Shown here: positions 1-14,064 of the stretch, piece after piece | Layout of the letters: the number at the start of each line of letters is the position of its first letter | Position numbering within the stretch: the first letter of the stretch is position 1 | Notes under the pieces: generated by a model | What the model saw: the letters and a program-made list of their open reading frames with translations, nothing else | Database searches by the model: none | What the model was told of the DNA's origin: nothing | Made by a program: the position numbers and the translations under genes | IMG/VR virus record: IMGVR_UViG_2563366799_000001 | Reading direction: 5' to 3' (one strand) | DNA from: a virus | Lineage: Duplodnaviria > Heunggongvirae > Uroviricota > Caudoviricetes | Length of the DNA: 14,064 nucleotides

Positions 1-95
1 TCAAGGCATTTACGGGAGAAAAAATCGGCTCAAACATGAAGAAATGAAATGACTGAGTCAGCCGAGAAGAATTTCCCCGCTTATTCGCACCTTCC
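1..95 (-). mobile_element. IS5 terminal segment (partial copy, body extends beyond window start)
   Basis: Bases 1..95 are the reverse complement of the IS5 end that begins GGAAGGTGCGAATAAGCGGGGAAATTCTTCTCGGCTGACTCAGTCATTTCATTTCTTCATGTTTGAGCCG, and of window bases 13973..14064. Flank next to the IS end is TTAG (96..99), compatible with the IS5 YTAR target. Confidence 0.9.
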
Positions 96-856
96 TTAGC
101 AGCTCTAATACCGCCCTGAATCGCAAGCCCTGTATGGCAATTTGACATTGAGCATGATTGCCATCTGTGCAAGGGACCTCCATTAATCGAAACTTCCAGC
201 AGATCTTTATCTCCTTTCATCCTGACCCCTTCATACAACATATCAAGACGCTCAACAATCAATCCTGTTGGAGGTTCCATTTTTAGAACGAGGGCAAACT
301 CTCCTGGCCCACGTCGTATTGTTATACGCGGGCCGGTACACTCCACATCCCAATTGTCTGATTTAGCTTTCCATTCATTTTCATCTATCAGTAAAGTCTC
401 CTTACCAATAGAATTACAGAAAATTCCTGATAAAAGCATCGGTCCATGTGGTATGGGTGAAGGTTTCACAGAAAGAATGGGTTGTTCGTTGACTACAATC
501 AAATTTTGACAGTTATGAAACGTCACTCCTGCAAATTTTACTGTTATAGGCTCATTATGAAAATCAAACATTTCATTTGCAAAACCAGCCTGTAAGCACT
601 TGGGATTTCTGTCAGCTATTTCCACTGTCTGTGCTGAAAGTCTACCACGAGCTCTTTTTTGATTGCATTGGGAGCAAAGAAGTGTCATTCCATTCGGATC
701 ATGTATTTTGGCATCAACGAAGTCAGGTTTAAAATGCTCATAATCATAAAATCCAAATCCACAAATTACACAGCCAAAGCCGCACCTTTGCCTTATCTGA
801 CGTTTTATTGTCTCAGGTATTCTTCTTGAGAGCCCGTGTTTATTAATATTGTCCAT
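96..856 (-). CDS. HNH-motif nuclease-like protein, 3' end disrupted by IS5 (reading frame runs into the IS without a stop)
   Basis: Minus-strand ATG at 856, first in-frame ATG after an upstream stop. The N-terminus carries CGFGCVIC ... YDYEHFKP ... DPNGMTLLCSQCNQK, an HNH-like Cys/His/Asn pattern. About 253 native codons, then the frame continues into IS5. Low GC relative to neighbours. Absent from the ORF track because it has no stop inside the window. Confidence 0.6.
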
Positions 857-1030
857 ATGGTTAGTACGCTATAAGTTTGTTTCTATAATTTTACCACAAT
901 AGATAAGTTTGTATCAGAAATCGCTATATGGAGTGAGCGGAATATTTATATTATTCATACAATTGCTCTCCCGTACGCAGCCCGCACTTCCGTCATCGCA
1001 GAATGACGGAAGCCTTACTAACTAGCGCCT

Positions 1031-1354
1031 TTATTGAAACAGATTCTGAGGTAAATGCGGCAATACTCGACTCCACTTATCATCCTGCCACGGCTGAAGT
1101 TTTACATGTGCCGTTTCTCGGGCGAGGATTGCTCGCGCTCTGTTGAGTATCTGGGGATATTCTTGCTCGATGGAAGTGAAGTGACCAGCCTCACCATGCT
1201 CCGCATCCTGAAGAAGATGAGTAACGTTCTGGTAGGCAATTAACATCACATTCCCTGCTCGCCATAACCAGGCGAGTGTGCAAAGTTCGTTATCAGTGAA
1301 TTGTTTTGTGATTGGGAATTGTTGAACTGCTAGAACGAGAACGCCAGCATCCAT
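1031..1354 (-). CDS. hypothetical protein (107 aa)
   Basis: Complete ORF in the track with a plausible AGGGA ribosome-binding site upstream; no recognisable motif. Lies between the HNH gene and the recombinase on the same strand. Confidence 0.35.
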   Translation of the reverse strand: MDAGVLVLAVQQFPITKQFTDNELCTLAWLWRAGNVMLIAYQNVTHLLQDAEHGEAGHFTSIEQEYPQILNRARAILARETAHVKLQPWQDDKWSRVLPHLPQNLFQ

Positions 1355-1465
1355 TGGCAGTCCCTATAGTAAAACCATAGCTCAGGACGCTTCGTTCAGG
1401 ATAGATACTTTTATTGTACTTACCTAACTTTCTTACTATAGCACGGTTGAAAAAGTGATTATTAC

Positions 1466-2992
1466 TCAAAAATGAACCTCACCATCAACCATATATTTGA
1501 GAGTACTTATCGCCTGCTGGGCGGATATTGTTTTCATTAAAGGATAGTGTTTAAAAACAATGCCATTCATAAAATAGATATCACAGGTTTTATTATCTGT
1601 ATTGATTATGATTTTTTCGAATGTTTTATAGGCAAGTGTACGACATAGCTCTCGCCCATTTTTACTGGTTAAGTCAATAGCATGAAAATCACCAAGTGAA
1701 CTCACCGCTTTACTCTTCAAAGTTTTTAATGATACCGAAGCCCTTCGTAATTCCTTATCTAATACTCTGATTTTTTCTGCTATAGCGGTAACTTCAGGCG
1801 CGACAGACAATGCAACGATTAAATTATTAATTTTCATCTGAAGCTCAATAATTTTTAACTCTAAAGTTTCATTAGCATCTTTCTTGTTTTCAACTGGTTG
1901 AATTTTGCCACAATTAAAAAGCAATTCATTAATGATATTATAATCAACCAAATCTCTTTTTATTGATGGCCTGTCACATCGATGTAATCTTCTCATCGGA
2001 CAAACATAATAGCCATGCAAACTTCCAGATACCGCATGAACAATCATGGTATTACCACAAGCCTCACACTTCATAACTGTTCGAAGTAGATTTATTAGCA
2101 TAGGATTCTTGCTACTATTGCTAATACCAAAAGGTGCCAACCGAATTTCCTGTACAGCGTAAAACAAATCATCTGATATGACTCTGGGATAATAGCCAGC
2201 GATTTCACTTATCCCTTTCCCTCTTGCACGATATGAAGGTACGCATATACCTATCAGAGCTTTATTCGCTAATAATTTTTCAATTACAGAAGGCCCCCAT
2301 GCACTTTCTTTTCCTGAGAAATTCTTTACAGCATGATCATTTAAATACTTGGCTATTGCATTCAATGAGCGCCTTTCCATCCTGAGTTTAAAAATTAGCT
2401 CAATAGTTTTCACCCTGTCGGGGTCTGGAACAAAGGCCGTTCTTTTGTCATCTAAGGAGAGCCATCTCGGACAAGACGCCGTCATAATCGTACCTGATTC
2501 CAGTGCATCCTGCCGTTTTTTCTTCCATGATAATTTAACCCGACTTGACTTTATCTCGCTTTCTTCATTTGCCCTTTGTGCTATAAGTATGGCTTTTATT
2601 AATGAATATGGCTCATTCAAAGAGTCAATATTATAGACTGTATTGTCGCAAAGAGTTATAACATCAATACCGTGATTCAAAATCAATTTCAGACGTTCAA
2701 TCGCTTCACCGACTTTTTCTCTTGAAAGTCTGTCCAGACTTTCAACTAACAATGTAGTTCCTGGCAATATATAACCATGCTCTATAGCATCTAAAAATTC
2801 CGAAAAAGCTCCTGATTGTGCATGCTTTCCTTTGAATGCACTTAATCCTAAATCTTCATATGTTATGGTATCAAGATAATAATCACTATTTACCTTTAAC
2901 CATTCAGCAATAAGTCTTCTCTGTCGGTTTAATGAGTCGCCAGACATCTGACCTGGTGATGAAAATCGCATATATGCTATGGCTTTTTTCAT
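1466..2992 (-). CDS. ybcK: large serine recombinase (resolvase-type catalytic domain, recombinase domain, zinc-ribbon), YbcK-like
   Basis: 508-aa ORF. N-terminal YMRFSSPGQ matches the serine-recombinase catalytic motif; C-terminal cysteine cluster CEACGNT ... YYVCP ... HRCD. AGGTG ribosome-binding site 5 nt upstream. Same length and same position next to emrE as DLP12 ybcK. Confidence 0.88.
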   Translation of the reverse strand: MKKAIAYMRFSSPGQMSGDSLNRQRRLIAEWLKVNSDYYLDTITYEDLGLSAFKGKHAQSGAFSEFLDAIEHGYILPGTTLLVESLDRLSREKVGEAIERLKLILNHGIDVITLCDNTVYNIDSLNEPYSLIKAILIAQRANEESEIKSSRVKLSWKKKRQDALESGTIMTASCPRWLSLDDKRTAFVPDPDRVKTIELIFKLRMERRSLNAIAKYLNDHAVKNFSGKESAWGPSVIEKLLANKALIGICVPSYRARGKGISEIAGYYPRVISDDLFYAVQEIRLAPFGISNSSKNPMLINLLRTVMKCEACGNTMIVHAVSGSLHGYYVCPMRRLHRCDRPSIKRDLVDYNIINELLFNCGKIQPVENKKDANETLELKIIELQMKINNLIVALSVAPEVTAIAEKIRVLDKELRRASVSLKTLKSKAVSSLGDFHAIDLTSKNGRELCRTLAYKTFEKIIINTDNKTCDIYFMNGIVFKHYPLMKTISAQQAISTLKYMVDGEVHF

Positions 2993-3236
2993 GGTGACAC
3001 CTGCTAACGTATGCTTTTATAAATCTTAGTGGTGAGATATAATTTTTGTTTAATTTTTATTTAAAAAGACAATTACGATCACATTCTCTTGAATATACAA
3101 CAATAATCGTATTGCAATTTGCTTACGCAATAATCTTGAAGGCACAAAAGAATACATAAAAACTAAAAACATTAACAAAAGCGGCCCATGTAAAGATATG
3201 AACCGCCATATTTCAGTCTTTTAAAAGAAATTATTT

Positions 3237-3569
3237 TTAATGTGGTGTGCTTCGTGACAATAAATTAATAACCAACACACCGGCACAAATCAACATCATG
3301 CCTATAACGGCTGGCAGGTCCAGCCGTTGGACGAAAAACCCCCATGACAGTAAGCTAATCAGGACAATACCGACTCCTGACCAGATAGCATAAGCAATCC
3401 CTGTAGGAATATAAGCCAGCGTCTGAGCTAATAACCAGAATGATGCACAGTAACAAATAATTGTACCAACAGATGGCCATAACCGTGTAAAACCTTCTGA
3501 AAACTTCATTAAGGTTGTACCAATGACCTCTGCAAGTATTGCACCACCAAGATAAATATAAGGATTCAT
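3237..3569 (-). CDS. emrE: small multidrug resistance efflux transporter EmrE
   Basis: Translation from MNPYIYLGGAILAEVIGTTLMKFSEGF ... LLSRSTPH is 110 aa and matches EmrE nearly residue for residue from recall. AGGAAAG ribosome-binding site before ATG at 3569. The track ORF (3237..3623) includes 18 upstream codons judged non-coding. Confidence 0.93.
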   Translation of the reverse strand: MNPYIYLGGAILAEVIGTTLMKFSEGFTRLWPSVGTIICYCASFWLLAQTLAYIPTGIAYAIWSGVGIVLISLLSWGFFVQRLDLPAVIGMMLICAGVLVINLLSRSTPH

Positions 3570-4014
3570 AGCATATTCTTTCCTGTTCAAACTGGAGAGA
3601 ATTGTACTACAGATTGAACTCAACTCACCGGTTTCATCATTGTGTATCCATTGATGTTCTTTTGTATACCCTCAATATCCGTTTCATCGCGGTACTCCGG
3701 CGACACTCCTTAAAAATCAGGTTCGGCTCACCTTTCCTGCCCGTTCTCCCCGGGTAGCAAACCGATAATACACCGTTCGCCAGTCCTTACTATCAATGAC
3801 CAAGATTCCTGCCCATATCATTTTAGCCGCAGCCTAATTTATGCTGGTTATTGTTACGTGTGAATTCAGTTAGCTGCATAAATTGTCACGGAAGTGATAC
3901 ATCGATATTATCGAGAAATTCACTCGAATTTATACGATTGAAACTGCACTTATATCTGTTTTAAATACTCCGAACACTCTTTACAACAACTGTGTGAAAA
4001 TGGAGATAATTAAA

Positions 4015-4743
4015 ATGAAAAAGGGTTTGGCTATTTCATTCATTGCCGCCGTGTGTGCATTTGCTGCAAATGCGAGTGCTGAGGAAAGTAAAAACGGGTT
4101 TTATCTAACCGGTAAAGCCGGTGCCTCTGTGGCGTCGTTATCAGACCAGCGTTTTCAGTATGATGAAGGCGATTGGTCAACTGGATTTAAGGGCAGCAAC
4201 AACCATGACACGGCGTTTAGTGGTGGTATCGCAGCGGGTTATGACTTTTACCCACAGTTCAGTATTCCTGTTCGTACGGAGCTTGAATTTTATGCCCGCG
4301 GAAAGGCTGATACAGAATACAATCTTTTTAAGGACGACTGGGTGCGAGCTGACATGAAGAATGAGGTGTCAGTCAACAGCCTGATGTTGAACGCGTACTA
4401 TGACTTCCGGAACGACAGCGCATTCACCCCTTGGGTGTCCGCAGGGATTGGTTATGCAAGAATTCATCAGAAATCAACGGGTGTCATCACCTTCGATAAT
4501 GGATACGGATACAGTGACCGCGCATCTGATTCCCGTTCAGATTCTTCTGATAACTTCGCATGGAGCCTTGGTGCTGGCGTCCGCTATGACGTAACTCCAG
4601 ATGTCAGTCTGGACATCAGTTATCGCTACCTGGATGCAGGTGATGCCAATGTGACTTATACCGATGATTGGGGCGATAAATATAAATCAGATGTTGATGT
4701 AAAAAGTCATGACATTATGCTTGGTGTAACCTATAACTTCTGA
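4015..4743 (+). CDS. outer-membrane beta-barrel protein with signal peptide
   Basis: Start at internal ATG 4015 (MKKGLAISFIAAVCAFAANASA-EE signal peptide with AxA cleavage motif) preceded by GGAG. Alternating aromatic/hydrophilic beta-strand pattern and C-terminal ...GVTYNF, the terminal-Phe signature of outer-membrane barrels. Confidence 0.8.
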   Translation: MKKGLAISFIAAVCAFAANASAEESKNGFYLTGKAGASVASLSDQRFQYDEGDWSTGFKGSNNHDTAFSGGIAAGYDFYPQFSIPVRTELEFYARGKADTEYNLFKDDWVRADMKNEVSVNSLMLNAYYDFRNDSAFTPWVSAGIGYARIHQKSTGVITFDNGYGYSDRASDSRSDSSDNFAWSLGAGVRYDVTPDVSLDISYRYLDAGDANVTYTDDWGDKYKSDVDVKSHDIMLGVTYNF

Positions 4744-4790
4744 ACAAACCTTTTCTAAATTATAATTACACGCTTACTGTGATTAACTAA

Positions 4791-4826
4791 AGCCCCCTGC
4801 AATATATTGCTATGGGGGGCTCTTTC
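4791..4826 (+). terminator. putative rho-independent terminator after the outer-membrane protein gene
   Basis: GC stem GCCCCC / GGGGGC around a 16-17 nt loop (TGCAATATATTGCTA), followed by a short T-containing tract (TCTTTC). About 48 nt after the stop codon. Confidence 0.45.
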
Positions 4827-5144
4827 GCTCATCGTGCAGGATGATTTTTGCCTAATTCCGTTATCACCACAATAATATTCATCGACATTTTCTTAATGGA
4901 CACCTGAAAATATTTTATCGGGTAATATTCCGAGATTTTATTGTTTTTATTCTTTTCCGTTATCTCTGATAATATTGTAAGCATCCGGTGAACTCGCCTT
5001 GCGTGGACTAGCCAGTCGTTGTAGCACTGACGCCGCTGCGTTGAGTTCTTTTTTTCGCCATCAGCTCTCCTGCTTCTGTAGATAAAGAAGAGACAGAAGA
5101 ATGGCGTTGATCACAACGACCAGTAATGCGAATTCATCGGCCCC

Positions 5145-5237
5145 TCACACTGTTACAGCTGATAGTGCAACAACCTCCAACGCACAGAAGCTCTTATGCG
5201 TCCCCAGGTAATCAATAATTGCCTCTTTGCCCGTCAT
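5145..5237 (-). pseudogene. ren: ren remnant (30 codons, premature stop)
   Basis: ATG overlaps the P stop codon (ATGA) as in lambda. Translation MTGKEAIIDYLGTHKSFCALEVVALSAVTV* matches the lambda Ren N-terminus (MTGKEAIIHYLGTHNSFCAPDVAAL...) then terminates. Confidence 0.55.
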
Positions 5238-5935
5238 ACACTTGCTCCTTTCAGCCCAAACTTCGCTTTGATTTCTGCGATCTTCGCCAGAGCCTGAACA
5301 CGATTAAGCGGTCTCCCGCCCATAACAGGAAGTTGTTTTACTGGTTCAGGTATCGCCTCACCACGGTTAATTCGCGCTGTCATACAGGCCAGTTCATCGG
5401 CAGCCTTGCGCCGTAATTCCGCATCAGTCAGCGCATTGGCCCGCATGTTCTGATACAGGTTGGTAACCAGCCAGTAGTGCGCGTTTGATTTCCACGGATA
5501 AGACTCTGCATCCGGATACAGGCCACGTTTCCGGCAATACTCGTAAACCATATCAACCAGCTCGCTGGCGTTTGGCAGCCCGGCGGTAACGGATGCTTCT
5601 TCCCGGCACCAGGCAACAAACTGCCCGGGTGATGGCAGGAATGGTCGATTCTGCCGACGGGCTACGCGCATTCCTGCGTTAACCTGTTCCATCGTGGTGA
5701 TCCCGTTTTCCCGGAAAGCCAGAACCCACTGGCGGCGGATTTCGTTCAGTTCGTTCTGGTCCCGGTTAGCCAGGCTCGCCGGGAAAGTTGCCAGTAACTG
5801 GCTGAACACACCATTGATGATCTGCGCTACCTGTTGTACCTGCGGCTTTTCGTCGTACTGTTCCGGCATGTTGTTGGCGATCCGGCGCATCTGCTCACGG
5901 TCAAAGTTAACCATCTGTGCGGCGATGTTTTTCAT
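5234..5935 (-). CDS. P: lambda-type replication protein P (DnaB helicase loader)
   Basis: 233-aa translation MKNIAAQMVNFDREQMRRIANNMPEQYDEKPQ ... KFGLKGASV matches lambda P almost exactly from recall. GGGGTGG ribosome-binding site; start overlaps the stop of the upstream O fragment. Confidence 0.95.
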   Translation of the reverse strand: MKNIAAQMVNFDREQMRRIANNMPEQYDEKPQVQQVAQIINGVFSQLLATFPASLANRDQNELNEIRRQWVLAFRENGITTMEQVNAGMRVARRQNRPFLPSPGQFVAWCREEASVTAGLPNASELVDMVYEYCRKRGLYPDAESYPWKSNAHYWLVTNLYQNMRANALTDAELRRKAADELACMTARINRGEAIPEPVKQLPVMGGRPLNRVQALAKIAEIKAKFGLKGASV

Positions 5936-6397
5936 AAATCCACCCCGTAAATCCAGTCAGTGTTTGTCAGGTCGAGTTTTGATTTTCCGGCTGTCACGCC
6001 AGCCTGTTGCTTGTTACGGTTGATTTCGAGTTGGGTCCACTTGTCGCGGAGTTTGGCCGGACTTAGCACGTTACCGGACCAGAAGTTGTCCTGGCATGCC
6101 CAGCGGAACAGCACGCACATGTCGCGGTGGTTACGGCCGTCACGTTCACGCATCAGACGGATATCGTTAGCCCACCCTGCAAAATTCGGTTTTCTGGCTG
6201 ATGGCGCGATGGTCTTCACCATGTCAAACATCCACTCTGCGGCGGTCAGGTCTTCTGCTGTCCCCCACTTGCTGCCGCTCTGAATCGCAGCATCCGCTTT
6301 CACCACAGGAAGGTCGTTTTCTGGCAGGTCAGAGGATTCGCCAGAATTCTCGGACGAATAAGGTTTTATATTGTCTTTTGTTAGTTTGTCTTTTGTG
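5932..6397 (-). pseudogene. O: replication protein O, C-terminal (P-interacting) part only; N-terminal origin-binding domain deleted
   Basis: Translation from ...[59 protein letters not shown] ... TDWIYGVDL matches the lambda O C-terminal half. The first ~35 codons of the 191-aa track ORF (5932..6507) are antisense to gam and are not O. Confidence 0.8.
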
Positions 6398-6400
6398 TTT
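6344..6400 (-). promoter_or_regulatory. remnant of ori-lambda AT-rich segment (iteron array absent)
   Basis: In O sense: ACACAAAAGACAAACTAACAAAAGACAATATAAAACCTTATTCGTCCGAGAATTCTGGCGAATCC, resembling the A/T-rich part of ori-lambda including the GAATTC site inside O. No TCCCTCAAA-type iterons upstream; the sequence switches to gam at about 6405..6415. Confidence 0.45.
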
Positions 6401-6414
6401 ACCTGATTCGGGTA

Positions 6415-6534
6415 AGTGCCTTTACCCGTGCATTTGATGACGATGTTGAGTTTCAGGAGCGCATGGCAGAACACATCCGGTACATGGTTGAAACCATTGC
6501 TCACCATCAGGTTGATATTGATTCAGAGGTATAA
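6415..6534 (+). pseudogene. gam: gam 3' fragment (last ~40 codons, no start)
   Basis: Plus-strand frame reads ...[39 protein letters not shown], matching the lambda Gam C-terminus. Ends 5 nt before the bet start, as in lambda. Confidence 0.75.
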
Positions 6535-6539
6535 AACGG

Positions 6540-7325
6540 ATGAGTACAGCACTCGCAACGCTGGCTGGGAAGCTGGCTGAACGTGTCGGCATGGATTCTG
6601 TCGACCCACAGGAACTGATCACCACTCTTCGCCAGACGGCATTTAAAGGTGATGCCAGCGATGCGCAGTTCATCGCATTGTTGATCGTCGCCAACCAGTA
6701 CGGCCTTAATCCGTGGACGAAAGAAATTTACGCCTTCCCTGACAAGCAGAACGGCATCGTTCCGGTGGTGGGCGTTGATGGCTGGTCCCGCATCATCAAT
6801 GAAAACCAGCAGTTTGATGGCATGGACTTTGAGCAGGACAATGAATCCTGCACATGCCGGATTTACCGCAAGGACCGTAATCATCCGATCTGCGTTACCG
6901 AGTGGATGGATGAATGCCGCCGCGAACCATTCAAAACCCGTGAAGGCAGAGAAATCACGGGGCCGTGGCAGTCGCATCCTAAACGGATGTTACGGCATAA
7001 AGCCATGATTCAGTGTGCCCGTCTCGCCTTCGGATTTGCGGGTATCTATGACAAGGATGAAGCCGAGCGCATTGTCGAAAATACCGCATACACTGCAGAA
7101 CGTCAGCCGGAACGCGACATCACTCCGGTTAACGATGAAACCATGCAGGAGATTAACACTCTGCTGATTGCCCTGGACAAAACATGGGATGACGACTTAT
7201 TGCCGCTCTGTTCCCAGATATTTCGCCGCGACATTCGCGCATCGTCGGAACTGACACAGGCCGAAGCAGTGAAAGCTCTTGGATTCCTGAAACAGAAAGC
7301 CTCTGAACAGAAGGTGGCTGCATGA
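6540..7325 (+). CDS. bet: Red beta single-strand annealing protein (Bet)
   Basis: 261-aa translation [38 protein letters not shown] ... EQKVAA matches lambda Bet from recall; stop overlaps the exo start. Confidence 0.96.
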
Positions 7326-8002
7326 CACCGGACATTATCCTGCAGCGTACCGGGATCGACGTGAGAGCTGTCGAACAGGGGGATGATGCGTGGCACAAAT
7401 TACGGCTCGGCGTCATCACCGCTTCAGAAGTTCACAACGTGATAGCAAAACCCCGCTCAGGAAAGAAATGGCCTGACATGAAAATGTCCTACTTCCACAC
7501 CCTGCTTGCCGAGGTTTGCACCGGTGTGGCTCCGGAAGTTAACGCTAAGGCGCTGGCCTGGGGAAAACAGTACGAGAACGACGCCAGAGCCCTCTTTGAG
7601 TTCACTTCCGGCGTGAATGTTACTGAATCCCCGATCATCTATCGCGACGAAAGTATGCGCACCGCCTGCTCTCCCGATGGTTTATGCAGTGACGGCAACG
7701 GCCTTGAACTGAAATGCCCGTTTACCTCCCGGGATTTCACGAAATTCCGGCTCGGTGGTTTCGAGGCAATAAAATCGGCTTACATGGCCCAGGTGCAGTA
7801 CAGCATGTGGGTGACTCGAAAAGATGCCTGGTACTTTGCCAACTATGACCCGCGCATGAAGCGTGAAGGCCTGCATTATGTCGTGATTGAGCGGAATGAA
7901 AAGTACATGGCGAGTTTTGACGAGATGGTGCCGGAGTTCATCGAAAAAATGGACGAGGCACTGGCTGAAATTGGTTTTGTATTTGGGGAGCAATGGCGAT
8001 GA
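7322..8002 (+). CDS. exo: lambda exonuclease (Red alpha, 5'-3' dsDNA exonuclease)
   Basis: 226-aa translation [47 protein letters not shown] ... FVFGEQWR matches lambda Exo from recall. Confidence 0.96.
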
Positions 8003-8181
8003 AGCATCCTCACGATAATATCCGGGTAGGCGCGATCACTTTCGTCTACTCCGTTACAAAGCGAGGCTGGGTATTTCCCGGCCTTTCTGTTACCCGAAAT
8101 CCCCTGAAAGCACAGCGGCTGGCTGAGGAGATAAATAATAAACGGGGAGCTGTATGCACAAAGCATCTCCTGTTGAGTTAA
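7993..8181 (+). CDS. lambda orf60a-like small hypothetical protein
   Basis: 62-aa [29 protein letters not shown]... directly after exo with overlapping start, the position of lambda orf60a. Confidence 0.55.
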
Positions 8182-8345
8182 GAACGAGCATTGAGATGGC
8201 ACATAGCCTCGCTCAAATTGGAGTCAGGTTTGTGCCAATGCCAGTAGAAACAGACGAAGAATTTCATACGTTAGCCGCATCCCTTTCACAAAAGCTGGAA
8301 ATGATGGTGGCGAAAGCAGAAGCAGATGAGAGAGACCAGGTATGA
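8154..8345 (+). CDS. lambda orf63-like small hypothetical protein
   Basis: 63-aa [26 protein letters not shown]..., next in the series of small early-left ORFs. Confidence 0.55.
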   Translation: MHKASPVELRTSIEMAHSLAQIGVRFVPMPVETDEEFHTLAASLSQKLEMMVAKAEADERDQV

Positions 8346-8421
8346 CAACCACTGAATGCATTTTTCTGGCAGCGGGCTTCATATTCTGTGTGCTTATGCT
8401 TGCCGACATGGGACTTGTTCA

Positions 8422-8637
8422 ATGACACCTCAGCAAGAAAACGCCCTTCGCAGTATTGCCCGTCAGGCTAATTCTGAAATCAAAAAAGCCAGACAGCAGT
8501 TTCCGGATAAAAACGTCGATGACATTTGCCGTAGCGTACTGAAGAAGCACCGCGAAACGGTAACGCTGATGGGATTCACACCGACTCATTTAAGCCTGGC
8601 GATCGGCATGTTAAACGGCGTCTTTAAGGAGCGATGA
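8422..8637 (+). CDS. lambda orf61-like small hypothetical protein
   Basis: Internal ATG at 8422 (MTPQQENALRSIARQANSEIKK...) chosen over the track start 8356; the upstream 22 codons look non-coding. Confidence 0.5.
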   Translation: MTPQQENALRSIARQANSEIKKARQQFPDKNVDDICRSVLKKHRETVTLMGFTPTHLSLAIGMLNGVFKER

Positions 8638-8658
8638 ACATGAAAAGCAAAATCATCA

Positions 8659-8682
8659 GGGAGCTACAGGCTCCTTTTTTAT
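8659..8682 (+). terminator. putative rho-independent terminator
   Basis: GGAGC-TACAG-GCTCC hairpin (8660..8674) followed by TTTTTT ATT. Confidence 0.5.
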
Positions 8683-8735
8683 TATTCGCATTCACCCTCA
8701 AGCGTATTAACCAACAATTCAGGGATTAATGGAAG

Positions 8736-8954
8736 ATGGCAGACATCATTGATTCAGCATCAGAAATCGAAGAATTACAGCGCAATACAGCAATAAAAAT
8801 GCGTCGTCTGAACCACCAGGTTATATCTGCCACTCATTGTTGTGAGTGTGGCGATCCCATAGATGAACGAAGACGCCTGGCCATTCAGGGTTGTCGGACT
8901 TGTGCAAGTTGCCAGGAGGAGATCGAACTTAAGAACAAACAATGGGGATTGTGA
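8736..8954 (+). CDS. TraR/DksA-family C4-type zinc-finger protein
   Basis: 72 aa with CCECGDPIDERRRLAIQGCRTCASCQ (CxxC-17-CxxC) near the C-terminus, typical of phage TraR/DksA-like proteins. GGAAG ribosome-binding site. Confidence 0.7.
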   Translation: MADIIDSASEIEELQRNTAIKMRRLNHQVISATHCCECGDPIDERRRLAIQGCRTCASCQEEIELKNKQWGL

Positions 8955-9001
8955 TGGCCTCAAAGCAGCAAATTTCAACATCGTCCAACTGAGGTGTAAA
9001 A

Positions 9002-9280
9002 ATGTTCAGAATCATTTTTCCTAACACCTGGTACGTCGACCACCACGGCACTCCCTGCAAAATCCTGCGTTCTACCCACAACAAAGTTCACTACATCCGA
9101 AAAGGCAGAACATGTATCGCCAGCATGTTCCGCTTTAATCATGACTTTGAACCTGTGAATAAAGCTGATGCAGATCGGATAGCAGAAGAGATCGAAACGG
9201 CAGAACACATTAAGAAGTTACGTGACATGCGTTCAAAAAGCAGAGGTAACCATGGAATCATACAGCCTCACACTCGATGA
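9002..9280 (+). CDS. hypothetical prophage protein (92 aa)
   Basis: Complete ORF with strong GAGGTG ribosome-binding site 5 nt upstream; no recognisable motif. 3' end overlaps the xis start. Confidence 0.45.
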   Translation: MFRIIFPNTWYVDHHGTPCKILRSTHNKVHYIRKGRTCIASMFRFNHDFEPVNKADADRIAEEIETAEHIKKLRDMRSKSRGNHGIIQPHTR

Positions 9281-9602
9281 GGCCTGTCAGTTTCTCAAGA
9301 TATCCAGACCTACCGCTACCAACTGGATACGAACAGGCCGCCTACAGGCAACACGCAAAGACCCCACTAAACTAAAATCTCCTTACCTCACAACACGACA
9401 AGCCTGCATTGCGGCGCTTCAGTCTCCGCTGCATACTGTCCAGGTGAGCGCGGGTGATGGCATAACAGAGGAAAGAAAATGTCACTCTTCCGCAGAGGTG
9501 AAATATGGTACGCCAGTTTCACATTGCCGAACGGTAAAAGATTTAAACAGTCTCTTGGAACAAAGGACAAAAGGCAGGCGACAGAACTCCATGACAAGCT
9601 AA
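9252..9602 (+). CDS. xis: excisionase (P22-type Xis, 116 aa)
   Basis: Internal ATG 9252 ([32 protein letters not shown]..., helix-turn-helix) preceded by GAGGT. Sits immediately upstream of int and overlaps it by about 124 nt in another frame. Confidence 0.65.
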
Positions 9603-10642
9603 AGGCTGAAGCATGGCGGGTCAGCAAACTTGGTGAAATACCTGATATAACGTTCGAGGAAGCGTGTGTCAGGTGGCTTGAAGAGAAAGCACATAAAAAA
9701 TCACTGGACGATGACAAAAGCCGGATCGGATTCTGGCTTCAACATTTCGCAGGAATGCAACTAAGAGACATTACTGAATCAAAAATTTATTCAGCAATGC
9801 AGAAAATGACGAACCGGCGTAATGAGGAAAACTGGAAACTCAGGGCAGAAGCATGCAGAAAAAAAGGGAAACCTGTTCCAGAATACAAGCCAAAACCAGC
9901 GTCTGTTGCAACGAAGGCTACGCATCTTTCATTTATAAAAGCCCTACTAAGAGCCGCAGAGCGTGAATGGAAAATGCTGGATAAGGCACCAATTATTAAA
10001 GTGCCTCAACCAAAGAATAAACGGATCCGCTGGCTGGAGCCCCATGAAGCACAAAGGCTGATTGATGAATGTCCGGAGCCATTAAAGTCTGTTGTTGAAT
10101 TTGCACTGGCAACAGGCTTAAGACGCTCGAACATCATCAACCTTGAATGGCAACAAATAGATATGCAGCGCCGGGTGGCATGGATAAACCCGGAAGAGAG
10201 TAAATCAAACCGCGCAATCGGCGTTGCGCTGAATGATACTGCATGTCGCGTATTGAAAAAACAAATCGGGAATCATCACCGTTGGGTATTTGTGTACAAG
10301 GAAAGCTGTACCAAACCAGACGGAACGAAAGCGCCAACAGTAAGGAAGATGCGGTATGACGCAAACACAGCCTGGAAAGCGGCGCTGAGACGGGCTGGTA
10401 TTGATGATTTCAGATTTCACGACTTGAGACACACCTGGGCAAGTTGGCTGGTTCAAGCCGGAGTCCCGTTGTCAGTGTTACAGGAAATGGGAGGCTGGGA
10501 GTCTATCGAAATGGTTCGTCGATATGCTCACCTTGCACCTAATCACCTTACCGAACACGCACGGCAAATAGACTCGATCCTGAACCCATCGGTCCCAAAT
10601 TTGTCCCAGTCAAAAAATAAGGAAGGTACTAATGATGTGTAA
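9479..10642 (+). CDS. int: P22/DLP12-type tyrosine integrase
   Basis: 387-aa ORF. N-terminus [34 protein letters not shown]; catalytic-domain motifs [12 protein letters not shown] (HxxR) and VRRYAHL (Tyr). 3' end abuts a tRNA-Thr 3' fragment, the P22-family att arrangement. Confidence 0.93.
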
Positions 10643-10656
10643 CTTATTGATTTAAA

Positions 10657-10708
10657 TGGTGCCGATAATAGGAGTCGAACCTACGACCTTCGCATTACGA
10701 ATGCGAAG
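10657..10708 (-). other. 3' fragment of tRNA-Thr(CGU) (thrW-type att core); 5' half of the tRNA absent
   Basis: Reverse complement reads ...TCGCATTCGTAATGCGAAGGTCGTAGGTTCGACTCCTATTATCGGCACCA: anticodon stem-loop with CGU anticodon, variable loop, T arm, acceptor 3' strand and CCA. Sequence to the right does not continue as the D arm or 5' acceptor strand. Confidence 0.8.
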
Positions 10709-10790
10709 TTTTTATATTTTAACTGCTTGAACAACCATCAGAAATCACAAATTTATCATTTTAAATCATAATATTAAAACAAAAAACCTG

Positions 10791-10820
10791 TTGATGTAAA
10801 TTGATGAGTGTTGATGTTTA
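10791..10820 (+). repeat. three tandem 10-bp-phased TTGATG repeats upstream of the second integrase
   Basis: TTGATGTAAA / TTGATGAGTG / TTGATGTTTA at 10791, 10801 and 10811, about 70-100 bp upstream of the int ATG at 10889. Confidence 0.6.
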
Positions 10821-10888
10821 TCCTTTCAATTTACTTACACCAGCCGTTACATTACTGTAAACCGTAATCCCCAACAGGAACCCTAAAA

Positions 10889-12208
10889 ATGGCGCTTTCA
10901 AGACAAAAACTAACCTTCGAACGAATTCGAAGATTTACTTTACCTGAAGGGAAAAACCAAGTTTTCCTTTGGGATACGGACGTAACAAGCTTGGCATGTC
11001 GAGCAACTCGTGGAGCAAAAGCCTTTGTATTCCAAAGCCTGTATGCGGGAAAAACCCTTCGCATGACCATTGGCAACATTAACGATTGGAGGATTGATGA
11101 TGCGAGGGCCGAAGCCAGGCGACTGCAAACATTAATCGATACTGGGATAGATCCGCGTATAGCTAAGGCGGAAAAAATTGCTGAAGCGGAATCACAGCAG
11201 GCTGAATCTCGTAAAACGAAGGCAACCTTTTCAAGCGCTTGGGAAGATTATCTTGATGAATTGAGAACCGGAATCAGCGCAAAAACTAAACGCCCCTACT
11301 CTGCACGCTACATTGCCGATCACGTTAACTTGTCCAGTCGTGGAGGCGAAAGTAAAAAAAGAGGCCGGGGCCCAACCTCACCTGGGCCACTGGCTAGCCT
11401 GCTCGACCGACCATTATCAGAACTAACACCAGAGAACATTGCCGAATGGCTAAGTACAGAGAGACAAAATCGGCCTACCGTCACTGCTCATGCCTACCGT
11501 CTGTTGCGTGCATTCATCAAATGGGCTAATTACCAGAAAAAATATCAGGGAATAATCGATGGCGATCTTGCACAAGATCATAACGTGAGAAAAATGGTTC
11601 CAATATCAGCGAGCAAAGCGGGAGATTGCTTACAAAAAGAACAGCTCAAAAGCTGGTTCAGTGCCGTGCGTAGCCTCAATAATCCCATTGCATCAGCCTA
11701 TCTCCAAGTGCTTTTGCTCACCGGTGCACGGCGTGAAGAAATTTCCTCACTTCGCTGGTCTGACATAGATTTCAAATGGTCAAGCATGAGAATTAAAGAC
11801 AAGATCGAAGGCGAGCGAATTATCCCCCTCACTCCCTATGTTTCTGACTTGTTACGCTCACTGATGGAGATCCCCAATCGTGGTACAAACGAGGAGAATT
11901 GGGTTTTCAGAAGTAACAGCAAAAGTGGCAAAATTATTGAACCGCGTTCAGCACATAATAGAGCATTAACTCGCGCGGAGTTACCACATATCAGCTTGCA
12001 CGGATTGCGCCGTAGTTTTGGGACCCTCGCTGAATGGGTCGAAGTACCAACAGGTATTGTTGCGCAGATTATGGGCCATAAGCCTAGCGCTCTTGCTGAA
12101 AAGCACTATCGCCGCCGTCCATTAGATTTGCTAAGAAAATGGCATGAAAAAGTTGAATTATGGATCTTAGAAGAAGCAAAAATAAAAAACAACGTTGATA
12201 AGCGTTGA
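10889..12208 (+). CDS. P4-type tyrosine integrase
   Basis: 439-aa ORF. C-terminal catalytic motifs LHGLRRSFGTLAEW and KHYRRR (Tyr); long N-terminal arm-binding-type domain. Unrelated in sequence to the upstream P22-type Int. Confidence 0.88.
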   Translation: MALSRQKLTFERIRRFTLPEGKNQVFLWDTDVTSLACRATRGAKAFVFQSLYAGKTLRMTIGNINDWRIDDARAEARRLQTLIDTGIDPRIAKAEKIAEAESQQAESRKTKATFSSAWEDYLDELRTGISAKTKRPYSARYIADHVNLSSRGGESKKRGRGPTSPGPLASLLDRPLSELTPENIAEWLSTERQNRPTVTAHAYRLLRAFIKWANYQKKYQGIIDGDLAQDHNVRKMVPISASKAGDCLQKEQLKSWFSAVRSLNNPIASAYLQVLLLTGARREEISSLRWSDIDFKWSSMRIKDKIEGERIIPLTPYVSDLLRSLMEIPNRGTNEENWVFRSNSKSGKIIEPRSAHNRALTRAELPHISLHGLRRSFGTLAEWVEVPTGIVAQIMGHKPSALAEKHYRRRPLDLLRKWHEKVELWILEEAKIKNNVDKR

Positions 12209-12225
12209 TTTTATCAAATATCAAC
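12194..12225 (+). repeat. GTTGAT direct repeats (10-bp spacing) followed by inverted copies, at the 3' end of the integrase gene
   Basis: GTTGAT at 12194 and 12204, then ATCAA at 12213 and ATCAAC at 12220, forming an imperfect palindrome that overlaps the int stop codon. Same motif as the array at 10791..10820. Confidence 0.55.
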
Positions 12226-12247
12226 AACTTACATAAAATCACATGTG

Positions 12248-12275
12248 TTGACAGAAATTTTTTTTCAGTTATCTT
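12248..12275 (+). promoter_or_regulatory. putative sigma70 promoter for the downstream operon
   Basis: Consensus -35 TTGACA at 12248..12253, 16-bp T-rich spacer, -10-like TATCTT at 12270..12275. Not verified. Confidence 0.3.
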
Positions 12276-12322
12276 TTATTACTGCTAACTACATTCACTC
12301 ACTAAGCAGGAGATTAACTACA

Positions 12323-12748
12323 GTGACTAACCCAATAACTGTATCAAGAGAAGACCGAAGTGCGGAAATCAGAGCGAGATGGGGTTTACATCCGACTAAA
12401 AACAAAAGTTCTAATTTTTGGGAAACAACAATTCAGCGTTTTAATAATAGTAGTACTGACCGAATACTACCTCTTTGGCACCGTGTTTCAAAACTTTTAG
12501 TTGCTATTAGGAATGTAGTCAATACTATAACATGCCCTTTTCCACCAAAGGGGAATACTTCCCGCTCACGCCGAAGTTCAACAACGTCATCAAAAAACTC
12601 ATCATCATCTTCATCGGATGGTAGTAGTAGCGACCCCGATCCCGATAGAGACCCCATATTCACCCCTTTTCATTTCATTCTTTCATCTCTGTTAAAAACA
12701 ATGATCGTCTTATTTGCCCACATATCAAATGTTGGGGTGATGAAATGA
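12323..12748 (+). CDS. hypothetical protein with Ser/Asp-rich low-complexity segment (GTG start); coding strand uncertain
   Basis: GTG at 12323 preceded by AGGAG 10 nt upstream; stop overlaps the next gene's ATG (ATGA coupling). Contains SRSRRSSTTSSKNSSSSSSDGSSSDPDPDRD. An antisense ORF (12433..12663) with an acidic stretch is an alternative. Confidence 0.3.
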   Translation: MTNPITVSREDRSAEIRARWGLHPTKNKSSNFWETTIQRFNNSSTDRILPLWHRVSKLLVAIRNVVNTITCPFPPKGNTSRSRRSSTTSSKNSSSSSSDGSSSDPDPDRDPIFTPFHFILSSLLKTMIVLFAHISNVGVMK

Positions 12749-12966
12749 GCGATATCAAACATCAAAAACCCTCTCAGTCACAACTAATTTCTACCCGCGA
12801 GTTAGCTAATATTATTGGCTATGAAGTACAAACTATTCGAGCTTGGCTTTGCAAAGACAAACTGCCTAATGGTTTACCGCGACCGAAGAAAATTAAAAAC
12901 CGACACTATTGGTCACGTAAAGACATTGATAGATACCTATTAACCTTCTCAGTATATAGTAACTAA
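12745..12966 (+). CDS. AlpA-like helix-turn-helix phage regulatory / excisionase-family protein
   Basis: 73 aa. ISTRELANIIGYEVQTIRAWL then LPRPKKIKNRHYWSRKDIDRYL, the same pattern as AlpA (HTH followed by FPKK...W...EIDEWL). Position just downstream of a P4-type integrase is typical. Confidence 0.6.
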   Translation: MSDIKHQKPSQSQLISTRELANIIGYEVQTIRAWLCKDKLPNGLPRPKKIKNRHYWSRKDIDRYLLTFSVYSN

Positions 12967-12977
12967 TAGAGGCCTCC

Positions 12978-13003
12978 CCCGGCTATTCTAAAGAATAGCC
13001 GGG
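12978..13003 (+). terminator. perfect 11-bp-stem hairpin (possible terminator or protein-binding palindrome)
   Basis: CCCGGCTATTC-TAAA-GAATAGCCGGG, 12 nt after the AlpA-like stop; followed by TTAGTTAAT (weak U tract). Confidence 0.4.
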
Positions 13004-13088
13004 TTAGTTAATACAAACCTTCCATTAACAATGGGGGGAGATTAATACTATTTATCACATCTCACATTAACAAAATTCAAGGTCACAT

Positions 13089-13853
13089 ATGAAAAAACGC
13101 ATCACTTTCAGCGTAAACAATAGTTCTACTATTGATGCAATTGACGACTATAGCAATGCAAAAGGATACTCCAGGTCAGAGGTGATATCATTTTTATTAA
13201 ACGCCACAGTCCCAGCATTGAATAAAATAACATCGCAATATCATATAGCTCAAACTTTGGAGTCAACATTAGGCTGTATTTTTGAAGAGAAGGCCCCGTC
13301 AATAGCACGGGGGGAGCCAAAATTAACTTACGAAGAGTTTTTTCATTCCGTCTGGAACACTCACATTCGACACCGGAACGAGGTTATCGACCAGAATTTT
13401 TATGCACACAAAATATCTCATGATAAGATGGGGAAGAGTGAAAAAAAATTAATTCATGAAAAGCTCACATACATTATAAAAAGCTTCAATGTAAAAAAAG
13501 CAATTTTTATTTACACAGATCGGCGCGTGAACCACAAACATCTAATTGCAGGAGGGTTGTCAAATATCATACTGATAAAGGAAACAGTTTACGATGGTTG
13601 TTTTTTTGATTTGAGCAGCATTGTGATTATGCCAATCTTTGAACTTATTACATTTGGAATTGAAGAGGTATTGAAAAGAAATAAAATCCACCATAAACAA
13701 TCATGCTATTGCTGGATACCAATTTATTACACAAATGATCTAGCGGTAATGGTCCCGGTGATTGCCGAAGGCGATACACCTCAAAAGGCGATGAAAGGAG
13801 GAGATGCCATCATTATTAACCCCTTTAACGGTGAAGTAAACCATACTTTCTGA
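13089..13853 (+). CDS. hypothetical protein, N-terminal ribbon-helix-helix-like motif plus ~200-aa domain of unknown function
   Basis: 254-aa ORF with AAGG ribosome-binding site. N-terminus MKKRITFSVNNSSTIDAIDDYSNAKGYSRSEVISFLL fits the CopG/Arc-type RHH pattern (beta-strand then helices). Remainder unrecognised. Markedly AT-rich relative to the prophage genes. Confidence 0.65.
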   Translation: MKKRITFSVNNSSTIDAIDDYSNAKGYSRSEVISFLLNATVPALNKITSQYHIAQTLESTLGCIFEEKAPSIARGEPKLTYEEFFHSVWNTHIRHRNEVIDQNFYAHKISHDKMGKSEKKLIHEKLTYIIKSFNVKKAIFIYTDRRVNHKHLIAGGLSNIILIKETVYDGCFFDLSSIVIMPIFELITFGIEEVLKRNKIHHKQSCYCWIPIYYTNDLAVMVPVIAEGDTPQKAMKGGDAIIINPFNGEVNHTF

Positions 13854-13935
13854 TACCAATGTTAAGCATAACCACTTAGTTGCATACATCTCGACAGTAT
13901 GGAGTTAGTACCTAATAGCTTGATGAGGGTAAAAG

Positions 13936-13972
13936 ATGCCTACTAACAAAGCAAAATCAAAGAAAATTCTAG
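13936..13972 (+). pseudogene. 5' stub of a gene (12 codons) cut off by IS5
   Basis: GAGGG ribosome-binding site, then ATG at 13936 encoding MPTNKAKSKKIL; the IS5 end starts at 13973 and the frame stops shortly inside it. Confidence 0.35.
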
Positions 13973-14064
13973 GGAAGGTGCGAATAAGCGGGGAAATTCT
14001 TCTCGGCTGACTCAGTCATTTCATTTCTTCATGTTTGAGCCGATTTTTTCTCCCGTAAATGCCT
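13973..14064 (+). mobile_element. IS5 terminal segment (partial copy, body extends beyond window end)
   Basis: GGAAGGTGCGAATAAGCGGGGAAATTCTTCTCGGCTGACTCAGTCATTTCATTTCTTCATG..., the IS5 terminus; exact inverted copy of bases 1..92. Preceded by CTAG (YTAR target). Confidence 0.92.

Follow-up and report, generated by a model that had tools for sequence, protein, structure and literature searches.

The window, meaning the whole 14,064-nt stretch of DNA analysed here, begins and ends inside IS5 and carries in between the early region of a lambdoid prophage, a remnant of the thrW tRNA gene and one end of a thrW island. Its parent is the E. coli scaffold KE137211.1 (GCA_000408645.1), where it corresponds to the reverse complement of positions 2444-16507 of the scaffold stretch used for comparison and to exactly one contig between two N-gaps, with runs of 1895 and 795 N. 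Both gaps fall inside the IS5 copies, at the two window ends: short-read assembly broke at these repeats, and the IS5 bracket coincides with the ends of the window only because the assembler terminated the contig there and the window comprises all of it. Short-read assemblers in fact normally yield contigs that finish on either side in one and the same IS terminus.

Judged by their sequence, both end elements are IS5 (IS5 family), like the insH copies of E. coli K-12. Taking as a reference the annotated 1195-bp copy of E. coli Res13-Lact-ER02-39, positions 1..95 (plus strand) hold the last 95 nt of one copy, at the transposase-distal end (IRR, ...CGCTTATTCGCACCTTCC), and positions 13973..14064 (minus strand) the last 92 nt of a second copy, with the same terminus in inverted orientation. 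Identity is complete in both cases (95/95 and 92/92), and a previous sequence-only reading of this DNA had already described the two ends as exact inverted copies of one IS5 terminus. The outer IS5 ends in the scaffold are likewise identical to the reference (92/92 and 188/188 nt), and so are the two copies to each other in their visible parts (92/92 at each end). A repeat search within the window returned the inverted arms (4-99 and 13969-14064) as 96 nt with 99% complementarity, far beyond chance, the second-best inverted pair being 27-30 nt long at 70-85%. The terminal inverted repeats of 16 bp, GGAAGGTGCGAA(T/C)AAG, are as in IS5. A complete IS5 carries a DDE transposase gene, insH, of 326 aa; here only its start (ATGAGTCATCAACTTACCTTCGCC...) can be seen, with about 40 codons, and Ns stand in the scaffold for the central ~0.9-1.0 kb of both copies. 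The terminus common to both copies adjoins the transposase gene at its 3′ end (under the ISfinder convention, IRR), and the two transposase genes are therefore directed towards the segment: the left one would sit upstream of the window on the plus strand and the right one beyond it on the minus strand, each reading inward.

The target motif of IS5 is YTAR (PMC5009759), and the TTAG next to the left end (96-99) and the CTAG next to the right end (13969-13972), already noticed in the earlier reading, occur at the inner as well as the outer junctions and fit this motif throughout. A single TTAG is present at the empty site of STEC1588, and CTAG is found on both halves of the split island gene, as a 4-bp target duplication. 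Sequence (95, 92, 92 and 188 nt), 16-bp terminal repeats, YTAR and 4-bp duplication are thus all shared with IS5, with no visible difference in the element itself.

Most of the interior derives from a prophage. A DLP12-like block (1031..5935, minus strand with one plus-strand gene, after the STEC1588 annotation and Pfam labels) comprises a P22AR C-terminal domain protein (1031-1354, minus), the serine recombinase YbcK (1466-2992, minus), YlcJ (minus, listed between YbcK and EmrE), EmrE (3237-3569, minus), an outer-membrane beta-barrel protein (4015-4743, plus), a ren fragment (minus, listed between the latter and P) and replication protein P (5234-5935, minus). Replication protein O (5932..6507, minus) is truncated to its C-terminal half and matches only positions 145-317 of the PHROG 277 profile. 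Its N-terminus, together with the immunity region, kil and part of gam, was removed by a 4.8-kb deletion, whose junction was placed at ~6418-6426, with TTACC microhomology, from blastn breakpoints and the sequences. Recombination and early-left genes follow on the plus strand (6540..9602), with bet (6540-7325), exo (7322-8002), DUF1317, DUF1382, TraR-like and DUF4222 genes and an xis-like HTH_17 gene (9252-9602), and then a tyrosine integrase of 387 aa (9479..10642, plus). An identical integrase adjoins thrW-proA in many E. coli. This is a defective ("dead") lambdoid prophage integrated at thrW that lacks its immunity region, O N-terminus and nin region. It shares ybcK, emrE and quuD with DLP12-type prophages and differs from them in its site, thrW instead of argU, and in being now split by an inversion; the argU/DLP12 site suggested by the first BLAST matches was rejected, since the attachment remnant is thrW.

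This remnant consists of the 3′-terminal 49 nt of thrW tRNA-Thr(CGT) (10657..10705, minus; Rfam tRNA match of 36 bits, alignment to full thrW). An intact tRNA gene at 10660-10732, as the Rfam match could be read, was discarded on the grounds that only these 49 nt of thrW are present, and ARAGORN called no tRNA gene at the remnant. Beyond it lies the integrase-proximal end of a CP4-6/intF-like thrW island (10889..13853, plus), with an integrase of 439 aa (10889-12208), an HTH_17 protein of 73 aa (12745-12966) and a UCP007319 protein of 254 aa (13089-13853), all on the plus strand. As in other tandem thrW elements made of a CP4-6/intF-type island and a lambdoid prophage, an intF-like integrase adjoins a partial thrW, here the attachment-site remnant between the two tandemly integrated elements.

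Each IS5 copy disrupts a gene, as had been proposed. On the left, a prophage gene of 260 aa (hyp260; 96..856, minus) is cut by IS5 6-7 codons ahead of its stop, so that these final codons are lost and the frame continues into the element; the uninterrupted allele (...aaaggatcaTTAGcagctc...) is present in STEC1588. The sequence-only reading had called this an HNH gene: the disruption stands, and the label is weakly suggested by visible Cys pairs and an H/N pattern, with a Pfam HNH match below threshold (E=0.04) and a best PHROG family, 6544, of unknown function. On the right, a helix-turn-helix island gene of 58 aa is cut after codon 12 (MPTNKAKSKKIL/GRPEGSKY...), and its first 12 codons occupy 13936..13972 on the plus strand, with the start at 13936 and not at 13937 as previously given; the empty site is found in ECONIH4. 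The remainder of this gene follows the other IS5 copy in the scaffold.

The outer flanks could be read from the scaffold. Past the IS5 copy on the hyp260 side come the 3′ part of the 58-aa gene and then YagK, HATPase_c_4, Mac and scrK/Y/A/B, and past the copy on the island-gene side comes the Q antiterminator region of the prophage. The junctions of the latter copy are quuD-upstream...cagtaTTAG/IRL and IRR/CTAGaattttc (5′ part of the 58-aa gene), those of the former are hyp260...gagctgCTAA/IRR and IRL/CTAGgaaggcctgaagg (3′ part of the 58-aa gene), and the outermost flanks are therefore ...cagtaTTAG and CTAGgaagg.... Each IS5 thus joins a prophage flank to an island flank, and the disrupted genes are out of their original context, as had been suspected. 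The 4-bp flanks of each copy do not match (TTAG/CTAG and CTAA/CTAG), contrary to the matching repeats by which the same reading would have recognised two simple insertions, and once the inversion is undone one copy is flanked on both sides by CTAG and the other by TTAG. In many genomes, a good number of them located through exact matches to the integrase proteins, the order is uninverted, prophage...int387-thrW′-int439-HTH73-UCP-HTH58-YagK, and Q(-)...int387(+)-thrW-proA is seen as well. In blastn against three uninterrupted relatives, positions 2530-7256 of that scaffold stretch match in minus and 17491-20576 in plus orientation, meeting at the same CTAG, and against STEC1588 the Q region matches in plus and the interior in minus. 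Compared with these relatives, the scaffold places the 13.9-kb interior in opposite orientation to its outer flanks; the inversion that had been anticipated is supported, with reciprocally matching flanking repeats, in an orientation for which the sole source is the scaffolder's bridging of the N-gaps in the two IS5 copies, not contiguous sequence.

A search of 5,426 complete RefSeq E. coli genomes did not recover either inner junction or the outer quuD-IS5 junction, and the junction patterns had no matches in GTDB representative genomes or JGI metagenome contigs. The reconstructed empty site, with quuD-upstream joined directly to hyp260, was also searched for, and none of the genomes has such a join, indicating that a further 1.64 kb is missing and that this is not a natural mosaic junction. 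This 1.64-kb deletion adjoins the prophage IS5 copy. In relatives whose O is truncated in the same way, the hyp260::IS5 junction adjoins proA-thrW and the island is absent. Among sister isolates, GCA_902847415.1 and GCA_049815905.1 are examples with both junctions.

The history that we regard as somewhat probable starts with two nearby IS5 insertions, followed by a recombination that flipped the 13.9-kb interior. Two full inverted copies would have come to lie 13.9 kb apart, one at the TTAG of the prophage gene and the other at the CTAG of the island helix-turn-helix gene (codon 12-13). The prophage copy would be the older one, because it is common to relatives without the island, and the second would stem from a local hop. 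Homologous recombination of the RecA type between the 1.2-kb inverted copies would then have turned around the intervening DNA, which comprises the early region of the prophage, the thrW′ attachment remnant and the two integrase genes, so that each IS5 would join one prophage flank to one island flank. The order of these events, and recombination as the inverting step, we infer. Such behaviour is in keeping with an element that favours nearby sites when it hops and undergoes recombination with copies in its neighbourhood, for which inversions between inverted copies are expected (PMC5009759).

The scaffold structure can be read in other ways. A single event, which we consider unlikely, would have inserted the IS5 at the prophage site into the island CTAG of the same molecule by replicative transposition "in trans", making the copy and the inversion together. 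The structure a-[IS]-t′...a′-[IS′]-t (TTAG/IRL...IRR/CTAG ... CTAA/IRR...IRL/CTAG) is the predicted product of this route, and the sequence is compatible with recombination and one-step transposition alike, since both leave the same product. To our knowledge, replicative intramolecular transposition has been documented in the case of IS26 and Tn3-type elements and not for IS5 proper, and no demonstration of such an inversion for IS5 itself was found in the literature consulted. For IS26 and Tn4401, the same pattern of inverted copies and inverted interior, with one target repeat inside next to one copy and its counterpart outside next to the other, has been taken to infer this pathway (PMC4471558). 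IS26, however, belongs to the IS6 family and forms cointegrates obligatorily, whereas for IS5 the route is a family-level possibility: IS5-family elements are reported to transpose both replicatively and conservatively and to generate deletions next to themselves (PMC11708052). The uninverted intermediate with two IS5 copies was not found among relatives, as a single event would predict, but this absence carries no weight because short-read relatives cannot reveal orientation, and recombination by RecA between inverted repeats of 1.2 kb suffices and is common. It is also rather improbable that nothing was rearranged, and that two independent IS5 insertions and the 1.64-kb deletion beside the prophage copy were followed by a contig misoriented by the scaffolder. 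Taken alone, the four junction sequences suit the uninverted order just as well, links from repeat reads would be ambiguous because both contig ends carry the same IS5 sequence of 92-95 nt, and short-insert data are blind to such inversions (PMC5009759). One gap estimate is too large by ~0.9 kb for a single IS5 (1895 N against ~1011 nt), but the other agrees with the scaffolded order (795 against ~914 needed). Moreover, a scaffolder needs positive links for any contig join, and mate pairs spanning the 1.2-kb IS5 from unique sequence separate the two orientations clearly, given an interior of 13.9 kb. A practical lesson is that a contig ending on either side in one and the same IS terminus does not by itself reveal its true orientation.

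Composite transposons with inverted IS arms, such as Tn5 and Tn10, have cargo DNA bracketed by two inverted IS copies. The bracket described here, with functional outer ends, shares this design, and the sequence-only reading had offered a composite mobile unit as one possibility; such a unit could in principle move (PMC4471558). Its insertion here as a block is nevertheless extremely improbable, and we rejected it on the outer flanks. These are TTAG and CTAG, without a common 4-bp duplication, and both are native neighbours of the interior, one being the missing 3′ part of the gene whose 5′ part sits inside and the other the Q region that belongs to the interior's own prophage. The same two inner junctions recur in all contigs with the IS5-segment-IS5 unit, and there is no sign of movement of the unit.

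Insertion followed by recombination would make this an ordinary and well-known kind of IS-mediated rearrangement, that is, already known biology. As in the chromosomal inversions mediated by E. coli IS elements, identical inverted copies lie at both breakpoints, and the flanks are exchanged reciprocally, with no new junction sequence and in a form invisible to short-insert reads (PMC5009759). The present case differs in being small (13.9 kb) and local, within a thrW prophage/island array and not over a large chromosomal arc, and in the accompanying 1.64-kb deletion that adjoins one copy.

Through the inversion, the two integrase genes and the attachment remnant that the elements share come to face the other way with respect to the outer attachment sites. 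With this arrangement, integrase-mediated excision should become inversion, which may help to fix both elements in the chromosome. A fuller version seems doubtful to us, in which copy and inversion arose in one step and the flip, since the segment that it turned includes the shared thrW′ remnant along with the two integrase genes, also reversed thrW′ with respect to its partners and thereby locked in place both of the tandem mobile elements. The locus would be of small scientific value, as a clean natural example of how local hopping of IS5, adjacent deletion and inversion reshape a thrW prophage/island array.

A repeat search of the window returns one extensive pair of inverted arms, 4-99 and 13969-14064 (96 nt, 99% complementary), all remaining inverted pairs being of 30 nt or less and 70-89%. 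These arms combine IS5 sequence (95 nt and 92 nt) with a neighbouring tetranucleotide, TTAG at 96-99 beside the left copy and CTAG at 13969-13972 beside the right one; both tetranucleotides conform to YTAR, the motif that IS5 targets (PMC5009759). The sequence-only reading had described inverted copies of one IS5 terminus with YTAR-type flanks, and the comparison with an annotated 1195-bp IS5 from another E. coli genome bears this out, with 95/95 and 92/92 identical positions; the elements are IS5 itself. Since the matching end of the annotated element adjoins the transposase stop codon, both copies turn their transposase-distal end (IRR) to the interior, and the two transposase genes are directed inward. 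The IS5 copy used as reference, located between evgA and dsdA (L003 1611-2821), shows unmatched flanks, CTAA / ATAA, adjoins a truncated transporter gene and is probably rearranged as well.

Each copy interrupts a gene whose empty allele exists elsewhere. The left site is intact in STEC1588 (...aaaggatcaTTAGcagctc...), 6-7 codons ahead of the stop of hyp260, a 260-aa prophage gene, and the right one in ECONIH4 (aaaattCTAGgaaggcctgaagg), within a 58-aa helix-turn-helix ORF, beginning MPTNKAKSKKILGRPEG, of the neighbouring island. The two disruptions proposed from the sequence are therefore genuine; the HNH label given to the left gene is weakly supported (Pfam E=0.04), and its best PHROG family is of unknown function.

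A protein look-up with the lineage-specific truncated O led to the 4.66-Mb scaffold KE137211.1 (GCA_000408645.1), where the window is the exact reverse complement of L014 (a part of this scaffold) 2444-16507, between runs of 1895 and 795 N. As it spans exactly from one N-run to the other, the window is one whole contig, whose ends lie inside IS5 because these repeats stopped the assembler. The second gap fits one IS5 (795 N vs ~914 needed), whereas the first (L014 549-2443) exceeds by ~0.9 kb the ~1011 nt that would complete one. Several contigs of 13.9-14.2 kb, from isolates as well as metagenomes, terminate at the same two inner junctions, so the double-IS5 state is a lineage marker and not a one-off. 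A same-lineage metagenome contig (L018 12380-12395) stops in another IS5 end inside ybcK, beside a non-YTAR ...gagctat, which may reflect a further insertion, a rearrangement or a chimeric contig end.

In the scaffold, quuD (Q antiterminator) and its upstream region (...cagtaTTAG) are followed by IS5 (IRL, gap, IRR) and by CTAGaattttc... with the 5' part of the 58-aa gene; after the whole interior, ...gagctgCTAA precedes IS5 (IRR, gap, IRL) and CTAGgaaggcctgaagg... with the 3' part of this gene, and then YagK, HATPase_c_4, Mac and scrK/Y/A/B. The halves of the 58-aa gene thus adjoin different IS5 copies, in agreement with the suspicion that the disrupted genes were out of their original context. 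In blastn comparisons with three uninterrupted relatives, the interior's island portion gives minus-strand alignments and the sequence following the second IS5 gives plus-strand ones, with the same CTAG as their meeting point; STEC1588 matches the Q region in plus and the prophage interior in minus orientation. Moreover, the flanks are unmatched at each copy (TTAG/CTAG and CTAA/CTAG), the opposite of the matched repeats and syntenic flanks that the sequence-only reading took to speak against an inversion, and re-flipping the interior pairs them as CTAG/CTAG at one IS5 and TTAG/TTAG at the other. Scaffold order and blastn strands hence place the interior opposite to both flanks, one of the possibilities raised by that reading, and the inversion is probably present in the isolate. 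We go no further because orientation rests on scaffolding through N-gaps, one gap is oversize, and a search of complete E. coli genomes, GTDB representatives and JGI metagenome contigs found none of the junctions; inversions of this kind escape short-insert data (Lee et al., PMC5009759).

As to how this order arose, three sister 33-kb contigs (L015, L025, L028) carry the truncated O and the hyp260::IS5 junction, with thrW-proA-proB straight after the integrase and no island, so that the prophage IS5 is older than both the island and the second IS5. A prophage at thrW would first have gained IS5 in hyp260, an island would then have integrated at thrW in the window lineage, a second IS5 would have landed 13.9 kb off in opposite orientation, and recombination of the two copies, the route towards which we lean, would have flipped the interior. 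One-step replicative intramolecular transposition yields an identical product, though we regard it as unlikely. Equally improbable in our judgement is a mis-oriented contig with no real inversion, an explanation in keeping with the oversize gap and with the four junction sequences, which by themselves are equally compatible with the uninverted order. The composite mobile unit also envisaged by the sequence-only reading is excluded, as the outer flanks share no duplication and are those that natively adjoin the interior.

The outer TTAG by quuD (L014 453-456) is not the natural continuation of hyp260. In STEC1588 (L001 4362-6007) it sits in the quuD-ylcG spacer, 1638 bp from the hyp260 TTAG, and a direct join of the two is absent from the complete genomes searched, which indicates that ~1.64 kb comprising ylcG, rusA, ybcO, ninE, ybcN and the final hyp260 codons was lost beside IS5. 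This is the same type of short IS5-adjacent deletion that has been ascribed to local hopping followed by recombination of nearby direct copies (Lee et al., PMC5009759), and it could also stem from adjacent deletion via intramolecular transposition.

The left 10.6 kb of the interior belongs to a defective lambdoid prophage whose gene content resembles that of DLP12. It represents the early region and encodes a P22AR-domain protein, the YbcK serine recombinase, EmrE, an outer-membrane beta-barrel protein, P, bet, exo, an xis-like protein and a 387-aa integrase. The N-terminal half of O has gone, together with the entire cI/cro-type immunity region, ImmA, DUF4411, kil and a portion of gam, in a 4.8-kb deletion whose junction lies at ~6418-6426 in a TTACC microhomology; what is left is a 191-aa fusion ORF (5932-6507, - strand) and a dead, non-inducible, non-replicating prophage. 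The prophage (1031-10642) has DLP12-type ybcK and emrE, and quuD just beyond the window, but lies at thrW with its 387-aa integrase, whereas DLP12 is integrated at argU; it is a lambdoid mosaic. After the integrase gene, the 3'-terminal 49 nt of tRNA-Thr thrW (10657-10705, - strand) are the attachment remnant that separates two tandemly integrated elements; a full-length tRNA, suggested by a weak Rfam match of 36 bits, was rejected, since ARAGORN finds none and these 49 nt alone correspond to thrW. Beyond lies the integrase end of a CP4-6/intF-type island (439-aa integrase, 73-aa HTH, 254-aa UCP007319 protein, start of the 58-aa gene). Prophage with 387-aa integrase, thrW remnant and 439-aa-integrase island stand in this collinear order in many genomes, which run on via the 58-aa gene to YagK, HATPase_c_4, Mac and the sucrose (scr) cluster. 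A Ser/Asp-rich 167-aa ORF (12245-12748, + strand) that fills the spacer between the 439-aa integrase and 73-aa HTH genes is uncalled in every retrieved annotation and probably non-coding. In another genome (L033 11922-13117), an IS5 variant occupies a CTAA in the 73-aa HTH gene, next to a 3.5-kb deletion reaching just short of the scr genes, which suggests that IS5 targets the island recurrently.

As read here, the rearrangement is a textbook case of inversion mediated by IS copies, together with a deletion alongside; all features are within known behaviour, and the observation is correct but ordinary. The inversion would set the halves of each interrupted gene 15 kb apart, and would turn the thrW remnant and both integrase genes around relative to the outer attachment sites, so that integrase action would invert rather than excise, further immobilising two already decaying elements.

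What the first reader, a model, noticed from the sequence alone, without database searches (positions are those of the whole stretch)
96..856. Low-GC HNH-motif protein at the prophage edge, C-terminus replaced by IS5 read-through
The N-terminus has a compact HNH-like signature (CxxxCxxC ... EHFKP ... N ... CSQCNQK) followed by ~180 residues with no recognisable domain. The gene is AT-rich, next to a serine recombinase and emrE in the moron-like end of the prophage, and its reading frame runs straight into IS5, so the native C-terminus and any downstream partner are lost or displaced. Stand-alone HNH proteins in this position are often defence or exclusion nucleases.
Basis: partly seen in the sequence, partly recalled or inferred. 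Interest (0 to 1): 0.55.

Follow-up and report, generated by a model that had tools for sequence, protein, structure and literature searches.

The report
Prophage hotspot HNH nuclease, IS5-clipped
This is a real gene for a two-part protein, a DNA-cutting HNH domain joined to a conserved domain of unknown fold, sitting in a prophage slot that holds the anti-phage gene BstA in other strains, so it is probably an uncharacterised anti-phage nuclease, and the IS5 insertion clipped only its last seven codons.

Summary
A minus-strand ORF starts at 856 and runs into an exact IS5 end (window 1-95; TTAG target at 96-99).

The damage is small. The intact allele (WP_001301145.1, 260 aa, in 82 of 5,426 complete E. 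coli genomes) shows that only the last 7 residues are replaced, by about 36 IS5-coded ones. The remaining 759 coding bases are 100% identical to intact alleles. No downstream partner was lost, because none exists.

The protein has two domains:

The beta domain almost always follows this HNH domain: 1,588 clusters across many bacterial phyla. No neighbouring gene is conserved.

The gene behaves as stand-alone mobile cargo. It occurs in prophage accessory slots and on plasmids, and as a single-gene Vibrio cholerae superintegron cassette. In DLP12-like prophages its slot is variable, and in 121 other genomes that slot carries a BstA homologue.

Best reading: a new single-gene anti-phage nuclease family, with the C-terminal domain as sensor or gate. 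The function is inferred, not shown.

The parts
1..95 (-). Left terminal 95 bp of IS5. Its inverted repeat GGAAGGTGCGAATAAG reads on the minus strand. The rest of the element lies beyond the window.
   Evidence: 100% identical (0 mismatches in 95) to the end of IS5B of E. coli K-12 (L100 2592-3786).
96..99 (.). TTAG (CTAA on the other strand): the IS5 target site at the junction.
   Evidence: Read directly from the sequence. Intact alleles read ...cattagcagct... without interruption at this point.
2..97 (-). Read-through tail: junction codon K254 plus IS5-coded residues. The predicted total is 36 extra residues, giving a 289-aa chimera, if the IS5 copy matches the K-12 one.
   Evidence: Translation. 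Chimera built with K-12 IS5B...GGIRAA|KEGANKRGNSSRLTQSFHFFMFEPIFSPVNALNQPI*.
98..856 (-). Native coding sequence, codons 1-253 of the 260-codon gene (allele WP_001301145.1).
   Evidence: 0 mismatches to strain 210205630 over window 96-1000. There is 1 mismatch to E24377A, and it lies outside the gene at position 959. The intact protein is shown.
632..856 (-). N-terminal HNH (beta-beta-alpha-metal) nuclease domain, residues 1-75. It carries the Cys4 zinc site (C29, C32, C61, C64), the catalytic H41, the invariant H52, and the metal ligand at N65 (His in 84% of the wider family).
578..631 (-). Helical linker, residues 76-93, containing the invariant P85 and G91.
   Evidence: AF2 secondary structure. 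Conservation.
119..577 (-). C-terminal all-beta domain, residues 94-246. It is acidic (family median pI 4.9, net charge -8). N160 and D170 are invariant and W169 is 92% conserved. The fold has no solved relative.
857..1030 (-). AT-rich upstream region (37.5% GC over 857-1000) that travels only with this gene. It contains a weak sigma-70-like site, corresponding to about window 888-917.
   Evidence: Similarity to prophages with other cargo stops at about L001 9885-9943, which is window 980-1038, at the end of the P22AR_C gene. Promoter-like match at L001 9822-9793; this is a consensus match only.
1031..1354 (-). P22AR_C-domain gene (107 aa), the conserved upstream flank of the variable slot.
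   Evidence: Pfam PF10548, E 5.8e-14. Found next to different cargo genes in about 200 other E. coli genomes.

Best explanation
The gene encodes a stand-alone two-domain nuclease: a zinc-stabilised HNH domain followed by a conserved acidic all-beta domain. It is carried as single-gene cargo in a variable accessory slot of a DLP12-like lambdoid prophage.

It most likely protects the lysogen, and so the prophage, against other phages. The proposed mechanism is that the basic HNH domain cuts DNA, while the C-terminal domain holds it inactive or off the host's own DNA until an infection-associated ligand or protein is bound. Cutting then degrades the invader's DNA or the cell's DNA (abortive infection).

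What is shown: the domain architecture, the intact catalytic motif, the stand-alone mobile distribution, the sharing of one slot with BstA, and the exact IS5 junction.

What is inferred: the anti-phage role, the gating by the C-terminal domain, and the nature of the trigger.

In this window a recent IS5 insertion replaced only the disordered last 7 residues with about 36 foreign ones. The protein may still fold and work, but that is unknown.
For: HNH fold and active site:
- C29, C32, H41, H52 and C61 are invariant, and position 65 is His or Asn, in 70 representatives at 28-46% identity.
- Distant members carry canonical HH...CxxCH motifs and pass Pfam's HNH threshold.

Stand-alone gene:
- No neighbour of 60 aa or more is conserved across 86 loci from many phyla.
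- The immediate neighbours are heterogeneous.

Autonomous mobile cargo:
- A 53%-identical V. cholerae homologue is a single-gene cassette bounded by VCR/attC repeats.
- Members occur on plasmids.
- One is an opposite-strand insert in a Pseudomonas prophage.
- Members occupy the same post-replication slot in Enterobacter and Klebsiella prophages and in phage ST846-OXA48phi9.2.
- One lies beside HicAB in Undibacterium.

Defence hotspot:
- In DLP12-like prophages the slot between the P22AR_C gene and ylcH-ybcN holds one of four cargoes.
- These are this gene (82 genomes), a BstA homologue (PADLOC E 3.6e-121; 121 genomes), a 169-aa unknown (181 genomes), or ybcL-ybcM in K-12.
- BstA is an experimentally shown prophage abortive-infection protein (PMC8585504).

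Precedents:
- Integron cassettes of V. cholerae are rich in single-gene anti-phage systems, two of them HNH-like (bioRxiv 10.1101/2024.07.02.601686).
- Single-protein HNH-plus-sensor defences exist: Cap5, and DS-7 in the supplement of PMC13092281.

Gating role of the C-terminal domain:
- The HNH domain is basic (median pI 9.0, +5) and the C-terminal domain acidic (median pI 4.9, -8) across the family. This fits a regulatory or sensor role better than DNA binding.
Against: - No experiment on any member of this family was found.
- No PADLOC model matches beyond a weak PtuB hit (E 0.047).
- Outside E. coli the neighbours are only modestly enriched in defence genes, and many are housekeeping genes.
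- The gene is co-oriented with the early-right operon, so it could equally be a lytic-cycle gene.
- The C-terminal domain is unusually well conserved across phyla (N160 and D170 invariant). That is atypical for sensors of fast-evolving phage proteins and points instead to a universal ligand.
- The promoter-like site is only a weak consensus match.
- The effect of the IS5-derived tail on function is unknown.
Confidence: 0.42

Rival explanations
1. Type IV-like, modification-dependent restriction. The C-terminal beta domain reads a modified base or another non-self DNA feature, and the HNH domain then cuts that DNA directly. The logic is that of e14-prophage McrA, with the domain order reversed. 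This is still defence, but non-abortive and with a chemical rather than a protein trigger.
For: - No methyltransferase or immunity partner is conserved. That is what a modification-dependent enzyme allows.
- The HNH domain resembles those of EcoKMcrA, TagI, ScoMcrA and VcaM4I.
- The strict cross-phylum conservation of N160 and W169-D170 suits a pocket for a small universal ligand such as a flipped base.
- Sensor-plus-nuclease modularity is the rule for such enzymes (PMC12191111).
- McrA itself is prophage-borne (established knowledge).
Against: - The C-terminal domain is acidic (pI 4.9, -8), which is unfavourable for DNA binding.
Confidence: 0.17
2. A phage-benefiting DNA-processing nuclease of the nin region. 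It would be a structure-specific or host-DNA nuclease used in the phage's own recombination, replication or host takeover, comparable in role to NinG/Rap or RusA.
For: - In E. coli, Enterobacter and Klebsiella prophages the gene is co-oriented with, and lies between, the replication genes and the nin genes ybcN, ybcO and rusA.
- Weak similarity to NinG/Rap profiles: PHROG 5034 at E 0.52 and BFVD NinG hits at E 0.2-0.75.
Against: - The family also occurs where no phage is present: an integron cassette, plasmids, a chromosomal islet beside HicAB, and cyanobacterial, planctomycete and archaeal genomes.
- It is present in only one phage record out of 50,697.
- It is optional within otherwise identical prophages, where it alternates with BstA.
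- The NinG similarity is not significant.
Confidence: 0.13
3. A selfish free-standing homing endonuclease gene. The HNH domain cuts a specific site in gene-less relatives, and the gene spreads by repair of that cut.
For: - Free-standing HNH genes in phage genomes are often homing endonucleases (PMC10055350; PMC12315714 warns that HNH genes are mobile).
- The distribution is patchy, at 1.5% of E. coli genomes.
- GC content is lower than that of the flanking genes.
- The homology break is sharp and falls at gene borders.
Against: - The flanking genes differ completely between hosts, so no common target is apparent.
- The slot holds unrelated alternative cargo (BstA and others) rather than an empty target site.
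- The putative targeting domain is acidic and highly conserved across phyla, whereas homing-endonuclease DNA-binding domains are basic and diverge fast.
- Members are integron cassettes and plasmid genes.
Confidence: 0.1
4. A toxin of an addiction module that stabilises the mobile element, with a small or RNA antitoxin not yet recognised or with in-cis neutralisation by the acidic domain. It would have no dedicated anti-phage role.
For: - Superintegron cassettes and prophage accessory slots are rich in toxin-antitoxin genes (bioRxiv 10.1101/2024.07.02.601686).
- One member sits beside HicAB.
- The acidic domain recalls the acidic immunity proteins of HNH colicin DNases (established knowledge; the link is an inference).
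Against: - No conserved adjacent ORF of 60 aa or more exists.
- Rfam finds no RNA family near the gene in the window or in L001.
- The V. cholerae cassette contains this gene only.
Confidence: 0.07

Closest known systems
Cap5 (HNH-SAVED effector of CBASS)
   Different: The C-terminal domain here is an all-beta fold with no SAVED similarity. No CD-NTase or other signalling gene lies nearby. This HNH domain has a Cys4 zinc site.
EcoKMcrA and related type IV HNH restriction enzymes (TagI, ScoMcrA, VcaM4I)
   Different: The domain order is reversed, with HNH first here. The second domain is unrelated to the McrA N-terminal domain or to SRA, PUA or EVE readers, and it is acidic.
BstA (prophage abortive-infection protein, PMC8585504)
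   Same: BstA occupies exactly the same variable slot of DLP12-like prophages in other E. coli strains. It is also a single gene in the same orientation.
   Different: There is no sequence or domain similarity. BstA has no nuclease motif, and this gene does not match the BstA model.
Sirona and Nemetona (single-gene anti-phage cassettes of the V. cholerae N16961 superintegron; bioRxiv 10.1101/2024.07.02.601686, later Science 2025)
   Same: They are described as single-gene, distantly HNH/NinG-like anti-phage proteins carried in integron cassettes, with Sirona found in 34 genera of Pseudomonadota. A homologue of the present protein is likewise a single-gene V. cholerae integron cassette.
   Different: Their sequences and locus tags could not be retrieved, because the supplement table was cut. 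Homology is therefore untested. The V. cholerae homologue found here comes from environmental strains, and no abundant pandemic-lineage cluster appeared in the listed hits.
DS-7 'SVIR' (WP_225403053.1), a validated E. coli single-gene defence from the DefensePredictor study (PMC13092281)
   Same: It has an N-terminal Cap5-like HNH domain plus a C-terminal beta-rich non-catalytic domain in one protein and is listed there as defence system DS-7. It is a precedent for this architecture acting in defence.
   Different: It is not homologous: hhalign probability is 0.4%. Its C-terminal part resembles a phage baseplate protein (DUF2634), and its HNH domain lacks the Cys4 site.
PtuB (Septu) and retron-associated TIGR02646 HNH proteins
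   Different: Those proteins work with a PtuA ATPase or a retron. No such partner is present.

Membership tests
HNH (His-Me finger, beta-beta-alpha-metal) nuclease superfamily | Beta-beta-alpha-metal fold | tested here: met
HNH (His-Me finger, beta-beta-alpha-metal) nuclease superfamily | Catalytic general-base His at the end of the first strand, and a His/Asn metal ligand on the helix | tested here: met
   H41 is invariant. Position 65 is Asn in the E. coli subfamily and His in 84% of 70 wider-family representatives. Distant members read HH/DH/EH ... CxxCH.
HNH (His-Me finger, beta-beta-alpha-metal) nuclease superfamily | Central structural Asn of the H-N-H motif | tested here: inconclusive
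   No invariant Asn sits at the canonical spacing. The equivalent loop carries the invariant H52 followed by D/N53, and G56 lies five residues before C61. The assignment needs a structure.
HNH (His-Me finger, beta-beta-alpha-metal) nuclease superfamily | Match to the curated sequence model (Pfam PF01844) above its threshold | tested here: inconclusive
   This protein scores 14.2 bits against a cut-off of 21.4 (E 0.049). The distant family member P0170 scores 25.0 bits, above the cut-off.
HNH (His-Me finger, beta-beta-alpha-metal) nuclease superfamily | Metal-dependent nuclease activity | not testable with these tools
   Requires biochemistry.
Anti-phage defence system (single-gene) | Confers resistance to phage when expressed | not testable with these tools
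   No experimental report on this family was found.
Anti-phage defence system (single-gene) | Located in a variable hotspot or island together with known defence genes | tested here: met
   In E. coli DLP12-like prophages the slot alternates with a BstA homologue (PADLOC E 3.6e-121). A homologue is a superintegron cassette. Across other phyla only a minority of neighbours are defence genes.
Anti-phage defence system (single-gene) | Match to a known defence-protein model | tested here: not met
   PADLOC-DB v2.0.0 gives only PtuB at E 0.047. hhalign to DS-7 gives probability 0.4%.
CBASS Cap5 | SAVED sensor domain and an adjacent CD-NTase | tested here: not met
   The C-terminal domain has no SAVED match. 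No cyclase gene lies nearby.
Type IV (modification-dependent) HNH restriction enzymes | A recognised modified-DNA reader domain (SRA, PUA/EVE/ASCH, YTH, McrA-N, winged helix) | tested here: not met
Type IV (modification-dependent) HNH restriction enzymes | Cleavage depends on DNA modification | not testable with these tools
   Requires assays with modified and unmodified phage DNA.
Phage packaging HNH (HK97 gp74 type) | Small HNH protein encoded next to the terminase genes at the cos end | tested here: not met
   In intact prophages nohD and the terminase lie about 7 kb away, beyond the lysis genes. The protein is 260 aa with a large extra domain.
HNH homing endonuclease | A conserved target site in gene-less alleles, or insertion in an intron or intein | tested here: not met
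   The flanks differ in every host. The E. coli slot holds alternative cargo rather than an empty site. Cleavage specificity itself could not be tested.
Septu PtuB / retron HNH | An adjacent PtuA ATPase or a retron reverse transcriptase | tested here: not met
   Neither is present in any locus examined.
Sirona / Nemetona (V. cholerae integron defence cassettes) | Sequence homology to the N16961 reference proteins | not tested
   The reference sequences and locus tags are not available in the held text or supplement.

The most novel reading that the evidence does not exclude
The HNH-plus-beta-domain proteins would be a previously unrecognised, very widespread single-gene immune family: 1,588 or more 50%-identity clusters across Pseudomonadota, Cyanobacteria, Chloroflexota, Planctomycetota, Bacteroidota, Bacillota, Deinococcus and at least one archaeal genome bin. 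Their C-terminal domain would be a new sensor fold. An invariant Asn160/Trp169-Asp170 site would recognise a universal infection signal, either a small molecule or a DNA feature rather than a variable phage protein, and would switch on the fused nuclease.
Probability: 0.3. Interest if true: 0.72.

Novelty: new variant of a known kind. Interest (0 to 1): 0.5.

Why it matters
If the inference holds, this would be a compact 260-residue one-gene immune nuclease with a new regulatory fold. It is spread by prophages, plasmids and integrons across much of the bacterial tree, yet it is absent from Pfam, NCBIfam and PADLOC.

It also points to a new hotspot. The slot between the P22AR_C gene and ylcH-ybcN in DLP12-like prophages swaps BstA, this gene and at least one more unknown gene. 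It could be mined in the way the P2/P4 hotspots were.

For this particular window the practical message is modest. The gene is an ordinary recent IS5 casualty that lost only its last seven codons, and nothing else was displaced.

Tried and rejected
- Sequence searches against solved structures found nothing useful, either with the single protein or with the family profile. The only hits were chance matches.
- The Foldseek afdb50 library was unavailable. The C-terminal domain could therefore be compared only with the PDB and with BFVD using the full model. BFVD gave only HNH-domain hits at E > 0.04, plus non-significant MORN-repeat-like matches.
- I looked for a conserved partner gene by clustering all ORFs of 60 aa or more in 86 loci. 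The only recurrent clusters were antisense shadow ORFs inside the gene itself.
- I looked for a conserved RNA near the gene with Rfam and found none.
- I tried to establish whether the family equals the published Sirona or Nemetona cassettes. The names are absent from the stored supplement, Table S7 is cut, and the Science version is not held. A second protein search seeded with the V. cholerae homologue showed no pandemic-lineage cluster among the 120 listed hits.
- I checked the DefensePredictor tables for WP_001301145 and found no occurrence, though several of those files are cut. Its DS-7 system is an analogue, not a homologue.
- The packaging-HNH, CBASS, Septu and type II R-M readings were rejected because the required neighbours are absent.
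- No complete E. coli genome in the collection carries this IS5 junction. What lies beyond the IS5 is therefore unknown.

Full report
**1. What is in the window**

A minus-strand ORF begins with ATG at 856 and stays open to the left end of the window. The gene is 40.7% GC, while the replication and recombination genes of the same prophage are 52.8% GC.

Window 1-95 is identical (0 mismatches in 95) to the terminal 95 bp of IS5B of E. coli K-12, read on the minus strand. It is followed by TTAG, a typical IS5 target. The reading frame does run from the gene into IS5.

**2. The intact allele and the real extent of the damage**

Window 96-1000 matches 82 of 5,426 complete E. coli genomes at 99% identity or more. 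In E24377A and in strain 210205630 the gene is annotated as a 260-aa hypothetical protein, WP_001301145.1.

- The native part in the window (codons 1-253) has no nucleotide difference from these alleles.
- Only the last seven residues (NDPLYCA) are replaced.
- If the IS5 copy is like the K-12 one, the product is a 289-aa chimera with 36 IS5-coded residues.
- The lost tail has very low model confidence (pLDDT below 50 for residues 256-260).
- The tail is naturally absent from 5 of 35 aligned homologues, and it is not conserved in the wider family.
- The insertion is therefore recent, and it may or may not inactivate the protein.
- No complete genome in the collection has this junction.

**3. 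Position in the prophage**

The element is a DLP12-like lambdoid prophage. In intact relatives the gene order on one strand is: replication O and P, ren, emrE, ylcJ, ybcK (serine recombinase), a P22AR_C-domain gene, this gene, ylcH, ybcN, ninE, ybcO, rusA, ylcG, quuD. The porin, lysis and packaging genes follow.

The gene is therefore mid-prophage. Its downstream neighbours are the ordinary nin genes, not a partner. In this window the integrase (9479-10642) and a tRNA 3' fragment that marks the attachment site (10660-10732) lie about 10 kb away.

**4. What the protein is**

Sequence models say little:
- Pfam HNH scores 14.2 bits, below its 21.4-bit threshold.
- NCBIfam gives nothing.
- PADLOC gives only a weak PtuB hit (E 0.047).
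- PHROGs gives a full-length match to phrog_6544, a family of unknown function.

An AlphaFold2 model built on 35 homologues is confident (mean pLDDT 88, pTM 0.78). It shows a beta-beta-alpha N-terminal domain (residues 1-75), a short helical linker, and an all-beta C-terminal domain (residues 94-246).

- IscB and Cas9 HNH domains

**5. The family**

A first protein search found 307 full-length homologues of about 260 aa. They come from Enterobacteriaceae, Burkholderia, Pseudomonas, Comamonas, Alcaligenes, Vibrio and others, at 50-79% identity. All are named 'hypothetical protein' or 'HNH endonuclease'.

A profile of the C-terminal domain alone was searched against 1.84 billion cluster representatives. 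It found 1,588 proteins at E <= 1e-3 and 833 at E <= 1e-10. In almost all full-length hits the domain starts at residue 75-80, directly behind the HNH domain. A few members have extra C-terminal extensions, such as TPR or CxxCxxCC.

A scan of one genome per species found relatives in 226 species. These span Pseudomonadota, Cyanobacteria, Chloroflexota, Planctomycetota, Bacteroidota, Bacillota, Deinococcus, Verrucomicrobiota, Chlamydiota and a Methanothrix genome bin.

Conservation across 70 representatives at 28-46% identity to the E. coli protein:
- C29, C32, H41, H52 and C61 are invariant.
- Position 65 is His in 84% (Asn in the E. coli subfamily).
- Position 64 is Cys or His.
- In the C-terminal domain P85, N160 and D170 are invariant, and W169 is 92% conserved.

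Distant members show canonical HH/DH...CxxCH motifs, and one passes Pfam's HNH threshold. The catalytic site is therefore intact and under selection. The central Asn of the classical motif cannot be assigned with confidence.

The N-terminal domain is basic (median pI 9.0, +5) and the C-terminal domain acidic (median pI 4.9, -8) throughout the family.

**6. Stand-alone, mobile cargo**

Clustering all ORFs of 60 aa or more in 86 loci gave no conserved neighbour. The only recurrent clusters were antisense shadows of the gene itself, and the next largest cluster occurred in 7 loci. The nearest neighbours are heterogeneous. A few are defence genes (DrmMI, type IIG and type IV restriction enzymes, DpdE, ZorD, a type I specificity subunit, RT-protease, Schlafen/AlbA_2, HicB), but many are housekeeping genes.

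Individual contexts:
- Directly after replication gene P in Enterobacter prophages.
- Between the replication and nin modules in Klebsiella prophages and in phage ST846-OXA48phi9.2.
- An opposite-strand insert in the early region of a Pseudomonas prophage.
- Beside HicAB in Undibacterium.
- At the tail-fibre end of an Alcaligenes prophage, next to an unrelated HNH protein and a DUF4238 protein.
- On plasmids of Pseudomonas, Calothrix, Cereibacter and Photobacterium.
- In V. cholerae, as a single-gene superintegron cassette bounded by VCR/attC repeats, between an acetyltransferase cassette and a glyoxalase cassette.

**7. The hotspot**

The 170 bp upstream of the gene occur only together with it. 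Similarity to other E. coli genomes resumes at the end of the P22AR_C gene. In those other genomes the slot between P22AR_C and ylcH-ybcN, in the same orientation, holds different cargo:
- A 309-aa protein that matches the PADLOC BstA model over its full length (E 3.6e-121), in 121 genomes.
- A 169-aa protein with no family match, in 181 genomes.
- ybcL-ybcM in K-12.

BstA is an experimentally established prophage abortive-infection protein (PMC8585504). This is the strongest contextual argument that the slot is a defence hotspot and that the HNH-beta gene is one of its interchangeable cargoes.

**8. Mechanism**

Shown: an HNH nuclease with an intact active site, fused to a conserved domain of unknown fold; stand-alone; horizontally mobile; sharing a slot with a defence gene.

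Inferred: it is an anti-phage nuclease. Because a partner-less nuclease must be kept off the host's own DNA, the C-terminal domain either gates the nuclease until a trigger is bound or confines it to foreign DNA. Gating would be the Cap5 logic, possibly with the acidic domain masking the basic DNA-binding face. Confinement would be the type IV logic.

I favour gating because of the domain's acidity and its lack of resemblance to known DNA-modification readers. However, the cross-phylum invariance of N160 and W169-D170 suggests a universal small ligand or DNA feature rather than a variable phage protein.

The remaining rivals are less likely, for the reasons given under each: a phage-own nin-region nuclease, a homing endonuclease, or an addiction toxin.

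**9. Comparison with known systems**

The closest structural relatives of the HNH part are Cap5 and McrA-type enzymes. The membership tests for CBASS, type IV readers, packaging HNH, Septu and homing endonucleases were not met.

Two published sets give precedents for this architecture acting in defence:
- V. cholerae integron cassettes include the HNH-like anti-phage proteins Sirona and Nemetona (bioRxiv 10.1101/2024.07.02.601686). Their sequences could not be obtained, so homology is untested.
- The DefensePredictor study lists DS-7, an E. coli single protein with a Cap5-like HNH domain and a beta-rich C-terminal domain (supplement of PMC13092281). It is not homologous to this family (hhalign probability 0.4%).

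**10. Verdict**

The family appears uncharacterised and is a reasonable candidate for a new single-gene defence nuclease with a new sensor fold. In kind it is a variant of known sensor-nuclease fusions. Interest is moderate, at 0.5.

Noticed in passing
L102:2808-3317 (E. coli 88-3493); same slot as window 96-856: A 169-aa protein (WP_000990013.1) with no Pfam or PADLOC match is a third alternative cargo of the P22AR_C/ylcH slot. It is present in 181 complete E. coli genomes and is another untested candidate for this hotspot.
   Followed up: partly
L101:2365-3294 (E. coli 13P460A); same slot: A full-length BstA homologue (PADLOC E 3.6e-121), annotated only as 'hypothetical protein', occupies the slot in 121 genomes. 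The DLP12-like prophage slot behaves as a defence hotspot.
   Followed up: yes
window 3994-4743 (+): An outer-membrane beta-barrel gene (PF13505, E 1.7e-23) lies on the opposite strand between emrE and replication gene P. In strain 210205630 the same gene is flanked by two fragments of ren, so it looks like an inserted accessory gene.
   Followed up: partly
window 5932-6540: The O-like ORF (5932-6507, minus strand) has no Phage_rep_O match. It abuts the oppositely oriented recT (6540-7325) and the YqaJ exonuclease gene (7322-8002). No repressor, cro or N region is present, so the immunity region seems to be deleted and the prophage defective.
   Followed up: no
window 10660-10732 (-): Rfam calls a tRNA here (36.3 bits) but ARAGORN does not. 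Only the 3' half looks like a tRNA. It is probably the attachment-site tRNA fragment next to the integrase (9479-10642) and marks the true prophage end.
   Followed up: partly
window 10889-14064: A second tyrosine integrase (10889-12208, with an Arm-DNA-binding domain) starts a separate AT-rich island right after the tRNA fragment. Its cargo includes a 254-aa ORF (13089-13853) with no Pfam match.
   Followed up: no
L001:8902-8940 (E24377A), downstream of the intact allele: A perfect 12-bp-stem hairpin (AAGTCACCGGAG...CTCCGGTGACTT) lies about 40 bp after the stop codon of intact alleles. It has no T-run. In the window the IS5 insertion has separated it from the gene.
   Followed up: no
L095:1-2161 (V. 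cholerae contig ABWZED010000059.1): Three consecutive single-gene cassettes (GNAT acetyltransferase, the HNH-beta homologue, a glyoxalase-family protein) are separated by VCR/attC repeats. This shows that the family moves as an integron cassette.
   Followed up: yes
L011:7983-10338 (Alcaligenes prophage end): The family member here is followed by an unrelated 245-aa protein with a C-terminal HNH motif and then by a DUF4238 protein. This may be a small cluster of accessory nuclease genes at the tail-fibre end of the prophage.
   Followed up: no
P0145, P0174, P0150 (distant family members): Some members carry extra C-terminal modules after the beta domain: TPR repeats, a CxxCxxCC zinc/iron-chelating domain, or a 400-residue extension with no match. 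This suggests modular elaboration of the family.
   Followed up: partly

Follow-up and report, generated by a model that had tools for sequence, protein, structure and literature searches.

A gam-O junction in a lambdoid prophage probably marks a 4,000-bp deletion of the immunity and origin module

Introduction

In bacteriophage lambda, the replication origin lies inside gene O, where four iterons adjoin an A/T-rich segment. The C-terminal domain of lambda O is the part of the protein that interacts with P. DLP12 of E. coli K-12 is a lambdoid prophage at argU with intD, and its central immunity, origin and O region has been deleted, with the remaining fragments facing each other. That deletion runs from the middle of P to the middle of exo and has removed bet, gam and O altogether. 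The argU prophages of strains E2865 and STEC1588 retain an intact immunity region, and an intact prophage is also found in E. coli S1 (NZ_CP010226.1, ~3.184-3.195 Mb), at the tRNA-Thr gene beside proA. Degeneration of prophages by deletion is established (PMC6379469).

Here we analyze a stretch of 14,064 nt from the IMG/VR record IMGVR_UViG_2563366799_000001, hereafter the window, in which the 3' end of gam is joined to the middle of O. The original prediction, made from the sequence, had read this join as a clean deletion scar, with lambda as the reference. We compared the window with lambda, with the argU prophages, with the S1 prophage and with four other deletions in related elements.

Results

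Genes on the two sides of the join lie on opposite strands. On the minus strand, P is intact (5234-5935, 233 aa; Pfam Phage_lambda_P, E 9.5e-62) and shares 229 of 234 aligned positions with lambda P, stop counted. It is adjoined by an O remnant (5932-6426, minus) comprising 164 C-terminal codons plus the stop, collinear with S1 up to position 5009 of that locus. Inside the remnant are the A/T-rich origin segment (6355-6398, left limit approximate), which aligns with lambda, and the sole complete origin iteron left in the window, TTACCTGATTCGGGTAA (6399-6415), located by an iteron pattern scan. Three-way alignments placed the deletion junction, GCCTTTACC, at 6418-6426. On the plus strand, the gam 3' fragment (6427-6534), which matches lambda 32931-32816 and S1 gam, is followed by intact bet (6540-7325, 261 aa; Pfam RecT) and intact exo (7322-8002, 226 aa; Pfam YqaJ). 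Counting stops, Bet shares 261 of 262 positions with its lambda counterpart and Exo 222 of 227. Spanning the join on the minus strand is a chimeric ORF of 191 aa (5932-6507), taken from the ORF list and its translation. Farther left, ren is split into two pieces (3665-3858 and ~5149-5233) by a beta-barrel outer-membrane protein gene on the strand opposite to ren (3994-4743, 249-aa ORF; Pfam OMP_b-brl), and ybcK encodes a large serine recombinase (1466-2992; Pfam Resolvase, Recombinase, Zn_ribbon_recom). The prophages of S1 and STEC1588 carry the same insertion in ren.

The comparison with lambda consisted of a BLAST search of the window against lambda 27000-46000. Window positions 5149-6398, on the minus strand, correspond to lambda 40368-39119 and contain P together with O from the A/T-rich origin segment onward. 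Lambda 39119 is the first base past iteron 4 (39101-39118), and the alignment of the A/T-rich segment starts exactly there. Positions 6419-8931 correspond to lambda 32931-30418, comprising the last 116 nt of gam followed by bet, exo and orf60a. Apart from a ren fragment, nothing else of lambda 27000-46000 was found in the window by this search. The expectation that the plus strand would carry about the last 40 codons of gam and the minus strand O from the A/T-rich segment onward agrees with these alignments, the exact number of gam codons being 38.

Lambda proved an unsuitable reference for the breakpoint itself. It placed the end of O at 6398 and left 20 bases (6399-6418) unexplained, which comparison with prophages of the right O type revealed as an iteron of another specificity. 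As the iterons of the parent differ from those of lambda, the homology to O runs 28 nt beyond the limit that lambda had suggested, to 6426. The O/P module of the window otherwise resembles that of lambda, with a nearly identical O C-terminal domain and an origin inside O. Unlike lambda with its four iterons, the parent of the window had five (consensus TTACCTNNTTYRGGTAA) and an O N-terminal domain of a different specificity.

We used a 221-nt probe spanning the join to find relatives of both arms. On the O side, 6300-6426 is matched at 100% by many E. coli prophages, and matches to gam genes start at 6418, so that the two arms overlap by 9 nt. The E2865 and STEC1588 prophages have the O type of the window, and the interval between the window's two endpoints measures 3,977 bp in E2865 and 4,850 bp in STEC1588. 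As parents they were rejected, their right arms being only ~89% identical to the window. Among intact prophages, that of S1 is the best comparator, and it fits better than lambda, which had originally been taken as the parent. Window positions 3673-6426 match positions 2256-5009 of the S1 locus (L044) at 99.75%, and positions 6418-10705 match 9001-13288 at 99.70%. Relative to S1, the window is short by exactly 4,000 bp. Close to the join, the left arm has one mismatch over 1,227 nt (5200-6426) and the right arm four over 1,683 nt, not counting junction base 6421. The two elements share an iteron type and an integrase, and their similarity extends from the split ren through P, O, gam, bet, exo and int to the att fragment. 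They differ in that S1 retains the 4,000 bp and is without the emrE-ybcK segment found leftward in the window. By these alignments, the parent is shown to have been essentially the prophage still intact in S1, although S1 is a proxy and the immunity region of the true parent could have differed.

The three-way alignment resolves the join to a few bases. The O side reads ...GGGTAAGTGCCTTTACC/TGATTTGGGTAA and the gam side ...AAAAAAGCCATTACC/CGTGCATTTGATG, with the slash at the join, and the window reads ...GGGTAAGTGCCTTTACCCGTGCATTTGATG. Across 6418-6426, the window agrees with the O side at all nine bases and with the gam side at eight. Exact microhomology amounts to 5 nt, TTACC, at 6422-6426. 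Since base 6421 is a T from O and base 6427 is a C from gam, the crossover must lie inside these five bases. The original prediction had suggested looking for microhomology at 6397-6415, to the left of where it is found. One donor of TTACC is the left arm of the second origin iteron, within O, and the other is gam codons 60-62 (GCCATTACC). TTACC occurs seven times in the P/O interval, with five copies in the iteron array, which thus presents many targets. When endpoints were paired at random 200,000 times within these two regions of S1, at least 5 nt of microhomology arose with a frequency of 0.0058. Five bases is short, and about 1 in 170 random joins would equal it.

Alignment to S1 showed no filler DNA at the join, where only O and gam bases are present, and together with the lambda alignments it bears out the reading of a clean deletion linking the gam 3' end to mid-O. 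Neither an IS end, a target duplication, nor an att-like or recombinase core was found at the junction in the alignments. The closest IS5 ends are those at 1-95 and 13970-14064. The locus therefore has the features expected of a microhomology-mediated deletion: collinear arms without an insert, a short shared sequence beyond chance with one copy kept, and no mobile-element or recombinase site.

The content of the missing interval was taken from the RefSeq annotation and Pfam domains of the S1 locus. From O, residues 1-145 are deleted, including Phage_rep_O (residues 21-115), along with four of the five iterons. Also gone are a YdaT-domain gene, a gene for a YdaS-like helix-turn-helix protein in the position of cro, a cI-like repressor gene with HTH_3 and Peptidase_S24 domains, a DUF7946/DUF7947 gene, a 68-aa gene annotated as a cell-division inhibitor (Kil-like), and the first 60 of the 98 gam codons. 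Presumably lost as well were the divergent early promoters, which should lie between the repressor gene and the cro-like one. Accordingly, the window has no repressor and no immunity region, as had been claimed, but the lost genes are not the kil, cIII, N, rex, cI, cro and cII of lambda, S1 having a different content. The claim that the origin iterons were removed likewise holds for four of five and not for all, given the complete iteron at 6399-6415.

The DUF7946/DUF7947 protein of S1 (287 aa; 7198-8061 of the S1 locus) is encoded just downstream of the repressor. At the equivalent place, STEC1588 carries a gene for an ImmA/IrrE metallopeptidase and a DUF4411 gene. This slot, in the position of lambda rexAB, has variable cargo, possibly defense genes.

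Little of the origin and of its initiator remains. Scanning for TYACC-N7-GGTRA returned one site in the window and five in each of the E2865, STEC1588 and S1 prophages. In this O type, TTACC forms the left arm of the iteron consensus, and the window retains the iteron adjoining the A/T-rich segment plus the TTACC of the second one. The O remnant corresponds to residues 146-309 of the 309-aa S1 protein, that is, the linker and the C-terminal domain. Compared with a complete lambda-type O/P module, the window has P but lacks both the iteron-binding N-terminal domain of O and a full array beside the A/T-rich segment, the segment itself being present and the array reduced to one iteron. With no O N-terminal domain encoded and a single iteron that could not nucleate an O-some, the element would be unable to replicate in situ.

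The gam remnant and the chimeric ORF are likewise products of truncation. Together with junction bases, the gam fragment comprises the last 38 codons and the stop at 6532-6534. A TAG at 6382-6384 interrupts its frame, the first available start codon is Met 76 of the 98-aa form, and the longest in-frame ORF is 23 aa. The window thus encodes no complete 98-aa Gam (Pfam PF06064), whereas S1 Gam covers the full profile (1-98). The 191-aa ORF begins with an ATG at 6507 in antisense gam, continues for 27 codons and then enters the O frame for 164. No Shine-Dalgarno-like sequence was seen upstream of this ATG on inspection, and the ORF matched no Pfam family. It is probably a by-product of the junction, an accidental read-through of antisense gam into the O frame, as the original prediction proposed.

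We also scanned for regulatory signals. A consensus scan of both strands found no sigma-70-like promoter at 6200-6800, and a scan for promoters and terminators gave nothing above shuffled expectation near the junction. Farther left on the plus strand, two promoter-like sites (4848-4911) do not exceed what shuffles yield. P and the O remnant now appear to stand head to head with the gam remnant, bet and exo with no promoter between them. P, the O remnant, bet and exo would be silent, judging from this crude consensus scan and from the loss of the regulatory interval.

The integration site also points to S1. Following the prophage int is an att fragment of 49 nt (10657-10705, minus strand), identified by alignment as the 3' part of a tRNA-Thr gene. 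ARAGORN found no tRNA in the window. The int gene and att fragment match the S1 tRNA-Thr prophage at 99.7%, and the element lacks the argU/intD integration of DLP12. Positions 93-6426, containing ybcK, emrE, ren, P and O, are nevertheless 99.2% identical to the STEC1588 argU prophage. A link to the DLP12 family therefore holds for the shared emrE and ybcK but fails for the site, with an integrase and an att fragment like those of S1.

Several features of the wider window deserve mention. It is a mosaic, S1-like (99.7%) from 3673 rightward and of the argU DLP12 type in the ybcK-emrE segment (93-3672; 99.2% to STEC1588), which is absent from S1. IS5 termini lie at both ends (1-95 and 13970-14064) in inverted orientation, each 100% identical to the end of K-12 IS5B, and the 13.9-kb segment thus lies between two IS5 copies. 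Directly after the att fragment is a second integrative island (10889-13853), cut off by IS5, that carries a 439-aa tyrosine integrase (10889-12208), a gene for an AlpA-like HTH_17 protein (12745-12966) and a 254-aa gene. E. coli ECONIH4 and CAVP776 have this tandem arrangement too, and ECONIH4 carries sucrose-utilization genes further on.

We then considered where else the junction occurs. With the 221-nt probe, the two arms were contiguous in none of 5,426 complete E. coli genomes, and coverage of the window by any complete E. coli genome stayed below 80%. An exact search with the junction 30-mer found no match in GTDB representative genomes, and the junction 19-mer had one match there, in Paenibacillus, which we attribute to chance. 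In metagenomes, the 19-mer gave 35 matches, 34 of them by chance. The remaining contig, OGEB01003566.1, is 100% identical to the window over 3004-6670 and spans the join. At window position 3004 (CTAA target), it differs from the window in running into an IS5 end, which implies an independent assembly of a different genomic state. A 14-mer representing gam alleles with T at 6421 had only chance matches among viral contigs, none of them gam-like.

Comparable deletions occur in other prophages, whose endpoints we give on S1 coordinates. The window has its left endpoint at 5009, in O, and its right endpoint at 9005-9009, in gam, with TTACC shared. EC6563 joins 4251 in P to 9006-9008 in gam through TAC and is represented in two complete genomes. 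G4/9 joins 3947 in P to ~8867 in gam through TCAC, a deletion seen in G4/9 itself. In 2015C-4136CT1, 4379 in P is joined to 8655 in the Kil-like gene with no microhomology, and seven complete genomes have this join. These three are independent deletions in which a P fragment meets gam or kil and, as in the window, bet and exo are intact. They differ from the window in that their left ends lie in P rather than O, leaving no O fragment or iteron, and in having 3, 4 and 0 nt of microhomology. The exoD/peaD join of K-12 DLP12 links 4128 in P to 10306 in exo through TA, 2 nt, and was found in 306 of 5,426 complete genomes. Besides the central loss, this element has emrE, ybcK and ren in common with the window.

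The gam endpoint of EC6563 (positions 5464-5469 of its locus) falls within 1-2 nt of 6422-6426 in the window, at ATTACC/CGTGC. Right arms of the two elements are ~3% diverged, and their left ends differ. This coincidence in gam, noted post hoc and with a rough p of ~0.04, may reflect a hotspot or chance.

Discussion

Taken together, our results make it very probable that the join is the scar of a single 4,000-bp deletion in an integrated lambdoid prophage, caused by RecA-independent illegitimate recombination between two short matches. The partners would have been the TTACC in the left arm of iteron 2, within O, and the TTACC in gam codons 60-62. The route may have been replication slippage (slipped mispairing), single-strand annealing after a break, or another, all of them compatible with the sequence. 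The event must have taken place in the prophage state, since a free phage without the O DNA-binding domain and most of the origin could not replicate. The resulting element is predicted to be non-inducible and to express neither Kil nor Gam, a loss that would be neutral or favorable for the host.

Rather than neutral decay, the deletion could represent a selected step of domestication, in which the lethal functions (induction, in-situ replication, Kil and Gam) were disarmed while bet, exo and P were kept, the O C-terminal fragment possibly titrating the P of incoming phages. Consistent with this, five different deletions in related prophages have removed the same central module, bet and exo are intact in four of the five, and P, bet and exo are full length in the window. 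However, in K-12 DLP12 bet is gone, as are most of exo and most of P, which shows that these genes are not kept generally. With arms 99.7% identical to an intact prophage, the event in the window is too recent for selection to be measured, and the chimeric ORF has no evident promoter or ribosome-binding site. Moreover, deletions that ground a prophage would be over-represented among survivors even if the retained genes were useless. We therefore consider domestication unlikely. The broader proposal, that such disarming deletions are recurrently selected, with the iteron array and the gam ATTACC/CGTGC site as hotspots and with the Red genes, P and the O C-terminal fragment kept for host benefit, seems to us more doubtful still.

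Less probable again is that a dedicated enzyme or a break hotspot in gam, instead of microhomology, determined the endpoints. Enzymes are at hand: the prophage encodes YbcK and Int, which might act at secondary sites, and IS5 copies flanking the window could generate adjacent deletions. The nearly shared gam endpoint of EC6563, whose left end is a different one in P, would also fit a hotspot (rough chance ~0.04). Yet the junction shows none of the marks of an IS, a target duplication or an att-like core, and ybcK was not seen at the G4/9 and 2015C-4136CT1 loci, where similar deletions occurred. The five mapped deletions have five left ends, three of the five right ends are at other sites, and the shared endpoint was spotted post hoc.

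There is very little chance that the junction arose in assembly, through the false joining of two prophage fragments over a short repeat. Such errors are conceivable here, as lambdoid prophages are repetitive, IS5 ends bound the window, and the junction is in no complete E. coli genome. Against this, the independent metagenome contig OGEB01003566.1 is identical over 3,667 nt across the junction with another left context, and an overlap of 5-9 nt is too short to mislead an assembler. Finally, although the homology to lambda O ends exactly at the boundary between iterons and A/T-rich segment, like a classic mosaic joint, and the iteron at 6399-6415 is of a non-lambda type, the reading that no deletion occurred and that 6400-6510 is a diverged but complete O N-terminus with its own iterons is effectively refuted: from 6427 on, the opposite strand reads as gam, with the near-identity to S1 given above, Phage_rep_O is absent from the 191-aa ORF but present in S1 O, and one iteron of five is present.

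A single deletion in an S1-type prophage thus remains the preferred explanation, and it has practical consequences for annotation. The 191-aa ORF should be treated as an O pseudogene without its N-terminus, and the gam piece as a fragment. As it lacks a repressor, a complete origin and an initiator DNA-binding domain, the prophage is best scored as defective. The junction itself is usable as a lineage marker, being known from one metagenome contig and none of the 5,426 complete E. coli genomes. Beyond annotation the finding has little import, as it is ordinary prophage decay of a kind already seen in E. coli K-12. Along with the four other junctions, it adds one more data point for the repeated loss of the central immunity and origin module through short homologies.

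Follow-up and report, generated by a model that had tools for sequence, protein, structure and literature searches.

A piece of tRNA-Thr sequence at positions 10657-10705 of a 14,064-nt DNA (the window, i.e. the whole stretch that was analysed) lies between two integrase genes, and it raises the question how the 3' part of a tRNA gene came to stand there without its 5' half. An earlier note on this DNA read the arrangement as two integrative elements stacked at the thrW site, or alternatively as the work of a second element that had displaced the tRNA 5' half. Based on comparisons with phages and complete E. coli genomes we conclude, with a probability of about 0.9, that the fragment is a hybrid recombination junction resulting from two independent insertions at the 3' end of thrW, each mediated by an integrase.

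The thrW fragment and the att core

Read on the minus strand, positions 10657-10705 give CGCATTCGTAATGCGAAGGTCGTAGGTTCGACTCCTATTATCGGCACCA, which is identical at 49 of 49 positions to the last 49 of the 76 nt of thrW, the gene for tRNA-Thr(CGU). The annotated tRNA-Thr beside proA in E. coli C600 (L004 6012-6087) was used as the thrW reference. The matched part runs from the 5' strand of the anticodon stem, with the CGU anticodon included, to CCA, and it lies 14 nt past the prophage integrase gene, as had been described for a copy of ~50 nt. Judged on the sequence, an exact match of 49 nt to thrW cannot be due to chance. The 5' 27 nt of thrW are missing beside the fragment, in agreement with the earlier description, and ARAGORN gave no tRNA calls across the whole window. 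The fragment is identical to thrW rather than to another tRNA, and it does not form the complete cloverleaf with a paired acceptor stem that is expected of a functional thrW. When further copies of the core were sought in the window, with up to 6 mismatches in 40 nt allowed, only one copy was present, so the opposite end of the prophage lies outside the window.

The general tRNA model of Rfam scored 36.3 bits at 10660-10732 on the minus strand, over its gathering score of 29. In this alignment a false 5' half and D arm are taken from the AT-rich flank, and two acceptor pairs are broken. Automatic pipelines relying on Rfam could annotate a false tRNA or pseudo-tRNA at this position, and the fragment should not be called a tRNA gene despite the above-threshold score. 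The non-tRNA Rfam matches in the adjoining spacer were at chance level only. The AT-rich flank was also considered as a decayed thrW 5' half, and this was rejected by shuffle tests: the 40 nt replacing the 5' half aligned locally to that half no better than shuffled sequences (p = 0.15), and the K-12 island arm compared with the thrW 5' half was likewise not significant against shuffles (p = 0.06).

Among the E. coli genomes compared, 5017 carry the 49-mer, at 7587 places in total and at most 4 per genome, and it is annotated as tRNA-Thr; this fits the description of thrW as being among the most used tDNA integration hotspots (PMC7545054). Three copies of the core were found in SH19PTE6. In K-12 the same fragment is known as ptwF, which is absent from the MG1655 feature table used; the name was taken from PMC2951348 and PMC13170351. 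Comparison of the arms indicates that the fragment does define the att core of both elements, as was proposed, with 46 nt in common with the attP of SfIV and 49 nt with the island arm.

The similarity between the arms continues beyond the core into the region 10639-10656, which holds the int stop (TAA, with the end of a Cys codon before it) and the 14 nt up to the fragment. The sequence past CCA is TTTAAATCAATAAGTTAC in the window, TTAAAATCAAATTGTTAC in the K-12 thrW flank and TTAAAATCAAAGAGTTAC in the K-12 ptwF flank. A looser similarity of 17-18 nt past CCA (TTAAAATCAAnnnGTTAC) was found among the phage arm, the island left arm and the chromosomal flank (L004, L005 and L009), so that the effective att similarity extends past the tRNA-derived core. 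The third base following CCA shows a T-to-A difference that is common to the window, ECONIH4 and one SH19PTE6 copy. Megablast matches to genomes that carry only the island begin at 10639.

On the plus strand, positions 10688-10708 form a perfect 9-bp hairpin (CTTCGCATT ACG AATGCGAAG), followed by TTTTTATATT (to 10718). The hairpin is made of the tRNA anticodon arm read antisense, with three extra bases contributed by the island arm; together with the sequence that follows it is terminator-like, and it lies directly downstream of the phage int gene. A UACG motif is present on the antisense strand within the same stem-loop. The antisense transcripts thrW-as and ptwF-as were listed among candidate sites for A-to-I editing by TadA in a 2026 paper, where the ptwF-as site failed Sanger validation (PMC13170351).

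The prophage side

The integrase gene to the left of the fragment (9479-10642, plus strand) encodes a protein of 387 aa and reads toward the att site. Its product has a tyrosine recombinase catalytic domain (PF00589, E = 3.4e-48) and is, over the full 387 aa, 99.5% identical to the SfIV integrase, 97.9-99.0% identical to those of SfII, SfI and SfV and 89.9% identical to P22 Int, which bears out its earlier description as a P22-type integrase. The gene ends with TAA at 10640-10642 and is separated from the fragment by 14 nt (10643-10656), its 3' end abutting an attP core that is identical to the 3' end of thrW.

A putative xis gene (9252-9602, plus strand) overlaps the start of int. Its assignment as excisionase-like is based on homologous position and on a weak domain match, in which the ORF 9222-9602 scored 27.6 bits against the excisionase domain TIGR01764 (cutoff 28.8). 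The protein at the equivalent position is annotated as an excisionase in SfIV and as a helix-turn-helix protein in Ec1119. The block 9252-10702 is 98.3% identical to SfIV, and the int-side att sites of SfIV, SfII, SfI, SfV and P22 have in common with the window the int stop 14 nt from the core, the 46-nt thrW identity and the overlap of xis and int.

Further to the left are lambda/DLP12-type early genes, for replication protein P, bet, exo and a ybcK-type serine recombinase. On this gene content, the window contains the int-bearing end of a lambdoid prophage whose integration module is of the Sf/P22 type. The prophage body, with ybcK, P, a replication protein, bet and exo, is lambda/DLP12-like and in this respect differs from the Sf and P22 phages; no O-antigen modification genes were seen in the prophage body within the window. 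None of the complete E. coli genomes compared with the whole window covered more than 69% of it, and from the sequence comparisons the prophage is a mosaic.

The ybcK homologue inside the prophage (1466-2992, minus strand) encodes a large serine recombinase of 508 aa with Resolvase, Recombinase and zinc-ribbon domains, and is the third site-specific recombinase gene in the window. Between it and the replication gene P, in the region 3850-5171, lies an ORF (3994-4743, plus strand) for an outer-membrane beta-barrel protein of 249 aa, with OMP_b-brl, Opacity and OmpA-like Pfam matches. Related prophages in Ec1119 and SH19PTE6 carry emrE and ren at the place of this ORF, which looks like a swap of cargo genes.

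The island side

To the right of the fragment, positions 10706-10888 align with the K-12 spacer between ptwF and intF, and represent the integrase-proximal att arm and promoter region of an island. This spacer of 183 nt has a GC content of 29%, compared with 44% for the window, and corresponds to the AT-rich segment that had been noticed in place of the tRNA 5' half. The hexamer TTGATG occurs three times at an exact spacing of 10 nt (10791, 10801 and 10811; gTTGATGtaaaTTGATGagtgTTGATG, 10790-10816), just upstream of the island integrase gene, and GTTGAT of the first and third copies is conserved in K-12. We regard these repeats as candidate Int binding sites of the island integrase. In K-12, the region between ptwF and intF drives intF and is repressed ~23-fold by IntF (PMC2951348).

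The island integrase gene (10889-12208, plus strand) reads away from the att site and encodes a tyrosine integrase of 439 aa with an arm-binding domain (PF13356, E = 1.7e-10) and a catalytic domain (PF00589, E = 2.7e-18). The protein has 89% identity to IntF of CP4-6, a cryptic element of K-12, with the alignment starting at Met26 of IntF. It is followed, all on the plus strand and in the K-12 order, by a yagN-like gene at the same place after the integrase gene (12245-12748; 30% identity to K-12 YagN, E = 2e-11), a gene for a small helix-turn-helix protein like YkgV (12745-12966; 66% identity to K-12 YkgV, PF12728 HTH_17) and a yagM-like gene (13089-13853; 32% identity to K-12 YagM over 248 aa, E = 2e-44). 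The yagM-like product, WP_008321066, is annotated in ECONIH4, AW1.7 and MS6192, and the ykgV-like protein is a candidate for the excisionase or a regulator of the island. The integrase, the thrW fragment, the homologous arm and the order yagN-ykgV-yagM all place the island in the CP4-6 family (IntF type).

In ECONIH4, AW1.7 and MS6192, the NCBI pipeline labels the intF-like gene a pseudogene, noting an internal stop. The integrase ORF has an in-frame ATG further upstream, at 10814, but the frame read from there meets TAA at 10865-10867. The 439-aa ORF starting from the ATG at 10889 keeps both domains and looks complete, and because it aligns from Met26 of IntF and retains both domains, the gene is probably intact and should probably not be called a pseudogene. 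The annotated start of K-12 IntF may accordingly lie 25 codons too early.

This second integrase had been described as P4-type, and part of that description stands. P4 Int also has 439 aa, with an arm-binding N-terminal domain and a catalytic domain, and its gene reads away from a tRNA-derived core that lies 151 nt upstream, compared with 183 nt in the window. The presence of PF13356 with the catalytic domain and the divergent orientation of the gene relative to the att core thus agree with the P4 type in direction, domain layout and geometry. The sequence relationship is weak, however: identity to P4 Int is 25% over 129 aa only (pairwise E = 3e-5), P4 was not among the tblastn matches at 1e-5 in the phage collection, the target tRNA is another one, and the arm repeats of P4 (GGGGGCAT type) are absent in the window. 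The name P4-type was therefore dropped in favour of IntF-like, IntF being the nearest relative at 89%.

The two integrases had further been called unrelated. They do not have significant pairwise similarity (E = 0.057), but both are tyrosine recombinases (PF00589), so that the word can only mean that they belong to different subfamilies.

A hybrid junction

The junction was resolved with an alignment of four sequences: the window, the attP of free-phage SfIV, the int-thrW-proA region of Ec1119 and the yagP-ptwF-intF region of K-12. From int to 46 nt of the core (10657-10702, ending in ACGAAT) the window equals the SfIV attP with one mismatch. Past these 46 nt, SfIV goes on into its own distal arm (TATAAGAATCC), whereas the window reads GCGAAGTTTTTATATTTTAACTGCTTGAAC and the K-12 ptwF-intF region GCGATGTTAATGCATTTTTAACTACTTGAGC. 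Beyond the identity with SfIV the window has 3 more tRNA-identical bases, as in the K-12 ptwF copy, and then GAAGTTTTTATATTTTAACTGCTTGAAC, which is homologous to the K-12 ptwF-intF sequence GATGTTAATGCATTTTTAACTACTTGAGC. At the same breakpoint in Ec1119, the 5' half of thrW follows. The common core is thus bordered by one arm of each element, and in sequence terms the junction is the far-end att site of the island fused to the int-side att site of the prophage. With its phage arm to the left and its island arm to the right, the fragment looks like the boundary between two separately integrated elements.

Occupancy of thrW in E. coli genomes

Each element occurs alone in complete genomes. In Ec1119, which carries only the phage, a complete annotated tRNA-Thr, proA and proB come after the same int (DNA identity of 97.9% over 6418-10705). 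In AW1.7, which carries only the island, paoD, yagP' and the fragment are followed by the same intF-like allele (99.2%). K-12 has the island only as well, in the order paoD-yagP-fragment-intF and, 34 kb away at the other end, an intact thrW beside proA. The tandem state was found with a 151-nt query spanning both arms, which matched over its full length in 7 of 5426 complete E. coli genomes. The match was 100% identical in two of the seven (ECONIH4 and CAVP776), and the other five have a K-12-type island arm; in one of these, CFSAN051542, int and then intF are annotated. An assembly artefact is unlikely, the identical junction being present in two independent complete genomes. The hybrid junction, together with complete genomes in which the island, the phage or both occupy the site, supports the earlier suggestion that two elements are stacked at thrW.

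The locus can be followed over its full length in ECONIH4, which has the identical junction. It starts with proB, proA and an intact thrW, followed by an island of ~44 kb between thrW and the intF-like gene that contains sucrose-utilisation genes, remnants of conjugation genes and many IS elements. Then come the intF-like gene, the 49-nt fragment, the phage int and the prophage. At the far end of this prophage a 46-nt fragment with an Sf-type distal arm abuts a CP4-6-like remnant, with its ykfI side first. ECONIH4 thus has three elements in a row and three copies of the core, namely the intact thrW and two fragments.

The part that ECONIH4 (L001) has in common with the window is limited to 9252-13978 (xis and int, the junction and the first part of the island), at 98.7% identity. 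The prophage to the left of xis in ECONIH4 is another one, with a head of the HK97 type and a contractile tail. The presence of one integration module and junction on different phage bodies suggests either replacement of the prophage body by recombination or repeated insertions at one site.

The island arm was also found with other partners. In MS6192 (L006 5900-6060) the same arm and thrW fragment are joined to other small elements. When a 40-mer of the island arm and core was compared with species-representative genomes, one match was obtained, to a metagenome-assembled Enterobacteriaceae contig (L010 1340-1480). There the arm and fragment recur beside yet another flank, and the core has lost 1 nt. 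These different flanks indicate that more kinds of element than the phage and the CP4-6-type island use the thrW site.

Proposed mechanism

Tyrosine integrases that target tRNA genes recombine an attP containing a duplicate of the tRNA 3' end with the chromosomal copy. After such integration, one end of the element has the rebuilt tRNA and the opposite end a 3' fragment.

At thrW, each of the two integrases would recombine its own attP with the chromosomal 3' end of the tRNA gene, giving one copy of the core per element end. For the island, the fragment would end up beside its own integrase gene, and for a phage of the Sf/P22 type, int would end up beside whichever copy of the core was recombined with. 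The far-end copy of the island, equivalent to ptwF, would be a good target for a P22/Sf-type phage integrase. A phage inserting there would place int against the fragment and keep the int-proximal arm of the island on the opposite side. In the orientation of the tRNA, the resulting order would be proA, intact thrW, the island of the CP4-6 family, the intF-like gene, the island arm and the 49-nt core, and then phage int, the lambdoid prophage, a further copy of the core and the next flank. We infer that the layout in the window's own genome is the one predicted by this tandem model. The tRNA gene should not have been lost, with the intact copy lying at the proA end of the island. Since each element keeps its own arms at both ends, each is expected to be still able to excise alone; excision of the phage would restore the attR of the island, and excision of the island would restore a normal thrW-int junction.

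Insertion order and alternative explanations

Because CP4-6-type islands are widespread and riddled with IS elements (with the K-12 type in five of the seven tandem genomes), we lean towards the phage having been inserted second. The same tandem could have arisen in the reverse order, with the prophage entering thrW first and the island then entering the thrW that had been rebuilt at the int-side junction. As reasoned from the att arms, the end structure would be identical either way, and the core contains no sequence marker that separates the two orders. The only experimental precedent found also points in this direction, with SfI having entered at the attL of SfX, which is the site with the intact tRNA (PMC3306764), and the island allele of the window is less decayed than CP4-6, with its proteins annotated in other enterobacteria too. 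However, island-only genomes with a paoD-yagP' flank are common, with the K-12 type filling the matches listed, and five of the seven tandem genomes carry an old, IS-riddled CP4-6 of the K-12 type that is unlikely to be a recent mover. We consider the reverse order possible, though the less probable of the two.

That both integrase genes belong to one contiguous element, with the fragment as an internal relic, could be argued from the block 9252-13978 (xis, int, fragment, intF-like gene and three island genes), which is common to the window and ECONIH4 at 98.7% while the rest differs. The two halves nevertheless occur singly at the same locus with the expected flanks, in Ec1119 on the one hand and in AW1.7 and K-12 on the other, and the int side is the attP of the free phage SfIV, which makes a single element very improbable. 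We give just as little credit to the idea that the strain lost this tRNA gene when its 5' half was destroyed by the island or through a deletion. The missing 5' 27 nt beside the fragment and the lack of a tRNA call in the window would fit such a loss. The flank is, however, homologous to the normal island arm between ptwF and intF in K-12, where thrW is intact 34 kb away, and thrW is also intact beside proA in ECONIH4, with the identical junction. Moreover, the breakpoint falls exactly at the end of the 49-nt identity of the island, as site-specific recombination predicts. The suggestion that a second element displaced the tRNA 5' half is for these reasons not upheld: what stands in its place is a normal island arm, with the intact gene at the other end of the island in ECONIH4.

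A functional meaning of the arrangement could also be imagined. It might couple read-through upon phage induction to the IntF-repressed promoter, and so to excision or regulation of the island in a satellite-like manner, or the pseudo-tRNA might serve as a landing pad that spares the tRNA gene. We regard this as highly unlikely, and the terminator-like hairpin at 10688-10708 argues against simple read-through from the phage int-xis region. If the coupling were true, a P4-related island would be dependent, like a satellite, on a neighbouring helper phage.

Comparison with known systems

The closest counterpart of the island side is the attR of CP4-6 in K-12, for which the divergent ptwF-intF arrangement has been described in MG1655 (PMC2951348). 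It has the same 49-nt fragment, a homologous AT-rich arm, an integrase of 89% identity reading away from the core, and homologues of yagN, ykgV and yagM in the same order. On its other side, the K-12 fragment borders the chromosome (yagP-paoD), whereas in the window it borders a prophage integrase gene. The DNA identity of the window to K-12 is ~82% and stops at 12241, and the cargo differs too, the ECONIH4 relative being a sucrose-utilisation island. On the phage side, the difference from the int-side att of the Sf and P22 phages is that the partner flank in the window is the island arm and not the tRNA 5' half.

Tandem integration at thrW has been published before. In S. flexneri, SfI integrates at the attL of a resident SfX at thrW to give a tandem pair (PMC3306764), and tandem prophages at thrW have been reported in O157:H7 (PMC9997748). 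In both cases the elements are arranged head-to-tail at thrW with an att copy between them, as in the window. SfI and SfX are two phages of one group of Sf serotype-converting phages, whereas the window combines a phage with a non-phage island; compared with that pair, the two integrases in the window are of different subfamilies and their genes face one fragment from opposite sides. Every component of the arrangement is also known: the fragment is ptwF, the island integrase is an allele of IntF, the phage module is of the Sf/P22 type, and the junction is present in public genomes.

The window adds one more case showing that the leftover att copy of a resident island can be the junction shared with an element that uses a different integrase. 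That leftover att copies are usable as junctions is part of why thrW is a hotspot. The relevance is mainly for annotation, and no open question is made newly testable. The fragment is the exact boundary between prophage and island, and merging both into one "prophage region" would be a wrong annotation.

The ends of the window

The first 92 nt (1-92) and the last 86 nt (13979-14064) of the window are the same IS5 terminus in inverted orientation, 98-99% identical to the K-12 IS5 end. The adjoining bases, TTAG at the left end and CTAG at the right end, resemble IS5 target sites, and the window looks like a whole contig broken in IS5 copies. An intact thrW and the outer att copies of this genome would lie beyond the window. 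Of the two IS5 insertions, one is in the prophage and the other splits the island immediately past the yagM-like gene. At this point in the island, ECONIH4 is without an IS, and AW1.7 has a different element of the IS5 family (ISKpn26).

Follow-up and report, generated by a model that had tools for sequence, protein, structure and literature searches.

Phased GTTGAT repeats as putative protein-binding sites at the int-proximal junction of a CP4-6-like island in thrW

Introduction

The Xis sites of phage lambda, X1-X1.5-X2, are three head-to-tail sites spaced by about one helical turn, of which the middle one is weaker; they abut the Int arm-type site P2, with IHF nearby. They occur in a single arm and take no part in controlling a promoter for xis. 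Cox of P2, Apl of 186, and Vis of P4 act both as excisionases and as transcriptional regulators; each is a small helix-turn-helix (HTH) protein that recognises short direct repeats, phased by about one helical turn, in the att site as well as in a promoter, and they control lysis-lysogeny or late promoters.

Several islands and integrative elements have been studied experimentally. In KplE1 (CPS-53), TorI occupies five cooperative sites in attL (PMC3509656). In ICEMlSymR7A, the winged-helix protein RdfS binds a stretch of about 40 bp that immediately precedes an IntS arm site in front of int, and it modulates Pint; it also binds its own promoter, and IntS autorepresses (PMC11963761). Expression of AlpA triggers excision of CP4-57 and of Shewanella CP4So (PMC5148205; PMC3105296), and excision of CP4-6 is known as well (PMC3105296). 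A ptwF-intF fragment of K-12 extending from -145 to +71 has promoter activity that is repressed about 23-fold by IntF, which makes autorepression a known effect at PintF of the K-12 orthologue of the integrase described here (PMC2951348). A literature search found no paper mapping the binding sites of IntF, YkgV, or CP4-6.

In this study, we analyse a stretch of 14,064 nucleotides of viral DNA (IMG/VR record IMGVR_UViG_2563366799_000001), designated the window in the following, in which a preliminary description had noted GTTGAT repeats around an integrase gene. The window was compared with 19 related loci of gamma- and beta-proteobacteria, whose integrases share 44-100% identity; a contig scan had given four loci, and the wider set was assembled from homologous proteins and the contigs encoding them.

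The thrW junction and the integrase gene

Judged from its sequence, the region is the int-proximal attachment junction and regulatory module of a CP4-6-like island of about 45 kb in thrW, and the thrW fragment (Table 1) is the att core of this junction. ARAGORN found no full tRNA at the fragment, and the Rfam tRNA model scored 36 bits over 10660-10732; besides this tRNA remnant, no Rfam family was found in the window. A P22-like prophage remnant is inserted at the pseudo-tRNA junction, to the left of the fragment, and identity to phage-free E. coli loci begins at 10639. In E. coli AW1.7, the same island spans paoD/yagP' to thrW-proA. Islands of the CP4-6/IntF type were defined by integration in thrW, by ptwF beside int, and by the module int-yagN-ykgV-yagM; the present locus has the duplicated tRNA 3' end, an int gene beside the pseudo-tRNA, and the synteny of the module, and the order int-yagN-ykgV was confirmed in relatives. 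The junction had been taken for a possible attL, a label that has to be changed, since relative to thrW the int-proximal junction at the pseudo-tRNA is attR, functionally similar to attL of KplE1. The cargo of the island comprises genes for sucrose utilisation, restriction/defence, and toxin-antitoxin systems. A 23-nt imperfect inverted repeat (10733-10755/10797-10819) was dropped from consideration, as it is not kept in the relatives (alignment A1).

Table 1 Features of the int-proximal junction and the adjacent regulatory module (positions refer to the window)
Feature	Position	Strand	Remarks
thrW (tRNA-Thr) 3' 49 nt, ptwF-like pseudo-tRNA	10657..10705	-	Identical to the 3' part of intact AW1.7 thrW
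AT-rich spacer between core and array	10711..10789		IHF-consensus matches with one mismatch at 10743 and 10764; poorly conserved in alignment A1
Upstream array, GTTGAT(G)/ATTGAT(G)/GTTGAT(G), exact 10-bp spacing	10790..10816	+	Proposed sites of the YkgV-like RDF/regulator
Block AATTTACTTACACCAGCCGTTACATTA	10828..10854	+	Proposed integrase arm-type sites; nearly invariant in A1; also at the thrW-proximal island end
Putative int promoter TTTACT-N17-TACTGT	10830..10858	+	Read from the sequence; below the threshold of the promoter scan; overlaps the block
IntF-like tyrosine integrase, 439 aa, intact	10889..12208	+	Pfam Arm-DNA-bind_3 and Phage_integrase
Downstream array, two direct GTTGAT copies 10 bp apart	12194..12209	+	Overlaps the last int codons and the stop codon; proposed RDF operator
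Perfect IHF consensus TATCAACAACTTA (WATCAANNNNTTR)	12219..12231	+	Contains the exact inverted copy 12220-12225
Sigma-70-like promoter TTGACA-N16-TATCTT of the yagN-like/ykgV-like operon	12248..12275	+	10/12 match; -35 TTGA invariant in alignment A2
yagN-like ORF, 141 aa, first gene of the operon	12323..12748	+	Start codon GTG at the place of the ATG in relatives, preceded by a conserved AGGAGAT
ykgV-like gene, 73-aa winged-HTH protein (HTH_17)	12745..12966	+	Excisionase/regulator class; proposed binder of the GTTGAT arrays

The integrase is of the P4 (heterobivalent) type, as had been proposed: matches to PF13356 (E = 1.7e-10) and PF00589 (E = 2.7e-18) were obtained, and the catalytic motifs are present, the translation containing ARREE, HGLRRS, MGH, and KHY. 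It is 88-90% identical to IntF of K-12, and its start at 10889 is backed by the ribosome-binding site AGGA at 10876-10879. A longer protein starting from the ATG at 10814, which lies within the third site of the upstream array and is used by PGAP and in the K-12 annotation, was rejected because of a stop codon in the window, the lack of conservation of the extension at the protein level, and the conserved ribosome-binding site before 10889. This corrects a recurrent annotation error, namely the N-terminally extended IntF and the consequent 'pseudogene' calls. Searched by tblastn against a phage collection, the integrase gave matches of at most 33% identity and thus has no well-studied close relative there, and a PDB sequence search with its arm domain returned nothing useful. 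Among the relatives, the arm domains share 41-90% identity.

Phased GTTGAT repeats in both attachment arms

The phased GTTGAT repeats are real and conserved putative protein-binding sites in the att arm and regulatory region. Upstream of int, three copies of TTGATG follow each other on the plus strand at exact 10-bp steps (10791, 10801, 10811), as first described; extended by one base to the hexamer, the outer copies read GTTGAT (10790 and 10810) and the middle one ATTGAT. Same-strand pairs of RTTGAY at exactly 10 bp occur at only two places in 14 kb, which are the array at 10790/10800/10810 and the one at 12194/12204. In 500 second-order Markov simulations, the mean was 0.048 pairs, three or more pairs were found in none, and no 6-mer of any kind formed a triple at 10-bp spacing. 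Taken singly, the hexamers show only mild enrichment in the window, with 18 copies where 10 were expected and 24 where 13 were expected; their phased arrangement is highly non-random. In 91 kb of AW1.7 covering the whole island and its flanks, only one additional phased pair was found, located in the other att arm next to thrW, and across the 19 loci there was a single off-target pair.

Near homologous integrases, down to 44% identity, a motif search recovered the array in 18 of the 19 loci at a distance of 40-100 bp before int, and eight of these have it at -99 relative to the int ATG. In the seven loci aligned in A1, the outer sites (1 and 3) show no variation and the middle one is weaker. 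The arm next to thrW (NZ_CP073624.1, 3827640-3827810, in AW1.7) contains the same short motifs, so that they are present at both ends of the element: in AW1.7, at about 55 bp from thrW, ATTGAT-N4-GTTGAT precedes ATTTACTTACACCAGCTGTTACATTA, and in a K-12-type island GTTGAC-N4-ATTGAT precedes CACTTACACCAGCACTTACA. In both, two RTTGAY copies and a block of TTACA repeats have the same orientation as upstream of int, and the AW1.7 arm also has a perfect IHF match. In the thrW-proximal arm, the array is distal to the block rather than between block and core, and a simple Xis-like bending role therefore fits one arm only. The conserved position and the recurrence in the second arm agree with the earlier prediction of phased sites for cooperative binding on one face of the DNA.

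The neighbouring block and the int promoter

Directly 3' of the array, a pair of repeats with 11-12-bp spacing is found across the related loci. The copy in the window (10828-10854) contains the direct repeats ACTTACA (10833-10839) and CGTTACA (10845-10851), which are 12 bp apart. Over five clades of the integrase arm domain, the repeats of the block read ACTTACA/CGTTACA, GGTTACAT, ACAAGTACA, GGGGGACAT, and TGCCTACACGG; the block sequence varies with the arm-domain clade, whereas the GTTGAT motif is constant. The repeats of the block, to which the preliminary description had paid no attention, are thus better candidates for arm-type sites of the integrase than GTTGAT. The int gene is transcribed away from the core, and the putative conserved promoter TTTACT-N17-TAnnGT overlaps the block, its elements TTTACT and TAnnGT being invariant in A1; in this geometry the locus agrees with autoregulated int promoters inside an att arm (the 'OD/STI' class of Panis et al. 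2010, PMC2951348). The proposed promoter is a weak one.

The downstream array and the yagN-ykgV operon

Two direct GTTGAT copies spaced by 10 bp overlap the 3' end of int on the plus strand (12194 and 12204), in agreement with the initial observation, and the stop codon (12206-12208) is located inside the second one. In alignment A2, this array is kept amid variable surroundings, both in the tail codons beside it and in the intergenic DNA, and it is present at exact spacing in 9 of the 11 loci of the clade. Two inverted copies had been reported to follow and to overlap the gene end as well. The one at 12220-12225 is an exact GTTGAT on the minus strand but sits downstream of the gene; the other, at 12214-12219, is ATCAAA, a five-out-of-six match (minus strand TTTGAT) that is unconserved in A2. 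The exact inverted copy appears better explained as a part of a conserved IHF consensus. A perfect match to this consensus, with a variable NNNN, is found at the homologous place in 10 of the 11 loci, the background being 0.14 per kb. One beta-proteobacterial relative has its genes in a different order, and there a phased CGTTG array precedes the gene for the recombination directionality factor (RDF) instead.

The yagN-like ORF has no match in Pfam, NCBIfam, or PHROG. The ykgV-like protein, in contrast, matches Pfam HTH_17 with 28.0 bits (cut-off 27) and PHROG 66, 'excisionase and transcriptional regulator' (E = 3.5e-6). As a predicted winged-HTH protein of 73 residues encoded two genes downstream of int, it conforms in size and context to proteins of the Xis/AlpA/TorI type, which have about 60-90 residues and are encoded beside their integrases. 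The term 'AlpA-like' used for it at first is not borne out, since there is no match to Phage_AlpA (PF05930) at E ≤ 0.01 and none to an AlpA family of NCBIfam. PGAP names a homologue with 42% identity 'AlpA family transcriptional regulator'. The predicted secondary structure comprises a strand, two helices, wing strands, and a further helix. A structure model with a pLDDT of 74 was built on an alignment of three sequences, because the search for RDF homologues gave three matches. Its top Foldseek matches were gpNu1, RacA, BldC, RdfS, Pukovnik Xis, and Cox (4lhf), all with E > 0.1; the best ones are MerR-like winged-HTH folds, and the likeness to excisionases is statistically non-significant. 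The best PDB sequence-profile match for the RDF alignment was BldC (E = 0.045). The RDF is only 25-64% identical among the relatives while the array motif is constant, a combination that could instead be the mark of a host factor under conservation, or of the integrase arm domain, which is better conserved; the recognition helix of the RDF has the conserved pattern QT(I/L)R.W.

A model for the module and its alternatives

We consider it probable that the arrays are sites of the YkgV-like RDF, that the block contains the arm-type sites of the integrase overlapping the int promoter, and that the downstream array together with the IHF site controls the yagN-ykgV promoter. The upstream array would then consist of head-to-tail sites, one per helical turn, for the winged-helix RDF, abutting the arm-type pair ACTTACA/CGTTACA, and a matching module of two RTTGAY copies and a block would be provided by the thrW-side arm outside the window. 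By the precedent of IntF of K-12, integrase bound to the block would repress int; this autorepression, and not the activation by the small regulator suggested at first, is the effect known for the orthologue. Expression of yagN-ykgV would allow the RDF to form a short filament on both arms, which would bend the DNA and aid the integrase in assembling the excisive complex; the RDF probably also changes the transcription of int. The downstream array and the IHF site, at about -60 to -85 of the yagN-ykgV promoter, could mediate feedback of the RDF on its own operon. The positions of the sites, their phasing and conservation, their occurrence on both arms, and the patterns of covariation are observations; the pairing of proteins with sites, the placing of the promoters, and the direction of regulation are deduced from them.

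Both the small HTH regulator and the integrase had been named as candidate binders. If GTTGAT were the arm-type site of the IntF-like integrase, comparable to P'1-P'3 of lambda, the block would serve as the site of the RDF or just as the promoter of int, and the integrase would regulate yagN-ykgV through the downstream array. Heterobivalent integrases classically have tandem arm-type sites on both arms, at intervals of about 10 bp. The array-containing fragment is repressed by IntF alone (PMC2951348), and an arm domain better conserved than the RDF (41-90% against 15-64%) fits an invariant motif. Covariation speaks for the HTH regulator or excisionase and against the arm domain, and we regard the assignment to the integrase as rather unlikely. 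Between the five arm-domain clades the block changes but the array does not, and the array motif is unchanged wherever the recognition helix of the RDF keeps Q..R, e.g., in PQT(I/L)RKW. In the only locus without the array (L014), RTTGAY is absent and TTACGAT is found at both homologous clusters, and the recognition helix of the RDF is altered to SESVLKRY; this locus lost RTTGAY although it shares the block with L016 and has 79% arm-domain identity to it. Conversely, four loci (L013, L020, L021, and L022) have near-identical recognition helices beside three different block motifs, so that the block is an improbable RDF site. For the reciprocal half of the covariation, L014 is the single locus.

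If the att arms and the promoter were shaped by a nucleoid protein conserved among hosts (IHF, Fis, or similar), this would explain a motif that stays the same in distant hosts and elements, and the ATCAA half of the IHF consensus reads TTGAT on the complementary strand. Perfect consensus matches are indeed present at 12219-12231, where the match is conserved, and in the thrW-proximal arm of AW1.7, and site 1 of the K-12 array matches with one mismatch. The direct copies in the window, however, lack the TTR half and have at least two mismatches. As IHF covers about 35 bp, it cannot co-occupy sites 10 bp apart; the IHF reading was rejected for the direct copies and accepted for the inverted one. 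A change of the motif in L014 alongside its RDF helix would also be unexpected for a host factor, so that we judge this explanation quite improbable. That the downstream copies act as a terminator hairpin of int or reflect a constraint on its C-terminal codons, with the upstream triple arising by chance in AT-rich DNA, is very improbable. The copies do overlap the last int codons, and the window sequence forms a 7-bp hairpin at 12190-12207 with a U-rich run behind it (z = -3.1), but the hairpin is lost in relatives (z = -0.7 and -0.5) in which the letters of GTTGAT are kept, and the C-terminal residues before the copies vary freely. Chance is excluded by the simulations and the 91-kb control, and the upstream array is kept in 18 of 19 loci. 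The RNA reading was discarded, the hairpin being unconserved and no Rfam family except the tRNA remnant being found.

Implications

The design is ordinary for such elements and involves no new kind of mechanism, but it was previously unmapped in the CP4-6/IntF family. E. coli and related genera commonly harbour cargo-bearing islands of the CP4-6 type in thrW. The analysis supplies a testable map comprising the core, the proposed RDF array, the proposed integrase arm sites and the promoter overlapping them, and the proposed operator of the RDF operon together with its IHF site. Phased RTTGAY beside a repeat pair with 11-12-bp spacing provides a simple sequence signature by which the ends of such islands can be located. 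L014 represents a natural specificity variant for testing the code.

A further-reaching idea, which we put forward as unlikely, is that within this integrase family each half of the arm code follows its own evolution: the integrase repeats would have diversified into at least five types, whereas the RDF code (RTTGAY per 10 bp with QT(I/L)R.W) would be common to thr-tRNA islands of Enterobacteriaceae, Aeromonas, and beta-proteobacteria, allowing RDF signalling between elements. The RDF of one element could then bind and switch the int promoter, att arms, and RDF operon of unrelated resident elements and thus serve as a trans-acting excision signal between islands. Such cross-talk might link the members of tandem arrays, e.g., the island and the P22-like prophage in the pair described here, and the unit of array, IHF site, and promoter would be a positive-feedback commitment switch.

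Comparison with known systems

With its three sites, the weaker middle one, and its location between an integrase arm-type site and the core, the upstream array resembles X1-X1.5-X2 of lambda. Unlike in lambda, both arms have an array here, and a further one is located at the RDF operon. With respect to P2 Cox, 186 Apl, and P4 Vis, no sequence relationship of the ykgV-like protein was detected beyond the general winged-HTH fold. BldC of Streptomyces (PDB 6AMA/6AMK), to which it shows weak similarity, is a MerR-like/Xis-like winged-HTH protein that binds direct repeats in head-to-tail multimers, one per DNA turn, but it is a developmental regulator outside recombination modules.

The AlpA-intA pair of CP4-57 and AlpA of Shewanella CP4So share with this locus a small HTH gene downstream of a P4-type integrase; they differ in that the protein of the window matches only HTH_17 and stays below Phage_AlpA, and the AlpA sites are not defined in these studies (PMC5148205; PMC3105296). 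The IntS/RdfS system of ICEMlSymR7A likewise has a P4-family integrase at a tRNA (PMC11963761). RdfS, however, has no consensus motif and oligomerises via an extra N-terminal helix, whereas here a crisp hexamer recurs at exact 10-bp phasing, and rdfS is far from intS at the head of a conjugation operon, while the putative RDF gene studied here is close downstream of int.

KplE1 (CPS-53) with attL/PintS, IntS, and TorI (PMC2951348; PMC3509656) also has an integrase gene transcribed away from the tRNA-derived core, and in both elements the promoter, a putative one in the present case, consequently lies inside an att arm. Clustered cooperative RDF sites beside arm-type sites of the integrase, as well as self-repression by the integrase, are features of KplE1 that the model proposed here would share. 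The two differ in the families of integrase and RDF, in the tRNA (argW in KplE1), and in the sequences of the sites, which were mapped experimentally in KplE1 and deduced from sequence in the present case. Unlike in KplE1, the RDF gene lies directly downstream of int and has its own array and IHF site.

Phased motif arrays at the integrase gene

The preliminary description had placed three TTGATG copies in 10-bp steps upstream of int, and a motif search of the window found them as claimed at 10791, 10801, and 10811. GTTGAT itself occurs on the plus strand at 10790, 10810, 12194, and 12204 and on the minus strand at 12220-12225, the middle copy of the upstream array being ATTGAT. At the 3' end of int, the two direct copies (12194 and 12204), which overlap the final int codons and the stop codon, and one exact inverted copy (12220-12225) were confirmed, but the first of the two inverted copies described (ATCAAA, 12214-12219) matches at only five of six positions. 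As to a similar motif density elsewhere, which was to count against the arrays, the bare hexamers are mildly commoner than expected in the window (18 versus 10 and 24 versus 13), but same-strand (A/G)TTGA(T/C) pairs exactly 10 bp apart occur only at these arrays in 14 kb. The mean number of phased pairs was 0.048 in 500 second-order Markov simulations, none of which contained three pairs or a 10-bp-spaced triple of any 6-mer. A 23-nt imperfect inverted repeat (74%; 10733-10755/10797-10819), in which ATCA-containing DNA left of the upstream array pairs with the array, is probably fortuitous and is not conserved in relatives.

Genomic context

The integrase is 88-90% identical to IntF of the cryptic element CP4-6 of Escherichia coli K-12, and the order int, yagN-like, ykgV-like, yagM-like (see table) is that of a module found in K-12. 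In E. coli AW1.7, which carries the same island, the int-region DNA has nothing to its left and forms the end of a 44.6-kb island running from paoD/yagP' to thrW-proA. ARAGORN predicted no full tRNA at the thrW remnant; the Rfam tRNA model aligned at full length at 10660-10732 (minus strand) with 36 bits, above gathering, and identity to thrW in this interval is confined to the 3' 49 nt.

PGAP and the K-12 annotation start IntF (466 aa) at an ATG within GTTGAT site 3 (10814; related loci L001, 20176-21570, and L019, 2230), a start that leads to the listing of AW1.7 intF as a pseudogene because of an "internal stop". In the window, the 25 codons added by this start (10814-10888) include a stop; they show no conservation at the protein level, and the ATG at 10889 follows a conserved GGAG/AGGA ribosome-binding site. 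The longer reading is probably an artefact of annotation, with an intact int gene.

To the left of 10639, the window consists of a lambdoid/P22-like prophage remnant that has inserted into the pseudo-tRNA. This remnant (1-10656) sits in the int-proximal att core of the island, which makes a tandem array at thrW. K-12-type loci, e.g., CFSAN051542, carry an integrase remnant at the same place. Within the prophage remnant, an AT-rich stretch (1466-4743, 33-40% GC) with genes for a large serine recombinase, an SMR transporter, and an outer-membrane beta-barrel protein has the appearance of cargo, of morons, or of an independent insertion.

Features of the window and of related loci (L numbers)
Feature	Position	Strand	Remarks
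P22 AR C-terminal domain	1031-1354		prophage remnant
Large serine recombinase	1466-2992	-	
SMR small multidrug-resistance transporter	3237-3623	-	
Outer-membrane beta-barrel protein	3994-4743	+	
Lambda-P-like ORF or fragment	5234-5935	opposite	prophage remnant
RecT	6540-7325		prophage remnant
YqaJ exonuclease	7322-8002		prophage remnant
Excisionase-type HTH protein	9222-9602		prophage remnant
Prophage integrase, 387 aa	9479-10642		
DksA/TraR zinc-finger protein and DUF4222	within 1-10656		prophage remnant
Last 49 nt of tRNA-Thr thrW	10657-10705	-	just upstream of int; ptwF-type pseudo-tRNA
Intact tyrosine integrase (int)	10889-12208		between arrays; Arm-DNA-bind_3 domain
Promoter-like TTGACA-N16-TATCTT	16 bp past IHF consensus		promoter scan; faces yagN-ykgV
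yagN-like ORF	12323-12748		downstream of int
73-aa HTH_17 protein, like ykgV	12745-12966		after yagN-like ORF
yagM-like ORF			after ykgV-like gene
Block repeats ACTTACA/CGTTACA	enterobacterial and Aeromonas clade		
Block repeats GGTTACAT	L014, L016, L017, L021		
Block repeats ACAAGTACA	L013, L022		
Block repeats GGGGGACAT	L015		
Block repeats TGCCTACACGG	L020		
Second GTTGAT(TGAT) cluster	L013 2845-2860; L015 2856-2866; L016 2838-2848; L017 2166-2182; L021 3887-3897; L022 3845-3857		

Conservation in both attachment arms

Seven loci, comprising E. coli intF alleles and sequences of Citrobacter, Kluyvera, and Scandinavium, were aligned. The first and third upstream sites do not vary at all; the second is weaker (TTGACA or TTAACA). 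Hardly any change is seen in a 27-bp block, AATTTACTTACACCAGCCGTTACATTA (10828-10854), which has drifting DNA on either side. Beside the intact thrW of AW1.7, about 55 bp from the tRNA, the sequence reads ATTGATcttcGTTGATagaATTTACTTACACCAGCtGTTACATTA, and the other end of an island encoding an IntF identical to that of K-12 reads GTTGACtgttATTGATaaaaATCACTTACACCAGCACTTACA. Both att arms therefore contain the same composite in the same orientation, with phased RTTGAY sites ahead of a pair of TTACA-type repeats spaced by 12 bp, and in both arms and in relatives the array keeps a register of -13/-23/-33/-43 from the first block repeat. Phased RTTGAY pairs occur at three places only in the 91 kb of AW1.7 examined: upstream of int, at the int 3' end, and beside thrW. 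From this restriction and the presence of the composite in both arms, comparative sequence analysis settles, in our opinion, that the arrays have a function within the recombination module.

Assignment of arrays and block

Two candidates had been proposed for the protein bound by the arrays: the integrase, with GTTGAT as its arm-type site, and the small adjacent regulator. Twelve further loci with integrases of 44-82% identity (Pectobacterium, Aeromonas, Yersinia, Aquitalea, Paraburkholderia, and metagenomes) were added, and the suggested search near homologous integrases revealed an array of RTTGA(T/C/A) copies in 18 of the 19 loci, spaced by exactly 10 bp, or by 20 bp where the middle copy has degenerated; it lies on the int strand 40-100 bp upstream of int and in eight loci exactly at -99. 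Two direct repeats, offset by 11-12 bp and often joined by a third copy in inverted orientation, invariably adjoin the array on its 3' side. By the identity matrix, the five types of this block coincide with five integrase arm-domain clades. The small HTH proteins are highly divergent (15-64% identity), with Q and R of the recognition helix, (K/R)PQ(T/S)(I/L)R(K/R), kept in all but that of L014 (Paraburkholderia), an AlpA-like protein with the helix KSESVLKRY, in which ESVL replaces QT(I/L)R. L014 is also the sole locus of the 19 in which the RTTGAY array is absent: TTACGAT, GTACGAT, and TTATGAC stand there at 10-bp spacing (2828-2846 and 2924-2940), and all three TACGAT of this 7.3-kb locus fall at the two positions of the relatives' TTGAT clusters, which marks L014 as an apparent natural specificity variant. 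L014 and L016 share the same block, and their integrase arm domains are 79% identical. Conversely, almost identical HTH helices in L013, L020, L021, and L022 meet three different block motifs. We therefore infer that the block goes with the integrase and the array with the HTH protein, one half of this inference coming from a single locus.

The general idea of phased protein sites in an int recombination and regulation module was right: the feature is real and conserved, and it belongs to the att and regulatory machinery of an IntF-type island. The integrase arm-type sites are more probably the block beside the array than the GTTGAT copies. The arrays are best read as sites of the small HTH regulator, an assignment which we consider moderately probable. 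The description of this regulator as AlpA-like has to be revised: the protein matches HTH_17 (PHROG annotation "excisionase and transcriptional regulator") and does not reach the Pfam Phage_AlpA profile. In predicted fold it resembles MerR-like wHTH proteins, RdfS, Xis, and BldC among them, but the similarity is not significant. The beta-proteobacterial relatives contain an additional GTTGAT(TGAT) cluster, only 25-45 bp away from the tRNA core, for which the enterobacterial arm offers no clear counterpart.

Downstream array and yagN-ykgV promoter

Among aligned relatives, two direct copies and ATCAA(C/T)A....TTA are conserved at the 3' end of int; the preceding codons and the other intergenic DNA vary, except for a TTGA(CA) -35 element and the yagN ribosome-binding site. 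Between the two direct copies and the yagN promoter, a predicted IHF site, TATCAACAACTTA (12219-12231), agrees fully with the consensus, and the exact inverted copy is its ATCAA half. Ten of 11 loci have a perfect match at the corresponding position, the four N positions being free to vary (background 0.14 per kb). ACTTACA, the first of the block repeats, recurs exactly at 12227-12233 beside the array; as this copy shares bases with the TTR half of the IHF consensus, it may be coincidental or represent a lone arm-type site of the integrase at the yagN promoter. In a beta-proteobacterial relative, the metagenome contig L020, the HTH gene lies 2 kb from int, and a CGTTG array with four copies phased at 10 bp (CGTTGGcaagCGTTGCtagcCGTTGTttagCGTCGC, ~7400-7445) precedes this HTH_17 gene by about 100 bp, likely as an operator analogous to the downstream array, which therefore would belong with the HTH operon rather than with the int 3' end. 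A 7-bp RNA hairpin followed by AUUUUAU (CAACGTTGATAAGCGTTG, 12190-12207; z = -3.1) could terminate int transcription in the window allele; its pairing is neither conserved nor significant in the relatives tested.

Proposed mechanism and comparison with known systems

CP4-6 excises at 1-27 per 100,000 cells (PMC3105296). In the proposed mechanism, the integrase would bind the TTACA repeats in both arms. A putative promoter-like element, TTTACT-N17-TAnnGT, read by eye and conserved in the seven-locus alignment, overlaps these repeats upstream of int, and this overlap would account for the ~23-fold repression by IntF of a K-12 PintF fragment (-145 to +71) that includes array and block (PMC2951348). 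Molecules of the YkgV-like protein would line up head to tail on the GTTGAT copies, one for each helical turn, right up to the integrase sites; the protein would promote the excisive complex, modulate int, and feed back on its own operon via the downstream array and the IHF bend. The layout recalls X1-X1.5-X2/P2 of lambda and the dual regulators Cox, Apl, and Vis. The proposed design matches that of KplE1 IntS/TorI (PMC2951348; PMC3509656). An especially close match is IntS/RdfS of ICEMlSymR7A, whose RDF (recombination directionality factor) binds ~40 bp directly upstream of an arm site, alters the activity of PintS, and attaches to its own promoter as well (PMC11963761).

Follow-up and report, generated by a model that had tools for sequence, protein, structure and literature searches.

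The 254-codon gene described here very probably encodes a YagM-family protein with a ribbon-helix-helix (RHH) DNA-binding domain and belongs to the backbone of a CP4-6-type island. It lies in a 14,064-nucleotide stretch (the window) of virus record IMGVR_UViG_2563366799_000001. The protein adds a divergent new member to a family that is catalogued but uncharacterised and, on present evidence, does not represent a new kind of system.

The target gene is intact, with an ATG start, 254 codons, and a stop. Pairwise dN/dS against six homologues with 88–96% amino acid identity (from E. coli, Kluyvera, Scandinavium, Serratia, and Buttiauxella) was mostly 0.10–0.22, and the first 70 codons gave values like those of the remainder. 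The exception was the closest pair, at 0.32, for which dS is merely 0.026. The target is a real, conserved gene under purifying selection. Coordinates of the target, its domains, and the surrounding features are listed in Table 1.

Table 1. Features of the island part of the window, in window coordinates
Feature	Position	Strand	Evidence or remarks
tRNA-like att remnant, 3' half of tRNA-Thr (anticodon CGU), 51 nt	10660..10732	-	Rfam tRNA 36.3 bits
IntF-type (P4-family) tyrosine integrase, 439 aa	10889..12208	+	Pfam Arm-DNA-bind_3 and Phage_integrase; 89% identity to K-12 IntF
YagN-like ORF	12245..12748	+	30% identity, E 2e-11 to K-12 YagN, alignment from residue 27
Candidate sigma-70-like promoter, TTGACA-16-TATCTT	12248..12275	+	10/12 consensus positions; consensus match only
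YkgV/AlpA-like HTH_17 gene, 73 aa	12745..12966	+	HTH_17 28 bits; 66% identity to K-12 YkgV
Perfect 12-bp palindrome/RNA hairpin between AlpA-like gene and target	12978..13003	+	Intergenic RNA fold z = -5.7
Target CDS, YagM-family (PF27701/UCP007319)	13089..13853	+	254 aa + stop
RHH DNA-binding domain (residues 1-40: MKKRITFSV...GYSRSEVISFLLN)	13089..13208	+	
Family-specific C-terminal alpha/beta domain (residues 72-254)	13302..13850	+	Motifs KKAIxIYTDR, GGxSN, FFD, IPIYHTN, IIINP
yagL remnant, first 12 codons of 58-aa HTH mini-gene	13937..13972	+	IS-interrupted
IS5-type insertion sequence end (GGAAGGTGCGAATAAG...)	13973..14064	.	Inserted at CTAG

A first-pass annotation made from the sequence had called the gene an orphan, a label that is contradicted by a full-length homologue in E. 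coli K-12. BLASTP aligned the target over its whole length with YagM (b0279) of the cryptic prophage CP4-6 (32% identity over 248 residues, E 2e-44), and hhalign gave a probability of 100% (E 2.7e-48). K-12 YagM has the same RHH and C-terminal architecture but carries a 35-residue N-terminal extension that the target lacks. Homologues occur in many Enterobacterales, and an index of public assemblies lists the identical protein in 2196 blocks. The precomputed Pfam label PF27701 (UCP007319) is attached to that identical protein and to all 31 relatives; word-indexed searches returned 22 and 31 clusters of relatives at 90% identity, every one with the same label. When 1.84 billion representatives were searched exhaustively with an HMM, only 51 proteins emerged. 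Almost all of them are complete members of the family or fragments of such members, and no tie to another family or architecture was seen. The family is narrow, with members in Enterobacterales and one in Aeromonas, and no homologue was detected in the phage genomes searched. Few E. coli carry the window-type allele (12 of 5426 complete genomes, compared with 334 for the K-12 allele), but it is common in other Enterobacteriaceae.

Residues 1–40 are a CopG-type RHH domain. Over 37 columns, the family profile aligned with CopG of pMV158 at a probability of 93%, and the target has the beta-alpha-alpha sequence pattern of known RHH domains. By structure comparison, the RHH and the helix that follows it resemble entire ParD/CopG-type antitoxins. 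When all PDB sequences were searched with a profile, CopG (1b01/2cpg) was the top match and the only find, yet with an E value of 0.14, and the N-terminal peptide alone gave no meaningful match to the PDB. No curated RHH model from Pfam or NCBIfam passed threshold. RHH-type matches below the cut-offs were obtained to DUF6364 (18.1 bits, cut-off 27.3), HicB_lk_antitox, and aCcr1_fam (17.4 bits, cut-off 60), and a Pfam scan of all 20 family members returned recurrent RHH-type matches that were likewise sub-threshold only. In the AF2 monomer model, residues 1–11 are coil. The RHH assignment is supported by profile and structure comparison, though by no curated family threshold.

A long helix links the RHH domain to an alpha/beta domain of ~180 residues. 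Modelled separately from a 29-sequence alignment, residues 72–254 gave a mixed alpha/beta structure with a pLDDT of 86.4 and a pTM of 0.83. No Pfam-A, NCBIfam, PHROGs, or PADLOC model scored above threshold against the protein, the PDB yielded no match for the C-terminal domain, and Foldseek of its model against BFVD returned nothing at E≤0.001. Structural matches were at noise level, covering fewer than 80 of 183 residues, and no likeness to RelE/ParE, MazF, PIN, GNAT, or other toxin folds, or to nuclease-like folds, was seen. HUH and DxD motif patterns are absent from the target. Kinship of the C-terminal domain with the neighbouring YagK was considered and dropped (hhalign probability 0.1%). 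Invariant or near-invariant polar residues are H107, E118, K136, T143, D144, R145, S158, D174, Y213, T215, N216, and N244; of these, H107, E118, K136, D144, R145, D174, Y213, and N244 would also suit an enzyme or a ligand-binding site. The first-pass annotation had described an RHH-like N-terminus joined to an unrecognisable remainder of ~200 residues. Both halves of that description were borne out, the first by the CopG profile match and structure comparison and the second by the family-library, PDB, and BFVD searches, in which no characterised housekeeping or phage structural family was matched.

The end of CP4-6 in K-12 has the order intF-yagN-ykgV-yagM-yagL-yagK. In the window the order is IntF-type integrase, YagN-like ORF, YkgV/AlpA-like helix-turn-helix (HTH) gene, target, and the first 12 codons of a yagL remnant. 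The YagN-like protein likely starts at the GTG at 12323, which has AGGAG ahead of it, and the stop of this ORF is overlapped by the YkgV/AlpA-like gene. The yagL remnant is intact in island L014, where the 58-aa ORF shares 58% identity with the C-terminal HTH of K-12 YagL. The insertion sequence that interrupts it in the window is found in 1737 of 5426 E. coli genomes, with as many as 42 copies of the stretch in one genome, and in H9 its annotation is IS5 family transposase; we take its inverted repeat to be that of IS5. In three uninterrupted near-identical islands (L001, L014, and L018), a YagK-family gene (‘inovirus Gp2 family’) lies 460 bp past the target. YagK is out of sight in the window because the IS5 and the window end cut the island there.

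The tRNA-Thr remnant sits between a lambdoid integrase (9479–10642) and the IntF-type integrase. ARAGORN makes no call on this remnant. CP4-6-type islands integrate at the tRNA-Thr (thrW) site, and the position of the remnant fits two tandem elements at a thrW-type attachment site. A Salmonella ‘plasmid’ (CP101363.1) was considered as an excised form of the island and rejected; it is a linear 11.7-kb chromosomal fragment.

Gene order was compared by running tblastn with the six proteins of this gene order on 29 loci, which represent 13 genera: Escherichia, Kluyvera, Scandinavium, Serratia, Buttiauxella, Erwinia, Winslowiella, Pantoea, Enterobacter, Proteus, Providencia, Pectobacterium, and Salmonella. 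An AlpA-like gene is found upstream in all sufficiently extended loci but one (Proteus L029), and a YagK homologue is found downstream in every locus with a long enough flank. In divergent lineages, a YagL-like gene lies between the YagM and YagK homologues, adjacent to and co-oriented with YagM, as in K-12. The backbone order of IntF-type integrase, YagN, YkgV/AlpA-like HTH, YagM, (YagL), and YagK recurs in twelve or more genera of Enterobacterales, and the target has the conserved neighbourhood of the YagM family. Past YagK, the cargo varies by locus and includes a sucrose PTS operon, type I restriction-modification systems, Gabija-like pairs of OLD-family and UvrD genes, and a ClpK/sHSP heat-resistance cluster. 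Because the position of the target is fixed in the related islands examined and variability is seen only past YagK, the target is part of the invariant backbone and cargo starts beyond YagK.

The context of a P4-type integrase and AlpA that had been recognised at first pass was confirmed by the matches to IntF and YkgV. The ‘cargo position’ ascribed to the gene there was not, since the presence/absence comparison places it in a fixed backbone slot in every related island examined. Nor was the gene encountered in a core-genome setting without the integrase. Its low GC content, also remarked on then, holds relative to the lambdoid prophage genes at 5234–8002 (36.7% compared with 51–55%) but is not specific to the gene. 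The two genes directly upstream are equally AT-rich (AlpA-like, 36.9%; YagN-like, 38.5%), so AT-richness is a trait of this part of the island and not of the target alone.

The P4-like satellite core genes psu, delta, sid, alpha (primase/helicase), and epsilon are absent from the island in the window and from its relatives. True P4-like elements with Psu/Ogr_Delta adjoin the island in locus L008 but are separate from it. The Pseudomonas tmRNA islands I23, I44, and I55 (PMC12595487) and E. coli CP4-57 belong to the same element class as the CP4-6-type island. The shared core in that class consists of a tyrosine integrase, AlpA, and a Gp2-like protein (YagK/YfjJ), and the cargo is variable and often defence-related. 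These islands differ in integration site and gene order, and a YagM-family gene is not reported in them. Jumbo-phage transduction was recently shown to move the analogous defence-bearing islands of Pseudomonas, whose core functions are unexplained too (PMC12595487).

Immediately ahead of the target, no promoter-like site was found. Close relatives show a compensatory G:C to A:T change in the hairpin that separates the target from the AlpA-like gene. Equally strong but unrelated hairpins occupy the equivalent position in K-12, Salmonella, and Pectobacterium, and Providencia has none; the presence of a hairpin is structurally conserved in four of five lineages. The region's best sigma-70-like match lies upstream of the YagN-like gene, and this suggests a putative yagN-alpA-yagM transcription unit with internal attenuation. 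In vivo, K-12 yagM is preceded by one of the strongest Rho-dependent terminators (PMC9160355, PMC12133298). A direct repeat, CATTAACAA, present twice ahead of the start codon (13014–13031 and 13056–13073), was considered as an operator and discarded, as the distal copy is not conserved in relatives with ~90% identity.

The genes that follow yagM have their own recognisable features. The YagK-family neighbour has an HUH motif (KCHFHLGLFF; HFHLGL), a YxxK motif (DYLAK), and a sub-threshold match to REP_ORF2-G2P. YagK-family genes also occur without YagM, as with yfjJ beside yfjI in CP4-57 of K-12. YagL-like proteins are homologues of small serine recombinases (resolvases) with an HTH_7 domain, and the island copies mostly lack the Arg-x-Ser and DRLGR catalytic motifs. 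A 4136-bp circular Providencia plasmid, p21OH12SH02B-3 (Col3M-type), encodes a YagM homologue (34% identity, E 3e-46) directly upstream of a resolvase that retains the Ser and LDRLGRD motifs and looks intact. Otherwise this plasmid has one lipoprotein-like gene; it encodes no integrase, AlpA, or YagK. A segment of ~0.5 kb at ~194–704, with ~92% identity to many small Proteus and Providencia plasmids, is inferred to be the origin. YagM and a serine recombinase are thus able to travel as a pair.

It is proposed, tentatively and with close to even confidence, that the target binds specific DNA sequences and serves the island's own YagL/YagK recombination or replication-like module as a regulator or architectural accessory factor. 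The protein would dimerise through its RHH, and the RHH dimer would bind specific island DNA. Once bound, it could act as a transcriptional regulator of the YagL/YagK module, as an architectural accessory factor for it, or as both, and the C-terminal domain may supply higher-order assembly, partner binding, or signal sensing. The AT-rich context, together with termination in the leader ahead of the gene, probably holds expression down, as has been reported for K-12 yagM.

Two parallels are drawn for such a role, namely the control of an HUH initiator by CopG and the RHH accessory proteins that relaxases have. In the copG-repB operon of pMV158, the RHH repressor gene lies upstream of the gene for the HUH initiator RepB, and in the island an RHH gene is likewise upstream of an HUH-motif gene. 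CopG (RepA) is also the best solved-structure sequence match to residues 1–40 of the target. Unlike in copG-repB, yagL or its remnant separates yagM from yagK, and an initiator role for YagK is hypothetical. CopG is 45 aa long and has no C-terminal domain, whereas the target has one. Regulators of the NikR type join an RHH to a ferredoxin-like ligand-binding and oligomerisation domain; the target shows no sequence or significant structural likeness to NikR, and ligand binding by it is entirely hypothetical. The RHH antitoxins of type II toxin-antitoxin systems (ParD, TacA, FitA, and MazE-type; PDB 5ceg, 6xrw, 7ak7, and 2bsq) are paired with a toxin gene in a two-gene cassette. The target has no such partner, carries an extra conserved globular domain of 180 residues, and belongs to an island backbone operon.

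Several other roles were weighed against this proposal. YagM could be a DNA-binding partner of the small serine recombinase that organises a res-like site or sets the direction of recombination, in place of a role in transcriptional regulation. The adjacency and co-orientation of YagM and YagL homologues in divergent islands and in K-12, together with the YagM-like protein and motif-intact resolvase on the Col3M-type plasmid, agree with such a function. It is nevertheless considered unlikely, as the plasmid is a single example, no res-like repeats were found, and island YagL copies have lost their catalytic motifs. YagM is moreover under purifying selection in the window lineage, although YagL there is only a 58-aa HTH. 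An obligatory partnership of YagM and YagL is doubtful because that short HTH is all the lineage retains, and here even it is disrupted by IS5, a point that weighs on the main proposal as well. A distinctly unlikely possibility is that the C-terminal domain is an undescribed fold that would sense a signal (phage infection or a small molecule) or carry out new catalysis, with the RHH switching on island excision, replication, or transfer. In that case YagM would be the missing control element of CP4-6-type islands, a widespread class in Enterobacterales that ferries defence systems, heat-resistance loci, and metabolic operons.

The idea raised at first pass, that the island carries the gene as cargo encoding an autoregulated toxin or a one-protein sensor/effector against phages, found no support and is judged improbable. 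Defence systems are borne by related islands, the gene is transcriptionally silenced in K-12, the RHH-plus-helix part is like whole ParD/CopG-type antitoxins, and the unrecognised C-terminal domain is rich in invariant polar residues, all of which would suit it. The gene nonetheless holds an invariant backbone position upstream of the variable cargo, matches no PADLOC family at E≤1, has no toxin- or nuclease-like fold and no small partner gene of the toxin-antitoxin type, and belongs to a family absent from phage genomes. In K-12, induced yagM over-expression clones were recovered in an ASKA selection, so gross toxicity of the K-12 gene can be discounted (PMC8228696). A fused addiction module for island maintenance, with an antitoxin-like RHH and either a toxin-like C-terminal domain or a separate toxin as its counterpart, is quite improbable. 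The genes downstream are the YagL HTH and YagK with no adjacent small toxin gene, the C-terminal domain is unlike toxin folds, and the architecture is always identical in this narrow family. A DNA-tethered enzyme or replication-type protein with a novel catalytic C-terminal domain (e.g., nuclease or primase-like) acting at an island origin is very improbable, given the noise-level structural matches (<80 of 183 residues), the lack of an HUH or DxD pattern, and the lack of profile similarity to YagK.

Published information on the family is sparse. A literature search for PF27701 returned nothing, and that on YagM, YagK, and YfjJ returned screen hits and Rho-terminator studies only. Among the screens, ASKA over-expression clones of yagM were enriched under H2O2 and HOCl (PMC8228696), and the Keio yagM mutant loses rifampicin-induced persistence (PMC5845583). 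A 2024 y-ome survey lists yagK, yagL, yagM, ykgV, and yagN all as uncharacterised CP4-6 genes (PMC11551758).

These results move the gene from a possible new defence gene to a core island gene. They provide a domain assignment for YagM that can be tested, namely an RHH DNA binder with a confidently modelled domain that has no detectable relatives, and they suggest the resolvase-like YagL and the HUH-motif protein YagK as its likely partners in function. The CP4-6-type core genes yagN, ykgV, yagM, yagL, and yagK are uncharacterised even in K-12, and results obtained on the target would carry over directly to the K-12 y-gene. Islands of the CP4-6 and CP4-57 types commonly bear defence systems, stress-tolerance loci, and metabolic operons in Enterobacterales.

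Two tyrosine integrase genes, one of lambdoid-prophage type and one of IntF/P4 type, follow one another in the same orientation, as a tandem pair, at 9479–12208 of the window and surround the 3′ half of a tRNA-Thr(CGU). The tRNA-like sequence was called by Rfam, whereas ARAGORN made no tRNA call at this position. The layout indicates that two mobile elements are stacked on one thrW-type att site. Escherichia coli ECONIH4 and CAVP776 share this integrase/tRNA arrangement. In the Salmonella and Pectobacterium loci, the island integrase is adjoined by P4-like satellites. In the left part of the window, the low-GC region 1466–4743 encodes a large serine recombinase, an efflux protein, and an outer-membrane beta-barrel protein, adjoined by lambdoid genes for replication and recombination (lambda-P-like, RecT, and YqaJ exonuclease). 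We take this layout to resemble the emrE-ybcK region of prophage DLP12. Feature coordinates are listed in the table.

Coordinates of features in the window and in related island loci
Feature	Location	Strand	Description
Large serine recombinase, 508 aa	within window 1466–4743		Resolvase + Recombinase + Zn_ribbon_recom
SMR-family (EmrE-like) efflux gene	within window 1466–4743		
Outer-membrane beta-barrel gene, 249 aa	within window 1466–4743		
tRNA-Thr(CGU) 3′ half	window 10660–10732	−	between the two integrase genes; Rfam
Hairpin	window 12978–13003		
Hairpin	L011 (K-12) ~6863–6887		
Hairpin	L008 (Salmonella) 9931–9966		
Hairpin	L007 (Pectobacterium) ~9943–9976		
YagK-like gene	L014 11227–11847		near-identical island; past window end

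The YagN-like ORF (12245–12748) includes a serine-rich, acidic low-complexity stretch, SRRSSTTSSKNSSSSSSDGSSSDPDPDRDP, and K-12 YagN has such a stretch in common with it. The GTG annotated as its start lies across the best promoter-like site. A GTG at 12323 has an AGGAG Shine-Dalgarno sequence and is more likely the real start.

In four of five divergent island lineages, a strong perfect hairpin with a 9- to 16-bp stem separates the AlpA-like and yagM-like genes; Providencia is the lineage without one. Hairpin sequences from different lineages are unrelated to each other, and within the window's clade a G:C pair of the hairpin has been replaced by A:T in a compensatory change. A clear U-tract is missing from the hairpins of all four lineages. 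The hairpin might serve in attenuation, mark the 3′ end of an RNA, or provide a palindrome to which a protein binds. For K-12, published work describes the yagM leader as a very strong terminator that depends on Rho (PMC9160355, PMC12133298).

Downstream of the yagM-like gene, within 13937–14064 of the window, a 58-aa HTH-only gene is broken by an IS5-type end that begins at 13973 (target CTAG). This gene is what remains of the resolvase-like yagL. YagL proteins of other island lineages are 184–232 aa in length and have degenerate catalytic motifs. In the 4,136-bp circular Providencia plasmid NZ_CP114799.1, a resolvase that appears catalytically intact from its sequence lies directly 3′ of a YagM-like gene (region 1905–3429). 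A lipoprotein-like ORF is the only other gene. A segment of ~0.5 kb (~194–704) is ~92% identical to many 2- to 6-kb Proteus and Providencia plasmids and may be the plasmid origin; searches of the plasmid for a Rep protein and Rfam RNAs found neither. This record suggests that YagM together with a serine recombinase makes up a mobile unit of two genes.

Two motifs of the kind present in relaxases and rolling-circle Rep proteins, a clear HUH motif (HFHLGL) and YxxK (DYLAK), occur in the YagK-like protein of the near-identical, IS-uninterrupted island L014 ("inovirus Gp2 family"/YagK_YfjJ_C). PDB contains no sequence relative of this protein, which could be a still uncharacterised HUH endonuclease that CP4-6-type islands encode.

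Island loci L013 and L016 encode a YagM-like protein identical to that of the window and carry a ClpK/sHSP20/YfdX heat-resistance cluster (14282–20765) on the same backbone. Heat-resistant E. coli AW1.7 (matches H3 and H4) is among the genomes with this combination. In other genomes, the cargo on this backbone is a sucrose operon, or consists of type I RM systems. The CP4-6-like island backbone is therefore a general cargo carrier.
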